Assembly: GCA_963723515.1 (NCBI GenBank)
Contig: CAVRQT010000003.1
Location: 320,001 to 384,000 of the forward strand
DNA from: Vulcanimicrobiota bacterium
GTDB taxonomy: Bacteria > Vulcanimicrobiota > Vulcanimicrobiia > Vulcanimicrobiales > Vulcanimicrobiaceae
Length of the DNA: 64,000 nt
Direction of reading: 5' to 3'
Shown here: positions 1 to 64,000 of the stretch, piece by piece
Numbering within the stretch: the first letter of the stretch is position 1
Layout of the letters: every line of letters starts with the position of its first letter
Notes under the pieces: model-generated
Told to the model about the DNA's origin: nothing
Databases searched by the model: none
Seen by the model: only the letters and a program-made list of their open reading frames with translations
Translations under genes and position numbers: made by a program

Positions 1-123
1 AGAAATAAACGGATCGATCTCAAGCCGATCATCACGCACGTTTTGCCGCTGGAGTCGTTCGATGAGGCGTTCACGTTGCTCAAGTCCGGAAACGCGGCCA
101 AGATCATCTTCGATCTGCGATGA
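1..123 (+). CDS. tdh: L-threonine 3-dehydrogenase, C-terminal fragment (5' end outside window)
   Basis: Frame 1 reads [37 protein letters not shown], a zinc-ADH family C-terminus; stop overlaps the kbl start. Confidence 0.75.
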
Positions 124-1326
124 ATGCCGAGTTTAACGCGCGCCTAGAAAAGGAGCTGGATGCGCTAAGAGCGGCCGGCACGTATAAACATCTGCGTCAT
201 TTGACGACGCCGATGGCGCCAGAAGTTCACATGGAAGAAGCCGGCGACGTGATCGTGCTCTCCAGCAACAACTATCTCGGGCTCGCGGATCAACCGGAAG
301 TGATTGAAGCGGGGATTGAAGGCCTGCGCAAGTACGGCGCGGGCACCGCATCGGTGCGGTTTATTTGCGGAACGTTCGACATACATCGCGTGCTGGAAGA
401 GCGCATCGCTGAGTTTCTTTCAACGGAAGCGTCGCTCACGTACGTTTCGTGCTGGAATGCGAACACCGGCCTCTTTCCGACGATTGCGGAAGAAGGCGCC
501 ACGCTGATTTCCGACGAGCTGAACCACGCATCGATCATCGACGGGTGCCGTTTAGCGACGAAAGCCAAGCGCGAGCGCTACAAGCACGGCGACATGCACG
601 AGTTGGAAGAGAAGCTCAAAGCCGCGGATCCCGCGGGCCGAAAATCATCGTTACCGACGGCGTCTTTTCGATGGAAGGTTCGTTAGCGAAGCTGCCCGAG
701 ATCGTCGAGTTGGCGAAGAAGCACAATGCGATTACAGTCGTCGACGATAGTCACGGAACCGGCGTCATGGGAAAAACGGGCCGCGGCACGATCGAGCACT
801 ACGGGCTTGAGGGTCAGATCGACGTCATCACGGGTACGCTCGGCAAGGCGCTCGGTGGGGCGGCCGGCGGCTTTGTTGCCGGCAGCCGCGCGTTGATCGA
901 CATGTTGATTCAAAGATCGCGCCCGCAATTGTTTTCAAATGCGCTTCCTGCGACGGTCGCTTGCAGCTCGTTAGCGGCCATCGAATACCTTGAAGCGCAT
1001 CCGGAGTTAATGGATCACTTGCGCGAGAAGATCGCGTATTTCCGAAGCGGTTTGCTGAAGCTCGGTTACGAACCGCTCGAGGGCGAAAGCGCCATCATCC
1101 CGATCATCGTCGGCGATACGGCGTTCGCAATCGCGCTCAGCGATAAATTGTTGCAGAAGGGCGTCTTTGTAACCGGATTCGGCTATCCGGTCGTGCCTGA
1201 AGGCACTGCGCGCATTCGGGTTCAGATGAGCGCGAAGTTGACGAAAGAAGAAATGGATCACGCGCTGGCGGCGTTTGACGAAGTCGGGCACGAAGTCGGC
1301 GTATTGAAACGGGGCGTCCCGGCGTA
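120..1326 (+). CDS. kbl: Glycine C-acetyltransferase (2-amino-3-ketobutyrate CoA ligase), frameshift near 635
   Basis: [29 protein letters not shown] in ORF 120-686; [23 protein letters not shown] in ORF 449-1540. Natural end probably after KRGVPA (TAC where the downstream duplicate has TAA). Confidence 0.9.
1274..1308 (+). repeat. 35-bp direct repeat, copy 1 (kbl 3' end)
   Basis: tttgacgaagtcgggcacgaagtcggcgtattgaa, identical to 2152-2186. Confidence 0.95.
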
Positions 1327-1364
1327 CACATATTCTAAAAGTCAGCGGCCATGGTACGCACGCA

Positions 1365-2142
1365 ATGAAGATGCAGTAAGAACTGTAATCGGGCGCGGCA
1401 GTTGCTGCATTGGCGCGGTTGGCGCTGTTGGCTTTTTGCATACGCTCGTACCGGATCATTGGGCGCCGATCGCGGTGATGGCTCGGCGACAGGGATGGAT
1501 CGACCGGCAAACGATGGGCGCTGCTGCTACTCGCGGGTAGCGGCCATATCGTTTCGACGTTGATCCTCGGTGTGATCGTTTGGATCGCGGGAGTGGCACT
1601 CGCGGCGCGCTTTGGGCACGCTGTGAGCTTCGCATCGAGCCTTGGGCTTATCGCTTTTGGCGCTTGGATCGCGATCGCAGCGTGGCGGGAGCAACATGGC
1701 ACTTCCGCAGCGGCGAGACGCCCGAGCGCACGACCATCTACATCGGCATGCCGACGGAGTGGAGCACATTCATTGGCACGAACATTCCGATGCTGACTGG
1801 CACGCTACTGAAGGGAGCGCTGCGCTCGACGTACCGTTGCACGAGCACGAACATAAAGCATCGGGTCGCACGGCCTTGCTGCATGATCGTGGGATCATCT
1901 CCGATGATCGAGGGTATCCCGGCATTTTTCGCAGCGAGCCGTTACGGACCCACGCAGCTCGTGATGATGGCCGTTGTGTTTGGCGCTTCAACGATCGCAA
2001 CATATATTGTGATGTGCATGATTTCAAAGCGATAGCCTGCAGCGCTTTCGGCTTGCTTCCTTCGAACGATATGGTGAGGTGTTAAGCGGCATTGGTGATT
2101 GCTCTGCTGGGAGCTGGTCTTTTTGATTTTTCCTTTGCCTAA
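1365..2142 (+). pseudogene. Ni/Co transporter-like membrane protein with His-rich loop, several frameshifts
   Basis: Fragments in three frames: GFLHTLVPDHWAPIAV, ILGVIVWIAGVAL, HDHLHRHADGVEHIHWHEH, GSSPMIEGIPAFFAA; the HxxxPDH motif resembles NiCoT/RcnA-type transporters. Confidence 0.6.
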
Positions 2143-2151
2143 GTTGGCGGC

Positions 2152-2205
2152 TTTGACGAAGTCGGGCACGAAGTCGGCGTATTGAAGCGCGGAGTACCCG
2201 CCTAA
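2152..2205 (+). repeat. Direct repeat copy 2: orphan kbl 3' end with stop codon
   Basis: Encodes [17 protein letters not shown], the same peptide as 1274-1324 with synonymous codon changes at the end. Confidence 0.9.
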
Positions 2206-2209
2206 CGCG

Positions 2210-3104
2210 CTAGATTGCCGCGGCGAGTGCGCGCGCTTTTTCTTTAACGGAATCTCGAATTTCACGAACCGCATCGATCGACTGACCGTTCGGATCGGCC
2301 AATCCCCAATCTTCATCGATGCGCGGCACGCTAAGCAAGTCGCAAGCCGCGACATCGCAACCCATCGTGATTATCTTGGATGCACGTCGGGCGATTGTGT
2401 CATGCAGCGTTTTGGGTCGCGCCGCTGATATGTCGATGCCGTCCTCGGCCATCACCGCAACGACGTGCGGATCCGGTGCGTCGGCGATCGCCGTTCCGGC
2501 GGAAGCGACTTCAACGCGATCGCCTGCGAATTGCCGCAGGTACGCCTCCGCCATTTGACTGCGGCCCGCATTATGTTTGCAAACGAAAAGCACGAGCGGC
2601 TTGAGGATCTTTTCCATCGCCAATACGTCCACGTACTTGCCATCAAGGCGCCCTTGCTCGCGAAACGTGCCCACTTCGGCGAAACCGCATTTGCGGTAGA
2701 GTCTCACGCCTGCCTCATTGGTCGGGCAGTGCGAAGAGCACGATCTTATGAAAGCGATTGGCGATCGCGGCTCGCTCGATATGTTGGAGCAACCGAGCTC
2801 CTATGCCGTGGCCTCGTTTATCACGCCGGACATAGATAGAAAGATCCGCGACACCCTCATATGCGCAGCGGTGCGAGTACGGATTGAGCGAGGCCCAGCC
2901 GACAACCGCGTCGCCTTCGGTTGCCACGAGGACGCGGTACCGCTCGCCCCGATCCTGATACCATTTCAGGATTTCGGACGCGGTCTTCGGATCGACGTCG
3001 AGCGTTGCGATCCGATCCTCGATCCCCTGATTGAAAATGAGCCGAATCGCCGCTACGTCATCTTGGCGCGCATTGCGAACAGTAATGCCTTGCGCGGTGG
3101 TCAT
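2210..3104 (-). CDS. ArsN-like GNAT acetyltransferase fused to LMW-PTP-type arsenate reductase domain (frameshift near 2722)
   Basis: IFNQGIEDRIATLD...YEGVADLSIYV (GNAT); removing one C gives LPTNEAGVRLYRKCGF, which continues into VLFVCKHNAGRSQMAEA (CX5R) and TMGC, DWGLADP. Confidence 0.8.
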
Positions 3105-3802
3105 GCGCGCGACTCATGCGGCACAGCAATTTCGGCTGCACGCGCTTTCAGACGCGGGGTAAGCCAACCGAAAAGCGCTGTTGCGGCGGCGGCACCTAAG
3201 AGTTGCGCGATGATGAACGGCGCCACATCGACGACTCGAATTCCCGCGAAAGTGTCGGAAAGCGCGCGGCCGACCGTTACTGCCGGATTTGCAAACGATG
3301 TGGACGGTGTGAACCAGTAGGCCGCGATGATATAACCTGCGACGGCGAAGGGCACGAGCGCCACGCGAAATCGAGCGCTTCCCCAGATGATGCACAGCAA
3401 ACCGAACGTGGCGATGAACTCGCTGAACCATTGCGACCCGCCGCTGCGTTCGTGATGCGGAAACGAAACGAACGGTAAGCCGAACATCACATTAGCGGTG
3501 ATGGCGCCCACGATCGCCCCGATAACCTGACCCGAGCAATAAAAAGCCGCATCGCGCCAGGATATTCCGCCGGCTGACGCATCGGATAGGGAAACGGCGG
3601 GGTTAAAATGGCCGCCTGAAATTGACCCAAAAGCGGCGATGATCGCGACTAACGCGCCGCCGGTTGCAACAGCATTCGCGAGAAGTGCCAACGCCGTATT
3701 ACCGCCCGAAAGGCGCTGCGCCATGATCCCGGAGCCGATAATGGCAGCAACTAAGATTGCCGTGCCGAGAAATTCACAAGTGACTCGGCGCGCGAGCGCC
3801 AC
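3101..3802 (-). CDS. MIP/aquaglyceroporin (AqpS-like arsenite channel)
   Basis: Two NPA motifs (HFNPAV, FANPAV), EFLGT; ars operon context. Confidence 0.9.
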   Translation of the reverse strand: MALARRVTCEFLGTAILVAAIIGSGIMAQRLSGGNTALALLANAVATGGALVAIIAAFGSISGGHFNPAVSLSDASAGGISWRDAAFYCSGQVIGAIVGAITANVMFGLPFVSFPHHERSGGSQWFSEFIATFGLLCIIWGSARFRVALVPFAVAGYIIAAYWFTPSTSFANPAVTVGRALSDTFAGIRVVDVAPFIIAQLLGAAAATALFGWLTPRLKARAAEIAVPHESRA

Positions 3803-4255
3803 TTAAGCGGCGGGCTCAGTGGACGATTCACCGCAAGATGCTTGCTCAGAATGACTCGAGCAGCAGTCGCTTACGCCGCCGTCGCGAATTTCAGATTCTT
3901 CCAGCACGGTATACACCTCCCAACGGCGGCCGTCAGGATCGCTCGTCCACACCTTCGTTTGCTTGGCATAGCAACACGTTTCTTCACGTTCGATATCGAT
4001 GGGATAGCCGGCGTCTTTTAGACGCGCGATCGCGGTCATGACGGCGTCCGCATCATGCACTGCGATCCCATAGTGAGCGCTACCGACTGCTACGTTTCCG
4101 GAAGAGCGATTTAACGCAAGCTCGAGACCTGGATCGTCCGTCACGAAGAAGGCATAGTCATCGTAATGTTTGACCGGCGCACAGTGCAGCAAATTCTTGT
4201 AGAATGCGACCGCAACATCCAGATCGTGCGTCTGGAAGCTCAAGTGAATCTTCAT
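3803..4255 (-). CDS. ArsI/CadI-family VOC metalloenzyme
   Basis: MKIHLS...HYGI...ETCCYAKQTKVWTSDPDGRRWEVY, vicinal Cys pair. Confidence 0.9.
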   Translation of the reverse strand: MKIHLSFQTHDLDVAVAFYKNLLHCAPVKHYDDYAFFVTDDPGLELALNRSSGNVAVGSAHYGIAVHDADAVMTAIARLKDAGYPIDIEREETCCYAKQTKVWTSDPDGRRWEVYTVLEESEIRDGGVSDCCSSHSEQASCGESSTEPAA

Positions 4256-4578
4256 GCGGCGACTTTCTGTGGTAACGCGATGGCCAAAGCAGCATTGAGC
4301 CGTTCGCGCACGTGATCGGCCAGGCGGTAGTATACCCAGGTGCCGCGGCGTTCGCAGGTGACTAAGTTCGCTTCTCTCAGAATGCGAAGATGGTGCGAAA
4401 CGGTCGGCTGGTTCAGCGGCAGCGCATCCGTAAAATCGCAGACACATACCTCATGCTTTGCGCGCGCTAGCGTGGCAAGCATCGTGAGGCGATAGGGATC
4501 GCCGAGCGCTCTCAGCAGGTCGGCTTCCGAGTTGAAGTCGCGGCTGTAGACGCGTGCGGGGGGACAACATCGCTGCAT
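4252..4578 (-). CDS. arsR: ArsR/SmtB transcriptional repressor
   Basis: ALGDPYRL, EVCVCDF, QPTVSHHLRILREA; start taken at MQRCC. Confidence 0.9.
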   Translation of the reverse strand: MQRCCPPARVYSRDFNSEADLLRALGDPYRLTMLATLARAKHEVCVCDFTDALPLNQPTVSHHLRILREANLVTCERRGTWVYYRLADHVRERLNAALAIALPQKVAA

Positions 4579-4585
4579 TAAGCTG

Positions 4586-4614
4586 ATCGTATCGGCTGAA
4601 TCGAAGATTGTCAA
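4586..4614 (-). promoter_or_regulatory. Sigma70 promoter of the ars operon (probably leaderless)
   Basis: TTGACA-17 nt-TACGAT, 7 nt upstream of the arsR ATG; imperfect dyad in the spacer. Confidence 0.75.
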
Positions 4615-4672
4615 TATAGCGTTCCGCCCGTTTCCGATTCCGAAGCGGTGAAGAGGGGCATAAGAGATTACA

Positions 4673-5647
4673 ATGTATGCCGCCGCGCGATTGCTCTTGA
4701 TACTGTTGAGCACGGCGTCTGTGGCGAGTGCGCAAACGCCGGTCGGAAGCTGGAGTCTTGGGCCTCGATTGCCGACCGAGCGCAGCGAAGTATCGGTCGC
4801 AGCCGCCGGAACGCAGATCTATGTCATTGGCGGATACGCACCGGCGGGGAGCAATCCGACGGCTTTGGACACCACCGGCAAGGTGGACGTGGACCAACGG
4901 CTCGTTGAATCGTTCGACGTCGCAACCCAACAGTGGGCGCAACGCGCGCCGTTACCGCGCGGAATGAATCACGTCGGCGTGACGACGTACGATGGCCGAA
5001 TTTATACGTTCGGCGGCTTCATTCTTCAAAATCACGATGCCGTTACGGACGCATACGTATACGATCCGCAGACCGACCGGTGGAGCGCGATTGCGCCGCT
5101 GCCTCATGCTCTGGGATCGGTTTCGGTCGCCGTGCTTGGCGATAAGATCCATCTCGTTGGCGGGCGCGACGTGCACAGCGTTACAGACCACCTCGTGTAC
5201 GATCCCACCACGAACACGTATACGCGCGCCGCACCCCTACCAGTGGGCCGGGACCACATGGGCCTCGTTCCTTACAACGGTAAACTGTATGCGATCGCCG
5301 GCCGCATCGACGATTTCAATCACAACACTTCATACGTCGACATCTACGATCCGGCGACGAACGGGTGGACCTCCGGAACTGCGATGCCGTCGCAACGCAG
5401 CGGCATGGCGGTCGCCGTCTATCGCGATAGAATCTTTGCCATTGGTGGCGAGCGTGGCGGCGGCACCTTTACGAATAACGAAGCGTACGATCCGCGTACT
5501 AACGCCTGGTCAACGTATGCCCCGCTTGCGGAGGGAAGACATGGAACAGGCGCGGCTGTTCTCAGCGACCATCTGTACATTCCGGCCGGCGGACCGCTGA
5601 ACGGCGGCAGCCGCCAATCAAATACGCTCTACATCTTTAGGCTGTAG
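4673..5647 (+). CDS. Secreted Kelch-repeat beta-propeller protein
   Basis: Signal peptide; six repeats of the IYxxGG...YDPxTxxW type. Confidence 0.9.
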   Translation: MYAAARLLLILLSTASVASAQTPVGSWSLGPRLPTERSEVSVAAAGTQIYVIGGYAPAGSNPTALDTTGKVDVDQRLVESFDVATQQWAQRAPLPRGMNHVGVTTYDGRIYTFGGFILQNHDAVTDAYVYDPQTDRWSAIAPLPHALGSVSVAVLGDKIHLVGGRDVHSVTDHLVYDPTTNTYTRAAPLPVGRDHMGLVPYNGKLYAIAGRIDDFNHNTSYVDIYDPATNGWTSGTAMPSQRSGMAVAVYRDRIFAIGGERGGGTFTNNEAYDPRTNAWSTYAPLAEGRHGTGAAVLSDHLYIPAGGPLNGGSRQSNTLYIFRL

Positions 5648-5681
5648 CGGCCGCTTTCCGTTGCGGAGTCATCGCTAATGA

Positions 5682-5723
5682 ATGTTAAATATATTTGACA
5701 TAATGTAAGATATCTGTTACTAT
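5682..5723 (+). promoter_or_regulatory. Sigma70 promoter overlapped by palindromic operator(s)
   Basis: TTGACA (5695-5700), 17 nt, TACTAT (5718-5723) with TG extension; dyad ATGTTAAATA/TATTTGACAT plus a second degenerate copy. Confidence 0.8.
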
Positions 5724-5749
5724 GCGGCGCATGCTTAAGGAGATTCAAC

Positions 5750-6175
5750 GTGCCGTATAGGGAGAAGACCGCTTGGCTATCGCTCGTTGCGATAGCCGTT
5801 ACGTTCGGGCCGTATTTTGCGATTGTGGCCGTCGGGCCGTTCCGCGCCGCCGCAGTTCCCAATCTGCCGCAGCTCGGCCTCTTTGCCGTCGCGATGGTAA
5901 TTCAAATGTTGATCCTCGCGTCCGGCAATATCTATCTGCGCCGAAAATCGCCGCAAGATGCGCGGACCGGACCCGATGAACGCGATAACGCGATCATGCA
6001 CCGCTCAGTCAGTGCAGCATATTACGTCTTGATTGCCGGCATGATTTTGGTCGGCTGCGTCATGCCCTTCAGTTACAGCGGCTGGGCAATCATCAACGCC
6101 GCGCTCGTTATGATTGTGGCTGCGGAGCTCGTTCACTATGGCGTCGTCGTCCTAAGCTACCGCTCGCAGCGATGA
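5750..6175 (+). CDS. 4-TM membrane protein (DUF2178-like), XRE-associated
   Basis: Hydrophobic segments, DERD motif, AAGGAG RBS; overlaps the XRE gene start. Confidence 0.75.
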   Translation: MPYREKTAWLSLVAIAVTFGPYFAIVAVGPFRAAAVPNLPQLGLFAVAMVIQMLILASGNIYLRRKSPQDARTGPDERDNAIMHRSVSAAYYVLIAGMILVGCVMPFSYSGWAIINAALVMIVAAELVHYGVVVLSYRSQR

Positions 6176-6411
6176 TTCGCGGCTCGATCTCTAATTGCGT
6201 GCGGACGCTGCGTTTCCACAATGGCGAAATGTCGCAAGCCGAACTCGGGCAATGCATTGGTCTTACGCGGCAGACAATTGCCGCGATCGAAGCGGGAAAG
6301 TACTCGCCGTCGTTAGAGGCTGCGTTCCGGATCGCCGAGGTCTTTAATGTGCCGTTGGGCGAGGTGTTTCAGTGGCGTCCGGACGGCGCCAACGAAAATG
6401 AAGTCCGCTGA
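6172..6411 (+). CDS. XRE/Cro-C1 HTH regulator
   Basis: MSQAELG...TRQTIAAIEAGKYSPSLEAAFRIA. Confidence 0.92.
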   Translation: MIRGSISNCVRTLRFHNGEMSQAELGQCIGLTRQTIAAIEAGKYSPSLEAAFRIAEVFNVPLGEVFQWRPDGANENEVR

Positions 6412-6427
6412 TTTCTCAGCGGACTTC
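6400..6427. terminator. Hairpin between convergent XRE gene and tRNA-fMet
   Basis: gaagtccgctga-tttc-tcagcggacttc, 12-bp perfect stem. Confidence 0.65.
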
Positions 6428-6475
6428 TCGACATGTTGCGGGGGCGAGATTTGAACTCGCGACCTTCGGGTTATG

Positions 6476-7162
<687 letters not shown>

Positions 7163-7245
7163 GTCGGCGTTAGTACGGCGGCGGCTAGCGGCTCACCTGT
7201 GAACGTACAGAGTATCGTTAACTCTCCACAAAATGATTCTGCGAC

Positions 7246-8323
7246 GTGAGTGAGCACCGACAAGGCAGCGAGCTTCTTAACGCGCTTCGCAAGTTGCCGA
7301 AAGTTCAGTTGCATTGCCATCTTGAGGGTACGGTGCGAGCGCAGTACTTTTACGGAGCTCGCAGCACGCTACGGCGTGCCGACGTCATACGAGCCTGGCG
7401 ATAAAGCGCGCGCCCTTGCGACGCAACGATCCGAATCGGTCTACCGCTTCAACGGCTTCCAAGAGTTCTTATTCAAGTTTGCCGCAGTTTGCCGATCCCT
7501 GCAGCAAGCGGACGACTATGTCCGCATCCTACATGAGTATGCGCAGGACGCCCTCGCAAATGGCGTCATGTATGCGGAGTTAACGCTCTCTCCATCGGCG
7601 TGGCTCTTCTTTCATAAACGGCTCGACGCTCTGGGTGTTTTAAAAAAATTGAGCGCTGCCGCGAATGAAATTGAAGGCCGCTACGGCTTGCGCATCCGTT
7701 TCATCATCGACATCACGCGAAACTTCGGGCGCGAGAAGGCGCTGGAAAGCGTCCAGTTTGCGCACGCCTTGCGCGATCATGGGATTGTCGGCATCGGGCT
7801 CGGCGGCGATGAAGCGAATTTTCCAGCTCCCTTGTTCGAAGAAGCGTTTCGAAAAGCACGCGAATTTGGACTCCATGCGGTCGCCCATGCCGGTGAAGCG
7901 GCGGGCGCAGAAAGTGTCCGCGATGCGGTAATGATTTTGCAGGTTGAGCGCATCGGTCACGGCATTCGTGCGCTCGAGGACCTGGAAGTTATCGAGTTGC
8001 TGAAGCAACGCAATATCACGCTTGAAATCTGCCCGACATCGAACTATCGCACCGGCGTCGTGCCTCAAAATCGGCCGCATCCTCTGGCCGAATTGCACCG
8101 GGCCGGCGTCCCATTGACGATCGACTCCGACGATCCCGCAATTTTTGAAACGGACATCACCCGTGAATATGCCTACGCTGAATCGATCGCGGGAATCGAT
8201 GCGGTTCTGGCATTTGCACGACGCGGAATCGATGCTTCCTTTACCGATCTAGCGATGAGGACGGCGATGGCTGACAAACAGCGGAATGCGAGCGTGGAAC
8301 TGTTGCGCGCTCGTCGAACGTAG
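7246..8323 (+). CDS. add: Adenosine deaminase (frameshift near 7341)
   Basis: GTG 7246 frame gives LPKVQLHCHLEGT; main ORF has HAGE, RIGHG, CPTSN, DSDDP. Confidence 0.88.
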
Positions 8324-8332
8324 AGGCTCTCC

Positions 8333-8800
8333 ATGCCGCACCACACGCACTCCCATTTTGCCGAATCGATCGAAGAGTATTTGGAAACGGTCTACCGTTT
8401 AGAACGTGAAGGGCCCGGCGTAACGACATCGGGTCTGGCAGCCTGTCTTGGCATCTCGCGCGCATCGGTTTCCGGAATGCTGAAGAAGCTTGCTGAGGAC
8501 GGCTATCTGGACTATCGCGCCCGCGGCGAAGCGCGGTTGACGCAGAAAGGGTTAGCAATTGCGACGCGCGTCATTCGTCGCCATCGGTTAGCGGAGTGCT
8601 TGCTGACCGACGTCCTTGGCATGCCGAGCGATGAAGTGCATTACGACGCATGTATGCTCGAGCACGCAATTTCGGATCGCGTTGAAACGCAGATGGTGCG
8701 CGTTCTCGGAGATCCGAAAACCTGTCCGCACGGGCATACGATTCCGTCCTTGAACGAAACGGCGTTGCATACACGTCCTTCGCGCGACGGTTCACGGTAA
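8333..8800 (+). CDS. DtxR/MntR/IdeR-family metal-dependent repressor (no FeoA domain)
   Basis: EEYLETVY, SRASVSGMLKKL, RRHRLAE, ACMLEH, TCPHGHTIP. Confidence 0.93.
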   Translation: MPHHTHSHFAESIEEYLETVYRLEREGPGVTTSGLAACLGISRASVSGMLKKLAEDGYLDYRARGEARLTQKGLAIATRVIRRHRLAECLLTDVLGMPSDEVHYDACMLEHAISDRVETQMVRVLGDPKTCPHGHTIPSLNETALHTRPSRDGSR

Positions 8801-8803
8801 GCG

Positions 8804-9460
8804 ATGCTAACGCGGCTGCTCGTCGTCGCGAACGTCATCGTCTTCATCTGGGAATATGTGACGGGCGCTTTTGGACCGCAATACGGCTACACCCAAGGCG
8901 GGCGGACCGTCGTCACTTACGACCCGATCGTCGCGCATGGCGCGATCTACGGACCGGCGATCTTCGGCAAGCACGAATATTGGCGCGTGATTTCGGGCGC
9001 GTTCTTGCATGGTGGAATCTTGCACATCGCCGTGAATATGTTTGCGCTTTGGCAAGTCGGCTCGGCCGTTGAAGCGATCATGGGAACGCCGCGTATGGCC
9101 GTCGTGTATTTCGGCTCGGCAATTGCGGCTGGATTCGCCGCCGCCTACTTCAACTATGGAGAGCCGGTCGTCGGTGCAAGCGGCGCAATTTTCGGCCTCT
9201 TCGGCGCGCTCGTTGCGATCGGCCTTCGCCATGGCACGCGCGGCAGATCCCTGATCGCACAAACGTTGCCGATCATCATTCTCAATCTGGTCATCGGCTT
9301 CTCGATTCCGCACATTGCCAATTCAGCGCATATCGGCGGACTGATCGCAGGATTCGCCTTTGGTTTCCTGATTTATCAGGTGCCGCGCCCGGTCCGAACG
9401 TATGTGACCGATGCGCAAACCGGTGAAGCGCTCGACTCACACCTTTACGAGCAGCGATGA
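8804..9460 (+). CDS. Rhomboid intramembrane serine protease
   Basis: WR, FLHGGILHIAVN, GASG, AHIGG. Confidence 0.95.
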   Translation: MLTRLLVVANVIVFIWEYVTGAFGPQYGYTQGGRTVVTYDPIVAHGAIYGPAIFGKHEYWRVISGAFLHGGILHIAVNMFALWQVGSAVEAIMGTPRMAVVYFGSAIAAGFAAAYFNYGEPVVGASGAIFGLFGALVAIGLRHGTRGRSLIAQTLPIIILNLVIGFSIPHIANSAHIGGLIAGFAFGFLIYQVPRPVRTYVTDAQTGEALDSHLYEQR

Positions 9461-11350
9461 ACGCGATCGACGAAATCTTTGAAACCGGCGGGCCGATCGC
9501 GCACGCAATCCAGGGCTTTGAATCGCGTCCGGGCCAACTGCAAATGGCGCAGCTGATCGAACGTGGATTCTTGGAAGGCGTGCACACGATCGTTGAAGCC
9601 GGAACGGGCGTCGGCAAATCGCTGGCATATTTGATCCCGGCGCTGCGCAGCGGAAAGAAAGTCGTCGTTTCGACCGGCACGATTGCGCTCCAAGAGCAGC
9701 TCTTCAACAAAGACATTCCGCTCGTCACGCGGGCGCTCAACCAGTCGGCGCGCGTGACGGTCGTCAAAGGCCGCAACCACTATCTCTGCCGGCAGAAATT
9801 GGATCGCAGTCGCGGCGACCGCCTCATTGCGTCATCGCGGACGATGGCGCGGCTCTGGGAGTGGGGCGCAAAAACGGAGACGGGCGATCGCGCCGAGCTG
9901 TCCTTCGTTCCGCCGGCGCAAGAGTGGGAACAGCTCGACGCTGACGCCGACGATTGCGTCGGCGAATTTTGCGAGCACTTCCGCGAGTGTTTTTTCTTTA
10001 AGAAACGCGACGAAGCGAAGTACGCCGACCTGATCGTCGTCAACCACGCGCTGTTCTTCCTGGACTTAGCGATGGGCGGCGGTTTGCTGCCGCCGTACGA
10101 TTTCGTCGTGCTCGATGAGGCGCATCAATGCGAGCGGTGGGCGACAGCGGCCCTGACTGCGACCCTTTCGGGCGGTTCCATCGCGCGCATGCTGCGCAAG
10201 CTGCATCGCACGTACGAGCTGCCCTCCGATTTCGATGCCGAGTTCGACGAAGGGGTTCGCGCGCTGGAATCGACGTTGGCCCGCGTTCCCGGTGATCGCT
10301 ATCCCTTGGCGGCTAATGAAGACGTTTCGGAGCCGCTCGAGATGCTGCGCGCGACGCTCTACCGTTTGGAGAATTGGCTGTATGCGCATTGGGATCGCGC
10401 GTTGCGCCGGCGGCCTGACAACGATGCCGAAGGCGAACGCCGTCGCGATCTTGCGATGCGCTCGATCCTCGCGCACCTCGGTACGATCGAGCGCGCGAAG
10501 TTTTCTGATGAACAGTCGATCGCGTGGGTTGAGCGCGGCGAAGGCGACGGACGCTACCAGATCAACAGCGCACCCTACGACGTCGGCGCGTTCTTGCAGG
10601 CGACACTCTTCGACCGCACGCCGAGCGTCGTGCTGACCAGCGCGACGATCGCTACTGGCCGTTCATTTGAATTCTTGCGGCGGACGCTTGGACTTGTGGA
10701 AGCGCAGGAGTTGATTGCGCTCTCGCCATTTGAGTATCGGCAACAAGCGCGGCTCTTCATTGCACCTCCCCAATTGAATCCGAAGGCGCCCGATTTTGCG
10801 GTTCGCGCCGCACCGCTCGTCGAAGAGTGTCTCGACCGTTCCCGAGGCCGTGCTTTTGTGCTCTTTACATCGTACGCAAGATTGCGCGAAATCTACGCGC
10901 TTGTGCGGGAACGGATTCCTTATCCGACGCGAATGCAAGGCGAACTGCCGCGAACGCATTTGCTCGAATGGTTTCGAACGACGCCGCATGCGGTGCTCTT
11001 CGCCACGAATACATTTTGGGAAGGCATCGATGTCGCCGGAGAGCAGCTCTCGTGCGTCATCGTCGATCGGCTTCCATTTCCCTCGCCTGGGGATCCGTTG
11101 GTCGCCGCTCGCCTAGCTTCCATCGAAGCGCGAAGGCCGGAGCAGCTTCGAAGATTACATGATTCCATCGGCAACAATGCGCCTAAAACAGGGCTTCGGC
11201 CGGCTAATCCGTGCGAAGACCGATCGCGGATTGCTCGTTTGTCTCGATGGCCGCGCGGGTGCGTCGCGTTACGGGCACACGATCATCGACGCGCTGCCGC
11301 CCGCGCGACGGATCGCGCAGCTCGAAGAGCTCGACGGTTTCTTTTCGTAA
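9457..11350 (+). CDS. DinG/YoaA-family helicase (frameshift near 11135)
   Basis: EAGTGVGKS, DEAH, TSAT, WEGID; C-terminal RLKQGFGRLIR in ORF 11159-11350. Confidence 0.92.
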
Positions 11351-11364
11351 GAAAGCCAGTCGCG

Positions 11365-13320
11365 CTAATCTTCCTTGGCCGCCTCGAGTTCGGCGCGCTC
11401 TTGCAATTCTTTAACGACGGCTGAATCGGCCAAGGTCGTCGTATCGCCGAGCATCCTGCCTTCGGCGATGTCGCGCAACAGCCGGCGCATGATTTTGCCG
11501 CTGCGCGTCTTGGGCAGTTCGTGCGTGAACGTCAAATATTTCGGTGTCGTGAATTTGCCGAGCCGCGTGCCGACGTGGGCTCGCAGTTCGTCAGCGAGTT
11601 CTTTGTTGCCGGCGGCGCCGCCACGCAAGCAAACGAACGCGCAGATCGCCTGTCCCGTCAGATCATCGAGCTTTCCAACGACTGCCGCTTCGGCGACTGT
11701 CGGATGTTCGACAAGCGAACTTTCGACTTCGGTCGTCGAGATGCGATGGCCGCTGATGTTCATGACGTCGTCGATACGCCCCATAAACCAATAATTGCCG
11801 TCCTGATCGCGGCGACAACCGTCGCCCGCGAGATACTTGTGCGGAAATCGCGACCAATAGGTTTGCTTGTACCGCTCGTCATCGCCCCAAATCCCGCGCA
11901 GCATCGAAGGCCACGGACGTGTTAAGACGAGATAGCCGCCGCCGCCCGGCGGAACGCTTTCCCCTTGATCGTTGACGACGTCCGCAAACGTGCCGGGAAG
12001 CGGCTTTGTCGCACTGCCGGGTAAGGTCGTCGTCGCTCCGGGCAGCGGACTAATCATGATGGAACCGGTTTCCGTTTGCCACCATGTGTCAACGACGGGA
12101 CAACGGCCGCCGCCGATGTGCTCGCGATACCACATCCAGGCTTCCGGATTGATCGGCTCACCGACGGAGCCGAGCAAACGCAGCGACGAAAGATCGTGCT
12201 TTGCCGGAAATTCGGCGCCCCATCGCATGAACGTGCGAATGGCGGTCGGCGCCGTATAGAGGATCGTAACCTTGTAGCGCTCGATGATCGACCAGAGCCG
12301 GTCGCGCTCCGGAAAATCCGGTGTTCCTTCGTAGATCACCGACGTCGCACCGTTGCAAAGCGGGCCGTAGACGATGTAGGAGTGCCCGGTCACCCAGCCG
12401 ATGTCCGCGGCACACCAATAGACATCCTCATCTTTCAGATCGAAGACGAGCCTGTGCGTCATGGCGACTTCCGTCAAATAGCCGCCGGTCGTGTGCTTGA
12501 TGCCCTTCGGTTTGGCCGTCGTGCCACTCGTATATAAGAGGTAGAGCAAGTCTTCGGCATTCATCGTCTCGGGCGAACACTCGGCCGGCTGATCCTTGAT
12601 GACATCGTCCCACCACAGGTCGCGGCCTGAACGCATCTCGATGCGATCGCCGACGCGCTTCGCGACGATGCAGTACTTGATGGAGGGCGTGCTCTGCATC
12701 GCGATATCGCAGTTGTCCTTGAGCGCAATCTTGTTGCCGCGTCGCCATCCTTGATCGGCCGTAATGAGGGCAACGCACTGCGAATCGTTCACCCGATCGA
12801 CGATCGAGTCGGGCGAAAAACCACCGAAGATCACCGAGTGCGGCGCGCCGATGCGCGCGCAAGCCAGCATTGCGACCGGCAATTCGGGGATCATCGGCAT
12901 GTAAATCGCGATACGGTCGCCTTTTCGAATCCCGAGTTTGCGCAATCCGTTCGCAAAGCGGCACACGTCTTCAAGCAGGTGACGGTAGGTGATCGTACGC
13001 CGGTCGCCGGGTTCGCCTTCGTAGTAGTAAGCGATGCGTTCGCCTTTGCCGGCGGCGACGTGCCTGTCCAGGCAGTTGGTCGATGCGTTCAGTTGGCCGT
13101 CCGCGAACCACTTCGCGAAGGGCTCATCCCATTCAAGAACTTTCGTGAACGGTTTGATCCACTCGAGCTTGCGCGCCCAAGCCGCCCAGAAGGCTTCGAT
13201 GTCCTGCTCCGCCTTTTCATAAATGTCGGGCTGCGCATTCGCGTGCGCGGCAAATTCGGTCGGCGGCGGAAAACGGCGCTGCTCGTCTGAGAGCGCCTCG
13301 ATCGCATCGAGCGTCTTCAT
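11365..13320 (-). CDS. acs: Acetyl-CoA synthetase
   Basis: YTSGTTAKPKG, DTWWQTETG, LPKTRSGKIMRR. Confidence 0.97.
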   Translation of the reverse strand: MKTLDAIEALSDEQRRFPPPTEFAAHANAQPDIYEKAEQDIEAFWAAWARKLEWIKPFTKVLEWDEPFAKWFADGQLNASTNCLDRHVAAGKGERIAYYYEGEPGDRRTITYRHLLEDVCRFANGLRKLGIRKGDRIAIYMPMIPELPVAMLACARIGAPHSVIFGGFSPDSIVDRVNDSQCVALITADQGWRRGNKIALKDNCDIAMQSTPSIKYCIVAKRVGDRIEMRSGRDLWWDDVIKDQPAECSPETMNAEDLLYLLYTSGTTAKPKGIKHTTGGYLTEVAMTHRLVFDLKDEDVYWCAADIGWVTGHSYIVYGPLCNGATSVIYEGTPDFPERDRLWSIIERYKVTILYTAPTAIRTFMRWGAEFPAKHDLSSLRLLGSVGEPINPEAWMWYREHIGGGRCPVVDTWWQTETGSIMISPLPGATTTLPGSATKPLPGTFADVVNDQGESVPPGGGGYLVLTRPWPSMLRGIWGDDERYKQTYWSRFPHKYLAGDGCRRDQDGNYWFMGRIDDVMNISGHRISTTEVESSLVEHPTVAEAAVVGKLDDLTGQAICAFVCLRGGAAGNKELADELRAHVGTRLGKFTTPKYLTFTHELPKTRSGKIMRRLLRDIAEGRMLGDTTTLADSAVVKELQERAELEAAKED

Positions 13321-13374
13321 GACAAGCCGTTTTACCGGAGAATGCGCCAGCGTGCCTGCCGCAGAAAAATCCTA

Positions 13375-13893
13375 ATGATGCCGCCCCGTCCGCTCGCGAC
13401 CCTACTCCTCGTTTTGCTTGTAATTTCGCCCGCGCAAGCGCGTCGCCACGAACCATCAACGGGCCTTGTGGCGATTCGCTTCAATCAGCCGCCGCCTGAT
13501 TTTACGTTCAGCGATGCAAGCGGCGAGCCGCAACGGCTGTCATCCCTGCGCGGCAAGCCGGTGGTCATTAATTTTTGGACCTCGTGGTGTCACGCGTGCA
13601 TCGACGAGATGCCGGCGTTTCAACAACTGCAGAAGACGTACGGCGAACGCGTCGCCTTCATTACTCTCTCCAACGAACCCGCCGGCACGGCCAGCACCTA
13701 TCTCGCCAAGCACAACCTCCGGCTGCCCTTATTGGAAGATCCGGCTCGCTCGATCTTCAGCGCCTACTCGATAACCGTCTATCCGGTCACGATCGTCCTG
13801 GACGCCCTGGGACGAGTCTCCTACGTTTCCGTAGGGGAGCTCGATTGGGCTGAGCTCCGAGCAGCCGTCGACCGCGCCTTCGTCGCCGCTTAG
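13375..13893 (+). CDS. TlpA/ResA-like thioredoxin
   Basis: Signal peptide; INFWTSWCHACIDEMP. Confidence 0.88.
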   Translation: MMPPRPLATLLLVLLVISPAQARRHEPSTGLVAIRFNQPPPDFTFSDASGEPQRLSSLRGKPVVINFWTSWCHACIDEMPAFQQLQKTYGERVAFITLSNEPAGTASTYLAKHNLRLPLLEDPARSIFSAYSITVYPVTIVLDALGRVSYVSVGELDWAELRAAVDRAFVAA

Positions 13894-13916
13894 CGCCTGC
13901 TTCGAACGTTCATTAT

Positions 13917-13943
13917 TTGGCAGTCTAAGGTGCTGACTGCTAA
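13917..13943. promoter_or_regulatory. CIRCE operator
   Basis: TTGGCAGTC-N9-GACTGCTAA directly upstream of hrcA (consensus TTAGCACTC-N9-GAGTGCTAA). Confidence 0.88.
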
Positions 13944-13952
13944 GATGGACTC

Positions 13953-15002
13953 ATGAAAGAAGGCTCCGGCGAGCTCGATCCGCGCAAGGCCTACATCCTG
14001 GCGACGGTTGTCTACGAATACATCATGACGGCCGAGCCAGTTGGCTCGAACGCGCTGCTGCACAAATACCACCTCGGCGTCAGCTCGGCGACGATTCGCA
14101 ACGAGATGGCGGAATTGGAAGCAGCCGGTTACCTCGTTCAACCGCATACCTCGGCTGGTCGCATCCCATCGGATGCCGGTTACCGCACATACGTCGATCA
14201 GCTGATGGAGCCCGAGCAGCTCACGCCCGCGGAACGCCGACGGATTCGCGATGAGCTGCACCATGCCAGCCACGAGCTCAGCGAGATGATTGCCGGCACA
14301 TCGCGTTTGCTGAGCCGGTTTTCAAGAAATTTCGCCTTTATCGTTGCGCCGGCCGCGGAAGCGCAAGCGTTTCGGCACATTCAATTGATCTGGCTGACGC
14401 CGCTTTCCGGTGTCGCAATCGTCATGAGCTCGATGGGGACGGCCTCCCAGAGCACTTTCGAATTGAACCATGACGTGTCGGCAGACGATCTCACGCGCCT
14501 TTCAAATGCGTTGAACGCACGCTTGAGCGGAAAGCTGATGCGCGAAATCAAGGACAACGAGATCGGCGCAGTCATTGACGAACTCGGCCTGAGCAGCGAT
14601 ATTCGCGCCGCAATTGTCGGCGCATTGCGCGCCGCGCGCTCACAAGAAGCGCCGGCCATCAGCGCCGCGGGTGCGCAGAATCTTTTGGATCAGCCGGAGT
14701 TTCACGACTTGCAGAAGTTGCGCTCCGTCTTGCGCATCGTCGAGGAACAGAAGTCGCTGTACGATCTCGTCGCGGATTCGTTCAATCGCGAAGAGCCGAC
14801 CGTCAAGATCGGGCATGAGCTTGCGTCGGAAGACGTTGCTGAGTGCAGCATCGTGACGGTGCCCTACCATTTTGGCCGGCACGCCGTCGGGTTGCTTGCG
14901 ATTTTGGGCCCACGCCGCATGCCATACGGACGCCTGATGGCTCTTGCGTCGGGAACCGCGGCGACGCTCAGCCAGCAGCTTTCGGATGTTGAAATAAACT
15001 AA
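13953..15002 (+). CDS. hrcA: Heat-inducible repressor HrcA
   Basis: EPVGS, SSATIRNEMAELE, PHTSAGRIPSDAGYR, LGPRRMPY. Confidence 0.97.
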   Translation: MKEGSGELDPRKAYILATVVYEYIMTAEPVGSNALLHKYHLGVSSATIRNEMAELEAAGYLVQPHTSAGRIPSDAGYRTYVDQLMEPEQLTPAERRRIRDELHHASHELSEMIAGTSRLLSRFSRNFAFIVAPAAEAQAFRHIQLIWLTPLSGVAIVMSSMGTASQSTFELNHDVSADDLTRLSNALNARLSGKLMREIKDNEIGAVIDELGLSSDIRAAIVGALRAARSQEAPAISAAGAQNLLDQPEFHDLQKLRSVLRIVEEQKSLYDLVADSFNREEPTVKIGHELASEDVAECSIVTVPYHFGRHAVGLLAILGPRRMPYGRLMALASGTAATLSQQLSDVEIN

Positions 15003-15005
15003 GCC

Positions 15006-16124
15006 GTGGCCACAGCGGATTTTTATGGCGTTCTCGGCGTCGATCGAAACGCCAGCGAAGAGGACATTAAGAAAGCGTACCGCGCGCTAGCGCGCAAGCA
15101 CCATCCGGACGTGCGCGACGATAAGAGCGCCGCCGAACAGCGTTTCAAGGAAATCAATGAAGCGTATGCCGTGCTTTCGGACCGCCGAAAGCGCGAGCAA
15201 TACGATCGTTTCGGCACCGTTCCGAGCGGCAACGGCGGTTTTGCGGATGCCGGCGGCTTCGCCGGCGGGTTTGGTGACATCTTCGATATGTTTTTCAACG
15301 AGCCGCGCGCGTCAACGATGCACAGCCGAAGCGGACCCGCACGCGGATCAGATCTGCGCTACGATCTGGAAGTTTCGCTCGAAGAAGCGTTTGGCGGGAC
15401 GACGCGCGACATCACGTTCGAACATCTGGCGCCGTGCAGCACATGTAAAGGAAGCGGCGCTGAGCCCGGTACTTTGATCGTGCGATGCGAGCATTGCAAC
15501 GGAACGGGTTCCGTGCGCCACGTTCGCCAAACCCCGTTCGGACATTTCGCGACGCAATCGACCTGTCAAACGTGCATGGGCGCAGGGGACAGGCCGCAAA
15601 CGCCATGCCATGCCTGTCACGGTCAAGGGCGCAAGGAAACGGCGCGCACGCTGAGCGTGCGCATTCCGGCGGGTGTCGACAACGGCAGCCGGATCCGCAT
15701 TGCCGGCAGCGGCGAGGCCGGCGAACGCGGCGGCTCGCAAGGTGATCTCTACGTCTATCTCAACATCCGGCCGCATCCGCAATTCCGCCGCGACGGTGCT
15801 GATACGTTTACGGACGTCGTCGCGTCGTTTCCGCAAGCCGCATTGGGCGCAGACATTCGCGTGCCGTCATTGGGCGGCGAGCTGCCGCTCACGTTGACCC
15901 CCGGGACGCAAAGCGGGACGAGTTATCGCCTGCGCGGCCACGGCATGCCGCATGTCCGCGGTTCTCATCGCGGCGACCACATCGTCACCGTGTACGTGGC
16001 GGTGCCGACCAAATTGACGCGACGCCAGCGCGAATTGCTCGAAGAATATGCGCGCGCCGGCGGCGATCACGTCGAGGAAAAATCGTTTTTCGATCGCGTC
16101 AAAGAGGCGTTTAGACCCGATTAA
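15006..16124 (+). CDS. dnaJ: Chaperone DnaJ
   Basis: J domain with HPD, G/F region, four CxxCxGxG motifs. Confidence 0.97.
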
Positions 16125-16846
16125 CGACCGCGTCTTCGTCGCGGGAACGCATGCGGTAGGAGCCCGCGTGAAAATTGAAGGCGGCGATGCACGAAAGCTC
16201 GTTACGGTGCTGCGCTGCCGTACCGGCGATCGCATTGAAGTGATCGATTCGGCCGCACGGCGGTTCGATGCAACGCTTGAGATCTCGCAACGCTCGGTCT
16301 TTGCGATGCTCTCAGAAGAAATCGCAGAAGGTGGAGAACCTTCGAGATGTTGCGGTCAGCGTCGCGCAAGCCGTTCCAAAAGGGCAGAAGATGGATTTCA
16401 TCGTCGAGAAGCTCACCGAGCTCGGCGTTCAGGAGCTCGTGCCCTTCTATTGCGAACGCACTATCGCACAACGTAGCTCGAGCGCACGTGAAGAACGCTG
16501 GCGGCGCCTTGCAGCCGCAGCTGCACGGCAATCGGGACGTTCAATGATTCCGCCCGTCGCGTCGCCCGAAAACTTCGACGGCACGCTCGCCCGATTTGCA
16601 AACTACGATCGCGTACTCTTCTTGTGGGAACTTGCGGAACGGCGTCCCTTACGCGACGTGCTGCCCGGACTGCTGAACGGCGCACGTTCAATACTCGTTG
16701 TCGTCGGTCCGGAGGGTGGCTTTTCGTTAGAGGAAGCCGCAATCGCGCACGAACGGGGAGCGCATTTGGTTTCGATCGGCACGCGGATCGTGCGTACCGA
16801 AACAGCGGCGCTCGTGATGCTGTCGGTTCTCAACTATCTCGCGTAA
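16120..16846 (+). CDS. rsmE: 16S rRNA m3U1498 methyltransferase (frameshift near 16325; start uncertain)
   Basis: [12 protein letters not shown] in one frame; [29 protein letters not shown] in the next. Confidence 0.9.
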
Positions 16847-16887
16847 CCCGGAAGCCCAAGCGCTCGCGTCGTATAGCATGCGTTAAC

Positions 16888-17166
16888 GTGAAGAAACGGC
16901 TGGAAGAGCTTGAACCGGGAACTGCTGTCTTCATCGATGACGTAAAGGTCGGCGAAGTGCGCGCCGTCTATGCCGGCGGCGAAGGCAATTTGCCGGAGTA
17001 TCTGAACCTGTATTGCAATTCGCGGGGCGCGGAGCTTCTGGTTCCGGCAAACGAAGTGTTGGATTTGGAAGATCGTGGCGTCATCTTGTCCGGCCCGATG
17101 CAGTCATATCGCGACCTGATGGCCTTCGATGTTTCGTCACGTCCGGGCTTGAGGCGCATCCGCTAG
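16888..17166 (+). CDS. Hypothetical protein, PRC-barrel-like
   Basis: KVGEVRAVY...ELLVPANEV pattern; fills the operon gap. Confidence 0.55.
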   Translation: MKKRLEELEPGTAVFIDDVKVGEVRAVYAGGEGNLPEYLNLYCNSRGAELLVPANEVLDLEDRGVILSGPMQSYRDLMAFDVSSRPGLRRIR

Positions 17167-17885
17167 TGGCGCTCAAATTTTCACTCGTCGTTCCAACGTA
17201 TAACGAAGCCGGGGGCATCGAAAGGCTGATCCGCGCGCTCGATGAGGTCTTTCGCCAAAATTCGCTCGACGGAGAGATCATCATCGTGGATGACAACTCT
17301 CCGGACGGTACCGGACAGATCGTCGACCGCCTCGCGGCGAGCTTTCCTGTCCGTTGCCTGCACCGGCCTGGAAAATTGGGACTCTCGAGCGGCGTGATCG
17401 ACGGCTGGAATTTTGCGCGCGCCGATTCCGTTGCGCTCGGCGCGATGGATGGGGATTTCAGTCACGACATCAACGTCTTGCCGGCAATGGTTGGGGCCCT
17501 GGAATCGGGCAAATACGGTTTGGCCATCGGAAGCCGCTACGTGCGCGGCGGAGGAATCACGAACTGGCCGTTGCGACGCAAGATTACGTCGCTGGTTGCG
17601 ATCGCCTTAGCCAAGCCGCTGACGCGCGTCCGCGATATCACGAGCGGCTACCTTCTCGTGCTGCGCTCGGCGATTGAAGGCGTCAAGCTCGATCCGATCG
17701 GCTTCAAGATCGGTTTAGAAGTTATCGCGAAGGGCCATTATGGACGCGCGATCGAGATCCCGTATGTCTTTACGGATCGCGTCGCCGGTGAATCAAAGTT
17801 GAACCAAAAAGAGATCGTCAACTATTTGCGGCAACTGCGTCGCATCTATTCGGCGCGGCTGTTGCCGAAAACGGACGGCTCATAA
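17166..17885 (+). CDS. GT2 polyprenol-phosphate mannose synthase-like glycosyltransferase
   Basis: VVPTYNE, VDDNSPDGT, MDGDFSH, GSRYVRGG. Confidence 0.92.
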   Translation: MALKFSLVVPTYNEAGGIERLIRALDEVFRQNSLDGEIIIVDDNSPDGTGQIVDRLAASFPVRCLHRPGKLGLSSGVIDGWNFARADSVALGAMDGDFSHDINVLPAMVGALESGKYGLAIGSRYVRGGGITNWPLRRKITSLVAIALAKPLTRVRDITSGYLLVLRSAIEGVKLDPIGFKIGLEVIAKGHYGRAIEIPYVFTDRVAGESKLNQKEIVNYLRQLRRIYSARLLPKTDGS

Positions 17886-17886
17886 G

Positions 17887-18768
17887 ATGCCGATGCCTGA
17901 GTGGCTGCGGCGCAGGCGTAGCGCGCCGGAATCATCGGAAGAAGGCGCCCTGTGGACAAAGTGTCCGAAGTGCAGTGAGGTCCTCTACCGGCGCGACCTG
18001 GCAGGAAGTCTTTTCGTCTGCCCGCGCTGCCATTACCATTTTCGCTTAAACGCCTTCGACAGGATCTCGATGCTGATCGACGGCGATTTCGTCGAGATCG
18101 GAAATGAGTTGCTACCTCGTGACCCCTTGGGGTGGGTCGACAAGAAGAGCTACCCGCAAAAGTTGAACGCGGATCGCGAGAAGTCGCAATTGAGCGAAGG
18201 CATTGTTTGTGGTTTCGGGACGCTCGCCGGCTTTCCGATCGCGCTTGGCGTTATGGATTTCAATTTCCGCGGTGGAACGATGGGAACGGTTGTCGGTGAA
18301 CGCGTCACCGTACTCTTGGAGGCGGCGCGCGAGCGCAGCTTGCCATGCATCATTTTTTCGGCAAGCGGCGGCGCGCGAATGGAAGAGGGCATGCTGGCGC
18401 TGATGCAGATGGCGAAGACGACGGCCGCGGTCGCGAGACTTATGTCCGGCGGCAATTACTTTATCTCCGTTTTGACCGATCCAACGACCGGCGGCGTCGC
18501 CGCGTCGTTCGCGTTTCAAGCAGATGTGATTGTGGCGGAAGCTCGGGCGATGATCGGCTTTGCGGGGCGGCGTGTGATCGAACAAACGATCCGCCAGAAA
18601 CTCCCGGAGAATTTTCAAACCGCTGAATTCTTATTGGAAAAAGGCCACATCGACATGGTCGTCGAGCGCGCGCAGATGAAGCCGACGCTCACGAGGCTGC
18701 TCGACTATGGTCTCGGCGGCCGCAAGGAGCCCGTCGAAGCGAAGATTCCGGAGCTCGTCGTTCCATGA
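17887..18768 (+). CDS. accD: Acetyl-CoA carboxylase carboxyltransferase beta
   Basis: WTKCPKC...CPRC zinc finger, SGGARMEEG, DPTTGGV. Confidence 0.97.
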   Translation: MPMPEWLRRRRSAPESSEEGALWTKCPKCSEVLYRRDLAGSLFVCPRCHYHFRLNAFDRISMLIDGDFVEIGNELLPRDPLGWVDKKSYPQKLNADREKSQLSEGIVCGFGTLAGFPIALGVMDFNFRGGTMGTVVGERVTVLLEAARERSLPCIIFSASGGARMEEGMLALMQMAKTTAAVARLMSGGNYFISVLTDPTTGGVAASFAFQADVIVAEARAMIGFAGRRVIEQTIRQKLPENFQTAEFLLEKGHIDMVVERAQMKPTLTRLLDYGLGGRKEPVEAKIPELVVP

Positions 18769-19742
18769 ACGTGATCGTCGAGCGCGAGAAAGGTTTGCTG
18801 GAGCTCGAGAAGCGGATCAACGCTCTGCGCGCCGTGAACGCCGATCAGCCACTCGATCTCTCAGCCGAAATTGCCGCTTTAGAAGAAAAATACGCGCAAC
18901 TTCAACGCGAGGTCTTCGGCTCGATGTCGCCATGGGAGAAGGTCAATATGTCACGGCATCCCAATCGCCCGGTTTCCAGCGATTTTATTTCCGAGCTCGA
19001 TGCGTTCGATGAGCTGCACGGCGATCGGCATTTCCGTGACGATCCGGCGATCATCGGTGGATTCGCGAAACTGGACGGTCGGCGCATCATCGTTATCGGG
19101 CAGCAACGCGGACGCGACACCAAAGAGAATCTGCGGCGGAACTTCGGCATGGTAACGCCGGAGGGTTACCGGAAGGTGAAGCGTTTGATCGATCTTGGCG
19201 CGCGACTGAGCCTGCCGGTCATTTCATTTGTCGATACGAAAGGTGCCGATCCCGGCATCGGATCGGAAGAGCGTTCACAATCCGAAGCGATCGCGCAATG
19301 CTTGTATTCCTTGACGATCGCACGCGTTCCGACGGTCGCTGCAATCATCGGAGAAGGCGGCAGTGGAGGCGCGCTCGCGCTGGCGCTTGCGGACCACGTG
19401 ATCATGTTGGAGAATAGTGTTTACTCGGTTGCTTCACCTGAAGGTTGCGCTGCGATTTTATGGGGCGATGCGGGGAAGGCGGAGGAAGCGGCGGAGCGCT
19501 TGAAGTTGACGAGTGAAGATTTGCGTGATTTCGGAATTATCGACGAAATTGTCCCCGAACCGTTGGGAGGCGCGCATCGCGAGCCGGCTGTCGTCATCGC
19601 CGCGACATTGAAAGCGATCAGGAGCGCGCTTGCAAGATTGTGCGCAAAATCGGTCGATCAGCTGATCGAAGACCGTTACCAAAAGTATCGTCGGATAGGC
19701 CGCTGGGAAACCGAGGCGCTCGAGATGGTGGCGGCGACATGA
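18765..19742 (+). CDS. accA: Acetyl-CoA carboxylase carboxyltransferase alpha
   Basis: RHPNRP, ELHGDR, NFGM..PEGYRK, GEGGSGGA. Confidence 0.97.
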   Translation: MNVIVEREKGLLELEKRINALRAVNADQPLDLSAEIAALEEKYAQLQREVFGSMSPWEKVNMSRHPNRPVSSDFISELDAFDELHGDRHFRDDPAIIGGFAKLDGRRIIVIGQQRGRDTKENLRRNFGMVTPEGYRKVKRLIDLGARLSLPVISFVDTKGADPGIGSEERSQSEAIAQCLYSLTIARVPTVAAIIGEGGSGGALALALADHVIMLENSVYSVASPEGCAAILWGDAGKAEEAAERLKLTSEDLRDFGIIDEIVPEPLGGAHREPAVVIAATLKAIRSALARLCAKSVDQLIEDRYQKYRRIGRWETEALEMVAAT

Positions 19743-20059
19743 CTAGCGCGGCTCGCAGCCGGGCGCGATTGAAACTCTTCACCCGCATCGGCACGATACT
19801 GATCTGCGTTACGGTATTTGCGCTCGTGATCGTTCAGTACGCGCATGTTATCGGACGGAACATCGGTATGGTCCGATCGCTTCACAGCGTTCAGAACGAC
19901 GTCAAAGTGTTGCAAGGGCGAAAGCGCTGGCAGAAACGTGAGATCATGCGCTTGAGCGATCCGGCCGGCTCGATTCCGGAAATTCACGAACGCCTGCATC
20001 TCGTGCGTCCGAACGAAACCATCATCTACTTGCGGAGCGCCAAGACGACTTCGCCGTGA
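19739..20059 (+). CDS. FtsB/DivIC-like septum formation initiator
   Basis: TM helix, coiled coil, ERLHLVRPNETII. Confidence 0.75.
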   Translation: MTSAARSRARLKLFTRIGTILICVTVFALVIVQYAHVIGRNIGMVRSLHSVQNDVKVLQGRKRWQKREIMRLSDPAGSIPEIHERLHLVRPNETIIYLRSAKTTSP

Positions 20060-20454
20060 CGCAGCGCGTTCGCGGCACGGTCATCAACGTTCATAGCTTC
20101 GGAGCAACGGTCCGTTTGGAAAGCGGCGAAGTGGCTTGCGTGCCGATTGCCGACGTCAACGAGAACCGCGCCGCTTACACGAGAGCGCTGACGGCGCGAA
20201 CGAACTTGCCGTTTGATGCGCTCGCGGAGCCGCCCCGAGCGGTATTGCGGCTCGCGAAGACACGGATCGACGAGCCGATCGGCCCATCGGCAACGACACC
20301 GGTCTTACACGACGAGCGTTTTGAAGAACAGATCGCCGGCTTTCTGAAAGAGACGCAGGAGTGGGAACTCGAGGATGCTCCGCCGGCGCACGAACGACAC
20401 TTCTTAAGGAAGAAGCGCCGAGCCGCAACCTTTGAAAGCCGGCATAGCGCATGA
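20056..20454 (+). CDS. S1-like OB-fold hypothetical protein
   Basis: VRGTVINVHSFGATVRL and FEEQIAGFLKE; divIC-S1-ppx gene order. Confidence 0.65.
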   Translation: MTQRVRGTVINVHSFGATVRLESGEVACVPIADVNENRAAYTRALTARTNLPFDALAEPPRAVLRLAKTRIDEPIGPSATTPVLHDERFEEQIAGFLKETQEWELEDAPPAHERHFLRKKRRAATFESRHSA

Positions 20455-21410
20455 ACGATCGCAGTGCAGTGATCTCGATCGGCACGAATTCGACGCGGCT
20501 GCTCGTCGTTGATTTTGCGGCCAAGCGCTTCGGCGTTTTCGGCGATCCGGTAACGCGCGTTCTCAAGCAACGGTCCATCGGCACGCGGATTGGAGAGGGA
20601 CTCAAAGAGTCGGGCCATTTGAGCGAAGAGGCGATGAATCGCACGCTTGAGACCGTCCGGGGCTATTGCGACGCGCTCGACAGCCAGACGCCGGCAGTGC
20701 ATGTAATTGCGACAAGCGCGCTGCGCCGTGCCGACAATGCAAACGACTTCGTCCAACGGGTCCGCGAAATCACCCATACGGACGTTAATATCTTGGATGG
20801 AGACGAAGAGGCGAGGGCTTCATTCCGCGGCGCGGTCACGTCGTTTGACGATACGGAACAGCTGCGTGCCGGCGTCATTGACGTCGGGGGCGGCAGCACG
20901 GAATATGCCGTCGGCGATCACGAACATGCCGCGCATAGCGTCTCGTGTGAAGTCGGCGCCGTCCGATTGACGGAGTGGTTTCCGACCCTCGGCGGAAGCG
21001 GCGGCTTCGTTGATAATGCGTCGATCGACGCCGCGCGCGAGAAGGCGCGTGGATTATTGAATCCGATTTTAACTTTGCCGAAAGTTGAAGCGCTCGCGAT
21101 TGTCGGGGGCAGTGCGACGACGGCGCTCGCGGTCGTGCGTGGCCATCCGGTACGCTTTGGAGATACCGAATTGACACGCGACAAATTGCAGAACGCGTTC
21201 AATATGCTCTGCGAGCTGCCGCTCGCAAAGCGCCGCACCGTTCCGGGGATGAATCCGCAGCGCGCCGACATCTTGCCCGCCGGCATTCTTATCTTGGATA
21301 TGGCGATCGGCATGCTTGGGCATGAGCGCGCCACTGTCAGCTACAGCGATTTGCTCCTGGGCTACCTGTTGCTGCAGCGAGAGAAAACGGAGACGGCTCT
21401 CTCGGCGTAG
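20451..21410 (+). CDS. ppx: Ppx/GppA exopolyphosphatase
   Basis: IGTNSTRL, ATSALR, GDEEA, DVGGGSTE, RADILPAG. Confidence 0.9.
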   Translation: MNDRSAVISIGTNSTRLLVVDFAAKRFGVFGDPVTRVLKQRSIGTRIGEGLKESGHLSEEAMNRTLETVRGYCDALDSQTPAVHVIATSALRRADNANDFVQRVREITHTDVNILDGDEEARASFRGAVTSFDDTEQLRAGVIDVGGGSTEYAVGDHEHAAHSVSCEVGAVRLTEWFPTLGGSGGFVDNASIDAAREKARGLLNPILTLPKVEALAIVGGSATTALAVVRGHPVRFGDTELTRDKLQNAFNMLCELPLAKRRTVPGMNPQRADILPAGILILDMAIGMLGHERATVSYSDLLLGYLLLQREKTETALSA

Positions 21411-21413
21411 TTT

Positions 21414-21670
21414 GTGTCACGCTGCGCGTAGCCTGCCCTGAGCAGCGTCGAAGCGTCGAAGCATCGAAGCACAGCGATAATCGAGCTATTCAGTGTGCTC
21501 GTGTGTCACGCCAAGTTTGTTCGGTTCGCGATTCCTGTCACGCTGAGCTTGTCGAAGCGCCGCGATAATCGTAATTAGCGTCATTATTTCCGAGCATCTC
21601 AATCAGCACGATCACGGTGCTCGACAAGCTAGTCGACAGACAGCTCAGCGTGAGATTCGATAGCTCAGTA
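21414..21670. repeat. REP-like cluster (degenerate)
   Basis: ctgtcacgctgagcttgtcgaagcg at ~21535 plus degenerate direct and inverted copies. Confidence 0.8.
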
Positions 21671-21679
21671 CAGCGAGCG

Positions 21680-22124
21680 CTAGCGTTTGTGTTTTTGTTC
21701 TGCTTCCTTAATCAAACGCAACGGGCGGTCAAGTTGAAAGACGAGCTCGTTCGCTAACTTCAAGTCGTCTGGATTGGAGCGATTTTCGCGCACGAGCGCT
21801 TTGGCGCGCTCCGCGGCCGCATCCGCCGTCGCCTTACCTCGGGCGATGTTGCCCGACTTCGGCGTCCGCGGCGCCGATGTAGGCATGGATTCCCGTGCTA
21901 AAGAGCACGAGCTTGAAGCGCAGCTCCTTATCCGTTTCAGCCGCAATGCAGCCCTCAAGTCGCTGGTCAAGTTGGGTAAGCCGTCCGAAGGAGTCCGAAG
22001 CATGCGCCGGCATCGCATCGCGCGCGCTCTTGAACTCGTTGATAAACGATTCGAGCTTGGAGCGGCTACAGCGCACTTCTGTCCCCGCTGCCGCTACTGC
22101 AAGAACGCCCGCCAAAAACAGCAT
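21680..22124 (-). CDS. Hypothetical secreted helical protein, split by a frameshift
   Basis: Signal-like MLFLAGVLAVAAA in ORF 21834-22124, plausible continuation in ORF 21680-22018. Confidence 0.45.
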
Positions 22125-22125
22125 C

Positions 22126-22794
22126 TTAGAGCCGCCCGTCGTTCAATTGCACGATGCGGTTTGCAAACGGCGCGATGCGCATGTCGTGCGATGCAATTAA
22201 GACGGTCGTTCCGCGTTCGCGCGCAAGTTCTCGCAGCAGTCCCGTGACGGCAAGCCCGTTTTCCGCATCGAGCGCGGATGTCGGCTCGTCCGCCATGACG
22301 ACATCCGGCTCGGCGACGAGCGCACGCGCGATCGCAACGCGTTGCTTCTCGCCGCCTGAGAGATCTCGCGGCAAGCGATCCAATTGGCGCTCCATCCCTA
22401 GCCGTTCCATCAGTTGTTGCGTCTGTTCACGCGCTGCACGACCGCGAACGCCGCGCGCGTGCAGAGCAAGCTCGACATTCTCACGTGCGGTCAGCGCTTT
22501 AAAGAGGTTGAAGTCTTGAAAGATAAAGCTGAGATGTTTGAGCCGAAAGCGCGCCTTTTCACGCCGATCCAACTTCGTGATCTCGACGCCACGCACGACA
22601 ACACTTCCACCCGTTGGCGAGAGAATGCCGCCTAAGACGAAGAGCAGCGTCGTCTTTCCCGAGCCGGACGGCCCCATCATCAAGAGAATTTCTCCATCCG
22701 CAATTTCTAATGACACGCCTTTGAGCGCATGCACCGGACTGATACCGTTCGGGTACACCATGTTGACGCCGGAAGCCGCGATTGCGGCGCACAT
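22126..22794 (-). CDS. ABC transporter ATP-binding protein (LolD/DevA-like)
   Basis: GPSGSGKT, LSGGEKQR, ADEPT, SHD. Confidence 0.95.
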   Translation of the reverse strand: MCAAIAASGVNMVYPNGISPVHALKGVSLEIADGEILLMMGPSGSGKTTLLFVLGGILSPTGGSVVVRGVEITKLDRREKARFRLKHLSFIFQDFNLFKALTARENVELALHARGVRGRAAREQTQQLMERLGMERQLDRLPRDLSGGEKQRVAIARALVAEPDVVMADEPTSALDAENGLAVTGLLRELARERGTTVLIASHDMRIAPFANRIVQLNDGRL

Positions 22795-22801
22795 TGCGAT
22801 G

Positions 22802-23974
22802 CTACGCTCGAAACGCCACTGCGGGATCGACGCGCACGACGCGCTGCATCGCGAACGCTGCCGCGATAACGCACATCGCGAGCGTTAAGATGAAGACGAC
22901 TCCGGCGGTCAGCGGCGTGATTTGAATCGCTACCCCGCGATGCGACGCGATCGACGCGATCAAGAAGCTCAAGAGCAAACTCGGAATGTACCCTAGCACC
23001 GCCATGTAAACCGCTTGACGAATGATCACGCCGTAGAGAAAGCGATCGGCGGCGCCGATCGCGCGCAGAGTGCCGTACTCCTTCAGGTGTTCGCTGACCG
23101 AAACGTAGAGAATCTGCCCGACCACGACCGCACCGACGATTAGTCCCAAGAGTGCGGTTAAGGTCAATGCGAATCCAATGCTCGTGCGCTGCAGCCAATA
23201 GCCGCGAGTCATCTGCACCATCTCTTGACGCGTCAAAGCGCGCGTGCCCGGGACGGCTTTTTCAAGCGTCGTCTTTAGTTGCGCGATACGCTTATGGTCG
23301 CGAGCCGATATGAGGATGAACGTAATCGAATCCGTGTCCGCAAGCGGTGAGGGGCGCGCTTCATTCGCCGGCGTCAAGAACGACAATGCCGAAGGAGCGT
23401 ACGCGTTCGCCGTCTCCAGCGATGTATAAAGGAAGGTCGGCGATACGATCGACTGCGTGGCATGCGTCAAATGGACGAGGCGGGCGCGAAAGCCGCCGAT
23501 CGTCCCTTGTTCGCCGACTCGCACATCTAATGCGCCCATCTGTGAAGCGTCTGTAAAGAACGTGTACGGCTCTCCAAGCTGACGAAGCTCGCGCTGCGTC
23601 ACGTTTCCGGGCGCGAAGAGGACGCCGTTCGGATCGAAACCGACTACGCGGCTGGCGCTGAGCGTATCGTGCGGGCTTCGCCAAAGCGCCTGGCGCAGGA
23701 TCATCGGTTCGGCGCGAGCGACGCCGGGAACGGCACGCGCCTTAGCCAGTTCCGCGTACGGCAGCGGCAGCGTCACTTCCAAGAAAGCCATCTCTTTGGC
23801 CGCCAGCCACACATCCGCTCGGGACTCTTCGATCAAAAGGCTCGTCGAGCGAATGAAACCGTTGTAGATTCCAGTTTGCACCGTGAGCAACGTAACGGCG
23901 AAGACAACGGCACAAAGCGCCACGATAAAACGTGGCAGGTCCGCGAAGAGATTTTTTCGCGCCAGCACGACCAT
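22802..23974 (-). CDS. ABC permease (FtsX/MacB/DevC-like)
   Basis: LARKNL, EHLKEYGTLRAIGA, VDPAVAFRA. Confidence 0.92.
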   Translation of the reverse strand: MVVLARKNLFADLPRFIVALCAVVFAVTLLTVQTGIYNGFIRSTSLLIEESRADVWLAAKEMAFLEVTLPLPYAELAKARAVPGVARAEPMILRQALWRSPHDTLSASRVVGFDPNGVLFAPGNVTQRELRQLGEPYTFFTDASQMGALDVRVGEQGTIGGFRARLVHLTHATQSIVSPTFLYTSLETANAYAPSALSFLTPANEARPSPLADTDSITFILISARDHKRIAQLKTTLEKAVPGTRALTRQEMVQMTRGYWLQRTSIGFALTLTALLGLIVGAVVVGQILYVSVSEHLKEYGTLRAIGAADRFLYGVIIRQAVYMAVLGYIPSLLLSFLIASIASHRGVAIQITPLTAGVVFILTLAMCVIAAAFAMQRVVRVDPAVAFRA

Positions 23975-24093
23975 GCGTTGGCTGGGCCGTTCGCGACAGT
24001 TCAGGCGCACTACTGCCGAAGTTAGCATGCTTCTCTGGAAAGCAAAGGACGCGGGGATGAGTGCGCGCCGCTCTCGCAAAAAAGCCCGTACCG

Positions 24094-25110
24094 ATGCGCG
24101 TGCATGAGCGTGAGCCGTGGTTTATCGCCTACATCGTTGCGGTCATATTGCTGATTTTGCTCGATGTCGGCGTTCGTTTTTGGCAGCCGAGTCCGACGCG
24201 TATGCCGGCCCAGTTTTCCGCCGCATATCTCGATCGGATCAGCGCGGAACTCGTTGCCAAGCACGACTTAGTGCTTGCGCTCGGCGACTCAGTGTTATGG
24301 GGTTACGGCGTCGACGCAAACGATGCAGCGATGTCGGTTCTGCGCCGTGAGTACGGCAGCGCGGATCTCGTTAACCTTTCCTTTCAAGGCGGGAGTCCTG
24401 AAAATAGCTACGTTCTGTTGCGCTCGCTGCTCGAGCGAGAAGTGCGCCCGCGTCTCGTTCTCTTCAACGTCAACCTGAAAGAATTCAATCCTGCCGATCC
24501 GTCATATCGTAAGCTCTTCCCGGCAGTTGAAGATGAAAACCGTGACCAACTGGATTTCGCCGACCGCCGGCTCTTGCAGATCAATCCGCAAAGCCATGCG
24601 CTGAGCGCATTGTTGGATCAATATGTCGGGCGCTATTGGGAGCTCTACCACTTTCGCTCCGACATCAAGCAGGCGATATTCGGTCAAGACGACATGGCGC
24701 GTTGGTTAACGGCGCGGCTCGAAGATGTGACCGGCACCAATGCGCGTCGCGCGGCGGCCCATCGTCCGACGGCGGATCGCTTCATCGGCACCTACGATCT
24801 CACGCCCCTTGGGTCGACGAACGTCGCATTTCAGTATTTGGAGAAGACGATGCGGCTCTTGAAGACCTACCATGTCCGCGCGATCGCATTTTTGACGCCG
24901 ACGAATCACAAGTTGTTGCACGAGTTCATCGACACACCCGAATATGACGACAATGTGGCGGCGATTCGGCGCCTTGCTGCGCGCTACGGCGTTCTGACGC
25001 TCGATCTCGACCGCGCCGTCCCAGCGGCAGAATTTATCGACAACGATCACCTCACGGTGCAAGGCAACCGCCGCCTTGCGCAGCTGCTCGCGCCGCACGT
25101 CCGCCTCTAA
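24094..25110 (+). CDS. SGNH/GDSL-fold protein (DltD/AlgJ-like)
   Basis: N-terminal TM, LGDSV, C-terminal FIDNDHL (DxxH). Confidence 0.75.
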   Translation: MRVHEREPWFIAYIVAVILLILLDVGVRFWQPSPTRMPAQFSAAYLDRISAELVAKHDLVLALGDSVLWGYGVDANDAAMSVLRREYGSADLVNLSFQGGSPENSYVLLRSLLEREVRPRLVLFNVNLKEFNPADPSYRKLFPAVEDENRDQLDFADRRLLQINPQSHALSALLDQYVGRYWELYHFRSDIKQAIFGQDDMARWLTARLEDVTGTNARRAAAHRPTADRFIGTYDLTPLGSTNVAFQYLEKTMRLLKTYHVRAIAFLTPTNHKLLHEFIDTPEYDDNVAAIRRLAARYGVLTLDLDRAVPAAEFIDNDHLTVQGNRRLAQLLAPHVRL

Positions 25111-25183
25111 AAGGGGACAAACGGCCTTTCGAAACCGTTATTCTCTCGTAGCCGGAATCGACGGCTTAACTAAGGAGGTCATC

Positions 25184-25636
25184 ATGAAGACAAGCGCACG
25201 CAGCATCCTCGTCGCAGTGATCTTGGCGTTAGGCTTGACTCAGCTGGGCGCAGGTACCGCAAGCGCGCAAGCGGTCGATCCGCGCTTTCAGACAGCACTG
25301 TTGAGCCTGTATTACGCTCGATGGATGCTAACGCACACCAGTGCGGTGCGGGCCAACTATTACAGCTATGAACAGGGAAAAGCGCAGATCTATCAGGCGA
25401 TTAGAAACCTCAACGGCATCATCAACGTGCCGAACTATCGGTATGCAGTTCCGCAATATGTTCCAAGCGGAGGCGCGAGGTTGCACGCAGCCCTCGGCTT
25501 CCTTCAGACCGCGGATCAAAACTTAGGAGCGCCGACACCTGTGCCGCGCTGGGATGTGCACCGTAATGCGTCCTTGGCGGACACACGCGCAGCGATCGGC
25601 AGCATTAACAACATCATCGCAGCCTGCCGCTGTTAG
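25184..25636 (+). CDS. Secreted hypothetical protein
   Basis: TAAGGAGG RBS, signal peptide ending ASA, followed by a terminator. Confidence 0.75.
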   Translation: MKTSARSILVAVILALGLTQLGAGTASAQAVDPRFQTALLSLYYARWMLTHTSAVRANYYSYEQGKAQIYQAIRNLNGIINVPNYRYAVPQYVPSGGARLHAALGFLQTADQNLGAPTPVPRWDVHRNASLADTRAAIGSINNIIAACRC

Positions 25637-25647
25637 AAAGCGGACAG

Positions 25648-25686
25648 AAAAAATGGCGGTCGCGTAATACGCGCCGCCATTTTTTT
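25648..25686. terminator. Bidirectional intrinsic terminator
   Basis: aaaaaatggcgg-t-cgcgt-aat-acgcg-ccgccattttttt. Confidence 0.85.
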
Positions 25687-26104
25687 ATGCGTGCAAGTTC
25701 GGGCCTTGGCTGCAGATGAGGGCGCTTAAGACGACCAGCGCCCAATTCACGGCATGCGATGTCCAGCAGTACGGGCAGACCGTTTTCGACACAAAGATGA
25801 GGCGGTACGCTAAATACAGCGACGTAATTGCCGCCGCCGCAACTGCGACGAAGATGAGCGTCCAAATTACGGGGCCGCGCGCGAACCAGATCACGATCGC
25901 TATCGCGATGTAGAAGAAAATTCCAAACAGCGAATTCGGTAGCCCGAAAAAAAGACGCGCTGCGGGACTCTTGACGACGCTCTTACCTTTTACTTTGCCG
26001 GCTTCAGCGAGCAGCGACCTGTGAAACATGTGCGTCGAGACGTACAAGCCGGCAGCGCACAGAAGATCCACGAGGATCTTGAGGATGAGGACCGTCATTC
26101 GCAT
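25685..26104 (-). CDS. Vitamin K epoxide reductase (VKOR) family protein
   Basis: GLPNSLFG, CPYCWTSH, four TM segments. Confidence 0.85.
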   Translation of the reverse strand: MRMTVLILKILVDLLCAAGLYVSTHMFHRSLLAEAGKVKGKSVVKSPAARLFFGLPNSLFGIFFYIAIAIVIWFARGPVIWTLIFVAVAAAAITSLYLAYRLIFVSKTVCPYCWTSHAVNWALVVLSALICSQGPNLHA

Positions 26105-26110
26105 GCGTTC

Positions 26111-26785
26111 TTACCCACCATCCACGTTCGATAGCACATCGTCGATCGTGCCGGCGTCCAGCTCATTCAGATCCTTAAGAATGCGTGCCGCTAGTGAAAG
26201 CGCATCTTTGTCCGGCGGAAAGTCGTGGTTGGGAATAGCGACAACCGCTAGCCCGGCTGCATGCGCCGATCGGATGCCGCTGCCGGAGTCTTCGACGGCC
26301 GCCGTGCTCTTTGGTTCAGCCTTCATGATGTCGATCGCACGAAGGTAAACATCCGGCGCCGGCTTTCCGTGCGCAACCTCGTCCGCCGAGACCACGACGG
26401 AGAAGAATTTTTCCCAGGCGGTCTCGCGCAGCACTGTTTTGGCGACGGCAAGCGCCGCCGAAGTAGCAACGCCGAGGCGAAATTGGGACGCTAAGCGTTC
26501 GAGCGCCGCGGTTGCTCCGGGAAGGAGCGGGACATCGTCCTGCATGCGCTTGCGGACAATGTCGACCACCTGTTCGGCGATTTCATCTGGTGGCAGCGCA
26601 ACACCGAGCTCCTCGTGCATGTACCGCGCCCACTCCTGCGTGCGCATGCCCATCATTTTCTTTTGCGCATCATCGCGCCAACGGCCGCCGTGCTCAATTG
26701 TGAAGTTGTGGCGCACGTCGCGCCAAATTTGCTCGCTCTCGATCAGCGTTCCGTCGAGATCAAAGATAACAGAGTATTGCGTCAT
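26111..26785 (-). CDS. HAD-family phosphatase
   Basis: FDLDGTL, GKPAPD, VEDSGSG. Confidence 0.93.
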   Translation of the reverse strand: MTQYSVIFDLDGTLIESEQIWRDVRHNFTIEHGGRWRDDAQKKMMGMRTQEWARYMHEELGVALPPDEIAEQVVDIVRKRMQDDVPLLPGATAALERLASQFRLGVATSAALAVAKTVLRETAWEKFFSVVVSADEVAHGKPAPDVYLRAIDIMKAEPKSTAAVEDSGSGIRSAHAAGLAVVAIPNHDFPPDKDALSLAARILKDLNELDAGTIDDVLSNVDGG

Positions 26786-27054
26786 TCCGGGGCGCAGGCG
26801 ATCATGGGATGCACCCTTGGGCATCAGCCCCGGTCGGTGGTATGAGTTCAATGGGCACGTTCACTACGTCATCAAAGATCCCGAGACCGGCACGATGGAT
26901 CTTCGTCAGCCGCTAGAGGGGCGCTTCAGCGCAGGCTAGCCGTAAGTATAGTCCAAAGCCGCCGGCACGCCGCCGGCACGCTGCTCCGTTATCGTGAGGG
27001 AGCGCCGCCTGAACTTTGGACTTACATCCTAGCCGGCGTGGAAAGGGATTTTCT

Positions 27055-27549
27055 GTGAAGCAAATTCTGGCTATCTTTATTTTGGTGCTCGTTGCAATAG
27101 CGCCAGCTGGCGCACAACCGATGGGTGGGATGGGTGCCATGGATTACTACGTCGGAACGTGGACGTGCGTCGGCGGTCCAGTCTCTCAGCCTTCGGCTCA
27201 AGCGACTGTCACGGTTGTCAAGAACGGCGGCGTTTTGAATTCAAGTGTGTCAGTTCCGGTGCAGCCGGGGATGAAAGCCGCATACTATTCGACTTTTGCA
27301 ATTTCTTACGACGGCAAGGGTCGCTATCTTCAAACCACGCTCGATAACTACGGAGCCTGGAGCGTATCCTATGCCCCTGCGTGGACTGGGAACACGGAAG
27401 CATGGACCGATCTTACAACGAGCGACGGCAAGCCCGGACACGGCGAGACGGTTCGCACTGATAACGACCATTACACGTATACGGGTTACGGGACTCCGAC
27501 GGGCACGGCGCCGACCTTCAAGATAGCGTGCCAGCGCCAATCCTCGTAA
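27055..27549 (+). CDS. Secreted beta-rich hypothetical protein (DUF1579/lipocalin-like)
   Basis: Signal peptide, YYVGTWTC, C-terminal Cys. Confidence 0.65.
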   Translation: MKQILAIFILVLVAIAPAGAQPMGGMGAMDYYVGTWTCVGGPVSQPSAQATVTVVKNGGVLNSSVSVPVQPGMKAAYYSTFAISYDGKGRYLQTTLDNYGAWSVSYAPAWTGNTEAWTDLTTSDGKPGHGETVRTDNDHYTYTGYGTPTGTAPTFKIACQRQSS

Positions 27550-27571
27550 CGAAGTAGCACGTCCGTTAGCT

Positions 27572-27602
27572 TAGCCCCCGTTGACAAGTTCAACTGGGGC
27601 TA
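27572..27602. terminator. Hairpin downstream of the secreted gene
   Basis: tagcccc-c-gttga-caagt-tcaac-t-ggggcta. Confidence 0.55.
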
Positions 27603-27645
27603 CTGAATCTGCAAGAAACTGTAAATCAGGCGGTTTTCAGTTTAA

Positions 27646-27667
27646 TTGGGATGACCGGGACTCGAAC
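27646..27667 (-). repeat. 22-bp duplicate of the tRNA-Leu 3' end (att-like)
   Basis: ttgggatgaccgggactcgaac, identical to 28631-28652. Confidence 0.92.
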
Positions 27668-27679
27668 GCTCAGCTGTCG

Positions 27680-28192
27680 TTATGACGCTAGGACTTGCCT
27701 CGCGTTGGCGCGGCGTGCGTCGCGATAAGAGCCCTTATTCTTGCCGCAATAGGTTTCTGTCTGGCTGTGGCAGTTTGGGCATAGTAAACGAAGATTTTCT
27801 AGTCTATTATCCTGGCGGTTGCCATTTACGTGATCGAGGTGCATCTCTAACCTCCGGGCGCGCCACTCCTTGATGCCGCACTGCGAACAACACAGATCTA
27901 GTCGATTCTCTCTAAGTAATTTGGCTTTGAGTTTAAATGTTCCACCGAAGTAGGGACTGTTCTTTACGAGTATCTGGGCCAGCGGCATTTTGCGGGCCCA
28001 ATCGTGAGTTTTGCCTCGAAGATGCCCTCTGCCGGTCCAGTGGGCGGTATCTAGGTGAAGCTTATCGATCATGTGGCGCAGGCTGACGTAGTTGCCGCCT
28101 GCAGGCTTAAGGTGAAGGAGGCGAAGCGCTTCAGCGGCAGAGTGCGCAGCTGCAACCGCTGTCGCAATCCTTTCATTTCTTGCAGACTCCAC
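27680..28192 (-). CDS. Free-standing HNH endonuclease with zinc-finger Cys pairs (start uncertain)
   Basis: CSQCG...LDHVNGNRQDNRLENLRLLCPNCHSQT; N-terminal helical AEALRLLHLKPAGGNY. Confidence 0.92.
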   Translation of the reverse strand: MESARNERIATAVAAAHSAAEALRLLHLKPAGGNYVSLRHMIDKLHLDTAHWTGRGHLRGKTHDWARKMPLAQILVKNSPYFGGTFKLKAKLLRENRLDLCCSQCGIKEWRARRLEMHLDHVNGNRQDNRLENLRLLCPNCHSQTETYCGKNKGSYRDARRANARQVLAS

Positions 28193-28631
28193 GCATCAAG
28201 CTTATGCCAAGCTTGTGCCATACGTATGGCATTTTGAGGATAACCACCGTGCGCCGCGTGAATCACTCAAAGAGAAAAGCGCTTGCAAAGGCATCGGGTT
28301 GGACACGTCTGTGCTTGGTGATAGGTTGCCTAAGCGAGTGCGCGGTGAACCGCGTGTGCAAAACGCCTCATTTGTCGCGATTGCTGTTGGACGCGAGATC
28401 AACATCGCAGACTTCTATGTCAACCTTCAGCGAGTTTGTCGGCACTGAGAACGTTAGCTATGTTGAGGCCTTGACCACGTGACTTCACCGCGAGACGGTT
28501 GCTGTCAGATCGTTGAGACCGAGCCGTCCATCGCCGGGCGCGCGCCTCAAGAGGATGAGAAACTGTCTTTTTTAGGAGTGACGGGCAAATAGTCGAGCAG
28601 CGATAGACAAATCATCGCGACCTAAACCGCT

Positions 28632-28939
28632 TGGGATGACCGGGACTCGAACCCGGACGCCCTCTCGGGCGACAGATTTTCACACCACTATAACTTTCGT
28701 TACCGCTCGCGTCTCAGCAAGAGCGTTTGTGGTCCGGACTGTGCCTTGACCCTAAGTTGCCCCGTAGGCCGCGCCCGTCCAGTCTCTACACCTTCGCGAT
28801 CGTAGCATCGCGCTTGGCTCGGCGTTGTCACGGCCCTTGCCAGAGAGTCCGCCGAATTTGAGCGCATCCCAAGATGCGTTTCCATCACCTTGGCTCAACG
28901 TTGCAAGTCTGTTGTGTCTACCGATTCCACCATCATCCC
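28632..28939 (-). tRNA. tRNA-Leu(UAA), exons 28939-28905 and 28680-28632
   Basis: Spliced: GGGATGATGGTGGAATCGGTAGACACAACAGACTT^AAAATCTGTCGCCCGAGAGGGCGTCCGGGTTCGAGTCCCGGTCATCCCA; acceptor GGGATGA/TCATCCC, long variable arm, loop CU-UAA-AA. Confidence 0.94.
28681..28904 (-). ncRNA. Group I intron (224 nt, ORF-less) in the tRNA-Leu U^AA anticodon
   Basis: TTGAGCC guide, P AAATTCGGCGGA, Q AACGCCGAGCCAAGC, R GTAGAGACTG, S CACAGTCC, terminal G. Confidence 0.92.
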
Positions 28940-29084
28940 ATGCATCGGACTGTTCGAGCGTTGCTTCCGCGACGCCCGTACACCTCGGCAGGGCTATCGC
29001 CGCGCCATCCAAAAGCGACGCCAGTTCCCCGGCAGGCTAACGTGTCAGCCGGGATTCGTCTTGTTTTAGGAGGCCACTCGGCGC

Positions 29085-29875
29085 GTGAAGATCGTCGTGA
29101 CCGTCAAGGTCGTGCCGGATCCAAACAGCATCAAACGGATCGATCCGAATACCAAGCGGCTCGTTCGCAGCGGCGCCGACAATGTCATCAACCCCTACGA
29201 TGAATATGCGCTCGAAGCGGCACTGCAGCTGAAAGAGAAGCTTGGCCCTGAGACGACCGTCAGCATCGTCAGCATGGTGCCGGAAAACGCGAAGGAAGTG
29301 GTCCGCAAAGCGCTTGCGATGGGGGCCGACGATGCGGTGATGTTGAGCGACTCTGCGTTCGAAGCCAGCGATGTTTGGGATACCGCGCGGGTTCTGTCCG
29401 AAGCGATTCGCAACCATGGGTTTGACCTCGTCATCTGCGGCGGACTGTCTGATGATGGAAGCACCGGCGCCGTCCCAGGCGCGCTTGCGCGAACATCTGC
29501 GGCGTTCCGGGACTCACAAACGCGCGTCACATCGACGTTGCCGATGGCAAGCTAACGATTCAGCGCGAAACGGATAGCGGTTATCAGGTCGTCTCAGGTC
29601 CGTTGCCTGCGATGGTCAGCGTGACGATGGGTGTTGGGGAGCCTCGTTACCCATCGCTTAAGGGCATCATGGGCGCGAAGAAAAAAAACATCGCGATGAC
29701 CTCGCATTCCGACCTGAGCGTCGATGACGCGCTCGGTGCAAATGGCGCAAAGACCGAATTGCTCGAGGTTGCCGCCCCTGCTGCACGCGAGAAAGGCCAA
29801 ATCGTCAATGCGAGTGACGGCGCCGAGGGTGCAAAGGCCATCTTCGACTTCTTGCAGCAACGCAAGCTGATCTAA
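29085..29875 (+). CDS. etfB: Electron transfer flavoprotein beta (frameshift near 29490)
   Basis: VKVVPD, INPYDEYALEAAL, ALAMGAD; EPRYPSLKGIMGAKKK in the second frame. Confidence 0.92.
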
Positions 29876-30862
29876 ATGCAACACGTCGTCATCTTCGCCG
29901 AACATCAAGGCGGGCACACGCGCAAAGTCACCTACGAACTTGCAACAGAAGCGCGACGACTTGCCGACGCGGTCGGCGGAAAAGCGCACGCGATTGTGCT
30001 GGGGAACGGCGCGAGCTCGTTAGCGGAGCAGCTCAAGCGCTATCCGCTTGATGTCATCCACGTAAGCGAAGATGCGGATGTCGATAAATTTCTTATCGAT
30101 CCGGTCGTCGATTACGTTGAGGCGCTCGCGCGTGATTTGGGGCCGTCGATCGTGCTCGTGCCCAATACGATGTATGGACGCGACATTGCCGGACGTTTAT
30201 CGGCGCGGCTTGGTTGCGGGCTCACCTCCGACGTCACGGACATCAAAATCGAGGGCGGTAAAGTCGACTGCATTTCGCCGAAGTTGGGGGGCGCCGCGAT
30301 CACCACGTGCACCTTCAAAAACAGCGACTACGCCGTTATGACGGCGCGGCCGAATGCGTTTGCGGTCGAAGCGGGCGGCGGGTCTGCGCAGGTGCAGCAA
30401 TTGGAGAAGCCGGCCGGCAGGTCGTATCGGATGGTGATCGAGCAAGATGTCGAGGAGGGCTCCGGCGAGCTTGGCCTGGAGGAAGCGCCTGTCGTGGTAG
30501 CGGGCGGGCGAGGCCTCGGCGGTCCTGAACCGTTCCAAACGCTCTTAAAGCCTCTTGCCGATGCCTTGGGCGGTGCTGTTGGCGCCTCACGAGCGGCAGC
30601 AGACGCCGGCTGGGTGCCCTACAGCCTGCAGATCGGCCAGACCGGCAAGACCGTCAGCCCGCCCCTCTACATCGCGATCGGGATTTCCGGGGCCATCCAG
30701 CACAAGGTCGGCATGCGAACGGCGGGAACGATCGTCGCGATCAATAAAGATGGCGGGGTCCCGATAGGAGAGTTCGCCGATCTGCTCGTCGTGGGCGATC
30801 TCTTTGCGATTGTTCCGGAGCTCACCAAGCTCATCCAGGGAGCGAAAGCAGCCCACGCGTGA
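29876..30862 (+). CDS. etfA: Electron transfer flavoprotein alpha
   Basis: GGRG, GASRAA, QIGQTGK, GISGAIQH, AINKD. Confidence 0.96.
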   Translation: MQHVVIFAEHQGGHTRKVTYELATEARRLADAVGGKAHAIVLGNGASSLAEQLKRYPLDVIHVSEDADVDKFLIDPVVDYVEALARDLGPSIVLVPNTMYGRDIAGRLSARLGCGLTSDVTDIKIEGGKVDCISPKLGGAAITTCTFKNSDYAVMTARPNAFAVEAGGGSAQVQQLEKPAGRSYRMVIEQDVEEGSGELGLEEAPVVVAGGRGLGGPEPFQTLLKPLADALGGAVGASRAAADAGWVPYSLQIGQTGKTVSPPLYIAIGISGAIQHKVGMRTAGTIVAINKDGGVPIGEFADLLVVGDLFAIVPELTKLIQGAKAAHA

Positions 30863-30937
30863 CAAACGCCCCGGCTCGGGCGTTATATTTCTCGAAAGCC
30901 ACTATAGTTGAATGCCACTATAAAGGAAGTTATTAGT

Positions 30938-32457
30938 TTGAAGCGCTCGTTTGTACTTGGTCTCTTTTTTATTGCCGTTTGCGCCGCAATCGCGCTGATC
31001 GGCGTTCGGGCAGATGCCCGGTCGAAGGCGCCTGCATCCCCGCTGCATCCCCGACGCCGGCCGCCGCGCCGACGGCAACCCCGGAGCCGCCCGACAAAGC
31101 GATTCCGCGCCTGCTCAACAACCTTAAAGCGAACCCGAATGACCGTGATTCGCTCGGGCAACTGGCCGAACAATACCTGACGATCGGCCGGCCCGACCTC
31201 TCGTTGCCGTTGACACAAAAACTTCTCGCGCTCGGCTCGCGGACCGCGCAGACCTTCTACTTTGACGGCTTTGCAAACGAGCAACTCAATCGCATACCGC
31301 AAGCGGTCGCCGATTACGAACAAGCGGCCAATCTCGATCCAACGAACATCGGCGTGCTTGGCGCGCTGACGCAAGTCTATCTGAAGACCAACCGCGTTGC
31401 GGATGCGGAGCGCATTGCGAAACGCGCGGTGACATTCAACAAGACCGATCGGCGCGCGTTCATCAATTACGGTCTCGTCCTGGCCTCCGAAAATAAATTC
31501 GACGATGCGCGAGCGCAGCTCGAAGCGGCGTACAAGATGGACCCGACGGACATCACGCCGCTGCTGCAGATCGGCCAAACCTACGCCTCGCAAAACGCAT
31601 ATCCCAACGCGCTGACTGCCATCCAACGTGCCATCACGGCTGACCCAAAGAATCCGCAGTCATATCTCTTCAAGGGCGACGTCTACGCGAAGCAACATGA
31701 CGTGGTTAACGCGCTGGCCGCGTACGAGCAAGCCGTTCAGTACGCGAGCGACGACGATCAGCGCGCCGGAATCATCGACCGTGAAGCGCAGTTCCTCGCG
31801 GGCGAAAAACGTAATCCAGAGGCGCAGGCAGCGTTCCAACGCGCGATCGACCGCTATCCAACGGTACTCGCCGGCTATCTCACATTCGGCGACTACTGGA
31901 ATCAACAGGGTCAAATCGGCAAAGCCGTTTCTGAGTGGACCTCTGCGCTTGGGCCGAACAAGGATAATCCCAGCGCGCTGCTGCGTTTGGGCACCTACGA
32001 TCTTCGAAGTGGTCATGTCCAAGAGGCGTTGACCTATTTGAAAACGCTCACCCAAGCTGCGCCGGATCAGGCGTCGTTCACCCTGCTCGGTCAAGCGTAT
32101 ACGTACAACCACGACTATGCGCGCGCGAAAGACGCCTGCAAGCAGTCGTACCAACTGCAGCCCAACCCGGCGGCACTCGGTTGTATCGCGGGCGCGGACT
32201 TTGAATTGAAAAACTACAAAGAATCGGCGGCGATCTTCGACGTGCTCAATTCACGCGTGCACGGCTACATGGATCAAAACGGTCAGCTGCTCTTTATCGC
32301 CGGCAAAGTGTACGAGCACACGAATCAAAAAGACAAGGCCGTCACCGCCTACAAGCGGCTGCTCGCGCTTGTGCGCCCCGGAACACCGGCCTACAAACAG
32401 GTTCAGCAGTCGATAAAAGATCTGAGCAAGGGAAACAGCAAAAAGCAAAAAGCGTAG
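30938..32457 (+). CDS. Secreted TPR-repeat protein (frameshift near 31040)
   Basis: Signal peptide, P/A/T linker, about ten TPR-like repeats. Confidence 0.85.
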
Positions 32458-32473
32458 ACGCTGCGTATCTTCC

Positions 32474-32533
32474 CTGTCACGCTGAGCTTGTCGAAGCGCC
32501 ACGATTCCGGTTGCCCTTCGACCGGCTCAGGGT
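32474..32533. repeat. REP-like inverted doublet
   Basis: ctgtcacgctgagcttgtcgaagcg ... cccttcgaccggctcagggt. Confidence 0.85.
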
Positions 32534-32541
32534 ATCGCTGA

Positions 32542-33525
32542 ATGCAATTCGTCTATGACGAGCTCTACACTCGGCATCTGCGCGGCATCCCGCATCCCGA
32601 GCGGCCCGAACGCGTTGCATTCGTCGCTGCTGCGCTCGAGAAAGCCGGCCAGCTCAACAACCGCATAACGCCCACGGATGCGCTCGACGAAGATATCTTG
32701 CGCGTCCATGCAGCGCCGTATCTTGAAAAGGTCAAGCGCGAGGTCGGCGCACTTGGGAGTCAGGCAGCGTACCTCTCGACCGGCGACACGGTCATTGATT
32801 CGACGTCCCTTGACGTAGCGCGCCGTGCCGCGGGAGGCGCAATCGCGGCCGTCAACGCGTGCGTGCAGCGCAATGCGCCGGTATTCGCTCTCGTCCGCCC
32901 GCCTGGTCATCATGCTGAGCCCGATCGCGGAATGGGTTTTTGTCTGTTCAATAATGCTGCAATTGCGGCGCGCGCATTTCTAGCACGCGATGGTGGCCGC
33001 GTGCTCATCGTCGATTTCGATTACCATCACGGCAACGGCACGCAGTGCGTCGCGGGAAACAGACTATCGTACGTTTCCACGCATGCCTATCCGGCATATC
33101 CGGGCACCGGAGGTCCTGGCGAAAACTATTTGACCGGTAACGATGTAATCGCCAACGTGCCGCTGACGACGCACGACTTCGGATCCGAGCCGTTCGTCGC
33201 GCTTTGGGAACGGCTCTTACCCGCAATCGCGCAACGCGTGCGGCCAAATCTCATGATCGTCAGCGCGGGGTTTGATTACATCGCCGGCGATACGGTCGGC
33301 GACTTAAACATCGAAACCGACGTCGCGAGCGATCTCGCGCGCTTAATCAACCGCGTCGCTGCAGAGCATTGCAGCGGCAGAGTTGCGTATGTCTTGGAGG
33401 GTGGTTACGGTCTTGAGGCGCTCGCCGAATCGATCATGCGCATCGCAGACGCAACCGATCGGCACGAAAATGACGTCAGTGGCGCAAGCGATGCGGCAAT
33501 CCCGCCTGCCCAGCGCCGCATCTGA
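32542..33525 (+). CDS. Histone deacetylase-family protein
   Basis: HPERPER, RPPGHHA, GFCLFNN, DFDYHHGNGTQ, SAGFD, LEGGY. Confidence 0.95.
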   Translation: MQFVYDELYTRHLRGIPHPERPERVAFVAAALEKAGQLNNRITPTDALDEDILRVHAAPYLEKVKREVGALGSQAAYLSTGDTVIDSTSLDVARRAAGGAIAAVNACVQRNAPVFALVRPPGHHAEPDRGMGFCLFNNAAIAARAFLARDGGRVLIVDFDYHHGNGTQCVAGNRLSYVSTHAYPAYPGTGGPGENYLTGNDVIANVPLTTHDFGSEPFVALWERLLPAIAQRVRPNLMIVSAGFDYIAGDTVGDLNIETDVASDLARLINRVAAEHCSGRVAYVLEGGYGLEALAESIMRIADATDRHENDVSGASDAAIPPAQRRI

Positions 33526-33559
33526 CGTCCTCGACCTATGGTCAGCTGCTCGAATTGAT

Positions 33560-34594
33560 CTAGGGAACGACGGATGCGGCGATTCGTGAAAGCTCTTGCC
33601 GTGAGAGATCGCCGACCAGCGCAAAGTGCAATCCCGCTTCAGCCCACGTCAGAAGTGTCGTTGGGCCGTCCTGAACGTATTGCGCGTCATGATCTTCGAA
33701 CCGAGTGGTCTGCACCTTGTATCGGCTCAAATCGACGGCGGCGCCCCGATTGTTCTCGAATAAGGAAATTGTGCGAACGCCATCAGAGTACAGGACGTGC
33801 AACGTCGGGACGCCCCTAACTTCAGAGACGTCTCCGCGGACGGGCACAAAGCCGTCGGGCAGATACTTCGGCCCCACCGCGTCAAACCCGACGGTCCGCA
33901 CTATCCCCGCAAAGTCGCGCGACAGCGCGCCGTGCCCCATGCCCTGGACGATCGCATATCCCGCCAAGTGCGGCACGTCGAAGATCGCGGTCGGGAAATC
34001 ATTTTCGTAGCGTATGTCCTCGTACCGCATGTGGCTAATCACGGAGCCGTTCGCGGCGTACCGCTCTTTTTCCAATGCAAGGTGCGTTTCGTTATCGATC
34101 CAGATTCGCATGATGATCTGGCCGGTATGCTTGTTCATCAGCGCGATCGCCGTCGTTGAACGTCCCGCGACCGTTTCCGATGGACCGGGCAGCGCGATAT
34201 AATTCGATTGCAGCAAGCCGAAGTTGTCATTCATTGCCACCTGATCATCGACTACCGCGTTTGATGCGACGATCACTTTGCGATCCTTGACGTCGACGTC
34301 ATAGGATTGCGTCCCACGCGTGATGGTCCAATCGCCATAGAGCGAGCCTGGCGCGAGATATGTGCGGCGTGTCATGTTGGGTGCGCGGTGCTCGATGCGG
34401 TAGATCGTCGCTTCTGAGCCCGTATTGCCGAAGCGCACATTATCAACTTGTCCGGCGTAAGAAATGTGCGCCGGCGCGTTGACGCTGGCGCGCAAGAGCG
34501 CGGACGCATCTTCTGCGCCCGCGTTTTTGCTCTGGACGCCCGCCGCCGCAGCGACGAGCGTCAGGACCAAAAGTGCTTTAGTGCTGCGGACCAT
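33560..34594 (-). CDS. RseB/MucB-like periplasmic anti-sigma co-regulator
   Basis: Signal peptide, ETVAGR, PKYLPDGF, LYSDGVRTISLFE, LVGDL. Confidence 0.82.
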   Translation of the reverse strand: MVRSTKALLVLTLVAAAAGVQSKNAGAEDASALLRASVNAPAHISYAGQVDNVRFGNTGSEATIYRIEHRAPNMTRRTYLAPGSLYGDWTITRGTQSYDVDVKDRKVIVASNAVVDDQVAMNDNFGLLQSNYIALPGPSETVAGRSTTAIALMNKHTGQIIMRIWIDNETHLALEKERYAANGSVISHMRYEDIRYENDFPTAIFDVPHLAGYAIVQGMGHGALSRDFAGIVRTVGFDAVGPKYLPDGFVPVRGDVSEVRGVPTLHVLYSDGVRTISLFENNRGAAVDLSRYKVQTTRFEDHDAQYVQDGPTTLLTWAEAGLHFALVGDLSRQELSRIAASVVP

Positions 34595-35102
34595 TCACGG
34601 CGTATGCGACCGGCACCGCAACAGCGGCCGCCTGGTCGGACGCAACATTCGACTGCAGCTCGGCCGGCGCAGCTTCGCTCCGGTCACCGAACGGGACGGC
34701 GCCGTTCATGGCGGCGTGGTCTTGCAGATAGTATGCCGCGTCAATTAAGACCGGCGCTTCACGATGACCTAGATACGTCGGGCCGAAGTAAGCGGCGACC
34801 GCAATCACGGCGGCGGCAGGAATGAGGTATGCCGGACGCAGCCACGCGCGCAAACGCGCGCCGTAGGACGGCTGCGCTTCGCGGATGAGTTGCCAAACGT
34901 TCGCCTTGATCGTTGAAGGCATTTCGCGTTCGTCGCGGGAGGCTTGCTCGCGCAGGACCTCCGAGACTCGGACTTCCGTCGCATACTCGTCGGCGCATTG
35001 CGTACACGTCTCGATATGCGAGAGTACGACGGCATCTTCCGCGGGCGCCAGAGCGCCGTGGATGTAGTCGATAAGTTGATCGTTTGTCAGATGTTGCATC
35101 AT
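34578..35102 (-). CDS. Zinc-finger (HxxxCxxC) anti-sigma factor
   Basis: HIETCTQC plus one TM helix. Confidence 0.9.
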   Translation of the reverse strand: MMQHLTNDQLIDYIHGALAPAEDAVVLSHIETCTQCADEYATEVRVSEVLREQASRDEREMPSTIKANVWQLIREAQPSYGARLRAWLRPAYLIPAAAVIAVAAYFGPTYLGHREAPVLIDAAYYLQDHAAMNGAVPFGDRSEAAPAELQSNVASDQAAAVAVPVAYAVNGPQH

Positions 35103-35716
35103 TGTCGTTGTTTTTGCTGCTGCTGCAGCAGTCTCCTCAAAAGTGCTCGCGCGCGGTGCAATCGGGATCGTACGGTCCCGATCGAACAGCCCATGATCTC
35201 GGAAATCTCCTGATAACTGTACTCCTCGATATCCGCGAGGACGACGACGGCGCGTTGGTCCGGCGAAAGCATCTCAAGCGAGCGCGCAAGCGACTCGCTG
35301 AGCTGGCCTTCAACGTAGTCTTCGATCGGGGTGACCGCCAGGGGCCTGTCCCCGCCGAATGCCTGCGGCGCGTTGTCCTCAGGTATCTCTTCCTGGAAAC
35401 GTCCTTTTTTGCGCCGAAGTTCATCCCGGTAGAGATTCGTTACGATTCGATAGATCCATGAGAGGAACGAGGTCCCCGGCACGAAGCTTCGCCAGGCGCG
35501 ATAGACGCGGATAAAGGCCTCTTGGGTCAGGTCGCGAGCATCCGCCTCGTTGCGTGTCAGGCGGTAGGCGAAGTTGTAGGTTGCCTTGCCGTACCGCTCG
35601 ATTGCGCGCTCCAGGAAGGCCGTTTGCTCCGGAGTCGGCGGCTCCAACGGCTTACGTGCAGCTCCCATCGCTCTGGAGCCCTCTTTCCCCGCGGGCCGCT
35701 CCGGCACTTGGCGCAC
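35099..35716 (-). CDS. ECF sigma factor (RpoE-like; start may be 35668)
   Basis: DARDLTQEAF, SWIYRI, SYQEISEIMGCSIGTVRSRLHRAR. Confidence 0.95.
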   Translation of the reverse strand: MRQVPERPAGKEGSRAMGAARKPLEPPTPEQTAFLERAIERYGKATYNFAYRLTRNEADARDLTQEAFIRVYRAWRSFVPGTSFLSWIYRIVTNLYRDELRRKKGRFQEEIPEDNAPQAFGGDRPLAVTPIEDYVEGQLSESLARSLEMLSPDQRAVVVLADIEEYSYQEISEIMGCSIGTVRSRLHRARALLRRLLQQQQKQRQ

Positions 35717-35733
35717 TTTGCGGCCCTATGCTA

Positions 35734-35751
35734 AGTTAGGCATACCTAACT
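35734..35751. promoter_or_regulatory. DtxR/IdeR/MntR-type operator
   Basis: AGTTAGG-CATA-CCTAACT dyad, just downstream of a TATGCT -10-like hexamer and 4 nt before the ATG. Confidence 0.75.
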
Positions 35752-35755
35752 GTAC

Positions 35756-37555
35756 ATGTTCACAAAGCAATTCCTGACCGGAGTGGCCTTCTTGGCAGGC
35801 CTTTTTGCGTGCCTGACGCTTTGTGTTTCGGCTGCGCCGGCTGGCACATCGCCCACCGTCCCATTGCCGCCGCCCTCCGGTGACGGCCTCATCTATTTGC
35901 ACCCGCAAGTTTTGCGTGACGGCACAAAGCGCTTCGACATTACGGCGAAAGTCGTCGATTGGGAAGTTACCAAAGGAACGACGGTCCGCGCTTGGACGTA
36001 CGACGGTGTCGTACCCGGGCCGGTCATCCGCGTGCGCGTCGGAGACCGCGTGCAACTGGTCGTTCACAATGAATTGCCGCAACCGACCGTCGTGCACTTG
36101 CACGGCTTGGTCACCGCAAACGATATGGACGGCGTGCCGGGCGTTTCGCAGATGCCGATCCAGCCGCATGGCGTCTTCACCTATCGATTCACCGCGGTTC
36201 GTCCCGGGACGTACATCTATCACACGCACTACAACGATTTGGATCAGCTCGATCGCGGCTTATACGGAGCCGTGATCATCGACGAGCGCCATCCACCCAA
36301 AGTCGACCACGATTATCTCGAAGTGATCTCGAGCTGGCGCATCCGCAGCGACGCGGAGAATTTCTTCTCGCTCAACGGTAAGTCGTATCCCGAAACGCAC
36401 GCCCTCGAAGTCAAGCGCGGCCAAACGATTCGGCTGCGGTTCATCGACATCAGCGGTACGGAATTTCATACGATGCACTTGCACGGTCACCGCATGCGGA
36501 TCATCGCGCGTGACGGTAATCCGGTGTTGACGCCCGACGTTGAAAACACGGTGATGATCGGCCCAGGGCAGACGATCGACACGCTGGTTAAAGCCGACGC
36601 CAATCCTGGAACGTGGCTGCTGCACTGCCATGTGCTCGATCACATGATGAACGGCAACGTGATGCCCGGCGGTCTGATAACGGCGCTCCACTACGAAGGA
36701 ACGCCCGATACGCTGGCGAGCCTCGATACGTCGATGGGCGGTTACTCGCACGGCTCGCGCGGTCAGCTTTCCTTTTGGACGACGATTTTGCTCGGCTGCA
36801 TCGCCGGGTTCACGATCTTCCTGGGACTGCCGGTCGCAAAATTGAGGCGCGTCGCGCCGCAGGTGATGTCTTTATTGAATTCGCTCGCGGTCGGCGTGCT
36901 GTTCTTCTTGCTCTTCGATGTCATCAAGCAGGCAACGGAGCCGATCGAGGATGCGTTGCGCACTGCGCAAACGGGCGGCGCGGATTACAACAACTTCGTA
37001 ACGCTCGTGATTGTCTTTGTGCTCGGCATCGCCATCGGCTTAGTGGGTCTTGTCTACGGCACGCGGTCTTTTATGCAGAGTGCGAAGGAAGGCGCGTCGC
37101 AGAATCCATTGATGCTTTCGCTCTTAATTGCGACCGGCATCGGGATGCACAACTTTGCCGAAGGGCTCGCGATCGGGCAATCGGCGGCAATCGGCGCAAT
37201 TCAGCTGGCGTTGATGCTGATCATTGGGTTCGGATTGCATAATGCAACCGAAGGTTTCGGAATAGCGGCGCCGCTTGTGCAGCTCCCCAGCGTGCGATGG
37301 CGATTCTTGTTGCTCGCGGGCTTCATCGGCGGCGCGCCGACGTTCATCGGAACGATCGTCGGCTATGTCCTGGTGTCGCCCACTCTGTCGGTGCTCTTCC
37401 TCACGCTCGCCGCGGGCGCGATCATCTTCGTAATCAGCGAGATGCTGCACGTGGCGCGTCGCGTGGGATTCGTGGAGGTCGGCGTCATCGGCCTCGCGCT
37501 CGGTTTCCTGTTCGCGTACGGCACGGATTTAATCATTACCGCGGCCGGCGCCTAA
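35756..37555 (+). CDS. Two-domain multicopper oxidase fused to a ZIP (ZupT-type) metal transporter
   Basis: Signal peptide; HLHG, YHTH, HTMHLHGH, HCHVLDHM; then TM domain with GMHNFAEG and GLHNATEG; single uninterrupted ORF. Confidence 0.9.
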   Translation: MFTKQFLTGVAFLAGLFACLTLCVSAAPAGTSPTVPLPPPSGDGLIYLHPQVLRDGTKRFDITAKVVDWEVTKGTTVRAWTYDGVVPGPVIRVRVGDRVQLVVHNELPQPTVVHLHGLVTANDMDGVPGVSQMPIQPHGVFTYRFTAVRPGTYIYHTHYNDLDQLDRGLYGAVIIDERHPPKVDHDYLEVISSWRIRSDAENFFSLNGKSYPETHALEVKRGQTIRLRFIDISGTEFHTMHLHGHRMRIIARDGNPVLTPDVENTVMIGPGQTIDTLVKADANPGTWLLHCHVLDHMMNGNVMPGGLITALHYEGTPDTLASLDTSMGGYSHGSRGQLSFWTTILLGCIAGFTIFLGLPVAKLRRVAPQVMSLLNSLAVGVLFFLLFDVIKQATEPIEDALRTAQTGGADYNNFVTLVIVFVLGIAIGLVGLVYGTRSFMQSAKEGASQNPLMLSLLIATGIGMHNFAEGLAIGQSAAIGAIQLALMLIIGFGLHNATEGFGIAAPLVQLPSVRWRFLLLAGFIGGAPTFIGTIVGYVLVSPTLSVLFLTLAAGAIIFVISEMLHVARRVGFVEVGVIGLALGFLFAYGTDLIITAAGA

Positions 37556-37568
37556 CAGTCACGGTTGA

Positions 37569-38122
37569 CTGTCACGCTTAGCTTGTCGAAGCGCCACCGT
37601 GATCGTGACTTGAATCACTGTCACGCTGAGCTCAGCCTGCCCTGAGCGGCGTCGAAACGTGAAGTGGAAGCGCCACCGTGATCGTGACTTTGAATCACTG
37701 TCACGCTGAGCTTGTCGAAGCGCCACCACAACGTGGCTCGCAATCACTGTCACGCTGAGCTTGTCGAAGCGCCACGGCGAGTGAAGGCTTCCACGGATGA
37801 AACCGTTCATCGTCCAATGCTGCGCTACTTCGAAGGGATTACTATTCGGAATGACCAGCCATATCGATGCGGTCGCGACATCGGAAGGCATTCACCGCAC
37901 GTATTATGAAGCTACTCCGCCGGCCAGTTAACTGCGTGTGGGCGGAGAGTTCAAATACGGTGCGGTCGACGCACTTCCGCTGTTCGCCGAGAAGCATTGA
38001 AAGGCTGTTCGCAATCGAAAGTAAGTCCCGTCGAAGTAGCGCGGCATATAGAAGCTGATTAAGTCGTTGCAACCGCAGCCGTCCCGATCGCGGTGGCGCT
38101 TCGACAAGCTCAGCGTGACAGT
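37569..38122. repeat. REP-like tandem copies plus an inverted copy, bracketing a palindromic interior
   Basis: Four forward ctgtcacgctgagcttgtcgaagcgccac-type copies (37569-37775), one reverse copy (38093-38122). Confidence 0.9.
37797..38060. pseudogene. Garbled GIY-YIG nuclease-like sequence visible on both strands
   Basis: + strand fragments MKPFIV / MLRYFEG / YY-GMTSHID / RRPVNCVW; - strand FYMPRYFDGTYF; resemble the YxLRCxDGxYYxGxT...RRPVxLV pattern of small GIY-YIG proteins. Confidence 0.55.
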
Positions 38123-38188
38123 GTGGCGACGGCGCCATCTCATCGTTGCCATAGCCGCGAGCGCCTAAGACGTTTGCGCGCGCGGTGC

Positions 38189-38899
38189 TTACAGGCCCGG
38201 CGGGAAGCTGTAGTTTGGTGGCGGGACGACCGGCGTGCCGACTTCGAGCGTGATTTGTTGGTGCGCGCGCAGCGGAATCTGCGCGAGGTCACCGTCGTAC
38301 TTCGCGCCGTTAATGAAGGCTGTCACTGGGCCGTTATACGGCCCGACCTCATCGCGGCGTAAATCCTCGCCCCAGATATCGAAGAAGTTGCCGAGCGTAT
38401 ATTGACGCAGCTCCGGCGACTCAACGTGAATGACGCCGCTGGGATCGTGAGTGTGGATCCAATAGAGGCATGCGCCGTTGTTGCTCGTGGGGACGATGCC
38501 GATGTACTGCGGGACCTGGATCTGCTTCCTGTTGTTGAAGATCGACAGATGCGAGTGAATGTGCATCGTCACTTGCTCCGTCGCTTCGCATTGAATCCCG
38601 TCGACCGCGCCGCCCGCGCCGCCGCCTTTGTTGTCTCCCGGCGCGAGCGCTAGTTTGCCGATGCCTTGATCGCTGAGTTGGATCGGTTTTTCACTGGCGT
38701 TCGGGCCGGGTGTCGGTGTCGCAACGGCGTTGGCAAAATCCTGATTTTGCTTGTAGCGTAACGCAGCAAAAGCGATGATGATCACGACGATGGCAATCCC
38801 TAACCCGAGATAGACCGTCCGCATCGGATCGCGACGAGGGGGTCTTTCTCCGGGTGATCCCGCGCGCGCTTGACGCCGGCGCTCCTGGCGCGAGCTCAC
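38189..38899 (-). CDS. Membrane-anchored hypothetical protein with putative metal-binding His motifs
   Basis: One TM; HIHSH, CLYWIHTHDPSGVIHVES. Confidence 0.8.
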   Translation of the reverse strand: MSSRQERRRQARAGSPGERPPRRDPMRTVYLGLGIAIVVIIIAFAALRYKQNQDFANAVATPTPGPNASEKPIQLSDQGIGKLALAPGDNKGGGAGGAVDGIQCEATEQVTMHIHSHLSIFNNRKQIQVPQYIGIVPTSNNGACLYWIHTHDPSGVIHVESPELRQYTLGNFFDIWGEDLRRDEVGPYNGPVTAFINGAKYDGDLAQIPLRAHQQITLEVGTPVVPPPNYSFPPGL

Positions 38900-39909
38900 G
38901 AAACGAGCACCTTCGCCGGATTCAAGCGGCGGTCGTCGCGCAGATAATTGCTCACGTAGTCAGCGACCGCTTCGGCTAACGGCGTCACCGCTTTCATGTA
39001 GCCGGTCGATCGGAGCTTTTCGATTTCGGCTTTCGTCAAGTACTGGTACTTGTCACGCATCGCGGGCGGCATATCGATGAACTCGATGCGTTCGGGAACG
39101 CGCAGCGCCGTGAAAATTGGGCGCACGAGTTCGAGCCACGTATGCGCCGTACCGGATCCGACATTGTAGAGGCCCATTGCGTTTGTTTCTGCCAGATGCA
39201 GCGTCATCTCGACTGCATCTTTCACATAGATGAAGTCGCGCTCTTGTTCGCCATCGGCGTAGTCCGGCCGGTAACTGCGAAAGAGCCGCACCGTTCCGCG
39301 ATCGCGGATCTGTCCGAAGGCTTTATTTGCAACGCTCCGCATGTCACCCTTATGCTGCTCGTTTGGGCCGAAGACGTTGAAATATTTGAGGCCGGTAATG
39401 CGCTCTAACCAGCCGTTTCGCTGCGCATACTGGTCGAAGAGATGCTTCGAGTAGCCGTACATATTGAGCGGTTGCAGCTGATCCAGGGGAAGACTCTCGG
39501 AGAGCCCCTCTTCGCGCGCACCGTATGTCGCGCCGGACGACGCATAAAGAAGGCGGGCGCCTTTGGAAAGCGCCCATGCCGCGATATTCTTGCTGTACTC
39601 AAAGTTGTTGCGCATCAAGTATGCGGCGTCGCTCTCCGTCGTTGAAGAGCAGGCGCCCAAATGAAAAATCGTGCGCGCGCCGGCAAAGCGCTGCGGCGAC
39701 GCGAGAAGCGCTTCTTCGAAATCATCCGCATCGACATAATCCGCGTAGTGAAGCGGCGCGAGATTCTTCCACTTCTCGTCGGCGTGCAGACGATCGACGA
39801 CGAGGATGTCGTCGATACCGCGCAGGTTGAGCGCCCAGATCAACGAGCTGCCGATGAAGCCGGCACCGCCGGTAACGATAATTCGACCGGTATCCAACGA
39901 AATTGCCAA
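38896..39909 (-). CDS. hldD: ADP-L-glycero-D-manno-heptose 6-epimerase
   Basis: IIVTGGAGFIGS, HLGACSSTTE, PLNMYGYSK, YFNVFGPNEQHKGDMRS. Confidence 0.93.
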   Translation of the reverse strand: MAISLDTGRIIVTGGAGFIGSSLIWALNLRGIDDILVVDRLHADEKWKNLAPLHYADYVDADDFEEALLASPQRFAGARTIFHLGACSSTTESDAAYLMRNNFEYSKNIAAWALSKGARLLYASSGATYGAREEGLSESLPLDQLQPLNMYGYSKHLFDQYAQRNGWLERITGLKYFNVFGPNEQHKGDMRSVANKAFGQIRDRGTVRLFRSYRPDYADGEQERDFIYVKDAVEMTLHLAETNAMGLYNVGSGTAHTWLELVRPIFTALRVPERIEFIDMPPAMRDKYQYLTKAEIEKLRSTGYMKAVTPLAEAVADYVSNYLRDDRRLNPAKVLVS

Positions 39910-39950
39910 GCCGCGTTTTTTGCGACCCGACGATTGCAAGTCCCTGCGCG

Positions 39951-39999
39951 AGCCTGCACTGAGCTTGTCGAACAGCCTGCACTGAGCTTGTCGAAGTGC
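39951..39999. repeat. Two tandem REP cores
   Basis: agcctgcactgagcttgtcgaa twice. Confidence 0.85.
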
Positions 40000-40037
40000 G
40001 TGAGGAGCGCTCCGCCATCGTGAGGAAAGCCACGCCG

Positions 40038-40913
40038 ATGCAATTGCAGCGCCGCCTCATTTGCGCGCTTCTCTTCATATTATGCGCTGCGTGCGCGAAT
40101 AGCGCTGCACCCCCGGCGAATGGAAAACCAGTCGTTGTGACGACGTTTTCGACGCTCGGTTCGCTGATTGAAATGGTCGGCGGCACGCGTCTTGACGTCG
40201 TAAACCTCGTTCCGGTGGGCAGTTCGCCCGAAGACTACCAGCCGACGCCGCAAGACGTCTCTCGTTTGCGATCGGCACGCCTGTTGATCGAGAACGGCGC
40301 GGGCATAGAGACATGGATTTCGCGTTTGATCGAAGGCGCGCGCAATCCGCAGCTGCAGATCTTGGTCTGCACCGACGGCTTGCCGGTGCATAATGGAAAT
40401 CCGCATCTCTGGATGGATCCGGTTCTCGCGCGCGCTTATGTTCGCAAGATCGAATCCGCGCTGGAACGCTTTGACCCCGCGGGGCGTGCCATCTACCGCG
40501 GTAACCTTCAGCGGGCGACCGCGCAGCTCGCGACGCTCGACCGCTCGGTGCGTGGGAAGATTGCGACGATTCCCGCGGCCAACCGAACGATGATCGTTTT
40601 TCATGACGCCTGGCACTATTACAACGACCGCTACGGTATTCGCACCGTTGGCGCAATCGAGCTATCGCCGGGACAGGAGCCGACGCCGCGCTATCTGGCA
40701 CAATTGATAGCCCTGGCCAAGCAGTTTCGCGTGCGCGCGATCTTTGCAGAGCCGGAATACAGCCCCAAACTCGCGCAGATGCTGGCTGAGAATAGCGGCA
40801 TCCAAACCGTCACCGATCTCTACGACGACTCCCTCGGAAACGATTCGCGCGTTCGCGATTACGTTAGCCTGATTTCTTATGACACCGACGTAATCGTGCG
40901 CGCCCTGAAGTAG
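40038..40913 (+). CDS. Zn/Mn ABC substrate-binding protein (TroA/PsaA/ZnuA family)
   Basis: Lipoprotein-like signal, NGAGIE, NPHLWMDP, FHDAWHY. Confidence 0.92.
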   Translation: MQLQRRLICALLFILCAACANSAAPPANGKPVVVTTFSTLGSLIEMVGGTRLDVVNLVPVGSSPEDYQPTPQDVSRLRSARLLIENGAGIETWISRLIEGARNPQLQILVCTDGLPVHNGNPHLWMDPVLARAYVRKIESALERFDPAGRAIYRGNLQRATAQLATLDRSVRGKIATIPAANRTMIVFHDAWHYYNDRYGIRTVGAIELSPGQEPTPRYLAQLIALAKQFRVRAIFAEPEYSPKLAQMLAENSGIQTVTDLYDDSLGNDSRVRDYVSLISYDTDVIVRALK

Positions 40914-41658
40914 ATGGCAGTCGCGGACGCGGTTTGGCTTCACGACGTGACGGTGGCCTATGACGGCGCCATCGGCATCGAGCGCGTCAGCCTCGTCTTG
41001 CATCCCGGTGAAGTGCTCGGCGTTATCGGACCGAATGGTTCGGGAAAATCGACGCTGCTTAAAACGATCGCCGGACTTGCTTCGGCCCGCACAGGGCACG
41101 GTTGAAGTGTTCGGTCGAGATCCGCATCATCTGAGTCCGGGAAGCATCGCCTACGTGCCGCAGGTTGAAACTGTGGACTGGAATTTTCCGGCTACCGTTT
41201 GGGACGTTGTTGCGATGTCTCGGTTTCCGCGCCTTTCGCCGCTGCAGCGGTTTTCCGTCGCCGATCGCACGTCCGTCAACGATGCACTGCGTGCCGTCGA
41301 CTTAGAAGCGCTTCGTGATCGTCATATCTCGGCGCTGAGCGGCGGACAGCAACAGCGCACGTTTTTGGCGCGCGCGCTGGCGCAAGAGCCGAAATTGTTC
41401 CTTTTGGATGAGCCCGCTACAGGCGTTGACGCCTCGACCGCCGAGATGCTGCGCATCGTCGTGCGCGATCTCGCCGGCAAAGGCATGCCGGTGCTGATTG
41501 CAACGCACGACCTCGAAAGTGCAGAGGCCTGGTTCGATTACCTGTTGCTCGTGGATAAGACGGTCGTCGCGTATGGGCGACCAAACGAAGTGCTCTGCTC
41601 CCCGGAATTCGAGCGGTTGCTCAGAGCGCACCATCACGCCGTTCGAGAGACGATCTAA
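40914..41658 (+). CDS. Zn/Mn ABC ATP-binding protein (frameshift near 41080)
   Basis: GPNGSGKSTL, YVPQ, LSGGQQQR, LDEP, THD. Confidence 0.9.
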
Positions 41659-42503
41659 TGGAGTGGCTGACGGCTCCCTTTCAGCTCGATTTCATGATCC
41701 GCGGCTTTATCGTCGCGATTCTCGTCGGCACGCTCTGCTCGTTGATCGGCGCTTTCGTCGTTTTGCGACGGCTGGCGTTCATCGGCGACGGCATCGCTCA
41801 CGCGTCGTTCGCCGGAATCGTCATTGCGTATCTCCGAGGCGCGAACTTCTATCTAGGCGCCGCCGTTGTTGCCGTTCTCACCGCGCTGGGCATCGGTTTC
41901 GTCCATCGTAAAGCGAACATTTCGCTCGACACCAGCATCGGCGTGCTGTTCACCGGCGCCTTCGCGCTCGGAATTTTTTTGATGAGCCGCCAGCGCACGT
42001 ACACCGTCGATCTCCAGGACTACCTCTTTGGAAATATCCTCGGCGTCTCGCATCAAGATCTGGTTCTGATCGTGCTGCTCTGCGCGCTAGTCGCGCTCAC
42101 GTTAACCTTTTTCTTTCGCGCGCTCGTGTACACATCGTTCGATCCCGTCGTGGCTGAGGCGAGCGGAATCCCGGCCGGCGGGCTCGATTATCTGCTGCTC
42201 GTTTTGCTTGCGTTAACGATTGTCGTGACCTTAGAGGCCGTCGGTATCATCCTGGTCGCGGCGCTGCTTGTAACGCCGGCTGCCGCCGCCTACCAACTGA
42301 CGCGCCGTTTTTCCGTCATGATTGCTCTCTCAGCGGTGCTGGGCGCGTTTTGCTCGGTCAGCGGCCTTTATCTTTCCTATTATTTGAACGCGGCAAGCGG
42401 GGCAACGATCGTCTTGATGGCGACGATCGTTTTCTTTGCGGCGATTGCGATTAAGCGGTTGTGGCTGGGCGGCTCCGCTCAGGCGCGGTCCAACCGCCCG
42501 TGA
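41658..42503 (+). CDS. Zn/Mn ABC permease
   Basis: GDGIAHA, YLFGNIL, SFDP...G, PAAAA. Confidence 0.93.
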   Translation: MEWLTAPFQLDFMIRGFIVAILVGTLCSLIGAFVVLRRLAFIGDGIAHASFAGIVIAYLRGANFYLGAAVVAVLTALGIGFVHRKANISLDTSIGVLFTGAFALGIFLMSRQRTYTVDLQDYLFGNILGVSHQDLVLIVLLCALVALTLTFFFRALVYTSFDPVVAEASGIPAGGLDYLLLVLLALTIVVTLEAVGIILVAALLVTPAAAAYQLTRRFSVMIALSAVLGAFCSVSGLYLSYYLNAASGATIVLMATIVFFAAIAIKRLWLGGSAQARSNRP

Positions 42504-42829
42504 TTGTCGCAGTGGTCGCTGTGTCGATTATGTAGATGCCCTGCGACGACGTAGTCGACGTGATCGGCATGCGGCACCGGTTCGTGACCGCACCGCGCGT
42601 CATGCTCGTGCGACTTCTCGTGCGCATTGCAAGCATGGCCTGAAGCGCAATCCGCCGGATTCGAGCGCGACGCCGAGAGCTCGTGCTCGTCAACGTGTCC
42701 TTCATGCACGTGATGCAGATGGCCGTCATGCAGATAGTCGAGATGGCTCTCGTGTTGTACGGCGGTATGTCCACATTGCCCGGTGTGTTCGTGCTCGTGG
42801 CGGTCATGCGTTGCGTGCCGATCGCGCAT
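42479..42829 (-). CDS. Small His/Cys-rich putative metal-binding protein
   Basis: Internal duplication CGHTAVQHESHLDYLHDGHLH / CGHEPVPHADHVDYVVAGHLH. Confidence 0.8.
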   Translation of the reverse strand: MRDRHATHDRHEHEHTGQCGHTAVQHESHLDYLHDGHLHHVHEGHVDEHELSASRSNPADCASGHACNAHEKSHEHDARCGHEPVPHADHVDYVVAGHLHNRHSDHCDNHGRLDRA

Positions 42830-42891
42830 TGCATTAGAATTCCGCGGCCCGGCACGCTCCCCTTGAGCGTTCCGCAGCGCCGCATTTACTT

Positions 42892-44865
42892 TCAGTGGGC
42901 GTGGCCGGCGTGGTTCGCAGCTGCCACCGGGATGCTGGCAACGCGAACGGCATCGGCGAGAAGTGTGGCGGCATCGGCGACGCCATGTGTTCCGCTTGAG
43001 GTCCAGCGCGCGCGGACGTTCGCGCCTCGGTCGAGCATCAACTCCGTCTCTTCGCCATCCGTGCGCGATCGAAACAGGCCCAGCGCCGCCCGAACATCGT
43101 CCGCAACCTCAACGGTCAAAGGGGCCTTGGCTGTTGATCGGTCGAGCGCGACAGCAACGACGTGCAAGCCCGCCGCAGCGAGTCGCGGTTCCAATCTCGC
43201 CAATTGCTCGAGTCGGGCACGCGGTGCGTTCGCCGGGAACAATACGAGGAGAACCGGTCCGTTTTTGAGCGTCTGAGTCAACGTGTTCTGTCCGCCGTTT
43301 CGTTCGAAGGCGAAATCCGGAAGCGGCGGTGCGGCCGTCGTGCTAATTTGCGCGCCTACGTTTGTCCGTAAGGACGCCGGCCGCGCGTGCCAGCAGAAAA
43401 TTGATCAGATCCCAGCGCTGATCGGGATTGAGCTTGTCGGCGAAGCCCGGCATAACCCCATTGTCACGCCCATGGCTCACCCACCAGAAAATTTCTCCGA
43501 CCTTGTGCGCGAACAAGTGCGACTCGGTCAAATCAGCCGGACGAATCGGAAGTTTGCCGGCAAGTGGGCCGTCGCCGCGACCGTTCGCTCCGTGGCACAC
43601 GGCGCAATTCTCGGCGTAAAGCGGTGCGCCATGCGCTATGGATGGTGCTGCGTAAGGCCGTGTCGAGGCATAAAAGCTCGTAGGGTATGCGCGAACAATA
43701 CCGGGCTGGAGCGCAACCCAACCAACACTACCGAAGAGTACGATGCAAGCGATGGAAGCGGCCATCTCGCGGTACCGTCTTTTTTCGGCGGTGAGCGCCG
43801 CTGCGGCGAGACAAAGGACGAACGCGACAGCGGCGATGACGAACACCGCCTCTTTGCCCGTTGCAATCTGACCGAAATCCAGCCGGAACGGGAGTGGCCA
43901 GCGTGGTTCAGTGTGCAGCCCCGGCGGCAGCACACCGATGATGCCGACGACGGCGAGAACGAAGACACCGAGGCTCGCCTCAATGGACGCGTTGCGGCCG
44001 AGTTGCCGAACTGCACGCAATCTGGCGGCGGCGTTACTCGCGATGTCCGCAAGTTGCGGTATGAGGCGGCGCTGGTTGACACTCGCGACAGCGATCATCG
44101 TTGCGAACAGCGCCACTTTCACGAGCAAAAGCTGACCGTACGTCGTGCCAGCAGCGCCGGAACGCTGCCGGACAAGAACCACGTATTCACAAGACCCGTC
44201 GCAAGCAACGTTCCTACGCTCAACATGCCGAGGTTGGAGAAGCGCGACGTCGTCACTCGAGCGACCGTCACCGCTTCGGGGCTGCCGTCGCCTCGCGCTT
44301 GAGCGAGCAATAGCACGAGCGGCAGAAGTGCACCAAGCCACGCGCCTGCTGCAAGCAAATGCAAGATGTCGGCGGGTAGATGGATCGCGTCAAACGGCAC
44401 ATCTTCCGCGGCCGCTCCGTGCCCCGCCCATGCCAAAGCAGCGATGAACGCCGCCGCAGCCAGTAATCCGATCCATCCAGTAACATGCTTACGGGTCAAT
44501 CCCTGGATCGCGAGACAAATTGCTAGCAGGATGACGAGCGCGCCCCGCAGTGCCCAATCTTCACCGAAGCGCGTTTGCGTCAACACGATGCCGACGACAG
44601 GGCCGTGTAGGACGGCGCTGAGCGGCATCCCGCTCATATTTGATCCGACGATAACAAGCCAAGCGCCGCCGCTCACAAGTGCGACGAACAGACTCGTCCA
44701 AGCAAGCGCGAAGAGCCGTCGATCCAGCCGGGCTTGAAGGGCTGGCGAGGCATTTGTTCGGTGAAACGCCGGCCACGCGATCAAACACCAGAATACGAAT
44801 GTGCCTTCGAGCGACGCGGTCGACACATAGTGGAGCAGGCGCGTCGCTGTCAGGAGCGGATCGAT
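42892..44865 (-). CDS. copD: CopD + cytochrome c + C-terminal domain fusion (about three frameshifts, start unclear)
   Basis: QTRFG, AWAGH, HLLAAGAWLG, RFS, YGQLLLVK; CAVCHG heme motif; ends HAGHAH. Confidence 0.8.
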
Positions 44866-44868
44866 TCC

Positions 44869-45240
44869 TCAGCCCCTCTTTACTTGAAAGGTAAAGTCGC
44901 CCTCGGTTGTGTGCGTATCAACGGACAGCGCATGCCATTTCACCGTGTAGGTCCCGGCCCGCAACGCTTTCAGCTTGACGGTGAGCTCGGATTTATTCTT
45001 GGGGTCGATGCTGGCAGGCCCGTCATTCACCGAAGCTCCCGATCGATCGCTGATCGTCACCCAGCTAAAAGCCGGCTCGAGCTCTTGTGTGAACCACAAG
45101 CGTATTACTGTAGGCGGCGCCGGTACCGTGCTGCCGACAGCCGGATCCGCGTGGTCGAGGAATGCGTGCGCCCGAACCGCTGCGGGCGCGATAAATAGTT
45201 CGGCGAGCACGAATGCCGCCGCGATTAGACGCGTAGTCAT
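44869..45240 (-). CDS. copC: Copper-binding protein CopC
   Basis: Signal then HAFLDHADP; WHALSVDTHTTEG. Confidence 0.93.
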   Translation of the reverse strand: MTTRLIAAAFVLAELFIAPAAVRAHAFLDHADPAVGSTVPAPPTVIRLWFTQELEPAFSWVTISDRSGASVNDGPASIDPKNKSELTVKLKALRAGTYTVKWHALSVDTHTTEGDFTFQVKRG

Positions 45241-46149
45241 GATTTCCAAAGATTCCTGTGAATGAGAGGTTTCCCAAACCAGCTTTTATAGAAAGCGTCG
45301 AGAAACAAGTGAAACTGAATGATGAAGCCGGTGCCCTGCCCTTGGCGCGTGGCCTTGTTCGCTGGGATGAGTGCCTCGGCGCCCAACTGCCAAGTATTGG
45401 CGTCGTAGAATAAGCCGGGCGCGATTGTTCCCGTTGGTGAACCGCCGTCGGGGGTGCTCATTGCAATCTCGACGAGCGGCGTCATGCGTCTCAGCAACTG
45501 CGAGATGTGCAGTGCCTTTACGTTCTGCTGCAGGTAGGGAATCGAATATTGCAACGAGACCGCGTAGTTCCACGCATTCGGGCTCACACTCGGTGCATCG
45601 GAAAACACGCGGCTCACTTCGCCGGTGATCGCAATAGGGCGCAGGTAACCGGCCGGACACGTCGCCCAGGCCTTTGCCGAAGTAGAACGTTGGCGCGGTG
45701 TTGCCGACACTGTCGATTACGCCGCCGTTGCGCAGTTGGACCGAGCCGGTTCCCGGTATCAGCCGGACCACCCCGACCGACCAGGCCAGTTCCTCATGCG
45801 CGTGGCGTTGGATGCAAGGATGTTGATCCTTGAGCGTCACCGTGATGTTGTCCCATCCGCTTAAGTTCTGCGCTGGGCCATGTTGCGTGAGATAGCCACC
45901 ATTGACGGCGAAGCCGAGATCTTCGGTGATGGTCTTATCCCATTCGTATCCGTAGCTATTGCTTTCACCGTCTGGCGTCGGCGTGAACGTGATGGTCGGC
46001 AGTGACATCTCGTCGCTCACTCCAGGATCGTCCATGGTCAGCGTGGTGGGAAACACGCGGTCTCCGCAGACGACGTGCGCCTGAGCGACCGAATGCAGCA
46101 TAAAGAGCCATAAGAACGCGGCCGCAAGGGCCGCAGCAAAAAACCGCAT
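45237..46149 (-). CDS. Secreted or outer-membrane beta-rich protein upstream of copC (frameshift near 45650)
   Basis: AAGGA RBS; signal ending AQA then N-terminal His; alternating beta-strand pattern across two ORFs. Confidence 0.7.
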
Positions 46150-46193
46150 GTTGCTTCCTTAACGAAAAAGTGTGTTGGAAAGATTTGAGCGCG

Positions 46194-46736
46194 TTAAGAG
46201 AAGCGGGGCGGCGGCCGGCTGTACCGGCTAAGCGCGAGTTGCGGACGCTTGAGAATCGGCGCAATCGAGGCAAAGGAATCGAACCCATCGCGCGGTGTGG
46301 CTGCAAATGGAACCGTCAAGAGGCGCAGAGCGACGGCGGCTAACAAGCGCAACGCGCCGCCCAATGCAAGTCGCAGCAGCAAAGCGACGCAGACGACCGC
46401 AAATGTGGCGATCGCGAGCGGGATCGCGTGCGGCTCTTCGGCACGTTCGATCAGAATGAACCAGCCGGTCGCAACGACGGCCAAGCTAAGCGCCGAGGGC
46501 AGCAGCCCCTCCAGACGAGCAGCAACGATAGACCCTTCCCGGGTTCCCAAAGCAAAGAAAACGGCCGCCGCGCACAATGCCAGGATGCTGGCACAGAGCA
46601 CGACTACGATGGAGTCCATGAGGAGCACGTGGGAAGCGCCGCCAACGGTGTGGCCACCCCCAAAGGTGAGAAAATGCGCCGCCACAGCGGCCGGGAGACC
46701 GAGGACAAGGGCGGCGAGAAACTTCCGGACGGGCAC
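46194..46736 (-). CDS. Hypothetical membrane protein ending in RPPP
   Basis: Four hydrophobic segments, His in loops, C-terminal SRPPPRFS. Confidence 0.6.
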   Translation of the reverse strand: MPVRKFLAALVLGLPAAVAAHFLTFGGGHTVGGASHVLLMDSIVVVLCASILALCAAAVFFALGTREGSIVAARLEGLLPSALSLAVVATGWFILIERAEEPHAIPLAIATFAVVCVALLLRLALGGALRLLAAVALRLLTVPFAATPRDGFDSFASIAPILKRPQLALSRYSRPPPRFS

Positions 46737-46842
46737 GCCGGTTAGATTCTTTGACCCTACAAGGTGTCCCGTTGAGTGGGCGTCCAATCTAAGGCGCCCA
46801 CCCATCGCCAGGCCATTCCTGGGGAAGAGAAAGCTCTGATTT

Positions 46843-47397
46843 GTGATGACTACCCGTTCGCCTCACGAGAACGCTGACACCGTCAGTCTGGTTTGCGCGC
46901 TGTTGGTGCGCTTCCCGGAGATTGCATCGGTGCGCTGCCTGCCGAACGATGGGACGGTCCGTTTCACATTTGTGGTTTCGCATCGCCTCGACCGCGATGC
47001 TCAGGAGACGGTGCGGGCCGCCGTTGACGAGCATGTCGATGGCTTTCTGCTCCTTAGCGATGATGCCGCGGGCATCGTGCGCGTCGAGTCCGAGGCGGCT
47101 CGTGGTGTTACGTTCATCCACGTCACGCGCGATCTCGATAGCTTCAGCAAAGACGAGCTCGAGATGCTCGTTACGATCTTTGCGGACCGCTTTGGGAACG
47201 CGCTCGTACGCAACCCCGTGACGGACGAACATGGTGATGAAGATCCCGTAGCTCAGGAAGAGCTTGTCAGCTATGCGATCGACTCGCTGCGCGATCCGAA
47301 GCAGTCGAAGAGTCTCGTTGGCTTTCGCGAAGAGAAGCGCGTGCTCGTCTATTTCTTGAAATCTAAGAGGAAGGCGAAGGCTTCGAGCCGCTCATAA
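46843..47397 (+). CDS. Conserved hypothetical protein upstream of ymdB
   Basis: Coherent 184-aa ORF heading the operon; LLVRFPEI, LVGFREE. Confidence 0.7.
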   Translation: MMTTRSPHENADTVSLVCALLVRFPEIASVRCLPNDGTVRFTFVVSHRLDRDAQETVRAAVDEHVDGFLLLSDDAAGIVRVESEAARGVTFIHVTRDLDSFSKDELEMLVTIFADRFGNALVRNPVTDEHGDEDPVAQEELVSYAIDSLRDPKQSKSLVGFREEKRVLVYFLKSKRKAKASSRS

Positions 47398-47408
47398 GCG
47401 ACAGCGCA

Positions 47409-48212
47409 ATGCCCGCGACAAAGCCGGTCCGCATTTTGCTGATCGGCGACGTCGTCGGCTCCCCCGGTAGAGAAGTCGTCAAACGCTGTGTTCCCATCTT
47501 GCGGGATCAGTTTTCTATTGATGCCTGCATTGCGAACGGCGAGAACGTCGCCGGCGGATTCGGCCTGACGGTCCAGACGGCGGAAGAGCTCTTTGAAAAC
47601 GGGGTCGATTTCCTCACCAGCGGCAATCATATCTTTGACAAGCGCGAGTTTCGGCCGTACTTGGACGCATCGGACCGGATTTTGCGTCCCGCGAACTATC
47701 CCCCAACGGCGCCTGGACGGGGTAGCGGCGTGTTGAGCGTCAACGGCGTGCAGATCGGCGTCCTCAATCTCATGGGCCGCACGTTCATGCCGCCGATTGA
47801 CGATCCGTTTCGCTTCGCGAAGGAGCTGGCGCAGGAGCTTCGGCGTCACACCGCCGTGGTCGTGGTCGATATGCATGCTGAGGCGACCTCAGAGAAGATA
47901 GCAATGGCGCGCTTCCTAGATGGAGACGTATCGGCCGTGTACGGCACGCATACGCACGTGCAGACAGCGGACGAGCAGATCCTTTCCGGTGGCACGGCTT
48001 ACATCACGGACCTCGGCATGACGGGGCCGATGCAAGGCGTGATCGGCATGGATCAATCGGCGGTGCTCGAGCGCTTTCTCACGGGATTCTCGGAACGTTT
48101 CAGCGTGCAGAAGAACGGCGCCAAACAATTCTGTGCAGCGGTTGTCACTGTCGACTCACAGTCAGGTCGCGCGCTCGAGATCAAACGAATTTTCCAGCGA
48201 GGACTACCATGA
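47409..48212 (+). CDS. ymdB: YmdB (TIGR00282) metallophosphoesterase
   Basis: IGDVVG, NGEN, SGNH, RPANYP, HAEATSEK, GTHTHV. Confidence 0.95.
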   Translation: MPATKPVRILLIGDVVGSPGREVVKRCVPILRDQFSIDACIANGENVAGGFGLTVQTAEELFENGVDFLTSGNHIFDKREFRPYLDASDRILRPANYPPTAPGRGSGVLSVNGVQIGVLNLMGRTFMPPIDDPFRFAKELAQELRRHTAVVVVDMHAEATSEKIAMARFLDGDVSAVYGTHTHVQTADEQILSGGTAYITDLGMTGPMQGVIGMDQSAVLERFLTGFSERFSVQKNGAKQFCAAVVTVDSQSGRALEIKRIFQRGLP

Positions 48213-48565
48213 TGAGCGAAACAGCGGCGATTGCCCAACCAACTGCTCCCACTATAGCGGTCGAGCCCGAAAAGCTGCCCGAAAAACGGCCGGGTGTTCC
48301 CAGCGTGCTCAAGGTGTCCGCGAAGAGCAGCCCCAACGCCGTTGCCGGCGCCTTGGCAGCGGTGCTGCGCGAGCGGGAGGCGGCGGAGATGCAAGCGGTC
48401 GGAGCGGGCGCAATCAACCAAGCGATAAAGGCGGTCGCCATTGCGCGTTCGTACTTGAAACCCGGCAATATGGATCTGCAGTGCGCGCCGGCATTCATCG
48501 ACGTCGAAATCGCCGGGAAAGCGAGAACGGGTATTTCGCTGGCGATCATGCGCCGCATCGTTTGA
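48209..48565 (+). CDS. spoVS: SpoVS-family protein
   Basis: VLKVSAKSSPNAVAGALA, AVGAGAINQAIKAVAIAR. Confidence 0.93.
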   Translation: MMSETAAIAQPTAPTIAVEPEKLPEKRPGVPSVLKVSAKSSPNAVAGALAAVLREREAAEMQAVGAGAINQAIKAVAIARSYLKPGNMDLQCAPAFIDVEIAGKARTGISLAIMRRIV

Positions 48566-49377
48566 TCGTCGACTTCCATTCGCATACGCGCGAGAGCGAC
48601 GGAACGCTCTCGCCCGCAGAACTCTGCGGCGCCATGCAAAAGCGTGGCGTCGCAGTCTTTTCAATCACCGACCACGACACGCTGGCTGCCTACGATCAAT
48701 TGGTCGTTCCCGACGGCATGCGAGTTATAGTCGGCATCGAGGTCAATACGAGCTATCGCGGCAACGAAGTGCACGTCTTGGGTTTTGGTATGCGCCGCGA
48801 CGACGAGCGCTTTAACCGAATGCTGGAAAATAATGTGCTTGCCAGGCGTGAACGGATCGAGCGGATCGTCGAGCAGTTAGGGGCTGCCGGCTACCCCATC
48901 ACATTCGAGCAGGTTCTGGCGGAAGCGGGTCCCGCGCGGCCGTTAGGCCGGCCGCACGTCGGCAAAGCGCTGATCCGCCAAGGACACATTACTGACATCG
49001 AAAGCGCGTTTCGGATACTGCTGCGCTATGGAAAACCGGGATACGTCCCCTCAACGCATATCACACCGCAGCAGGCAATCGACGAAATCACGAACGCCGG
49101 CGGCATCGCCGTTCTCGCTCACCCGGGACGCCTGCACGACTATGCGATCATCGACGAACTGTCGGAAGTTGGATTGCGCGGGCTCGAGGTGTTTTATCCG
49201 ACGCACGGTGCCTCGCAAACGGCGCATTTTCGTGAAACGGCCCAACGTCTGGGTTTGCTGATGACCGGTGGTTCAGACTTTCACGATGCACGGTACCACA
49301 CGCGCGGCGTCGGCATCGAAGTGAACGCTGATGACATTCAACCGTTCTTGGATGCGGTGGCGACGGTATCACGCTGA
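48562..49377 (+). CDS. PHP-domain phosphoesterase
   Basis: DFHSHTRESDG, ITDHD, GRPH, LAHP, GGSDFH. Confidence 0.93.
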   Translation: MIVDFHSHTRESDGTLSPAELCGAMQKRGVAVFSITDHDTLAAYDQLVVPDGMRVIVGIEVNTSYRGNEVHVLGFGMRRDDERFNRMLENNVLARRERIERIVEQLGAAGYPITFEQVLAEAGPARPLGRPHVGKALIRQGHITDIESAFRILLRYGKPGYVPSTHITPQQAIDEITNAGGIAVLAHPGRLHDYAIIDELSEVGLRGLEVFYPTHGASQTAHFRETAQRLGLLMTGGSDFHDARYHTRGVGIEVNADDIQPFLDAVATVSR

Positions 49378-49742
49378 GCTTAGTGGCGCGGTAATGTTGA
49401 CCGGCGCGACGGTCCCGGTGTCTCATTGAGCTGCTTCCCTGTCACTCCGACTTGTTCCTGTAACGCTGAGCTGTCTCCCTGTCATCCTGAGCTTGTCGAA
49501 GGACCGCGGTAATGTCGACCCGCGCTACCGTCCCGGTGTCACATTGAGCTTGTCGAAATGTGACTTATCTCTTGTGGTGCGTCCACGGGCGCGGCATGGC
49601 ACTCAGAACGGCTCATTTGCCACGATTACGGTTGCGCTTCGACAAGCTCAGCGTGACAGGCCGACAAGCTCAGGTGACAGGGAAACAAGGCTCAGCGTTA
49701 CAGGCAACAGTTCAGCGTGACAGGCGAAACAAGCTCAGCTCC
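49368..49742. repeat. REP-like cluster (forward copies, then reverse copies; partly garbled)
   Basis: gtcatcctgagcttgtcgaagga, gtcacattgagcttgtcgaaatg, cgcttcgacaagctcagcgtgacag and fragments. Confidence 0.85.
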
Positions 49743-49748
49743 TAGATG

Positions 49749-50363
49749 TCACTCTGCGCTAGCCAGGCGCAGCCGGATCTTCTGAATCAACAGCGCGCCG
49801 CGCGTCTCAAGATCTTTCAACTCCATGGTTTGCTGCGCAATTGTGCCGGAGTCGTTCATGTACTTATGGTTGATACGCACGTTATAGGCGCATGCCGCAA
49901 GCGCTGCGCCGGCAAATTCCGCCGCACAGCCGAGATCGCTGCGTAACCCCGCACCGCTCACTTCCAGCCCGCGGTCGACCATTTCCAAGAGCGTGATTGT
50001 GTCGGCGGCGGCGTTGAGCGGAACTTCCGCCGCGCGTCTCAGCGCATTTTGCAACGCACTACTGCGCGTCGCGCGCTCACGATCAGTTCCTTTCGACAAC
50101 TTCTGCGCGCTCACGACGGATTGAAAGGCCGTTTCGTCGAGCGATCTCGCAGTCACAAACGTTTCCCGCAGCGCATCTGCATCTGATGCGATGCGCTCGG
50201 CGGTGCACTTTTGTTCCTCTGATTTTGCGTTGTCTGCGGTGATGCGGCACACCATTGCAAGTAGCGCCGCGCCGGCGCTTGCTACAAACATCGCAGCGCT
50301 ACCGCCGCCCGGTACAGGACTCGATGATGCAAGCTTGGACAAATATTCGTCCAACGTTTCCAT
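49749..50363 (-). CDS. Formiminotransferase-cyclodeaminase C-terminal (FTCD_C) family protein
   Basis: LASSSPVPGGGSAA, AAEVPL, SDLG, NVRIN. Confidence 0.9.
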   Translation of the reverse strand: METLDEYLSKLASSSPVPGGGSAAMFVASAGAALLAMVCRITADNAKSEEQKCTAERIASDADALRETFVTARSLDETAFQSVVSAQKLSKGTDRERATRSSALQNALRRAAEVPLNAAADTITLLEMVDRGLEVSGAGLRSDLGCAAEFAGAALAACAYNVRINHKYMNDSGTIAQQTMELKDLETRGALLIQKIRLRLASAE

Positions 50364-50443
50364 GGTAACGACTGTTGTCTGACGGGACCCTCAGGCCTTG
50401 CGAAGAAGAAGGTTCGCGTCGCAAAATTCCTGTTGTTATTTAG

Positions 50444-51742
<1,299 letters not shown>

Positions 51743-51746
51743 GACG

Positions 51747-52973
51747 ATGCCCTACCGCCGGTTATTCACGAGCGAATCGGTAACCGAAGGCCATCCGGAT
51801 AAGATTGCCGACCAGATTTCGGACGCCGTGCTCGACGCGATTTTGCGCGACGATCCCATGGGCCGCGTTGCCGTGGAGACCTTTGCGATTACGGGGCAGA
51901 TTCACATCGCCGGCGAGATCACGACGAAGACCTACATCGACATTCCAAAGATCGTTCGTGAAACGATTGCGGACATCGGTTACACAAAGTCATCGGTTGG
52001 ATTCGATGCTGAGACATGCGGCGTCAGCGTTTCGATCGACGAGCAATCACCGGACATTGCGATGGGCGTTGACAAGTCGCTTGAGGTAAAGAGCGGAGCG
52101 ACAGATGAATTCGAGTTGATCGGCGCCGGCGACCAAGGAATGATGTTCGGCTACGCGTGCCGTGAAACGGACGAGTTGATGCCGCTGCCGATCACGCTCG
52201 CTCACAACTTGACTCGGCATCTATCGGCGATGCGCAAGAACGGTGATATTCCGTATCTGCGGCCCGATGGCAAATCGCAAGTGACGATTGAGTATGATGG
52301 ACAGCGCCCAGTCCGTGTTGACTCGGTCGTCGTCTCAACGCAACACGATCCCGATATTCCGTTGGACGTCATCCGCAACGAAGTGACCGAGAAAGTGATC
52401 AATCATGTGATCCCGGGGTCGCTACGCGACAAAGAGACGCGCATCTATGTCAATCCAACGGGTCGCTTTGTGATCGGCGGACCGAAAGGCGATGCGGGTT
52501 TGACAGGACGCAAGATCATCGCCGACACCTACGGCGGCATGGCGCGTCACGGCGGCGGCGCCTTCTCCGGAAAAGATCCCACCAAAGTCGATCGCTCCGG
52601 CGCCTACGCCGCGCGGCATGTTGCAAAGAATATCGTCGGCGCGGGCTTAGCGGATCGCTGCGAAGTGCAAGTCGCGTACGCGATCGGCGTCGCGCACCCA
52701 ATGAGTGTTTTGGTTGAAACCTTCGGAACCGGGTTACTCGACGATGCGAAGATCGCGCAGCTCGTTGAGAAGCATTTTGATCTACGCCCGGCGGCGATCA
52801 TCCATCGCCTTGATCTGCGACGTCCGATTTACAAACAAGTCGCCGCATACGGCCACTTCGGACGCCCGGAGCTTGACCTGTCGTGGGAGCGCTTAGAGAA
52901 AGTTGAAGCGCTTCGTGTAGATTCGGGACTCAAAGCGGAGCCGCAATTCCGCGTCGCCACGCTAACGGGCTAA
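51747..52973 (+). CDS. metK: S-adenosylmethionine synthetase
   Basis: [28 protein letters not shown]. Confidence 0.98.
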
Positions 52974-52982
52974 GGAGGATCG

Positions 52983-53372
52983 GTGAAGATCAAGCTGACC
53001 AGCGTGTTTGTTGACGATCAGGAAAACGCTCTGCGTTTCTACACCGAAGTACTGGGCTTTAATAAGAAGGCGGATTTCAGTCAAGGGCCGTTCCGCTGGC
53101 TTACCGTGGTCTCGACCGAAGAGCCGGAGGGCACGGAACTACAGCTCGCGCTCAACGACAACCCTGCGGCTAAAGCCTACCAGCAGGCCATGTTTGCACA
53201 GGGCCAACCCGCCGTCATGTTCTTTACCGATGACATCAAGGCCGACTACGAGCGCATCAAAGCGCGCGGTGCCGAGTTCACCATGCCGCCAACCGATGTG
53301 ACTGCGTCGACGATCGCCAAGCTGAACGACACCTGTGGCAACCTAATTCAGATCACGCAATTGAAATGGTAG
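52983..53372 (+). CDS. VOC/glyoxalase-family protein
   Basis: FYTEVLGF, RWLTV, DTCGNLIQ; TAAGGAGG RBS. Confidence 0.9.
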   Translation: MKIKLTSVFVDDQENALRFYTEVLGFNKKADFSQGPFRWLTVVSTEEPEGTELQLALNDNPAAKAYQQAMFAQGQPAVMFFTDDIKADYERIKARGAEFTMPPTDVTASTIAKLNDTCGNLIQITQLKW

Positions 53373-53377
53373 CTATT

Positions 53378-54339
53378 GCGCGTTCATCGGTCTGTCACGC
53401 TGAGTTTATCGAAGCGCCACGACAACGGTTGCCCTTCGACTAGCTCAGGGTGACAGCGACGTTATCGCCACTTCGCTGGTACCGCGTTCATTGATCTGTC
53501 ACACTGAGTTTATCGAAGCGCAATCGTAATCGCTTAGGAGGCGTTCATTGATCTGTCACGCTGAGTTTATCGAAACGCAACGATAACGGTTGCCCTTCGA
53601 CAAGCTCAGGGTGACAGTGGCGTTATGATCGCGTGCTTGGTGCGCGTTCATTGATCTGTCACGCTGAGTTTATCGAAACGCAACGATAACGGTTGCCCTT
53701 CGATGCTTCGGCGCTGCTCAGCACAGGCTGAGCTCAGGTGACAGTGGCGTTATGATCGCGTGCTTAGTGCGCGTTCATCGATCTGTCACGCTGAGTTTAT
53801 CGAAGCGCCACCGTAATCTCGCTTGGTGCGCGTTCATTGATCTGTCACGCTGAGTTTATCGAAGCGCCACCGTAATCTCCATTAGTGCGCGTTCATTGAT
53901 CTGTCACGCTGAGTTTATCGAAGCGCCACGATAAGGGTCGCCCTTCGATGCTTCGGCGCTGCTCAGCACAGGCTGAGCTCAGGGTGACAGTGGCGTTATG
54001 ATCGCGTGCTTAGTGCGCGTTCATTCATCGTGTCACACTAGTTTATCGAAGCGCCACCGTAATCTCCGTTAGTGCGCGTTCACCAATCTGTCACGCTGAG
54101 TTTATCGAAGCGCCACGATAAGGGTTGCCCTTCGATGCTTCGGCGCTGCTCAGCACAGGCTGAGCTCAGGGTGACAGTGGCGTTATGATCGCGTGCTTAG
54201 TGCGCGTTCATCGATCTGTCACGCTGAGTTTATCGAAGCGCCACGATAACGGTTGCCCTTCGATGCTTCGGCGCTGCTCAGCACAGGCTGAGCTCAGGGT
54301 GACAGTGGCGTTATGATTGCGTGATTAGTGCGCGTTCAT
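53378..54339. repeat. BIME-like mosaic REP array (10 forward, 6 reverse cores)
   Basis: Units start (tta)gtgcgcgttcat-Nga-tctgtcacgctgagtttatcgaagcg; ~59-bp short units and ~103-128-bp long units. Confidence 0.95.
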
Positions 54340-54744
54340 CTGCGCGCACCCGATCACCGTAAAGTCGCCGATCCGGCCTAACTTCTTACCGTAAGGACCC
54401 ATCAACCACACTTGCCAGCGACTATCGTTGCCGGCGTTGCAAAGCTCTCGCGGGGCAATCGCGGTTCGTGTTCGTCCACTCCCCAGCAGCGGCGTTGTCG
54501 CCGGCTCGGGCAAGATGTTGGCAACAGGCGGCGGCTCGAAGCGCAGCGCGACGAGCCGTCCCGTACGTGAGGCGAAGATCGTCACCGTCAACGTCGTTTC
54601 GACCGAACCAAAGCAGGGCCCAACGCCTGCAATTGCATGCAGCCGCGGCGAACATGGCTTTAGGAGCGGGGCGCTTTTCGCATCAGCGGCCGCGACAACA
54701 ACGAGCGCCGCGCCTGCCGCCAAGCCGATCATCCACGTTTTCAT
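54325..54744 (-). CDS. Secreted hypothetical protein with four Cys
   Basis: GAGG RBS, signal peptide. Confidence 0.7.
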   Translation of the reverse strand: MKTWMIGLAAGAALVVVAAADAKSAPLLKPCSPRLHAIAGVGPCFGSVETTLTVTIFASRTGRLVALRFEPPPVANILPEPATTPLLGSGRTRTAIAPRELCNAGNDSRWQVWLMGPYGKKLGRIGDFTVIGCAQMNAH

Positions 54745-54771
54745 ATCAACCTCTGATTTCGATACGGAAAA

Positions 54772-55992
54772 TTACCGGCTCTCGTTGCGCACGACCGGTA
54801 TTGACGCGCCGACCAGAGCGATCGCGAGATACCCGAACGCCGAGATCGCCATGGCGACGTGCGCGCCTATGTGGTCTGCGACATACCCTAAAGCAACCAC
54901 GCTGGGCACCATGCCGGTGAGCACCACTAATCGTACCGCTCCCATTACACGGCCGACCATCTGTTCCGGCGTAATTCGCAAGCGCCAGCCGATAATTTGC
55001 GAGATCTCAAAGTTTGCGGCCATGTTGGCGAGCGCCCAGAAGATCGCCGCAACGTAGAGATTGCGCGCGAACAGAAACGGGATAAAGATCAGCGCATCAA
55101 AGAGCATGGCGAAAACCAATGCGCGACCAAACGGCCACCGATTGGCCATCTTTCCCGCAAACAACGAGCCGGAGATTGCACCGATCGCGCTAATCCCTAA
55201 GAAGAAGCCGACCTGATGGTCCGTGGCCCCAAACTGCCGCTTCAAATAGGGAATTAAGATCGCATAGCCGCCAAAACCAAAGGCATTCATCGCTAAACTC
55301 AGCAGCGACATCGTGCGCATCGGCGCATCGCGCATGAGAAACCGAAAGCCGGCCGCGATATCATCGAGCAGTTCACGGAACGACGGCGCGCCGTTGCGCT
55401 CGTCCGGTCCGAGCGTCGGGACGCGCGAAAGCGAGATCTGTGAAATACCGTAGGTGAACGCATTCAGCGTGAGCGCAGGCAGGGGTCCGAGCAATGAGAA
55501 AAGCGCGCCGCCGATCACCGGTGTCACAAGGTTGCTTGCGCCTTCCGCTGCGACGAGCGCGGAGATGGCTTCCGTCGTGCGCTCACGTCCGAGCAGGTAT
55601 GGAATGCTCGACGCCTGGCCGCCTAAGAAGAACGACGCGCTAATCGAGATGATGACTAAGCCGCCATAGACCATGGTCAGCGTCAACGTATGCGTCGCGT
55701 AGGTGATGGCAAATGTCGCCATCACCGCAAAGCGCACGAAGTCGCAGATGATCATCAGCTTGCGGCGATCCAGGCGATCCGCGAACGAACCGGCGATCGG
55801 GCCGAAAAGCGCAAAGGGCGCCACTTCCAGTACCAAACTGATGCCGGTCGACAAAGCGGAGCGCGTGAGGTAGTAGACAAGCAGCGGAACGGCGAGCAAA
55901 CGCAAACCGTCGCCCAAATAGCTGAACGCCTGGCCGATGTAATATTGTCGAAAGCTTCGCGACGCAAAGATGCTGTCGCCGGCGGTTACCAT
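54772..55992 (-). CDS. MFS transporter
   Basis: GSFADRLDRRKLM motif A, about 12 TM, MVGRV. Confidence 0.93.
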   Translation of the reverse strand: MVTAGDSIFASRSFRQYYIGQAFSYLGDGLRLLAVPLLVYYLTRSALSTGISLVLEVAPFALFGPIAGSFADRLDRRKLMIICDFVRFAVMATFAITYATHTLTLTMVYGGLVIISISASFFLGGQASSIPYLLGRERTTEAISALVAAEGASNLVTPVIGGALFSLLGPLPALTLNAFTYGISQISLSRVPTLGPDERNGAPSFRELLDDIAAGFRFLMRDAPMRTMSLLSLAMNAFGFGGYAILIPYLKRQFGATDHQVGFFLGISAIGAISGSLFAGKMANRWPFGRALVFAMLFDALIFIPFLFARNLYVAAIFWALANMAANFEISQIIGWRLRITPEQMVGRVMGAVRLVVLTGMVPSVVALGYVADHIGAHVAMAISAFGYLAIALVGASIPVVRNESR

Positions 55993-56195
55993 CACGACCT
56001 CACCTAGAAGAAGTGAAAAAAACCGTTCTCCGACCCGCCATGTCGGATGCGCGAACGGCCGTACGCGTTTATACCGTACTCTAGAGGCTTGGGTCAACCC
56101 CCGGTGCCTAAAGAAACCGTAGGCCGTAATCTGGTTTAGCTATTTCCGACAGCAGAGGAGCCAGGAATTGAGCGCAAAGAGAGCAAGAGCTCCGG

Positions 56196-57209
56196 GTGCG
56201 CCGCACCGTCATGGCTATCGTTGCGCTTGCCGTGTGTTGCGTGTTACCCGCAGTGTCTCAGCCGAAGCTGACAACAACCGCGGCGCAACTCACGTTTGAC
56301 GGTGAATTCCTGTTGCCTACCCGCGACGGCAAACCGTACGGCATTGTTGCTGCTTCAAACGGCGATGTGTGGTTTACGGAGATCAAAGCCGGCAACATCG
56401 GTCGGTTACCTCGTGGAGGCGTTATCATCGAGTATCCACTGCCGAATCCCAAAAGTGCGCCAGCGAACATTGTCGAGGGTCCTGATCATGCTCTTTGGTT
56501 TACCGAAGTTGCAGCGGATAAGATCGGTCGCATCACGGACAGCGGAACGATCAGCGAGTATGCTCTCCCTTCGGGTAGCGCCCCTTACGCAATCGCGTTT
56601 ACAAGAAGCGGTGACCTGTGGTTTTCCGAAAAGGGTGCGATCGGACGACGGTCGCGAAACGGAACGATAACGAGCTTTCCGGCACCAAACATCAATGAGC
56701 CGTACGAAGTTGGCATCGCCGCCGGTGGTGATGGCAACCTGTGGTTTACTGAAGGCTCTGCAATTGGAAGAATGACACCACACGGAGCGATCAAGGAATT
56801 TCGTTTGCGCAATGGCGGGAGCATTCCGACGAAGATTGTCTTCTCGGAAAAAGGATCGCTCTGGTTTACGAGAGATTGGATCCCTTGCCTCACGCCTCTG
56901 TTCGAGGGTAAGGATGTGCATTGCGACGTACTAGATTTCGCCTTCGGAAGCATGTCGCTCGCGGGAGAAGCGCGGGAAGACTGGACGCGGCAGATATCTT
57001 CCATTGCCCCCGCGTCTGACGGTACCGTATGGGTCAGCGCGGGCAGCGCGGTCGGCTTTGTTCATACCGACGGGAGCATCGACTTCAACGATTTCAAGGA
57101 TGCCCAGGGTCATCAATTGTTGCCGTTGATTCGTTATTTGGCGGCCGGCAAGGGGCGCACATTATGGTTCACAGGGGAAGCGCCCCTTATCGGCAAGTTC
57201 ATTTACTAG
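56196..57209 (+). CDS. Secreted Vgb-lyase-like beta-propeller
   Basis: Repeats of GPDxxLWFTE...IGR. Confidence 0.85.
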   Translation: MRRTVMAIVALAVCCVLPAVSQPKLTTTAAQLTFDGEFLLPTRDGKPYGIVAASNGDVWFTEIKAGNIGRLPRGGVIIEYPLPNPKSAPANIVEGPDHALWFTEVAADKIGRITDSGTISEYALPSGSAPYAIAFTRSGDLWFSEKGAIGRRSRNGTITSFPAPNINEPYEVGIAAGGDGNLWFTEGSAIGRMTPHGAIKEFRLRNGGSIPTKIVFSEKGSLWFTRDWIPCLTPLFEGKDVHCDVLDFAFGSMSLAGEAREDWTRQISSIAPASDGTVWVSAGSAVGFVHTDGSIDFNDFKDAQGHQLLPLIRYLAAGKGRTLWFTGEAPLIGKFIY

Positions 57210-57255
57210 GCGTCCTACCGTGATTGCAGCGCGATCTCGATTTGTTGTGCTGCCG

Positions 57256-57806
57256 TTAATGCCGCTTAGGGCGCAGTAGCGTAAGAGAGTTCATCATACG
57301 CGCAAGCTCAGCGCGTGGCGTCAGGTTGGGCCCGCAGGATTGTATGAAAAGCGCTCCGACATACTTCGAGGGATTCCCGCGAGGATAACCGAGCCAACTC
57401 GTGCCAAAGCACGTGCTGTGGTCTGGCTCGAGCAGAACGTCAATCGACCCTTTACCGACGAGGCGTGCGTTAAACGTTACAGGTAACGCCTTTGGGTCGG
57501 GACTTGCGACGTCGCCCTTGCCACCGTTCCCGGCGCTGAACAAAATATCCGAACGTCCGTTGCTATAGGTGATTTCATAGTCAGTGCCGCCGCCAGGGCC
57601 ACAGTTACGCGTGCAAGTATTATGTACAGACAGGCTTACGACTCGATACGCGGGCGGAAGCCACGATGGCACCAATAGCGGATAGTCTTTCAAACTCGAT
57701 AGCCGACGCCATTGCGTGGCGGTAAAGCCTGGCGGGATATCTGCGCATCAACGGCAGTCGAGTTAAGGATGAATGCCATCAAAAAGAAAAGCACCGAGCG
57801 TTTCAT
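57256..57806 (-). CDS. Secreted hypothetical protein, paralog 1 (frameshifted near 57700-57730)
   Basis: MKRSVLFFLMAF... then KDYPLLVPSWLP, collinear with 57926-58465. Confidence 0.75.
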
Positions 57807-57925
57807 CGACGGAAAGTTCTGTGCGCGACTGGCAGTGCCTGGTGATAGTGAGCGTTCTGACGGTGCCATTAACCTGCGAAGACGCGGCGCCAATCCGCCA
57901 AGGCCGCCGGTATTGTTAGTGGCGT

Positions 57926-58465
57926 CTAATGGTGCAGAAGACTAAGAGATGTCATCATACGCGCGAGCTCAGGGCGCGGAGTGTGATTGGGACCGCAGGA
58001 TCGTATCATAACCGCTCCAAATTGTGAGGGAAGCCGCCGAGGATAAGACATCCAACCTGAGCCGGAGCAAGTGCTAAGGTCTGGAAAGATCAGATTCTTG
58101 ATCGACCCTTTACCTAGGAAGCGTGAGCTAAACGGCGCGGGTAACGTTTTGGGATCGGGGCTCTCCACCTCGCCAATGCCACCGTTGGTGCCGCTTAACA
58201 GAATTTCTGAGCGTCCGTTGCTATAGATAATATCATAGTCAATCCCGCCGAACGCGCCACAGTTACGCGCGCAACCATTGTGCGCAGACAGTTTCGCGAC
58301 TCGATAGCCCTGCGGAAGCCATGAGGGCACCAGTACAGGATAGTCTTTCACACTCAACAACCGATGCCATTGCGCGACGGTAAACCCGGGCGGGAGGGTC
58401 TGCGCATTGACGGCAGTCGAGTTAAGGGCGAATCCCATTAAAAAGAAAAGCACCGAGCGTTTCAT
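57926..58465 (-). CDS. Secreted hypothetical protein, paralog 2
   Basis: Signal peptide, YPVLVPSWLPQGY, four Cys shared with paralog 1. Confidence 0.8.
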   Translation of the reverse strand: MKRSVLFFLMGFALNSTAVNAQTLPPGFTVAQWHRLLSVKDYPVLVPSWLPQGYRVAKLSAHNGCARNCGAFGGIDYDIIYSNGRSEILLSGTNGGIGEVESPDPKTLPAPFSSRFLGKGSIKNLIFPDLSTCSGSGWMSYPRRLPSQFGAVMIRSCGPNHTPRPELARMMTSLSLLHH

Positions 58466-58663
58466 CGAGGGAGCGTTCTGTGCGCGACGTCAGCTGCCCC
58501 GCGACGGCCAGCGTTTTCTGATGGCGTCTCAGTACCGTTAAGCGTGTTGTAGCGGTGCAATCGCGTGCCACAGCAACAACAGCCGCGAAATGCTTGGCGT
58601 CTTATGGACGCCGATCGGACGGTTCATGGCGCCGGCTGGCCCACTTCCGCATTTACATAAGAT

Positions 58664-58697
58664 AAAGGAGCTCCGGCAAACGCCGGAGCTCCTTTTT
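58664..58697. terminator. Intrinsic terminator
   Basis: aaaggagctccggc-aaac-gccggagctcctttt. Confidence 0.88.
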
Positions 58698-58715
58698 GTA
58701 CGCGTAGGTTTGTCG

Positions 58716-58955
58716 CTAAGGCTTGGTCGTGCCGGACAGATCAGGTATGTGAACGCCGGCTACTTTCTTCGAGGTTGACTTCGGGTGCCCGGTTTTTTGC
58801 GCGATCGGCCTGGCGTGCGACATATGGTGGCCAGCCACCAATTGCCGTTTGGCGCTAATCGGCGCATTCTTGTGATGAGTGTCCGCCGCCATGGCTGGCA
58901 TTACGGCCGTGAAGATCAGACCAAAGGCCGCCGCAGAGATAGAAAGCTTTCGCAT
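58716..58955 (-). CDS. Small secreted basic His/Lys-rich protein
   Basis: GGAG RBS, signal ending AMA, terminator follows. Confidence 0.7.
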   Translation of the reverse strand: MRKLSISAAAFGLIFTAVMPAMAADTHHKNAPISAKRQLVAGHHMSHARPIAQKTGHPKSTSKKVAGVHIPDLSGTTKP

Positions 58956-59001
58956 GTTAATTTCTCCCATTTTTGTACTTCGGTAATGTATGAGTTCGGG
59001 G

Positions 59002-59340
59002 TCAGTACGATAAGACAAGGTTGTAGGAGCAGAGATCTTCGTTCCACACGTGCTCGATGTGCGCGTCCGTATACACGGCAATGATGTCCCAGTAGCACGT
59101 GTCAAAGCTGCCCGGCGGAAAAGTGAGGGTGTCAACGGTCCCTGGTGGGATAGTGTAGTCGCCAAGAACATCTGGGCCTACATTGGAGTCTGAATGTCGT
59201 GATACATATAGATGATAGACCGTGCCATTTCCCTGATTGTATACCTTGAATGACCCCGCCAAGGCCGTCGAGCGCCCTATGACGAGGAGTCCCACTACCA
59301 ATGCTAGTGCGATACTCATGGATGCTAGTCGATGTTTCAT
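59002..59340 (-). CDS. Small secreted beta-rich protein
   Basis: AGGAGG RBS, signal peptide, VYHLYVS...GPDVLG...CYWDI...DLC. Confidence 0.78.
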   Translation of the reverse strand: MKHRLASMSIALALVVGLLVIGRSTALAGSFKVYNQGNGTVYHLYVSRHSDSNVGPDVLGDYTIPPGTVDTLTFPPGSFDTCYWDIIAVYTDAHIEHVWNEDLCSYNLVLSY

Positions 59341-59541
59341 GTCTTCCTCCTAAAGAAAGAACGGGTCTGGATTAGCGCCGACAAGGCCTGTGAGCGGAGC
59401 CCGTTACCTTGAAGCCCCCTCTTGCGTATCGGCTACCCGGCGAAGTGTTGTCGTTGCAACGCTCGCCGAATTCGTTTGTTCACTTGATGCTTCAACTAGT
59501 CGCTAATTAGTAGCGCATGGATGTCCTAGCAGGACGATCGG

Positions 59542-62166
59542 TTAGGTACACGCGCCGGCGCCTGCGTCGTTCAAGTGCGTCGCTTCAGTTTGAAGCGAGC
59601 CTTCGCTCTTTTCGGAGGCGGCAAGCGCTGCCGCCGACGAGAGGTCTGCGGTGAGCGTCCGATCTGATGCATTAACCTTTTGTATCGCCTCAAGGAAGGC
59701 ACGCGCTGCCGCGGCAGTCGACGCCTCCCGTGGATCCCTTATCCGGCCGATCGCCGTTTCCAGCGCATGTGTCGCCGACCGTTCGTGTTTGAGGTTTAGT
59801 CGGGCGAAGAGCACCAACGCCGCTACGCTGTAGAAGCGCGGAAGCGGCGCCATAAAGGGCCGCGTCTTTGGCTGGTGATATGCCATCGCAAGGGCCGTTG
59901 ATTTCACGCGACCGTGCGCGATTTGCCAACCTGCGTAGGCTTGCTCGAGTTCTCTGAGTGCCATCGAACAGCGCCTGCTAGTGCTCGAGTTGATGACATA
60001 CAGCGCAGGGGTGGTGACCAGCTTCCCGTCCGTTCTTACGATGTGCGGCAGCGACTGATTCAAAAATGGCATCGCCCAGGCCATCGATGTCGCGACGCTG
60101 TTTTGCGTTAGTGCCGCACCCTCTTCCTGGTCGCCCGTAATGACGCTTTTTACTATGCCATATACATCGCCGTTTCGAGCGTCGAAGAGTGGTCCGCCAC
60201 TGTTCCCGAAATCTGTCTCCGAATCGTATTGTATGAAGTCGTCGCCTAGCGCAATCTTACTGACGCTTCCGAGATGCATCACCGCATGAAGCCCTCCCGC
60301 GTACCTTGCGTCGTTGATGAACTTCACCGAGTCGCCTTTTTTCCACCGCGCGCCCCAGCCAGGAACGTCGGAGTACGGAAAACCGGCGATGGCGAGGGGC
60401 TGAGACTCGTGCGGGATCGCCGGCGCAATCACAACCTTCGGCACATTCGGCACATCTGTTTCGAGCATGACGAGATCTGGATTCGACAAATACCGGATCA
60501 CTCGTGCGTTGTGCTTCACGGTGAGATCATTTGCCATTACGCGAGTGTCCTTGGCAAGAATCAGTTGTCGCCTGTCGTTGGGGTCTGGCCTCGCGACGAC
60601 GTGATCGGCGGTCACGAAATAGGAATGCTTATCATCAGACCACACGCAGAACGCGGTTCCCCATCCGACGATAGAGCCATCAGGTTTGGCCGTGGTGATA
60701 AGAGCGAGACTCTTAAAAAGGACATCTGCGATCGCGTTCGGCTTTGCCGTTCGGCTCTCACAGCCGCTGAGTGCGGCATTTAACCGGTGCGCTGCTCCGC
60801 GCACGAAACCTTCGCTTTTTCTTGAAGCGTAGAGGGCTGCGGGCGATGACAGACGAGAGGCGAGTGTCTCGTCCGTTGCGTTGACCTTTCGCACGGCCTC
60901 GATGATCGCTCGCGTCGCCTCGGCAGTCGCGATGTCTTGGCGGCCGGCTATGCGGCGCGCCGCGCCTTCCATGTTACGAGTCGCCGAACTCTCATTCTTG
61001 ACGTCGTGGGCGGCGATGATCGAAAACTTCCGCGCGCTGTAAAAGCGCCGAAGTGAGCCCATAAGCGATCGCGCATATTGCTGATGGGTCGCCGTAGCAA
61101 AGGCCATTGACTTTACGCGACCATGCGCGTTAGCCCAGTTTGCGTATGCTTTAGCGAAGGGTCTAAGCGTTGCGGAACAACGCTTGCTGGTGCTTGAAAC
61201 TTGCAGCGCCGGCGTCGTGACGAGGCTCGGGTCTGTCTTTACAACGTGATGCAGCGCCTGGTTCAACAGCGGCGAAATCCAAACCATGGAGGTCGCAAAG
61301 CTGTCTTCAGTACCGGGGCCTTCCTGAGCGTGGCCGGTGTTGACCGCTTCGACTAAGCCATAAACATCGCCGGTGCGGGCGTCGAATAGCGGTCCCCCGC
61401 TGTTGCCGTGATCGGTCGGCGCGTCGTAGTGTATGTACTCGTCGCCGATGCCAAGCCCGTTTACCTCTCCGGTGTGGATCGACGCGGACAGATCGCCCGG
61501 GTAATTTCCGTTAAGCACGTACTTTAGCGCCTCTTGTTGATCCCATAGCTTGCCCCAGCGCGCGTCGGTGTAGGGGAAGCCGGCGATGGCGATCGGCTGG
61601 GGATCGACCGGGATGCTAAGGCCGACTGTTACTGCCGGCAAGCGTGGAACGTTTATCTTCAAAAGTGCCAGGTCGGGCTCGGGAAACCAGTGCGCTATGA
61701 CCTGTGCCGGATGTCTGACGGCAAGGTCCTTCCATCTCCAGGTCTCGGTGGCGCGGATCAATTGCACTGAGAGTTGAGGATCTGGACGGCCCTTAGGGTC
61801 AAGAAAAAAATCGCCCTTCTTGTTAGTGTCCATTTTATCGATGACATGGTCGTCGGTGACAAAATACGAATCCTTATCATCGGACCACACGCAGAAGCCG
61901 GTTCCCCATCCGTAGACGTTGCCTTCATGTGTCACAGTGATGATCAGCGCGAGGCTCGGACGAATCTTATCCTGATACAAAGTGTCGGTCGTGTTGGCTG
62001 GCATCCCGGTGCGGTCGCCGCAGGCGGAGAGCGCAAAAGATAAGGCTATGGCAACCAACCCGCCTCGAAGCATCATTCGGGTATACCACGTAAGCTTTTT
62101 GATGCTCCGTGCAACCCAGGGCGAATTCGTTCTGCGCGCCGCAGCCACTCGCGGTGCTTCAGTCAT
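59542..62166 (-). CDS. Lipoprotein with two tandem trypsin-like serine protease modules (start may be 62076)
   Basis: LSAC lipobox; VTDDHV/PDLALL/GNSGGPL and VTADHV/PDLVML/GNSGGPL. Confidence 0.88.
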   Translation of the reverse strand: MTEAPRVAAARRTNSPWVARSIKKLTWYTRMMLRGGLVAIALSFALSACGDRTGMPANTTDTLYQDKIRPSLALIITVTHEGNVYGWGTGFCVWSDDKDSYFVTDDHVIDKMDTNKKGDFFLDPKGRPDPQLSVQLIRATETWRWKDLAVRHPAQVIAHWFPEPDLALLKINVPRLPAVTVGLSIPVDPQPIAIAGFPYTDARWGKLWDQQEALKYVLNGNYPGDLSASIHTGEVNGLGIGDEYIHYDAPTDHGNSGGPLFDARTGDVYGLVEAVNTGHAQEGPGTEDSFATSMVWISPLLNQALHHVVKTDPSLVTTPALQVSSTSKRCSATLRPFAKAYANWANAHGRVKSMAFATATHQQYARSLMGSLRRFYSARKFSIIAAHDVKNESSATRNMEGAARRIAGRQDIATAEATRAIIEAVRKVNATDETLASRLSSPAALYASRKSEGFVRGAAHRLNAALSGCESRTAKPNAIADVLFKSLALITTAKPDGSIVGWGTAFCVWSDDKHSYFVTADHVVARPDPNDRRQLILAKDTRVMANDLTVKHNARVIRYLSNPDLVMLETDVPNVPKVVIAPAIPHESQPLAIAGFPYSDVPGWGARWKKGDSVKFINDARYAGGLHAVMHLGSVSKIALGDDFIQYDSETDFGNSGGPLFDARNGDVYGIVKSVITGDQEEGAALTQNSVATSMAWAMPFLNQSLPHIVRTDGKLVTTPALYVINSSTSRRCSMALRELEQAYAGWQIAHGRVKSTALAMAYHQPKTRPFMAPLPRFYSVAALVLFARLNLKHERSATHALETAIGRIRDPREASTAAAARAFLEAIQKVNASDRTLTADLSSAAALAASEKSEGSLQTEATHLNDAGAGACT

Positions 62167-62491
62167 TTCCTCCGGCGGGATGCTTCAGAGGCGCGTGAAG
62201 CGGCCCATTTGGGAACGCATTCGCGGCATATGCGGACGGTTGTGTAGCGCCCATGAATGCAACGGCTACCGCCGAGAATAGCAAAAAGGCTAGTGGTCTA
62301 ACCAATGAGTAATTTGCCTCGCGGATAACACATCGGAGTGCGTGGGGCTCCCTTCACATTGGACTTGAATGGTCCTGCAATTGTCCTGCAGAGGGCATCC
62401 ATTCACGCCGTCCGCGTGGCGTCAGGCTCCGCAGTCGCCAAAGTCAGCAGCGGAGCACTTTCAAGGACGGCTAAACGCGAGCAGTCATCCT

Positions 62492-63307
62492 TTACATTAA
62501 CGGCGTTGCGTGGCTTATATCGTCGTGGTAGAGACCAAATGTCTTCCGATGCCATGCGAAGTGCCGTTCGAGCGCCTTTATGCGCGCAACGTATGTCGGG
62601 TGGTCCGAGAGCCACCGAGATTCAGCGGCTGTGCGTGCGTTCGCGTTGAATTTTCTGAAAAGCCAGACGAAGCCCCAAGGGTTGAATCCCGCTGCTGCAC
62701 AGATGTCTGAGCCTCGTAGATCCGCGCGCTCCTCGTCACCCCGCGTGTAATGCGAGAGAATAAGTGCGTCACCCGTCGCGGTCGCGTTATCGATCGCAGC
62801 GTCGAGACGTCCTCGAAACGCACGCTTCAGCCGTGTCCCGGACCAGTCTTCAAAGGAACCCAAGCGGTTAACCCGCGCAACGGCTGCGATCCCGTCATGA
62901 TGGATCGCGTGCGACATTTCATGGCAGAGTACGGCCGCGAACTCGTCGGCGTTATTGGCAACGAATTTGAGCAGCCCTCGATCAACATAGACTCGTGATG
63001 CAAAAGCCACGAAGGCGTTTGGCACGTCGGAATCCACGACATAAAACGTAAACGGAGCATGGTAGATCGACGATGCCACGAGGGAGATCCGCGCGCCGAT
63101 ACGATTTACAACGCGCTGCTCGGTCGCGTTGTGAACGATCTTGTGCTGGCGCTCCATATTCGCGTAGTAATGATCGTCGAGCGCAATCTCATCGGGCGTG
63201 GGAGCAGCAAAGGCGACACGTGTCAGAAAGAGCGTGTAAAACGTAAGGCCGATCAGGGAACGAACGATCATTCTACATTGTCGTGCTGATTCCAAGAATG
63301 GATTCAA
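62492..63307 (-). CDS. M48-family zinc metallopeptidase, secreted
   Basis: PNAF, HEMSH, EERAD, SDHP. Confidence 0.92.
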   Translation of the reverse strand: MNPFLESARQCRMIVRSLIGLTFYTLFLTRVAFAAPTPDEIALDDHYYANMERQHKIVHNATEQRVVNRIGARISLVASSIYHAPFTFYVVDSDVPNAFVAFASRVYVDRGLLKFVANNADEFAAVLCHEMSHAIHHDGIAAVARVNRLGSFEDWSGTRLKRAFRGRLDAAIDNATATGDALILSHYTRGDEERADLRGSDICAAAGFNPWGFVWLFRKFNANARTAAESRWLSDHPTYVARIKALERHFAWHRKTFGLYHDDISHATPLM

Positions 63308-63352
63308 AGGGGGAGCCCGGTTTCAGCCGCCCTGTCTCGATGTCGTAGCCTC

Positions 63353-63691
63353 TTAGCAATCGTAATAGATGCAGATGGTTTCACCAGTGTCATCATCCAC
63401 ATAGCACTCTGCGCAGACGTCACCATTCTTTATCGGTGCACTGAGAGCAAGTGAGCCGCTCGCCGTGAGATGGTGCACGCCGCTTCGCGGTCTAACCGCG
63501 ACGATTTTGCCGTGTCTAACTATGACTGTGTAGCTGGCGTTGGCGGCCTTCACGATGTTCGCGCCTTCATGTAGCTTCGCGTGAATTTTGACGGCGTTCT
63601 TCGATGACGTAGCGGGGACTGCCGAAAACGCTGCCGGGCTCAACGAAGCAACGAATGCGAGCCCAATAAGGACTGAAGAAATTCGTTTCAA
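63353..63691 (-). CDS. Small secreted protein with acidic Cys-rich C-terminus
   Basis: GGAGGT RBS, TTG start, signal peptide, ends VCAECYVDDDTGETICIYYDC. Confidence 0.72.
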   Translation of the reverse strand: MKRISSVLIGLAFVASLSPAAFSAVPATSSKNAVKIHAKLHEGANIVKAANASYTVIVRHGKIVAVRPRSGVHHLTASGSLALSAPIKNGDVCAECYVDDDTGETICIYYDC

Positions 63692-63771
63692 GAACGACCT
63701 CCAATACGGAGAGATGTGTGCTGCTGCCGTCACACTCCCTTTTCGGCCCCGGATTTCCTGCGCTGTGTTGC

Positions 63772-64000
63772 TCAAGCGCACAGCTCGAGGTGAGAAAATA
63801 ACTCGGGACGCTTTATGTACAGCTCGGCGGCAGAGCGCAGTGTCTTGACGCGGTCGGTGTGCCATTCGCGCTCCAGTTTTGGCATCGCATCTCGGTAAGG
63901 GAAGTCGCGCAGGAACTCGGGTCTAACAAGCAATGCGCGGACTTTTCGTTGCCGTACCTCGCCGACGGGCTCACAGGTCAGGAAGATCGCATAGAGAGTG
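63772..64000 (-). CDS. Hypothetical protein, C-terminal fragment (5' end outside window)
   Basis: Open frame from the window edge: TLYAIFLTCEPVGEVRQRKV...ELFSHLELCA*. Confidence 0.5.
   Translation of the reverse strand, partial: TLYAIFLTCEPVGEVRQRKVRALLVRPEFLRDFPYRDAMPKLEREWHTDRVKTLRSAAELYIKRPELFSHLELCA

What the first reader, a model, noticed from the sequence alone, without database searches (positions are those of the whole stretch)
27646..28939. Integrase-free HNH cassette bounded by a duplicated tRNA-Leu 3' end, beside an ORF-less intron: candidate tRNA-targeting homing system
Seen: the 22-bp T-loop-to-acceptor end of tRNA-Leu recurs 985 bp downstream, 12 nt after the stop of a co-oriented HNH gene; the interval has no integrase or other convincing gene; the tRNA anticodon carries an ORF-less group I intron. 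Known: tRNA 3' duplications mark insertions, and in phages free-standing endonucleases can mobilise adjacent ORF-less introns (collaborative homing) because the intron destroys the cut site. Inference: the HNH cuts intronless tRNA-Leu(UAA) alleles and spreads itself and the intron, or this is a minimal self-mobile tRNA-tail element. It could instead be the relic of a larger island.
Basis: partly seen in the sequence, partly recalled or inferred. Interest (0 to 1): 0.8.

Follow-up and report, generated by a model that had tools for sequence, protein, structure and literature searches.

The report
HNH homing gene beside intron-split tRNA-Leu
A small DNA-cutting (HNH) gene sits next to a leucine-tRNA gene that is split by a self-splicing intron; its relatives in many bacteria and phages almost always sit beside or inside tRNA genes, so it is most likely a selfish "homing" gene aimed at this tRNA, while the repeated tRNA end around it looks like an ordinary scar of old insertions.

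Summary
A minus-strand tRNA-Leu(UAA) (28939-28632) carries a 224-nt ORF-less group I intron. An intact 170-aa HNH gene lies downstream. An exact 22-bp copy of the tRNA 3' end follows 12 nt after its stop. No integrase lies between.

The HNH belongs to a large family tied to tRNA genes:
- All 3 copies in this genome lie within about 100 bp of a tRNA gene or fragment.
- So do most relatives in other phyla and in viral contigs, each clade with its own tRNA.
- In this class (Eremiobacteria by record titles), 12 of 385 genomes carry this ortholog.
- All 12 have the intron, against 172 of the other 373.
- Family members also sit inside tRNA-Leu(UAA) introns elsewhere.

The repeat is not specific to the HNH. 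Only 2 of the 12 orthologs have it. Other cargo is bounded the same way at this tRNA in relatives, and one has an integrase. Five other tRNAs here carry such repeats.

Verdict: a free-standing homing-type HNH that targets tRNA-Leu(UAA), lying in a decayed islet. Collaborative homing with the intron is plausible but unproven. This scan noted the same pairing earlier in phages. It is a new variant of a known kind.

The parts
28905..28939 (-). tRNA-Leu(UAA) 5' exon, ending in the anticodon-loop bases CUU
   Evidence: ARAGORN run with introns allowed in scripts; sequence read directly.
28681..28904 (-). ORF-less group I intron (224 nt), inserted between U34 and A35 of the anticodon and ending in G
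   Evidence: Rfam Intron_gpI match at 24.6 bits, E 2e-4, covering the full model. In an alignment of 19 related genes, 42 of 85 predicted pairs show compensatory changes and the U.G pair at the 5' splice site is kept in 19 of 19.
28632..28680 (-). tRNA-Leu(UAA) 3' exon; no CCA is encoded
28631..28652 (-). Proximal copy of the 22-bp repeat: T-loop to discriminator base of the intact tRNA, plus 1 nt
   Evidence: the repeat finder family D2, 100% identity.
28193..28630 (.). 438-bp spacer with no recognisable gene
   Evidence: Its ORFs of 37-100 aa have no Pfam hit. No nucleotide match in 40 relatives. No sigma-70-like promoter was found, and only one weak terminator-like hairpin at 28630-28617.
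27680..28192 (-). HNH endonuclease gene (170 aa), intact: an N-terminal three-helix module followed by a zinc-binding HNH domain
   Evidence: Pfam HNH_3 and HNH. PHROG 10822, E 9e-45. C102, C105, C138, C141 are invariant and H121, N133, H142 nearly invariant across 95 homologues. AlphaFold2 model with mean pLDDT 88.9.
27646..27667 (-). Distal copy of the tRNA tail, 12 nt after the HNH stop codon
26821..27645 (.). Probable second islet. It holds the ORF 27016-27549 on the + strand (177 aa, with a signal-peptide-like N-terminus). This segment is absent from the same place in the same-genus genome G001.
   Evidence: In G001 the tail copy abuts the HAD gene directly. The ORF has no Pfam hit. Its nucleotide relatives lie at other loci in G006 and G012. 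It shows only weak similarity (E 7e-4) to the ORF in the equivalent position of G160.
26806..26820 (-). Degenerate remnant of a third tail copy, abutting the start of the HAD-type hydrolase gene. It is the positional counterpart of the tail copy in G001.
   Evidence: Read by eye. It is too short and degenerate to test, so it is an inference.

Best explanation
The ORF at 27680-28192 is a free-standing homing-type HNH endonuclease gene. It belongs to a large family whose members live beside or inside tRNA genes, and to the clade of that family attached to tRNA-Leu(UAA).

Inferred mechanism. The enzyme recognises tRNA-Leu(UAA) gene DNA, most likely in or near the anticodon-loop region where the intron sits. 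It cuts alleles that lack the element. The cell's repair then copies the HNH gene, together with the neighbouring ORF-less group I intron, into the cut allele. This is collaborative, or trans, homing. The intron protects the resident tRNA gene by splitting the site, and it keeps the only tRNA-Leu(UAA) gene found in this genome functional by splicing itself out.

The repeat. The 22-bp tail copy is a separate thing. It is an att-type scar of small integrative islets that have accumulated at tRNA 3' ends in this lineage and have mostly lost their integrase. The HNH gene lies inside the islet nearest the tRNA.

Shown here: the anatomy; an intact catalytic motif; the family-wide linkage to tRNA genes; the restriction of the orthologues to intron-bearing alleles in this class; and the generality of the tail scars.

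Inferred, not shown: cleavage, the target site, protection by the intron, and copying by repair.
For: 1. Own genome. All 3 tblastn matches to the HNH lie within about 100 bp of a tRNA gene or fragment: this one, one before tRNA-Gln(CUG)-tRNA-Glu(CUC), and one before tRNA-Thr(UGU). My estimate of the chance for one random site is about 4%.

2. This class. 252 of 385 genomes have a match. The 11 other near-full-length orthologues (50-61% identity, E <= 1e-45) were set apart by sequence score alone. ARAGORN called an intron-containing tRNA-Leu(UAA) at 9 of these loci. At a tenth (G238, unpublished) the call was on the wrong strand and the exon sequences read as tRNA-Leu. The eleventh is cut by a contig end. 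In two genomes of one genus the HNH lies at the 5' side of the tRNA and is divergent, so it has settled on either side of this gene.

3. Link to the intron. 184 of 385 genomes have the intron. All 12 genomes with the orthologue do, against 172 of the other 373. Fisher one-sided p = 1e-4. This ignores relatedness. Taking the 9 genera as units gives about 4e-3.

4. An empty allele. The same-genus genome G001 has an intron-less tRNA-Leu(UAA) beside the same ETF genes and no HNH match. G001 is 77% complete.

5. Other phyla. 75 of 80 loci from GTDB species genomes have a tRNA within 500 bp. After dropping 5 duplicates, 63 of 75 are next to or inside a tRNA-Leu gene.

6. Viral contigs. 68 of 79 loci have a tRNA within 500 bp or lie inside a tRNA intron, and 35 of these involve tRNA-Leu(UAA). 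The 13 closest viral homologues all lie within 161 nt of a tRNA-Leu(UAA).

7. Tree. On a FastTree tree of 170 proteins, the 45-row branch holding this HNH (support 87) has 34 rows labelled tRNA-Leu(UAA). Two more have that tRNA just beyond 500 bp. Other branches are tied to one tRNA each: Leu(UAG) 36 of 36, Leu(CAA) 8 of 8, Gln-Glu 14 of 14. The labels need 42 changes against 97.8 when shuffled.

8. Intron-encoded relatives. Family members lie inside the ARAGORN-called intron of tRNA-Leu(UAA) in L074, L078, L130, L159 and L208. A group I core is confirmed by Rfam in L078 at 47.8 bits and by core motifs in L159 and L208. Intron-encoded nucleases normally cut the intron-less allele at the insertion site; this is established knowledge, reviewed in PMC3984707 (passages read).

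9. Selection and decay. pN is 0.17-0.35 against saturated pS of 0.79-0.89, which indicates purifying selection. Some copies are decayed: frameshifts in G239 and G319, and a stop codon in G078. That pattern fits the life cycle of homing genes.

10. The tails are generic.
- Only G000 and G160 of the 12 orthologue loci have a tail copy after the HNH.
- 7 of the 30 relatives' genomes with any tail match have two or more copies, spaced from 0.24 kb to tens of kb.
- The cargo between them is varied: GNAT, sulfatase plus amidase, hydrolases, MerR.
- In G005 a full integrase ends about 0.2 kb from a tail copy. In G007 an integrase fragment lies 158 bp from the tRNA.
- Five other tRNAs of this genome have co-oriented downstream tail copies.
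Against: No cleavage, target site or mobility has been shown.

Clade members in phages and in betaproteobacterial MAGs sit beside intron-less tRNA-Leu(UAA) genes. The intron is therefore not needed for coexistence in general, and the target may lie elsewhere in or beside the tRNA.

Synonymous sites are saturated between all orthologue pairs. No recent transfer is visible. An old arrangement inherited vertically with many losses would also give a patchy distribution.

The apparent conflict with genus labels does not settle this. G119 and G160 share a genus but are 51% identical, while G119 and G350 are 81% identical. The flanks of G119 and G350 are also 82-87% alike, so transfer is not shown.

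In G000 the HNH abuts the distal tail (12 nt) rather than the tRNA (438 nt away). That fits arrival as part of an islet.

The Gln-Glu-linked sister clade sits in one conserved position in 14 of 14 rows of its branch on the tree. That looks more like a maintained host gene than a parasite.

The tree rests on 130 columns, and many of its forks are unresolved.
Confidence: 0.55

Rival explanations
1. Passive relic. The 985-bp unit is what remains of a larger integrase-mobilised island that inserted into the 3' end of tRNA-Leu. The HNH is surviving cargo, for example phage-derived, and has no targeting relation to the tRNA or the intron.
For: Tail-bounded segments at this tRNA occur in 7 of the 30 relatives' genomes with a tail match. 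One has an integrase (G005) and one an integrase fragment (G007). Five other tRNAs of this genome have such tails. The tail boundaries fall at the T-loop (G000, G001) or the anticodon stem (G160), which I recall as the classical integrase crossover positions. The HNH abuts the distal tail.
Against: 9 of the 11 other orthologue loci have no tail within 1.5 kb yet still sit beside the tRNA, on either side of it. The family-wide, clade-specific linkage to tRNA genes in several phyla and in viral contigs cannot be explained by passive cargo. The gene is intact and under purifying selection.
Confidence: 0.15
2. Minimal nuclease-driven tail element. The HNH cuts tRNA-Leu DNA in the 3' half. The cassette is then copied in using the tRNA and the tail copy as homology, or by one-ended repair. 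The tail repeats are footprints of the nuclease's break, not of an integrase.
For: In G000 and G160 the segment between the tRNA and the first tail holds only the HNH gene. In G160 the tail starts 5 nt after the intron insertion site. In G000 it starts at the T-loop motif GTTCGAGTCC. The T4 nuclease SegB, which is encoded in a tRNA cluster, recognises that class of motif, GGTTCRANTCC (PMC2330249, abstract and passages read).
Against: Tails also bound cargo without any HNH at this tRNA (G001, G003, G008, G010) and at five other tRNAs of this genome. Integrases accompany tails in G005 and G007. 9 of the 11 other orthologue loci lack tails.
Confidence: 0.1
3. Domesticated or host-beneficial nuclease. 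The tRNA-adjacent HNH is kept because it serves the cell, for example expressed together with the tRNA under translational stress or acting against invading DNA that carries tRNA genes. It is inherited mainly vertically.
For: There is purifying selection over deep divergence. The Gln-Glu-linked sister clade sits in one conserved position in 14 of 14 rows of its branch on the tree, and 252 of 385 genomes have an HNH match of some kind. In Anabaena the HNH gene all8564 upstream of a tRNA operon is induced together with it (PMC8421152, passages read).
Against: This orthologue is present in only 12 of 385 genomes of the class. Several copies have decayed, including this genome's own Gln-linked copy. 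The same family sits inside group I introns and in phage tRNA clusters.
Confidence: 0.15

Closest known systems
[quoted passage not shown] The examples are cyanophage S-PM2 psbA with F-CphI and T4 nrdB with MobE/I-TevIII. Source: review PMC3984707 (passages read); titles of PMC2790892 and PMC6083498 seen in the listing.
   Same: [quoted passage not shown] In this class the nuclease is found only with intron-bearing alleles.
   Different: The host gene here is a chromosomal bacterial tRNA gene, not a phage protein-coding gene. Cleavage at the intron insertion site is not shown. Clade members also coexist with intron-less tRNA-Leu(UAA) elsewhere.
[quoted passage not shown] The primary paper, Akulenko 2004, was seen only as a reference.
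   Same: The family is the same by sequence. 232 phage records match this HNH. A matching Enterococcus phage gene is annotated 'hegA, H-N-H endonuclease F-TflIV' and lies between tRNA genes.
   Different: Those lie in phage tRNA clusters. Identity to this protein is only about 40%. Their cleavage specificity was not read here, because the primary paper is not in the library.
T4 SegB, a GIY-YIG homing endonuclease encoded in the tRNA cluster (PMC2330249, abstract and passages read)
   Same: It is a free-standing nuclease encoded among tRNA genes. It cuts within tRNA genes and drives inheritance of itself and the neighbouring tRNA genes. Its recognition core is the T-psi-C motif, which is also where the 22-bp repeat begins here.
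   Different: It has a different catalytic fold (GIY-YIG, not HNH), it is a phage gene, and no intron is involved.
HNH genes associated with bacterial tRNA arrays: all8564 upstream of cyanobacterial L-arrays (PMC8421152) and mycobacterial tRNA array units (PMC5966550). Passages were read in both.
   Same: Cyanobacterial tRNA-array loci were recovered as homologues of this HNH (L083, L086, L091, L125). The adjacency of HNH genes to tRNA genes has therefore been noted in print.
   Different: Those papers describe long multi-tRNA arrays on mobile DNA. Here the partner is a single chromosomal tRNA gene with an intron. In the passages read, neither paper reports that each HNH clade keeps to one specific tRNA.
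[quoted passage not shown]
   Same: The insertion site is the same (CUU/AAAA), with U at -1 and a terminal G, a small size and no ORF.
   Different: The host is an Eremiobacteria genome. The intron scores below Rfam's threshold. About half of the class has it.
Genomic islands integrated at tRNA 3' ends and bounded by a direct repeat of the tRNA end (general knowledge, recalled; the preprint read mentions programs for finding such islands)
   Same: There is a direct repeat of the tRNA 3' part downstream. Relatives have tandem arrays of such segments, with an integrase in G005 and an integrase fragment in G007.
   Different: In this genome the bounded segment is under 1 kb and has no integrase.

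Membership tests
HNH (His-Me finger) endonuclease | A beta-beta-alpha-metal motif with the catalytic His, Asn and His, and two CxxC zinc-binding pairs | tested here: met
   Pfam HNH_3 at 27.5 bits and HNH at 26.2 bits, both above their cut-offs. C102, C105, C138, C141 are invariant and H121, N133, H142 nearly invariant in 95 homologues. The model shows strands 118-121 and 134-137 followed by a helix at 139-142.
Free-standing homing endonuclease gene | Site-specific cleavage of alleles that lack the gene, followed by copying of the gene into them | not testable with these tools
   This needs an enzyme assay and crosses.
Free-standing homing endonuclease gene | Sporadic presence at one conserved locus, with empty alleles in close relatives and some decayed copies | tested here: met
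   12 of 385 genomes, spread over 9 genera, all beside tRNA-Leu(UAA). The same-genus genome G001 is empty. Frameshifted or stop-containing copies occur in G239, G319 and G078.
Free-standing homing endonuclease gene | Evidence of horizontal movement, seen as a gene tree that conflicts with the host tree | tested here: inconclusive
   The same-genus pair G119/G160 is 51% identical, while G119/G350 from different genera is 81% identical. The flanks of G119 and G350 are also alike. Synonymous sites are saturated.
Collaborative homing pair | An ORF-less self-splicing intron in the gene next to the nuclease gene | tested here: met
   Splicing itself is inferred. This is the only tRNA-Leu(UAA) gene found in the genome, which is 88% complete.
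Collaborative homing pair | [quoted passage not shown] | tested here: inconclusive
   The target could not be tested. Co-occurrence is 12 of 12 in this class against 172 of 373. [quoted passage not shown]
   24.6 bits against 50, and no hit at gathering threshold. The preprint read states that none of the model's seed sequences is bacterial and that it used cut-offs of 18-20 bits.
Group I intron | A conserved paired core supported by covariation, a U.G pair at the 5' splice site, and a terminal G | tested here: met
   85 pairs, 42 of them with compensatory changes. U.G is kept in 19 of 19. The intron ends in G before AAAA.
tRNA-targeted integrative island | A direct repeat of the tRNA 3' part at the far end | tested here: met
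tRNA-targeted integrative island | An integrase gene within the bounded segment | tested here: not met
   There is no Pfam hit in the spacer ORFs. The genome's only PF00589 matches are at C3:681986 and C1:4-498. Serine recombinases were not searched. The feature is met in the relative G005 and, as a fragment, in G007.

The most novel reading that the evidence does not exclude
One HNH lineage may be caught, at a single target gene, in all three stages proposed for the birth of mobile group I introns. It is free-standing beside intron-less tRNA-Leu(UAA) in phages and betaproteobacterial MAGs. It is free-standing beside an ORF-less intron in this class. It lies inside the intron in Armatimonadota and Acetivibrionales MAGs and in viral contigs.

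In the boldest version, the nuclease is itself the engine of integrase-free insertion at this tRNA. The duplicated tRNA ends would then mark its break points, left by one-ended repair. In G160 the tail starts 5 nt from the intron site, and in G000 it starts at the T-loop. Homing nucleases would in that case create the tRNA-tail scars that are usually credited to integrases.
Probability: 0.12. Interest if true: 0.8.

Novelty: new variant of a known kind. Interest (0 to 1): 0.55.

Why it matters
Collaborative homing, in which a free-standing nuclease helps an ORF-less intron to spread, is the favoured route to mobile group I introns. In the review passages read here it rests on two phage protein-coding genes.

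Here the same geometry appears in a chromosomal bacterial tRNA gene, across 9 genera of an uncultured class. Relatives of the same nuclease also lie beside intron-less copies and inside the intron. That gives a natural series in which the hypothesis can be tested with simple cleavage assays.

The data also show a general rule: each clade of this HNH family keeps to one particular tRNA gene. This may explain why HNH genes accompany tRNA arrays. It would also be a source of nucleases with tRNA-gene specificity.

A practical caution follows. Default tRNA and Rfam scans miss this tRNA entirely, so such loci go unannotated.

Tried and rejected
- Sequencing runs. None was listed for window 27600-29000, and no RNA holder was listed. 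Splicing and expression could therefore not be examined, and read laying was not used.
- Solved structures by sequence. A profile of 9 orthologues found no PDB chain at E <= 0.01.
- Fold search. Foldseek of the model against the PDB gave no match at E <= 0.001. There were only weak HNH-domain rows (McrA, Cas5-HNH, Gme HNH) at E 0.1-1. Other fold libraries were not tried.
- NCBIfam. Only weak domain-level hits to ZorE and IscB, far below their cut-offs. I do not read these as membership.
- Promoter scan. No sigma-70-like site in 27500-29150. This organism's promoters may differ.
- dN/dS. dS could not be computed because synonymous sites are saturated, so only pN and pS are given.
- Test for co-transfer of intron and HNH. 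Intron similarity follows HNH similarity for G119, G350 and G371. The flanks are similar too, so I do not count this as evidence of transfer.
The 'none' counts and the distance values for loci without a listed tRNA were discarded. The count was redone with three ARAGORN passes merged. L074 was still missed there and was found when run alone.
- The ORF of the second islet in G000 against the ORF in the same position of G160: 32% identity over 60 aa, E 7e-4, and no tblastn hit at 1e-3. This is too weak to claim shared ancestry of the two-islet layout.
- A decayed integrase in the 438-bp spacer. Its ORFs have no Pfam hit. A direct comparison with the G005 and G007 integrases was planned but not run.
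- Literature. Searches listed no paper whose title or abstract start describes an HNH gene tied to single chromosomal tRNA-Leu genes or to Eremiobacteria tRNA introns; only a few of the listed papers were opened. The library lacks most subscription journals. Supplements, including Table 1 of the preprint read, which is an image, were not seen.
Full report
**What is there**

The window is G000:C3:320001-384000 of a 2.11-Mb genome in 4 contigs, 88% complete. Titles of related records place its class as Eremiobacteria, also written Candidatus Eremiobacterota or Vulcanimicrobiota.

On the minus strand lies a tRNA-Leu(UAA) gene:
- 5' exon 28939-28905
- 224-nt intron 28904-28681
- 3' exon 28680-28632

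Default ARAGORN and Rfam at gathering threshold do not see it. ARAGORN finds it when introns are allowed.

Downstream come four further parts:
- a 438-bp spacer with no recognisable gene
- a 170-aa HNH ORF at 28192-27680
- 12 nt of spacer
- an exact 22-bp copy of the tRNA's T-loop-to-discriminator end plus 1 nt, at 27667-27646

These are the only two copies of the tail in the window and in the genome. The flanking genes are ETF subunits on one side and a HAD-type hydrolase on the other.

**The intron**

The intron matches Rfam Intron_gpI across the full model, but at 24.6 bits against a gathering score of 50 (E 2e-4).

I aligned 19 tRNA-Leu(UAA) genes with introns, 18 from this class and one from a betaproteobacterial MAG. 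The consensus fold has 85 pairs, and 42 of them show compensatory changes. It comprises the four tRNA stems and a set of intron helices. A short helix at the 5' splice site keeps its U.G pair in 19 of 19 sequences, and each intron ends in G before AAAA. This is the classical position, called 'Leu.3Ug' in the Williams 2020 preprint.

This is the only tRNA-Leu(UAA) gene that ARAGORN finds in the genome. The intron presumably splices, but that is an inference.

An intron match at E <= 1e-10 is present in 184 of 385 genomes of the class.

**The HNH protein**

- It hits Pfam HNH_3 and HNH.
- Its best family match is PHROG 10822, 'HNH endonuclease', at E 9e-45.
- The two CxxC pairs and the His, Asn and His of the motif are conserved across 95 homologues.
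- The AlphaFold2 model (mean pLDDT 88.9, pTM 0.58) shows an N-terminal three-helix module, a less confident linker, a second small helical part and the zinc-binding HNH domain.
- No solved structure is close by sequence or by Foldseek.

**The decisive comparison: where the relatives sit**

*This genome.* All 3 tblastn matches lie within about 100 bp of a tRNA gene or fragment.

*This class.* 252 of 385 genomes have a match. A clear gap in score, from E 1e-45 to E 1e-29, separates 11 near-full-length orthologues from the rest.
- ARAGORN called an intron-containing tRNA-Leu(UAA) at nine of these loci.
- A tenth, in the unpublished genome G238, has the same gene called on the wrong strand.
- The eleventh is cut by a contig end.
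- In eight loci the HNH follows the tRNA on the same strand. The gap is about 20-130 nt in six of them and about 0.5-0.9 kb in two.
- In the two genomes of genus g14 it lies on the other side of the tRNA and is divergent.
- The more distant matches among the top 30 loci lie just upstream of tRNA-Gln(CUG)-tRNA-Glu(CUC) in 15 of 18. This genome's second, apparently frameshifted, copy does the same.

*Other phyla.* 75 of 80 loci have a tRNA within 500 bp.
- In Actinomycetota the partner is tRNA-Leu(UAG).
- In Acidobacteriota it is tRNA-Leu(CAA).
- In betaproteobacterial MAGs it is tRNA-Leu(UAA), once with an intron.
- In cyanobacteria the gene lies within tRNA arrays.

*Viral contigs.* 68 of 79 loci have a tRNA within 500 bp or lie inside a tRNA intron. 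35 involve tRNA-Leu(UAA). The 13 closest are all within 161 nt of one.

*Tree.* A FastTree tree of 170 proteins groups the sequences by partner tRNA. It rests on 130 columns and is weakly resolved. The labels need 42 changes against 97.8 when shuffled.

*Inside the intron.* In five loci the HNH lies inside the intron of a tRNA-Leu(UAA) gene.

*GenBank phages.* A homologue annotated as hegA / F-TflIV lies between tRNA genes. The best match, at 56% identity, abuts a five-gene tRNA-Leu array.

**Link to the intron**

All 12 genomes with the orthologue have the intron, against 172 of the other 373. Fisher one-sided p is 1e-4. This overstates the case, because relatives are not independent. Taking the 9 genera as units gives about 4e-3.

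The same-genus genome G001 has an intron-less tRNA-Leu(UAA) at the same place and no HNH match. G001 is 77% complete.

This pattern is what collaborative homing predicts. The weight of the argument is limited, because clade members elsewhere live beside intron-less tRNA-Leu(UAA) genes.

**The duplicated tail**

Several results show that it is not a property of the HNH.

- Only G000 and G160 of the 12 orthologue loci have a tail after the HNH.
- In 41 genomes searched, 30 had a tail match. Seven of those had two or more copies, all on one contig and strand:
  - G000, 985 bp apart
  - G001, 822 bp apart
  - G003, 719 bp apart
  - G005, three copies
  - G007, 7.2 kb apart
  - G008, three copies
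  - G010, five copies bounding segments of 0.84, 1.04, 4.6 and 1.5 kb
- The cargo between the copies is unrelated: a GNAT acetyltransferase (G001), a sulfatase plus an amidase and an alpha/beta hydrolase (G010), and a MerR/GyrI regulator (G007).
- In G005 a full tyrosine-integrase ORF ends about 0.2 kb before a tail copy. In G007 an integrase fragment containing a stop codon lies 158 bp from the tRNA.
- In G008 an intron-less tRNA-Leu is followed, 70 nt later, by a 5'-truncated intron plus a complete 3' exon. A third tail follows further on.
- In this genome five other tRNAs have co-oriented tail copies 0.1-30 kb downstream: Glu-UUC, Thr-CGU, Asn-GUU, Ser-GGA and Asp-GUC. The genome has only two tyrosine-recombinase matches, both elsewhere.

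The simplest reading is that tRNA 3' ends in this lineage collect small integrative islets that soon lose their integrase. The HNH lies within the innermost islet at tRNA-Leu.

A degenerate third tail beside the HAD gene matches the position of G001's tail. It suggests that 26821-27645, with its 177-aa ORF, is a second islet. That is an inference.

**How it most likely works, and what speaks against it**

I take the HNH to be a free-standing homing endonuclease aimed at tRNA-Leu(UAA) gene DNA, with the intron as its partner. In this reading the intron splits the site in the resident copy and is carried along by co-conversion.

Shown here:
- an intact motif
- purifying selection, with pN 0.17-0.35 against saturated pS
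- a patchy distribution with decayed copies
- clade-specific linkage to tRNA genes
- intron-encoded relatives

Not shown: any cleavage, the target site, or any movement.

Against this reading:
- Synonymous saturation means that no recent transfer is visible.
- The one apparent conflict with genus labels is undercut by similar flanks.
- In G000 the gene abuts the distal tail rather than the tRNA.
- The sister clade at tRNA-Gln/Glu sits in one conserved position in all 14 rows of its branch on the tree. That looks like a maintained gene and leaves room for a host function, such as the co-regulation reported for all8564 in Anabaena.

**Comparison with what is known**

HNH genes near tRNA genes are in print for:
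- phage T5 (seen as references)
- cyanobacterial L-arrays
- mycobacterial tRNA arrays

T4 SegB, which has a different fold, cuts tRNA genes at the T-psi-C motif and drives inheritance of its tRNA region.

In the review read here, collaborative homing is described for two phage systems, and the two titles seen in the listing name protein-coding genes (psbA; I-TevIII).

In my five literature searches I did not find three things:
- a free-standing HNH tied to a single chromosomal tRNA-Leu gene
- its restriction to intron-bearing alleles
- the one-clade-one-tRNA pattern

Earlier notes of this scan describe the same pairing in phages (e1-5369104, e1-6022442) and HNH genes inside tRNA-Leu introns (e1-3282759, e1-4211751). 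The kind has therefore been seen before in this scan on other DNA.

**Claims that rest partly on unpublished genomes**

- The count of 12 orthologues and the 12-of-12 intron count include G238.
- The class-wide tallies include the genomes flagged there.
- The lists include G009 and G020.

**Verdict**

The finding is real and anatomically clear. It is a new variant of a known kind. Interest is moderate to high, because the homing hypothesis can be tested directly at the bench.

Noticed in passing
G000:C3:1059016-1059622 (same genome, outside the window): A second HNH paralogue lies 47 nt upstream of tRNA-Gln(CUG)-tRNA-Glu(CUC). It is read in two frames, so it is either frameshifted or carries an assembly error. 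Its N-terminal part has two repeats of a YDW..VQ.YYD.GHT motif. The same HNH-Gln-Glu arrangement holds in 15 of 18 more distant matches from other genomes of the class, which makes it a conserved, possibly maintained gene.
   Followed up: partly
G000:C3:503889-504700 (same genome, outside the window): A third HNH-type ORF ends just upstream of tRNA-Thr(UGU). About 250 bp upstream of the ORF lies a sequence that looks like the 5' half of a long-arm (class II) tRNA, with acceptor and D-arm but no matching 3' half nearby.
   Followed up: no
G000: tRNA-Glu(UUC) C2:837176, tRNA-Thr(CGU) C3:87851, tRNA-Asn(GUU) C3:401916, tRNA-Ser(GGA) C3:613186, tRNA-Asp(GUC) C3:985353: Each of these tRNAs has a co-oriented copy of its last 20 nt (0-2 mismatches) 0.1-30 kb downstream. 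The genome shows only two tyrosine-recombinase matches, and neither is nearby. Integrase-less tail-bounded islets therefore seem common in this genome. Their content was not examined.
   Followed up: partly
L014 (G008:C69:16500-22000), positions 2325-3378: An intron-less tRNA-Leu(UAA) is followed, 70 nt later, by a 5'-truncated group I intron plus a complete 3' exon. A third tail copy lies about 700 bp further on. This looks like the footprint of an event that replaced an intron-bearing allele with an intron-less one. The 3' end of the intact tRNA pairs less well with its 5' end than the displaced 3' end would.
   Followed up: partly
L136 (G010:C1:975000-985500): Five tRNA-Leu tail copies bound four successive segments of 0.84, 1.04, 4.6 and 1.5 kb. 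The segments carry a sulfatase plus an amidase, an alpha/beta hydrolase and unknown ORFs. No integrase was detected among the ORFs scanned.
   Followed up: partly
window 29085-29876: The first ETF gene (ETF domain) is open for only 156 aa and covers positions 4-109 of the 181-position Pfam model. The second ETF gene (ETF plus ETF_alpha domains) starts at 29876. The downstream sequence seems to continue the protein in another frame. This is a frameshift or an assembly error, and it may bear on how far other frameshifts in this assembly can be trusted.
   Followed up: no
L053-L132 (GTDB loci) and the tree: Across phyla, each clade of this HNH family keeps to one tRNA partner and one geometry. 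In Actinomycetota it lies upstream of tRNA-Leu(UAG), often overlapping it or within 80 nt. In Acidobacteriota it is convergent with tRNA-Leu(CAA) at 4-11 nt. In betaproteobacterial MAGs the order is tRNA-Gly, tRNA-Cys, HNH, tRNA-Leu(UAA).
   Followed up: partly
G000:C1:11064-11371, C1:149068-149260, C3:653628-653851: With introns allowed, ARAGORN also calls a tRNA-Thr(CGU) with a 208-nt intron, a tRNA-Trp with a 95-nt intron and a tRNA-Leu(CAG) with a 131-nt intron. Normal copies of all three exist elsewhere. These may be false calls or tRNA fragments and were not checked.
   Followed up: no

Follow-up and report, generated by a model that had tools for sequence, protein, structure and literature searches.

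A gene-sized palindrome between inverted REPs in a Vulcanimicrobiaceae assembly: most likely a consensus of a small GIY-YIG gene and its reverse complement

INTRODUCTION

How does an intergenic segment come to be complementary to itself over the length of a gene? Such a segment lies between two inverted REPs in the window (the whole 64,000-nucleotide stretch of DNA analysed here). A preliminary description of it offered three explanations: a small GIY-YIG gene that flips between the REPs, so that the consensus blends both orientations; a real head-to-head duplication, since decayed; or a fold-back read artefact. The window belongs to contig C3 of an assembly (G000, the source assembly) of four contigs and 2.1 Mb, estimated as 88% complete. 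A single genome of the same genus (G001) was compared, together with more distant relatives.

RESULTS

The palindrome and its surroundings

The features of the locus are as follows.

35756..37555, + strand: left neighbour, an intact protein of 599 aa that combines a multicopper oxidase with a ZIP-like membrane part, facing the cassette
37568..37727, + strand: small BIME-like cluster of direct REP copies upstream of the cassette (copies at 37569-37594 and 37698-37723, partial copy at 37616-37632)
37745..37780, + strand: left (innermost) REP arm, a TGTC-tagged hairpin repeat, from a repeat search
37781..38087, no strand: interior, 307 nt, likely an assembly consensus of a GIY-YIG gene of about 95 codons and its own reverse complement (from profile and simulation)
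37797..38020, + strand: GIY-YIG gene trace that starts with the ATG at 37797 and follows profile nt 1-225 of 279 colinearly, with many 1-3 nt indels (71.7 bits)
37925..37934, no strand: symmetry centre CAGTTAACTG, which falls in RRPV-L, a conserved part of the gene profile
37959..38052, − strand: second gene trace, of the same type but limited to the 5′ part (profile nt 17-114, 35.1 bits)
38088..38123, − strand: right REP arm, in the opposite orientation to the left one and 97% complementary to it over 36 nt
38189..38899, − strand: right neighbour, an intact 236-aa membrane-anchored protein with no Pfam match over the cut-off, facing the cassette

The right arm is also fully complementary (100% over 32 nt) to the upstream copy at 37696-37727. 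The preliminary description held the segment to be self-complementary around CAGTTAACTG, and this is borne out both by aligning its halves and by folding. When the left half of the interior is aligned to the right half in reverse complement, 120 of 172 columns are identical (about 70%) and the score is 51, against −48.6 ± 10.6 for 300 base shuffles (maximum −16). The palindrome is predicted to fold as DNA at −125.6 kcal/mol (z = −15.5), and none of 100 shuffles was as low. The internal match quoted in that description is likewise present, at 37817-37838 and 38026-38047. The longest perfect run between the arms is only 12 nt, and indels of 1-3 nt are dense.

The interior is single-copy in the source assembly. 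No close DNA relative of it was found among the collected loci, where the best matching pieces are 28-59 nt long, and no exact 22-nt word from it occurs in the metagenome contigs. The neighbouring genes are in good order. Against their G001 orthologues the left neighbour has no gaps in 1650 aligned columns and the right neighbour none in 711, making 0 in 2361 columns together, compared with 18 gap events between the palindrome arms. The damage is therefore local to the interior. The fusion of multicopper oxidase and ZIP-like domains (35756-37555) is conserved in G001, and the nearby genes at 39996-42503 are presumably of an ABC metal-uptake type.

Traces of a GIY-YIG gene on both strands

The preliminary description read broken N-terminal GIY-YIG motifs in the translations of both arms, and proposed a search with the Pfam model PF01541. 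None of the five translated frames of the segment matched this model. A six-frame search of the source assembly for GIY-YIG genes gave no candidate at the palindrome, and nhmmer on the interior found a 5′ signal only, with nothing from a model of the C-terminal half. We therefore give the similarity at the DNA level, where an indel-tolerant aligner was used with a profile of 279 nt made from 30 homologous GIY-YIG genes. By this route the GIY-YIG similarity stands, and on the + strand it is not confined to the N-terminal motif, since it runs colinearly through most of the profile. The − strand trace has z = 8.0 against 40 dinucleotide shuffles, and the profile gave at most 26.4 bits on the reverse complements of the 30 real genes. 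There was no profile signal on the − strand of the left arm, and the C-half model on the right arm alone scored 26.5 bits, while the highest of 40 shuffles reached 27.3.

Two further tests of the C-terminal part used 39 genes and 120 simulated fold-back duplications. Extending the alignment past the centre of symmetry gained 23.5 bits, compared with a maximum of 16.5 in the simulations, and the best path through both strands scored 45.7 bits with the C-half model, compared with a maximum of 33.5. Each strand holds pieces that are absent from the other, which is what a mixture of a gene and its reverse complement should give.

The gene family and the repeat

The same source assembly contains an intact paralogue of 100 aa (C3:290985-291284) between inverted REPs. 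Its arms are perfect over 29 nt and its interior is not blended. The protein scores 53.8 bits against PF01541 (curated cut-off 22.6) and has no NCBIfam match. Of 201 genomes of the order, 104 have homologues of it; two sister families (21 and 4 genomes) gave no member of the clade. The single-domain proteins of the clade are 93-100 aa long, and Y7, Y17, R27, H31 and E65, which we take to be the catalytic residues of the GIY-YIG core, are invariant in all 14 aligned members. The best PDB matches are the UPF0213 proteins 1ZG2 and 1YWL. Intact REP-flanked copies, which the preliminary description had suggested looking for, are thus present here and in related genomes. The association is a real one: 93 of 143 loci have convergent REPs by the pattern used, which misses variant repeats.

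The TGTC-tagged REP has 109 matches in the 2.1-Mb assembly (with up to 4 mismatches in 26 nt). It is predicted to fold with a 4-bp outer stem and an 11-nt inner part at about −3 kcal/mol. The stem positions covary among copies, as CG/CGC (31 copies), CC/GGC (25), CA/TGT (13) and TG/CAT (9).

Other repeats were seen in passing. A BIME-like array at C3:373392-374241 (53392-54241 in the window) has about 12 REP copies with a TTTAT loop variant and repeated spacers. An inverted repeat of about 75 nt at C2:562301-562658, unrelated to the REP, has a long near-perfect core and encloses about 200 nt. A second family in the source assembly consists of imperfect hairpins of about 170-190 nt with a common asymmetric core, MITE- or REPIN-like, in at least six copies:

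C2:114333-114519
C2:165214-165388
C3:55657-55821
C3:260966-261148
C3:620399-620566
C3:931115-931278

Orientation in related genomes

Loci around homologues of the family were collected, and the direction of the gene was compared with both flanks. In a first pass over 119 loci, 11 of 15 common sites held the cassette in both orientations. In the enlarged census of 143 loci this was true of 14 of 19 syntenic sites, with 106 pairs in the same orientation and 71 in opposite orientations. One unpublished genome (G022) contributed a single gene to the profile, the first census and the tree, and is omitted from the 143-locus counts; none of the conclusions rests on it.

In six close opposite pairs the flanks are colinear, while the gene and the adjoining REP sequence are inverted, at about 71-88% DNA identity. 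The breakpoints of the inversions fall within REPs. A quick tree with SH-aLRT support only, covering 107 of 119 rows (frameshifted or distant rows were omitted), contains four clades, each from one site, that have both orientations, with support of 99, 100, 96 and 95. These are therefore read as in-place inversions of one lineage, and not as separate insertions. Four opposite pairs are on contigs longer than 500 kb in both genomes (L099/L135, L139/L153, L113/L150 and L022/L027), and in the last of these the perfect arms are just 13-18 nt long, which together argue against short-read misjoins. Genome comparison thus shows in-place inversion of the REP-bounded GIY-YIG cassette across the bacterial family, and to this extent the earlier idea of a gene flipping between inverted REPs holds.

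A GIY-YIG paralogue lacking REPs, used as a control, gave 198 same and no opposite pairs, although these come from two sites only and are therefore not independent. Among disjoint pairs the ratio of same to opposite was 3:0 at 92% protein identity or more, 6:4 at 75-92%, and 10:11 below that. This points to an orientation that is heritable at short range, with occasional flips that randomise it with distance. Since the closest relatives do not differ in orientation, flipping is likely to be occasional and not a rapid switch. For the more distant pairs, replacement is another possibility.

No site with both orientations was seen in the distant family of G372 (0 of 4 sites), or in three Sphingobium and two Shinella replicons (five plasmid records, two sites), and all six metagenome-only pairs have the same orientation. 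In the family of G372, the small GIY-YIG genes of L314, L317, L318, L323, L326, L328, L332 and L333 appear by eye to adjoin tRNA-like sequence.

Exchange of cargo

At the orthologous site in G001 the same two convergent REPs enclose an unrelated ORF of 184 aa (L005:2297-2851, on contig G001:C142). It has a signal-peptide-like start, no NCBIfam match and no homologue in the source assembly. The site holds a short spacer in G013 and other genes in G004. REP pairs may be slots for exchangeable cargo. The cassettes L100 and L104 are 91% identical in protein and have no flank in common, so that close homologues do occur at unrelated sites. In G147, three related cassettes on contig C9 (L021, L096 and L062) group as a clade (support 99), and 2.3 kb separates two of them, a pattern that on sequence grounds suggests recent local spread. 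A comparison for homogenisation of the arms gave 0.67 within and 0.63 between.

The REPs also enclose other genes. One of them, a housekeeping gene that we take to be ComF-like (C3:1046735-1047355), is boxed by convergent REP clusters and is not flipped. All relatives in which a flank matches (25 downstream, 16 upstream) have it in the same orientation.

Simulation of a blended consensus

Bubble-wise blends of 12 real cassettes with their reverse complements have an arm identity of 0.65-0.71, with 22-26 mismatches and on average 12-14 gap events. A simulated decayed fold-back, with an assumed indel share of 10%, has 38.5 ± 5 mismatches and 5 ± 2 gaps. In the same comparison the observed arms have an identity of 0.66 and 26 mismatches, with 18 gap events, more than the means of the blends.

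A partial-order consensus was also made from 6 forward and 6 inverted simulated noisy reads. It gave hybrids in 6 of 6 runs, with an arm identity of 0.71-0.83 and profile scores of 80-124 bits forward, 27-79 reverse and 99-145 for the union. The observed scores are 72, 37 and 128 bits respectively, and the observed arm identity of 0.66 is below the simulated range. When 7 or more of the 12 reads had one orientation, the intact gene was returned in 24 of 24 runs. Because this simplified consensus blends at an exact tie only, the blend reading needs a near-even mix or low coverage. The fit of the simulations is good, though not exact.

No second blend was found. The other GIY-YIG interiors (37 of 37) are not self-complementary; 46 REP-bracketed interiors contain none, apart from a gene-less one of 164 nt; the 119 loci have isolated frameshifts only; and the other long convergent REP interiors of the source assembly are not blended. 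Out of 17 long palindromes listed for this assembly, the 11 that were aligned are all repeat families or REP clusters.

We conclude that, most likely, the palindrome does not exist as a DNA molecule and that one small GIY-YIG gene was merged with its reverse complement in the assembly consensus; it would then be an artefact, though an informative one. Among the three original options, a consensus that blends two orientations fits best, while the decayed head-to-head duplication fails the C-terminal test.

DISCUSSION

A possible mechanism

We think it probable that the palindrome blends a GIY-YIG gene whose two orientations were about equally common between inverted REPs, and suggest that the inversion may be driven by a nick made by the nuclease followed by host repair. 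By analogy with SsnA, the nuclease would nick single-stranded DNA beside its own REP hairpin. The host would repair the nick on the opposite arm, by a template switch or a crossover between the two REPs, and the interior would in this way be inverted. If the partner were a REP pair at another site, or one carried on incoming DNA, this step would relocate or exchange the cargo. GIY-YIG enzymes to our knowledge form no covalent link to DNA and cannot rejoin strands, and host repair would therefore have to finish any move. Neither a serine recombinase (PF00239) nor a Y1 transposase (PF01797) was found in the source assembly (88% complete), and its two tyrosine recombinases (PF00589) are distant from the cassette, at C3:682 kb and on C1. 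It is a bolder suggestion, and an unlikely one, that a UPF0213-like GIY-YIG nuclease, by nicking the REP hairpins on its own flanks, inverts, moves and exchanges REP-bounded cassettes with no recombinase involved, the assembly having caught the population in mid-flip at 50:50.

Other explanations

The blend and the inversion could both be real with the nuclease as a passenger, the orientation being set by host recombination, by template switching between convergent REPs, or by replacement with incoming REP-bounded cargo. We regard this as somewhat unlikely, yet as a serious rival. Exchange of cargo would account for the genes at site S0, which come from several tree branches (7 changes for 7 rows), and for the other cargo that G001 carries at the orthologous site, and a gene between two convergent neighbours is tolerated in either direction. 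The REP-bracketed ComF-like gene nevertheless keeps its orientation, although it is a single example and might be kept in place by selection on an operon. A technical origin, in which cells carry one orientation only and the inverted molecules come from library amplification or read correction, is improbable. That the palindrome is the sole blend among the loci examined, and that a ratio near 50:50 is required, would both suit it, but the intact paralogue and the other long convergent REP interiors of the same assembly are unblended, and both orientations occur as clean sequence in relatives.

The remaining explanations take the palindrome to be real DNA. A dead gene might have become a long REPIN-like hairpin through repeated template-switch conversion between its halves. 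The fold is indeed very stable, and the genome does contain other real hairpins, about 170 nt long and in several copies. Conversion should however leave long perfect tracts, in place of short runs and dense small indels, and the interior is single-copy, with no such trend in the 37 related interiors, so that we consider this quite improbable. Least credible of all is the idea that the gene's 5′ half was duplicated head to head and has since decayed. Both arms do carry the 5′ part on opposite strands, as it predicts, but the C-terminal signal is above all 120 fold-back simulations, and these simulations have too many mismatches and too few gaps to match the observed arms.

Implications

The presence of both orientations at 14 of 19 sites offers a simple read-out for testing whether hairpin-associated GIY-YIG nucleases rearrange DNA. 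There is also a practical trap: where a consensus merges both orientations, the result can be a palindrome of gene size in which annotation misses the gene. If the bolder suggestion above is true, CGTC REPs would have their missing mobiliser in such nucleases, which would also give rise to invertons that need no invertase. Palindromic blends in assemblies of long reads would then be markers of active cassettes.

Comparison with known systems

The cassette resembles the invertons and programmed inversions described in PMC10028968 and PMC9881135, in that a segment between short inverted repeats occurs in both orientations. It differs from them, as they are set out there, in having no invertase nearby and in having multi-copy REPs as its repeats, a class that was discarded in PMC9881135; the orientations here are also compared between genomes and not within a clone.

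The repeat itself is like the CGTC-tagged REPs (Di Nocera et al., 2013, PMC3733652), of which four families are described, with an 8-9 bp stem, a 4-5 nt loop and no transposase. Both have a terminal CGTC/TGTC tag and a short hairpin, are multi-copy, occur as intergenic dimers and clusters, and have no associated Y1 transposase. Going by that account, the present repeat differs in its shorter stem and large internal loop, which depart from the 8-9 bp stem and 4-5 nt loop, and in having a GIY-YIG gene as recurrent partner. As in the REP/REPIN-RAYT systems (REPtrons) outlined in the same paper, a nuclease gene is boxed by inverted REPs that are amplified genome-wide, except that the enzyme here is a GIY-YIG hydrolase and not an HUH/Y1 enzyme.

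The closest parallel is with the Ssn nucleases (SsnA, cd10448; Chenal et al., 2025, PMC11893778), which according to the main text of that paper form repeat-ssnA-repeat units with NTS/SRM hairpin repeats, SsnA cutting ssDNA beside its hairpin. In both cases a single-domain GIY-YIG gene (here about 95 codons, and below 150 aa) is flanked by a directional hairpin repeat that is scattered genome-wide, and the repeat begins (C/T)GTC. The SRM pattern, as given there, is absent at our locus even with one mismatch, and is found within 500 nt at 4 of 119 loci; the source assembly has 9 scattered matches. The present clade is instead nearest to the UPF0213 structures 1ZG2 and 1YWL, and would cleave ssDNA by analogy with SsnA. 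Because it fails the SRM motif and is closest to UPF0213, we describe it as Ssn-like in its putative mode of working, yet do not file it under Ssn.

The preliminary description gave the nuclease the role that RAYT plays for classical REPs. This idea is already in print for the Ssn branch: the Discussion of PMC11893778 draws the analogy with IS200/IS605-REP/BIME, with a mobile-element role put forward as a hypothesis. The word "inversion" is absent from the main text of that paper, and the literature searched, which took in few subscription papers, gave no report of such REP/GIY-YIG cassettes inverting. The pairing of a hairpin repeat with a GIY-YIG gene, including the RAYT analogy, is thus known in kind from the published Ssn work, and the part that appears to be new, and apparently undescribed, is the flipping of such cassettes in place.
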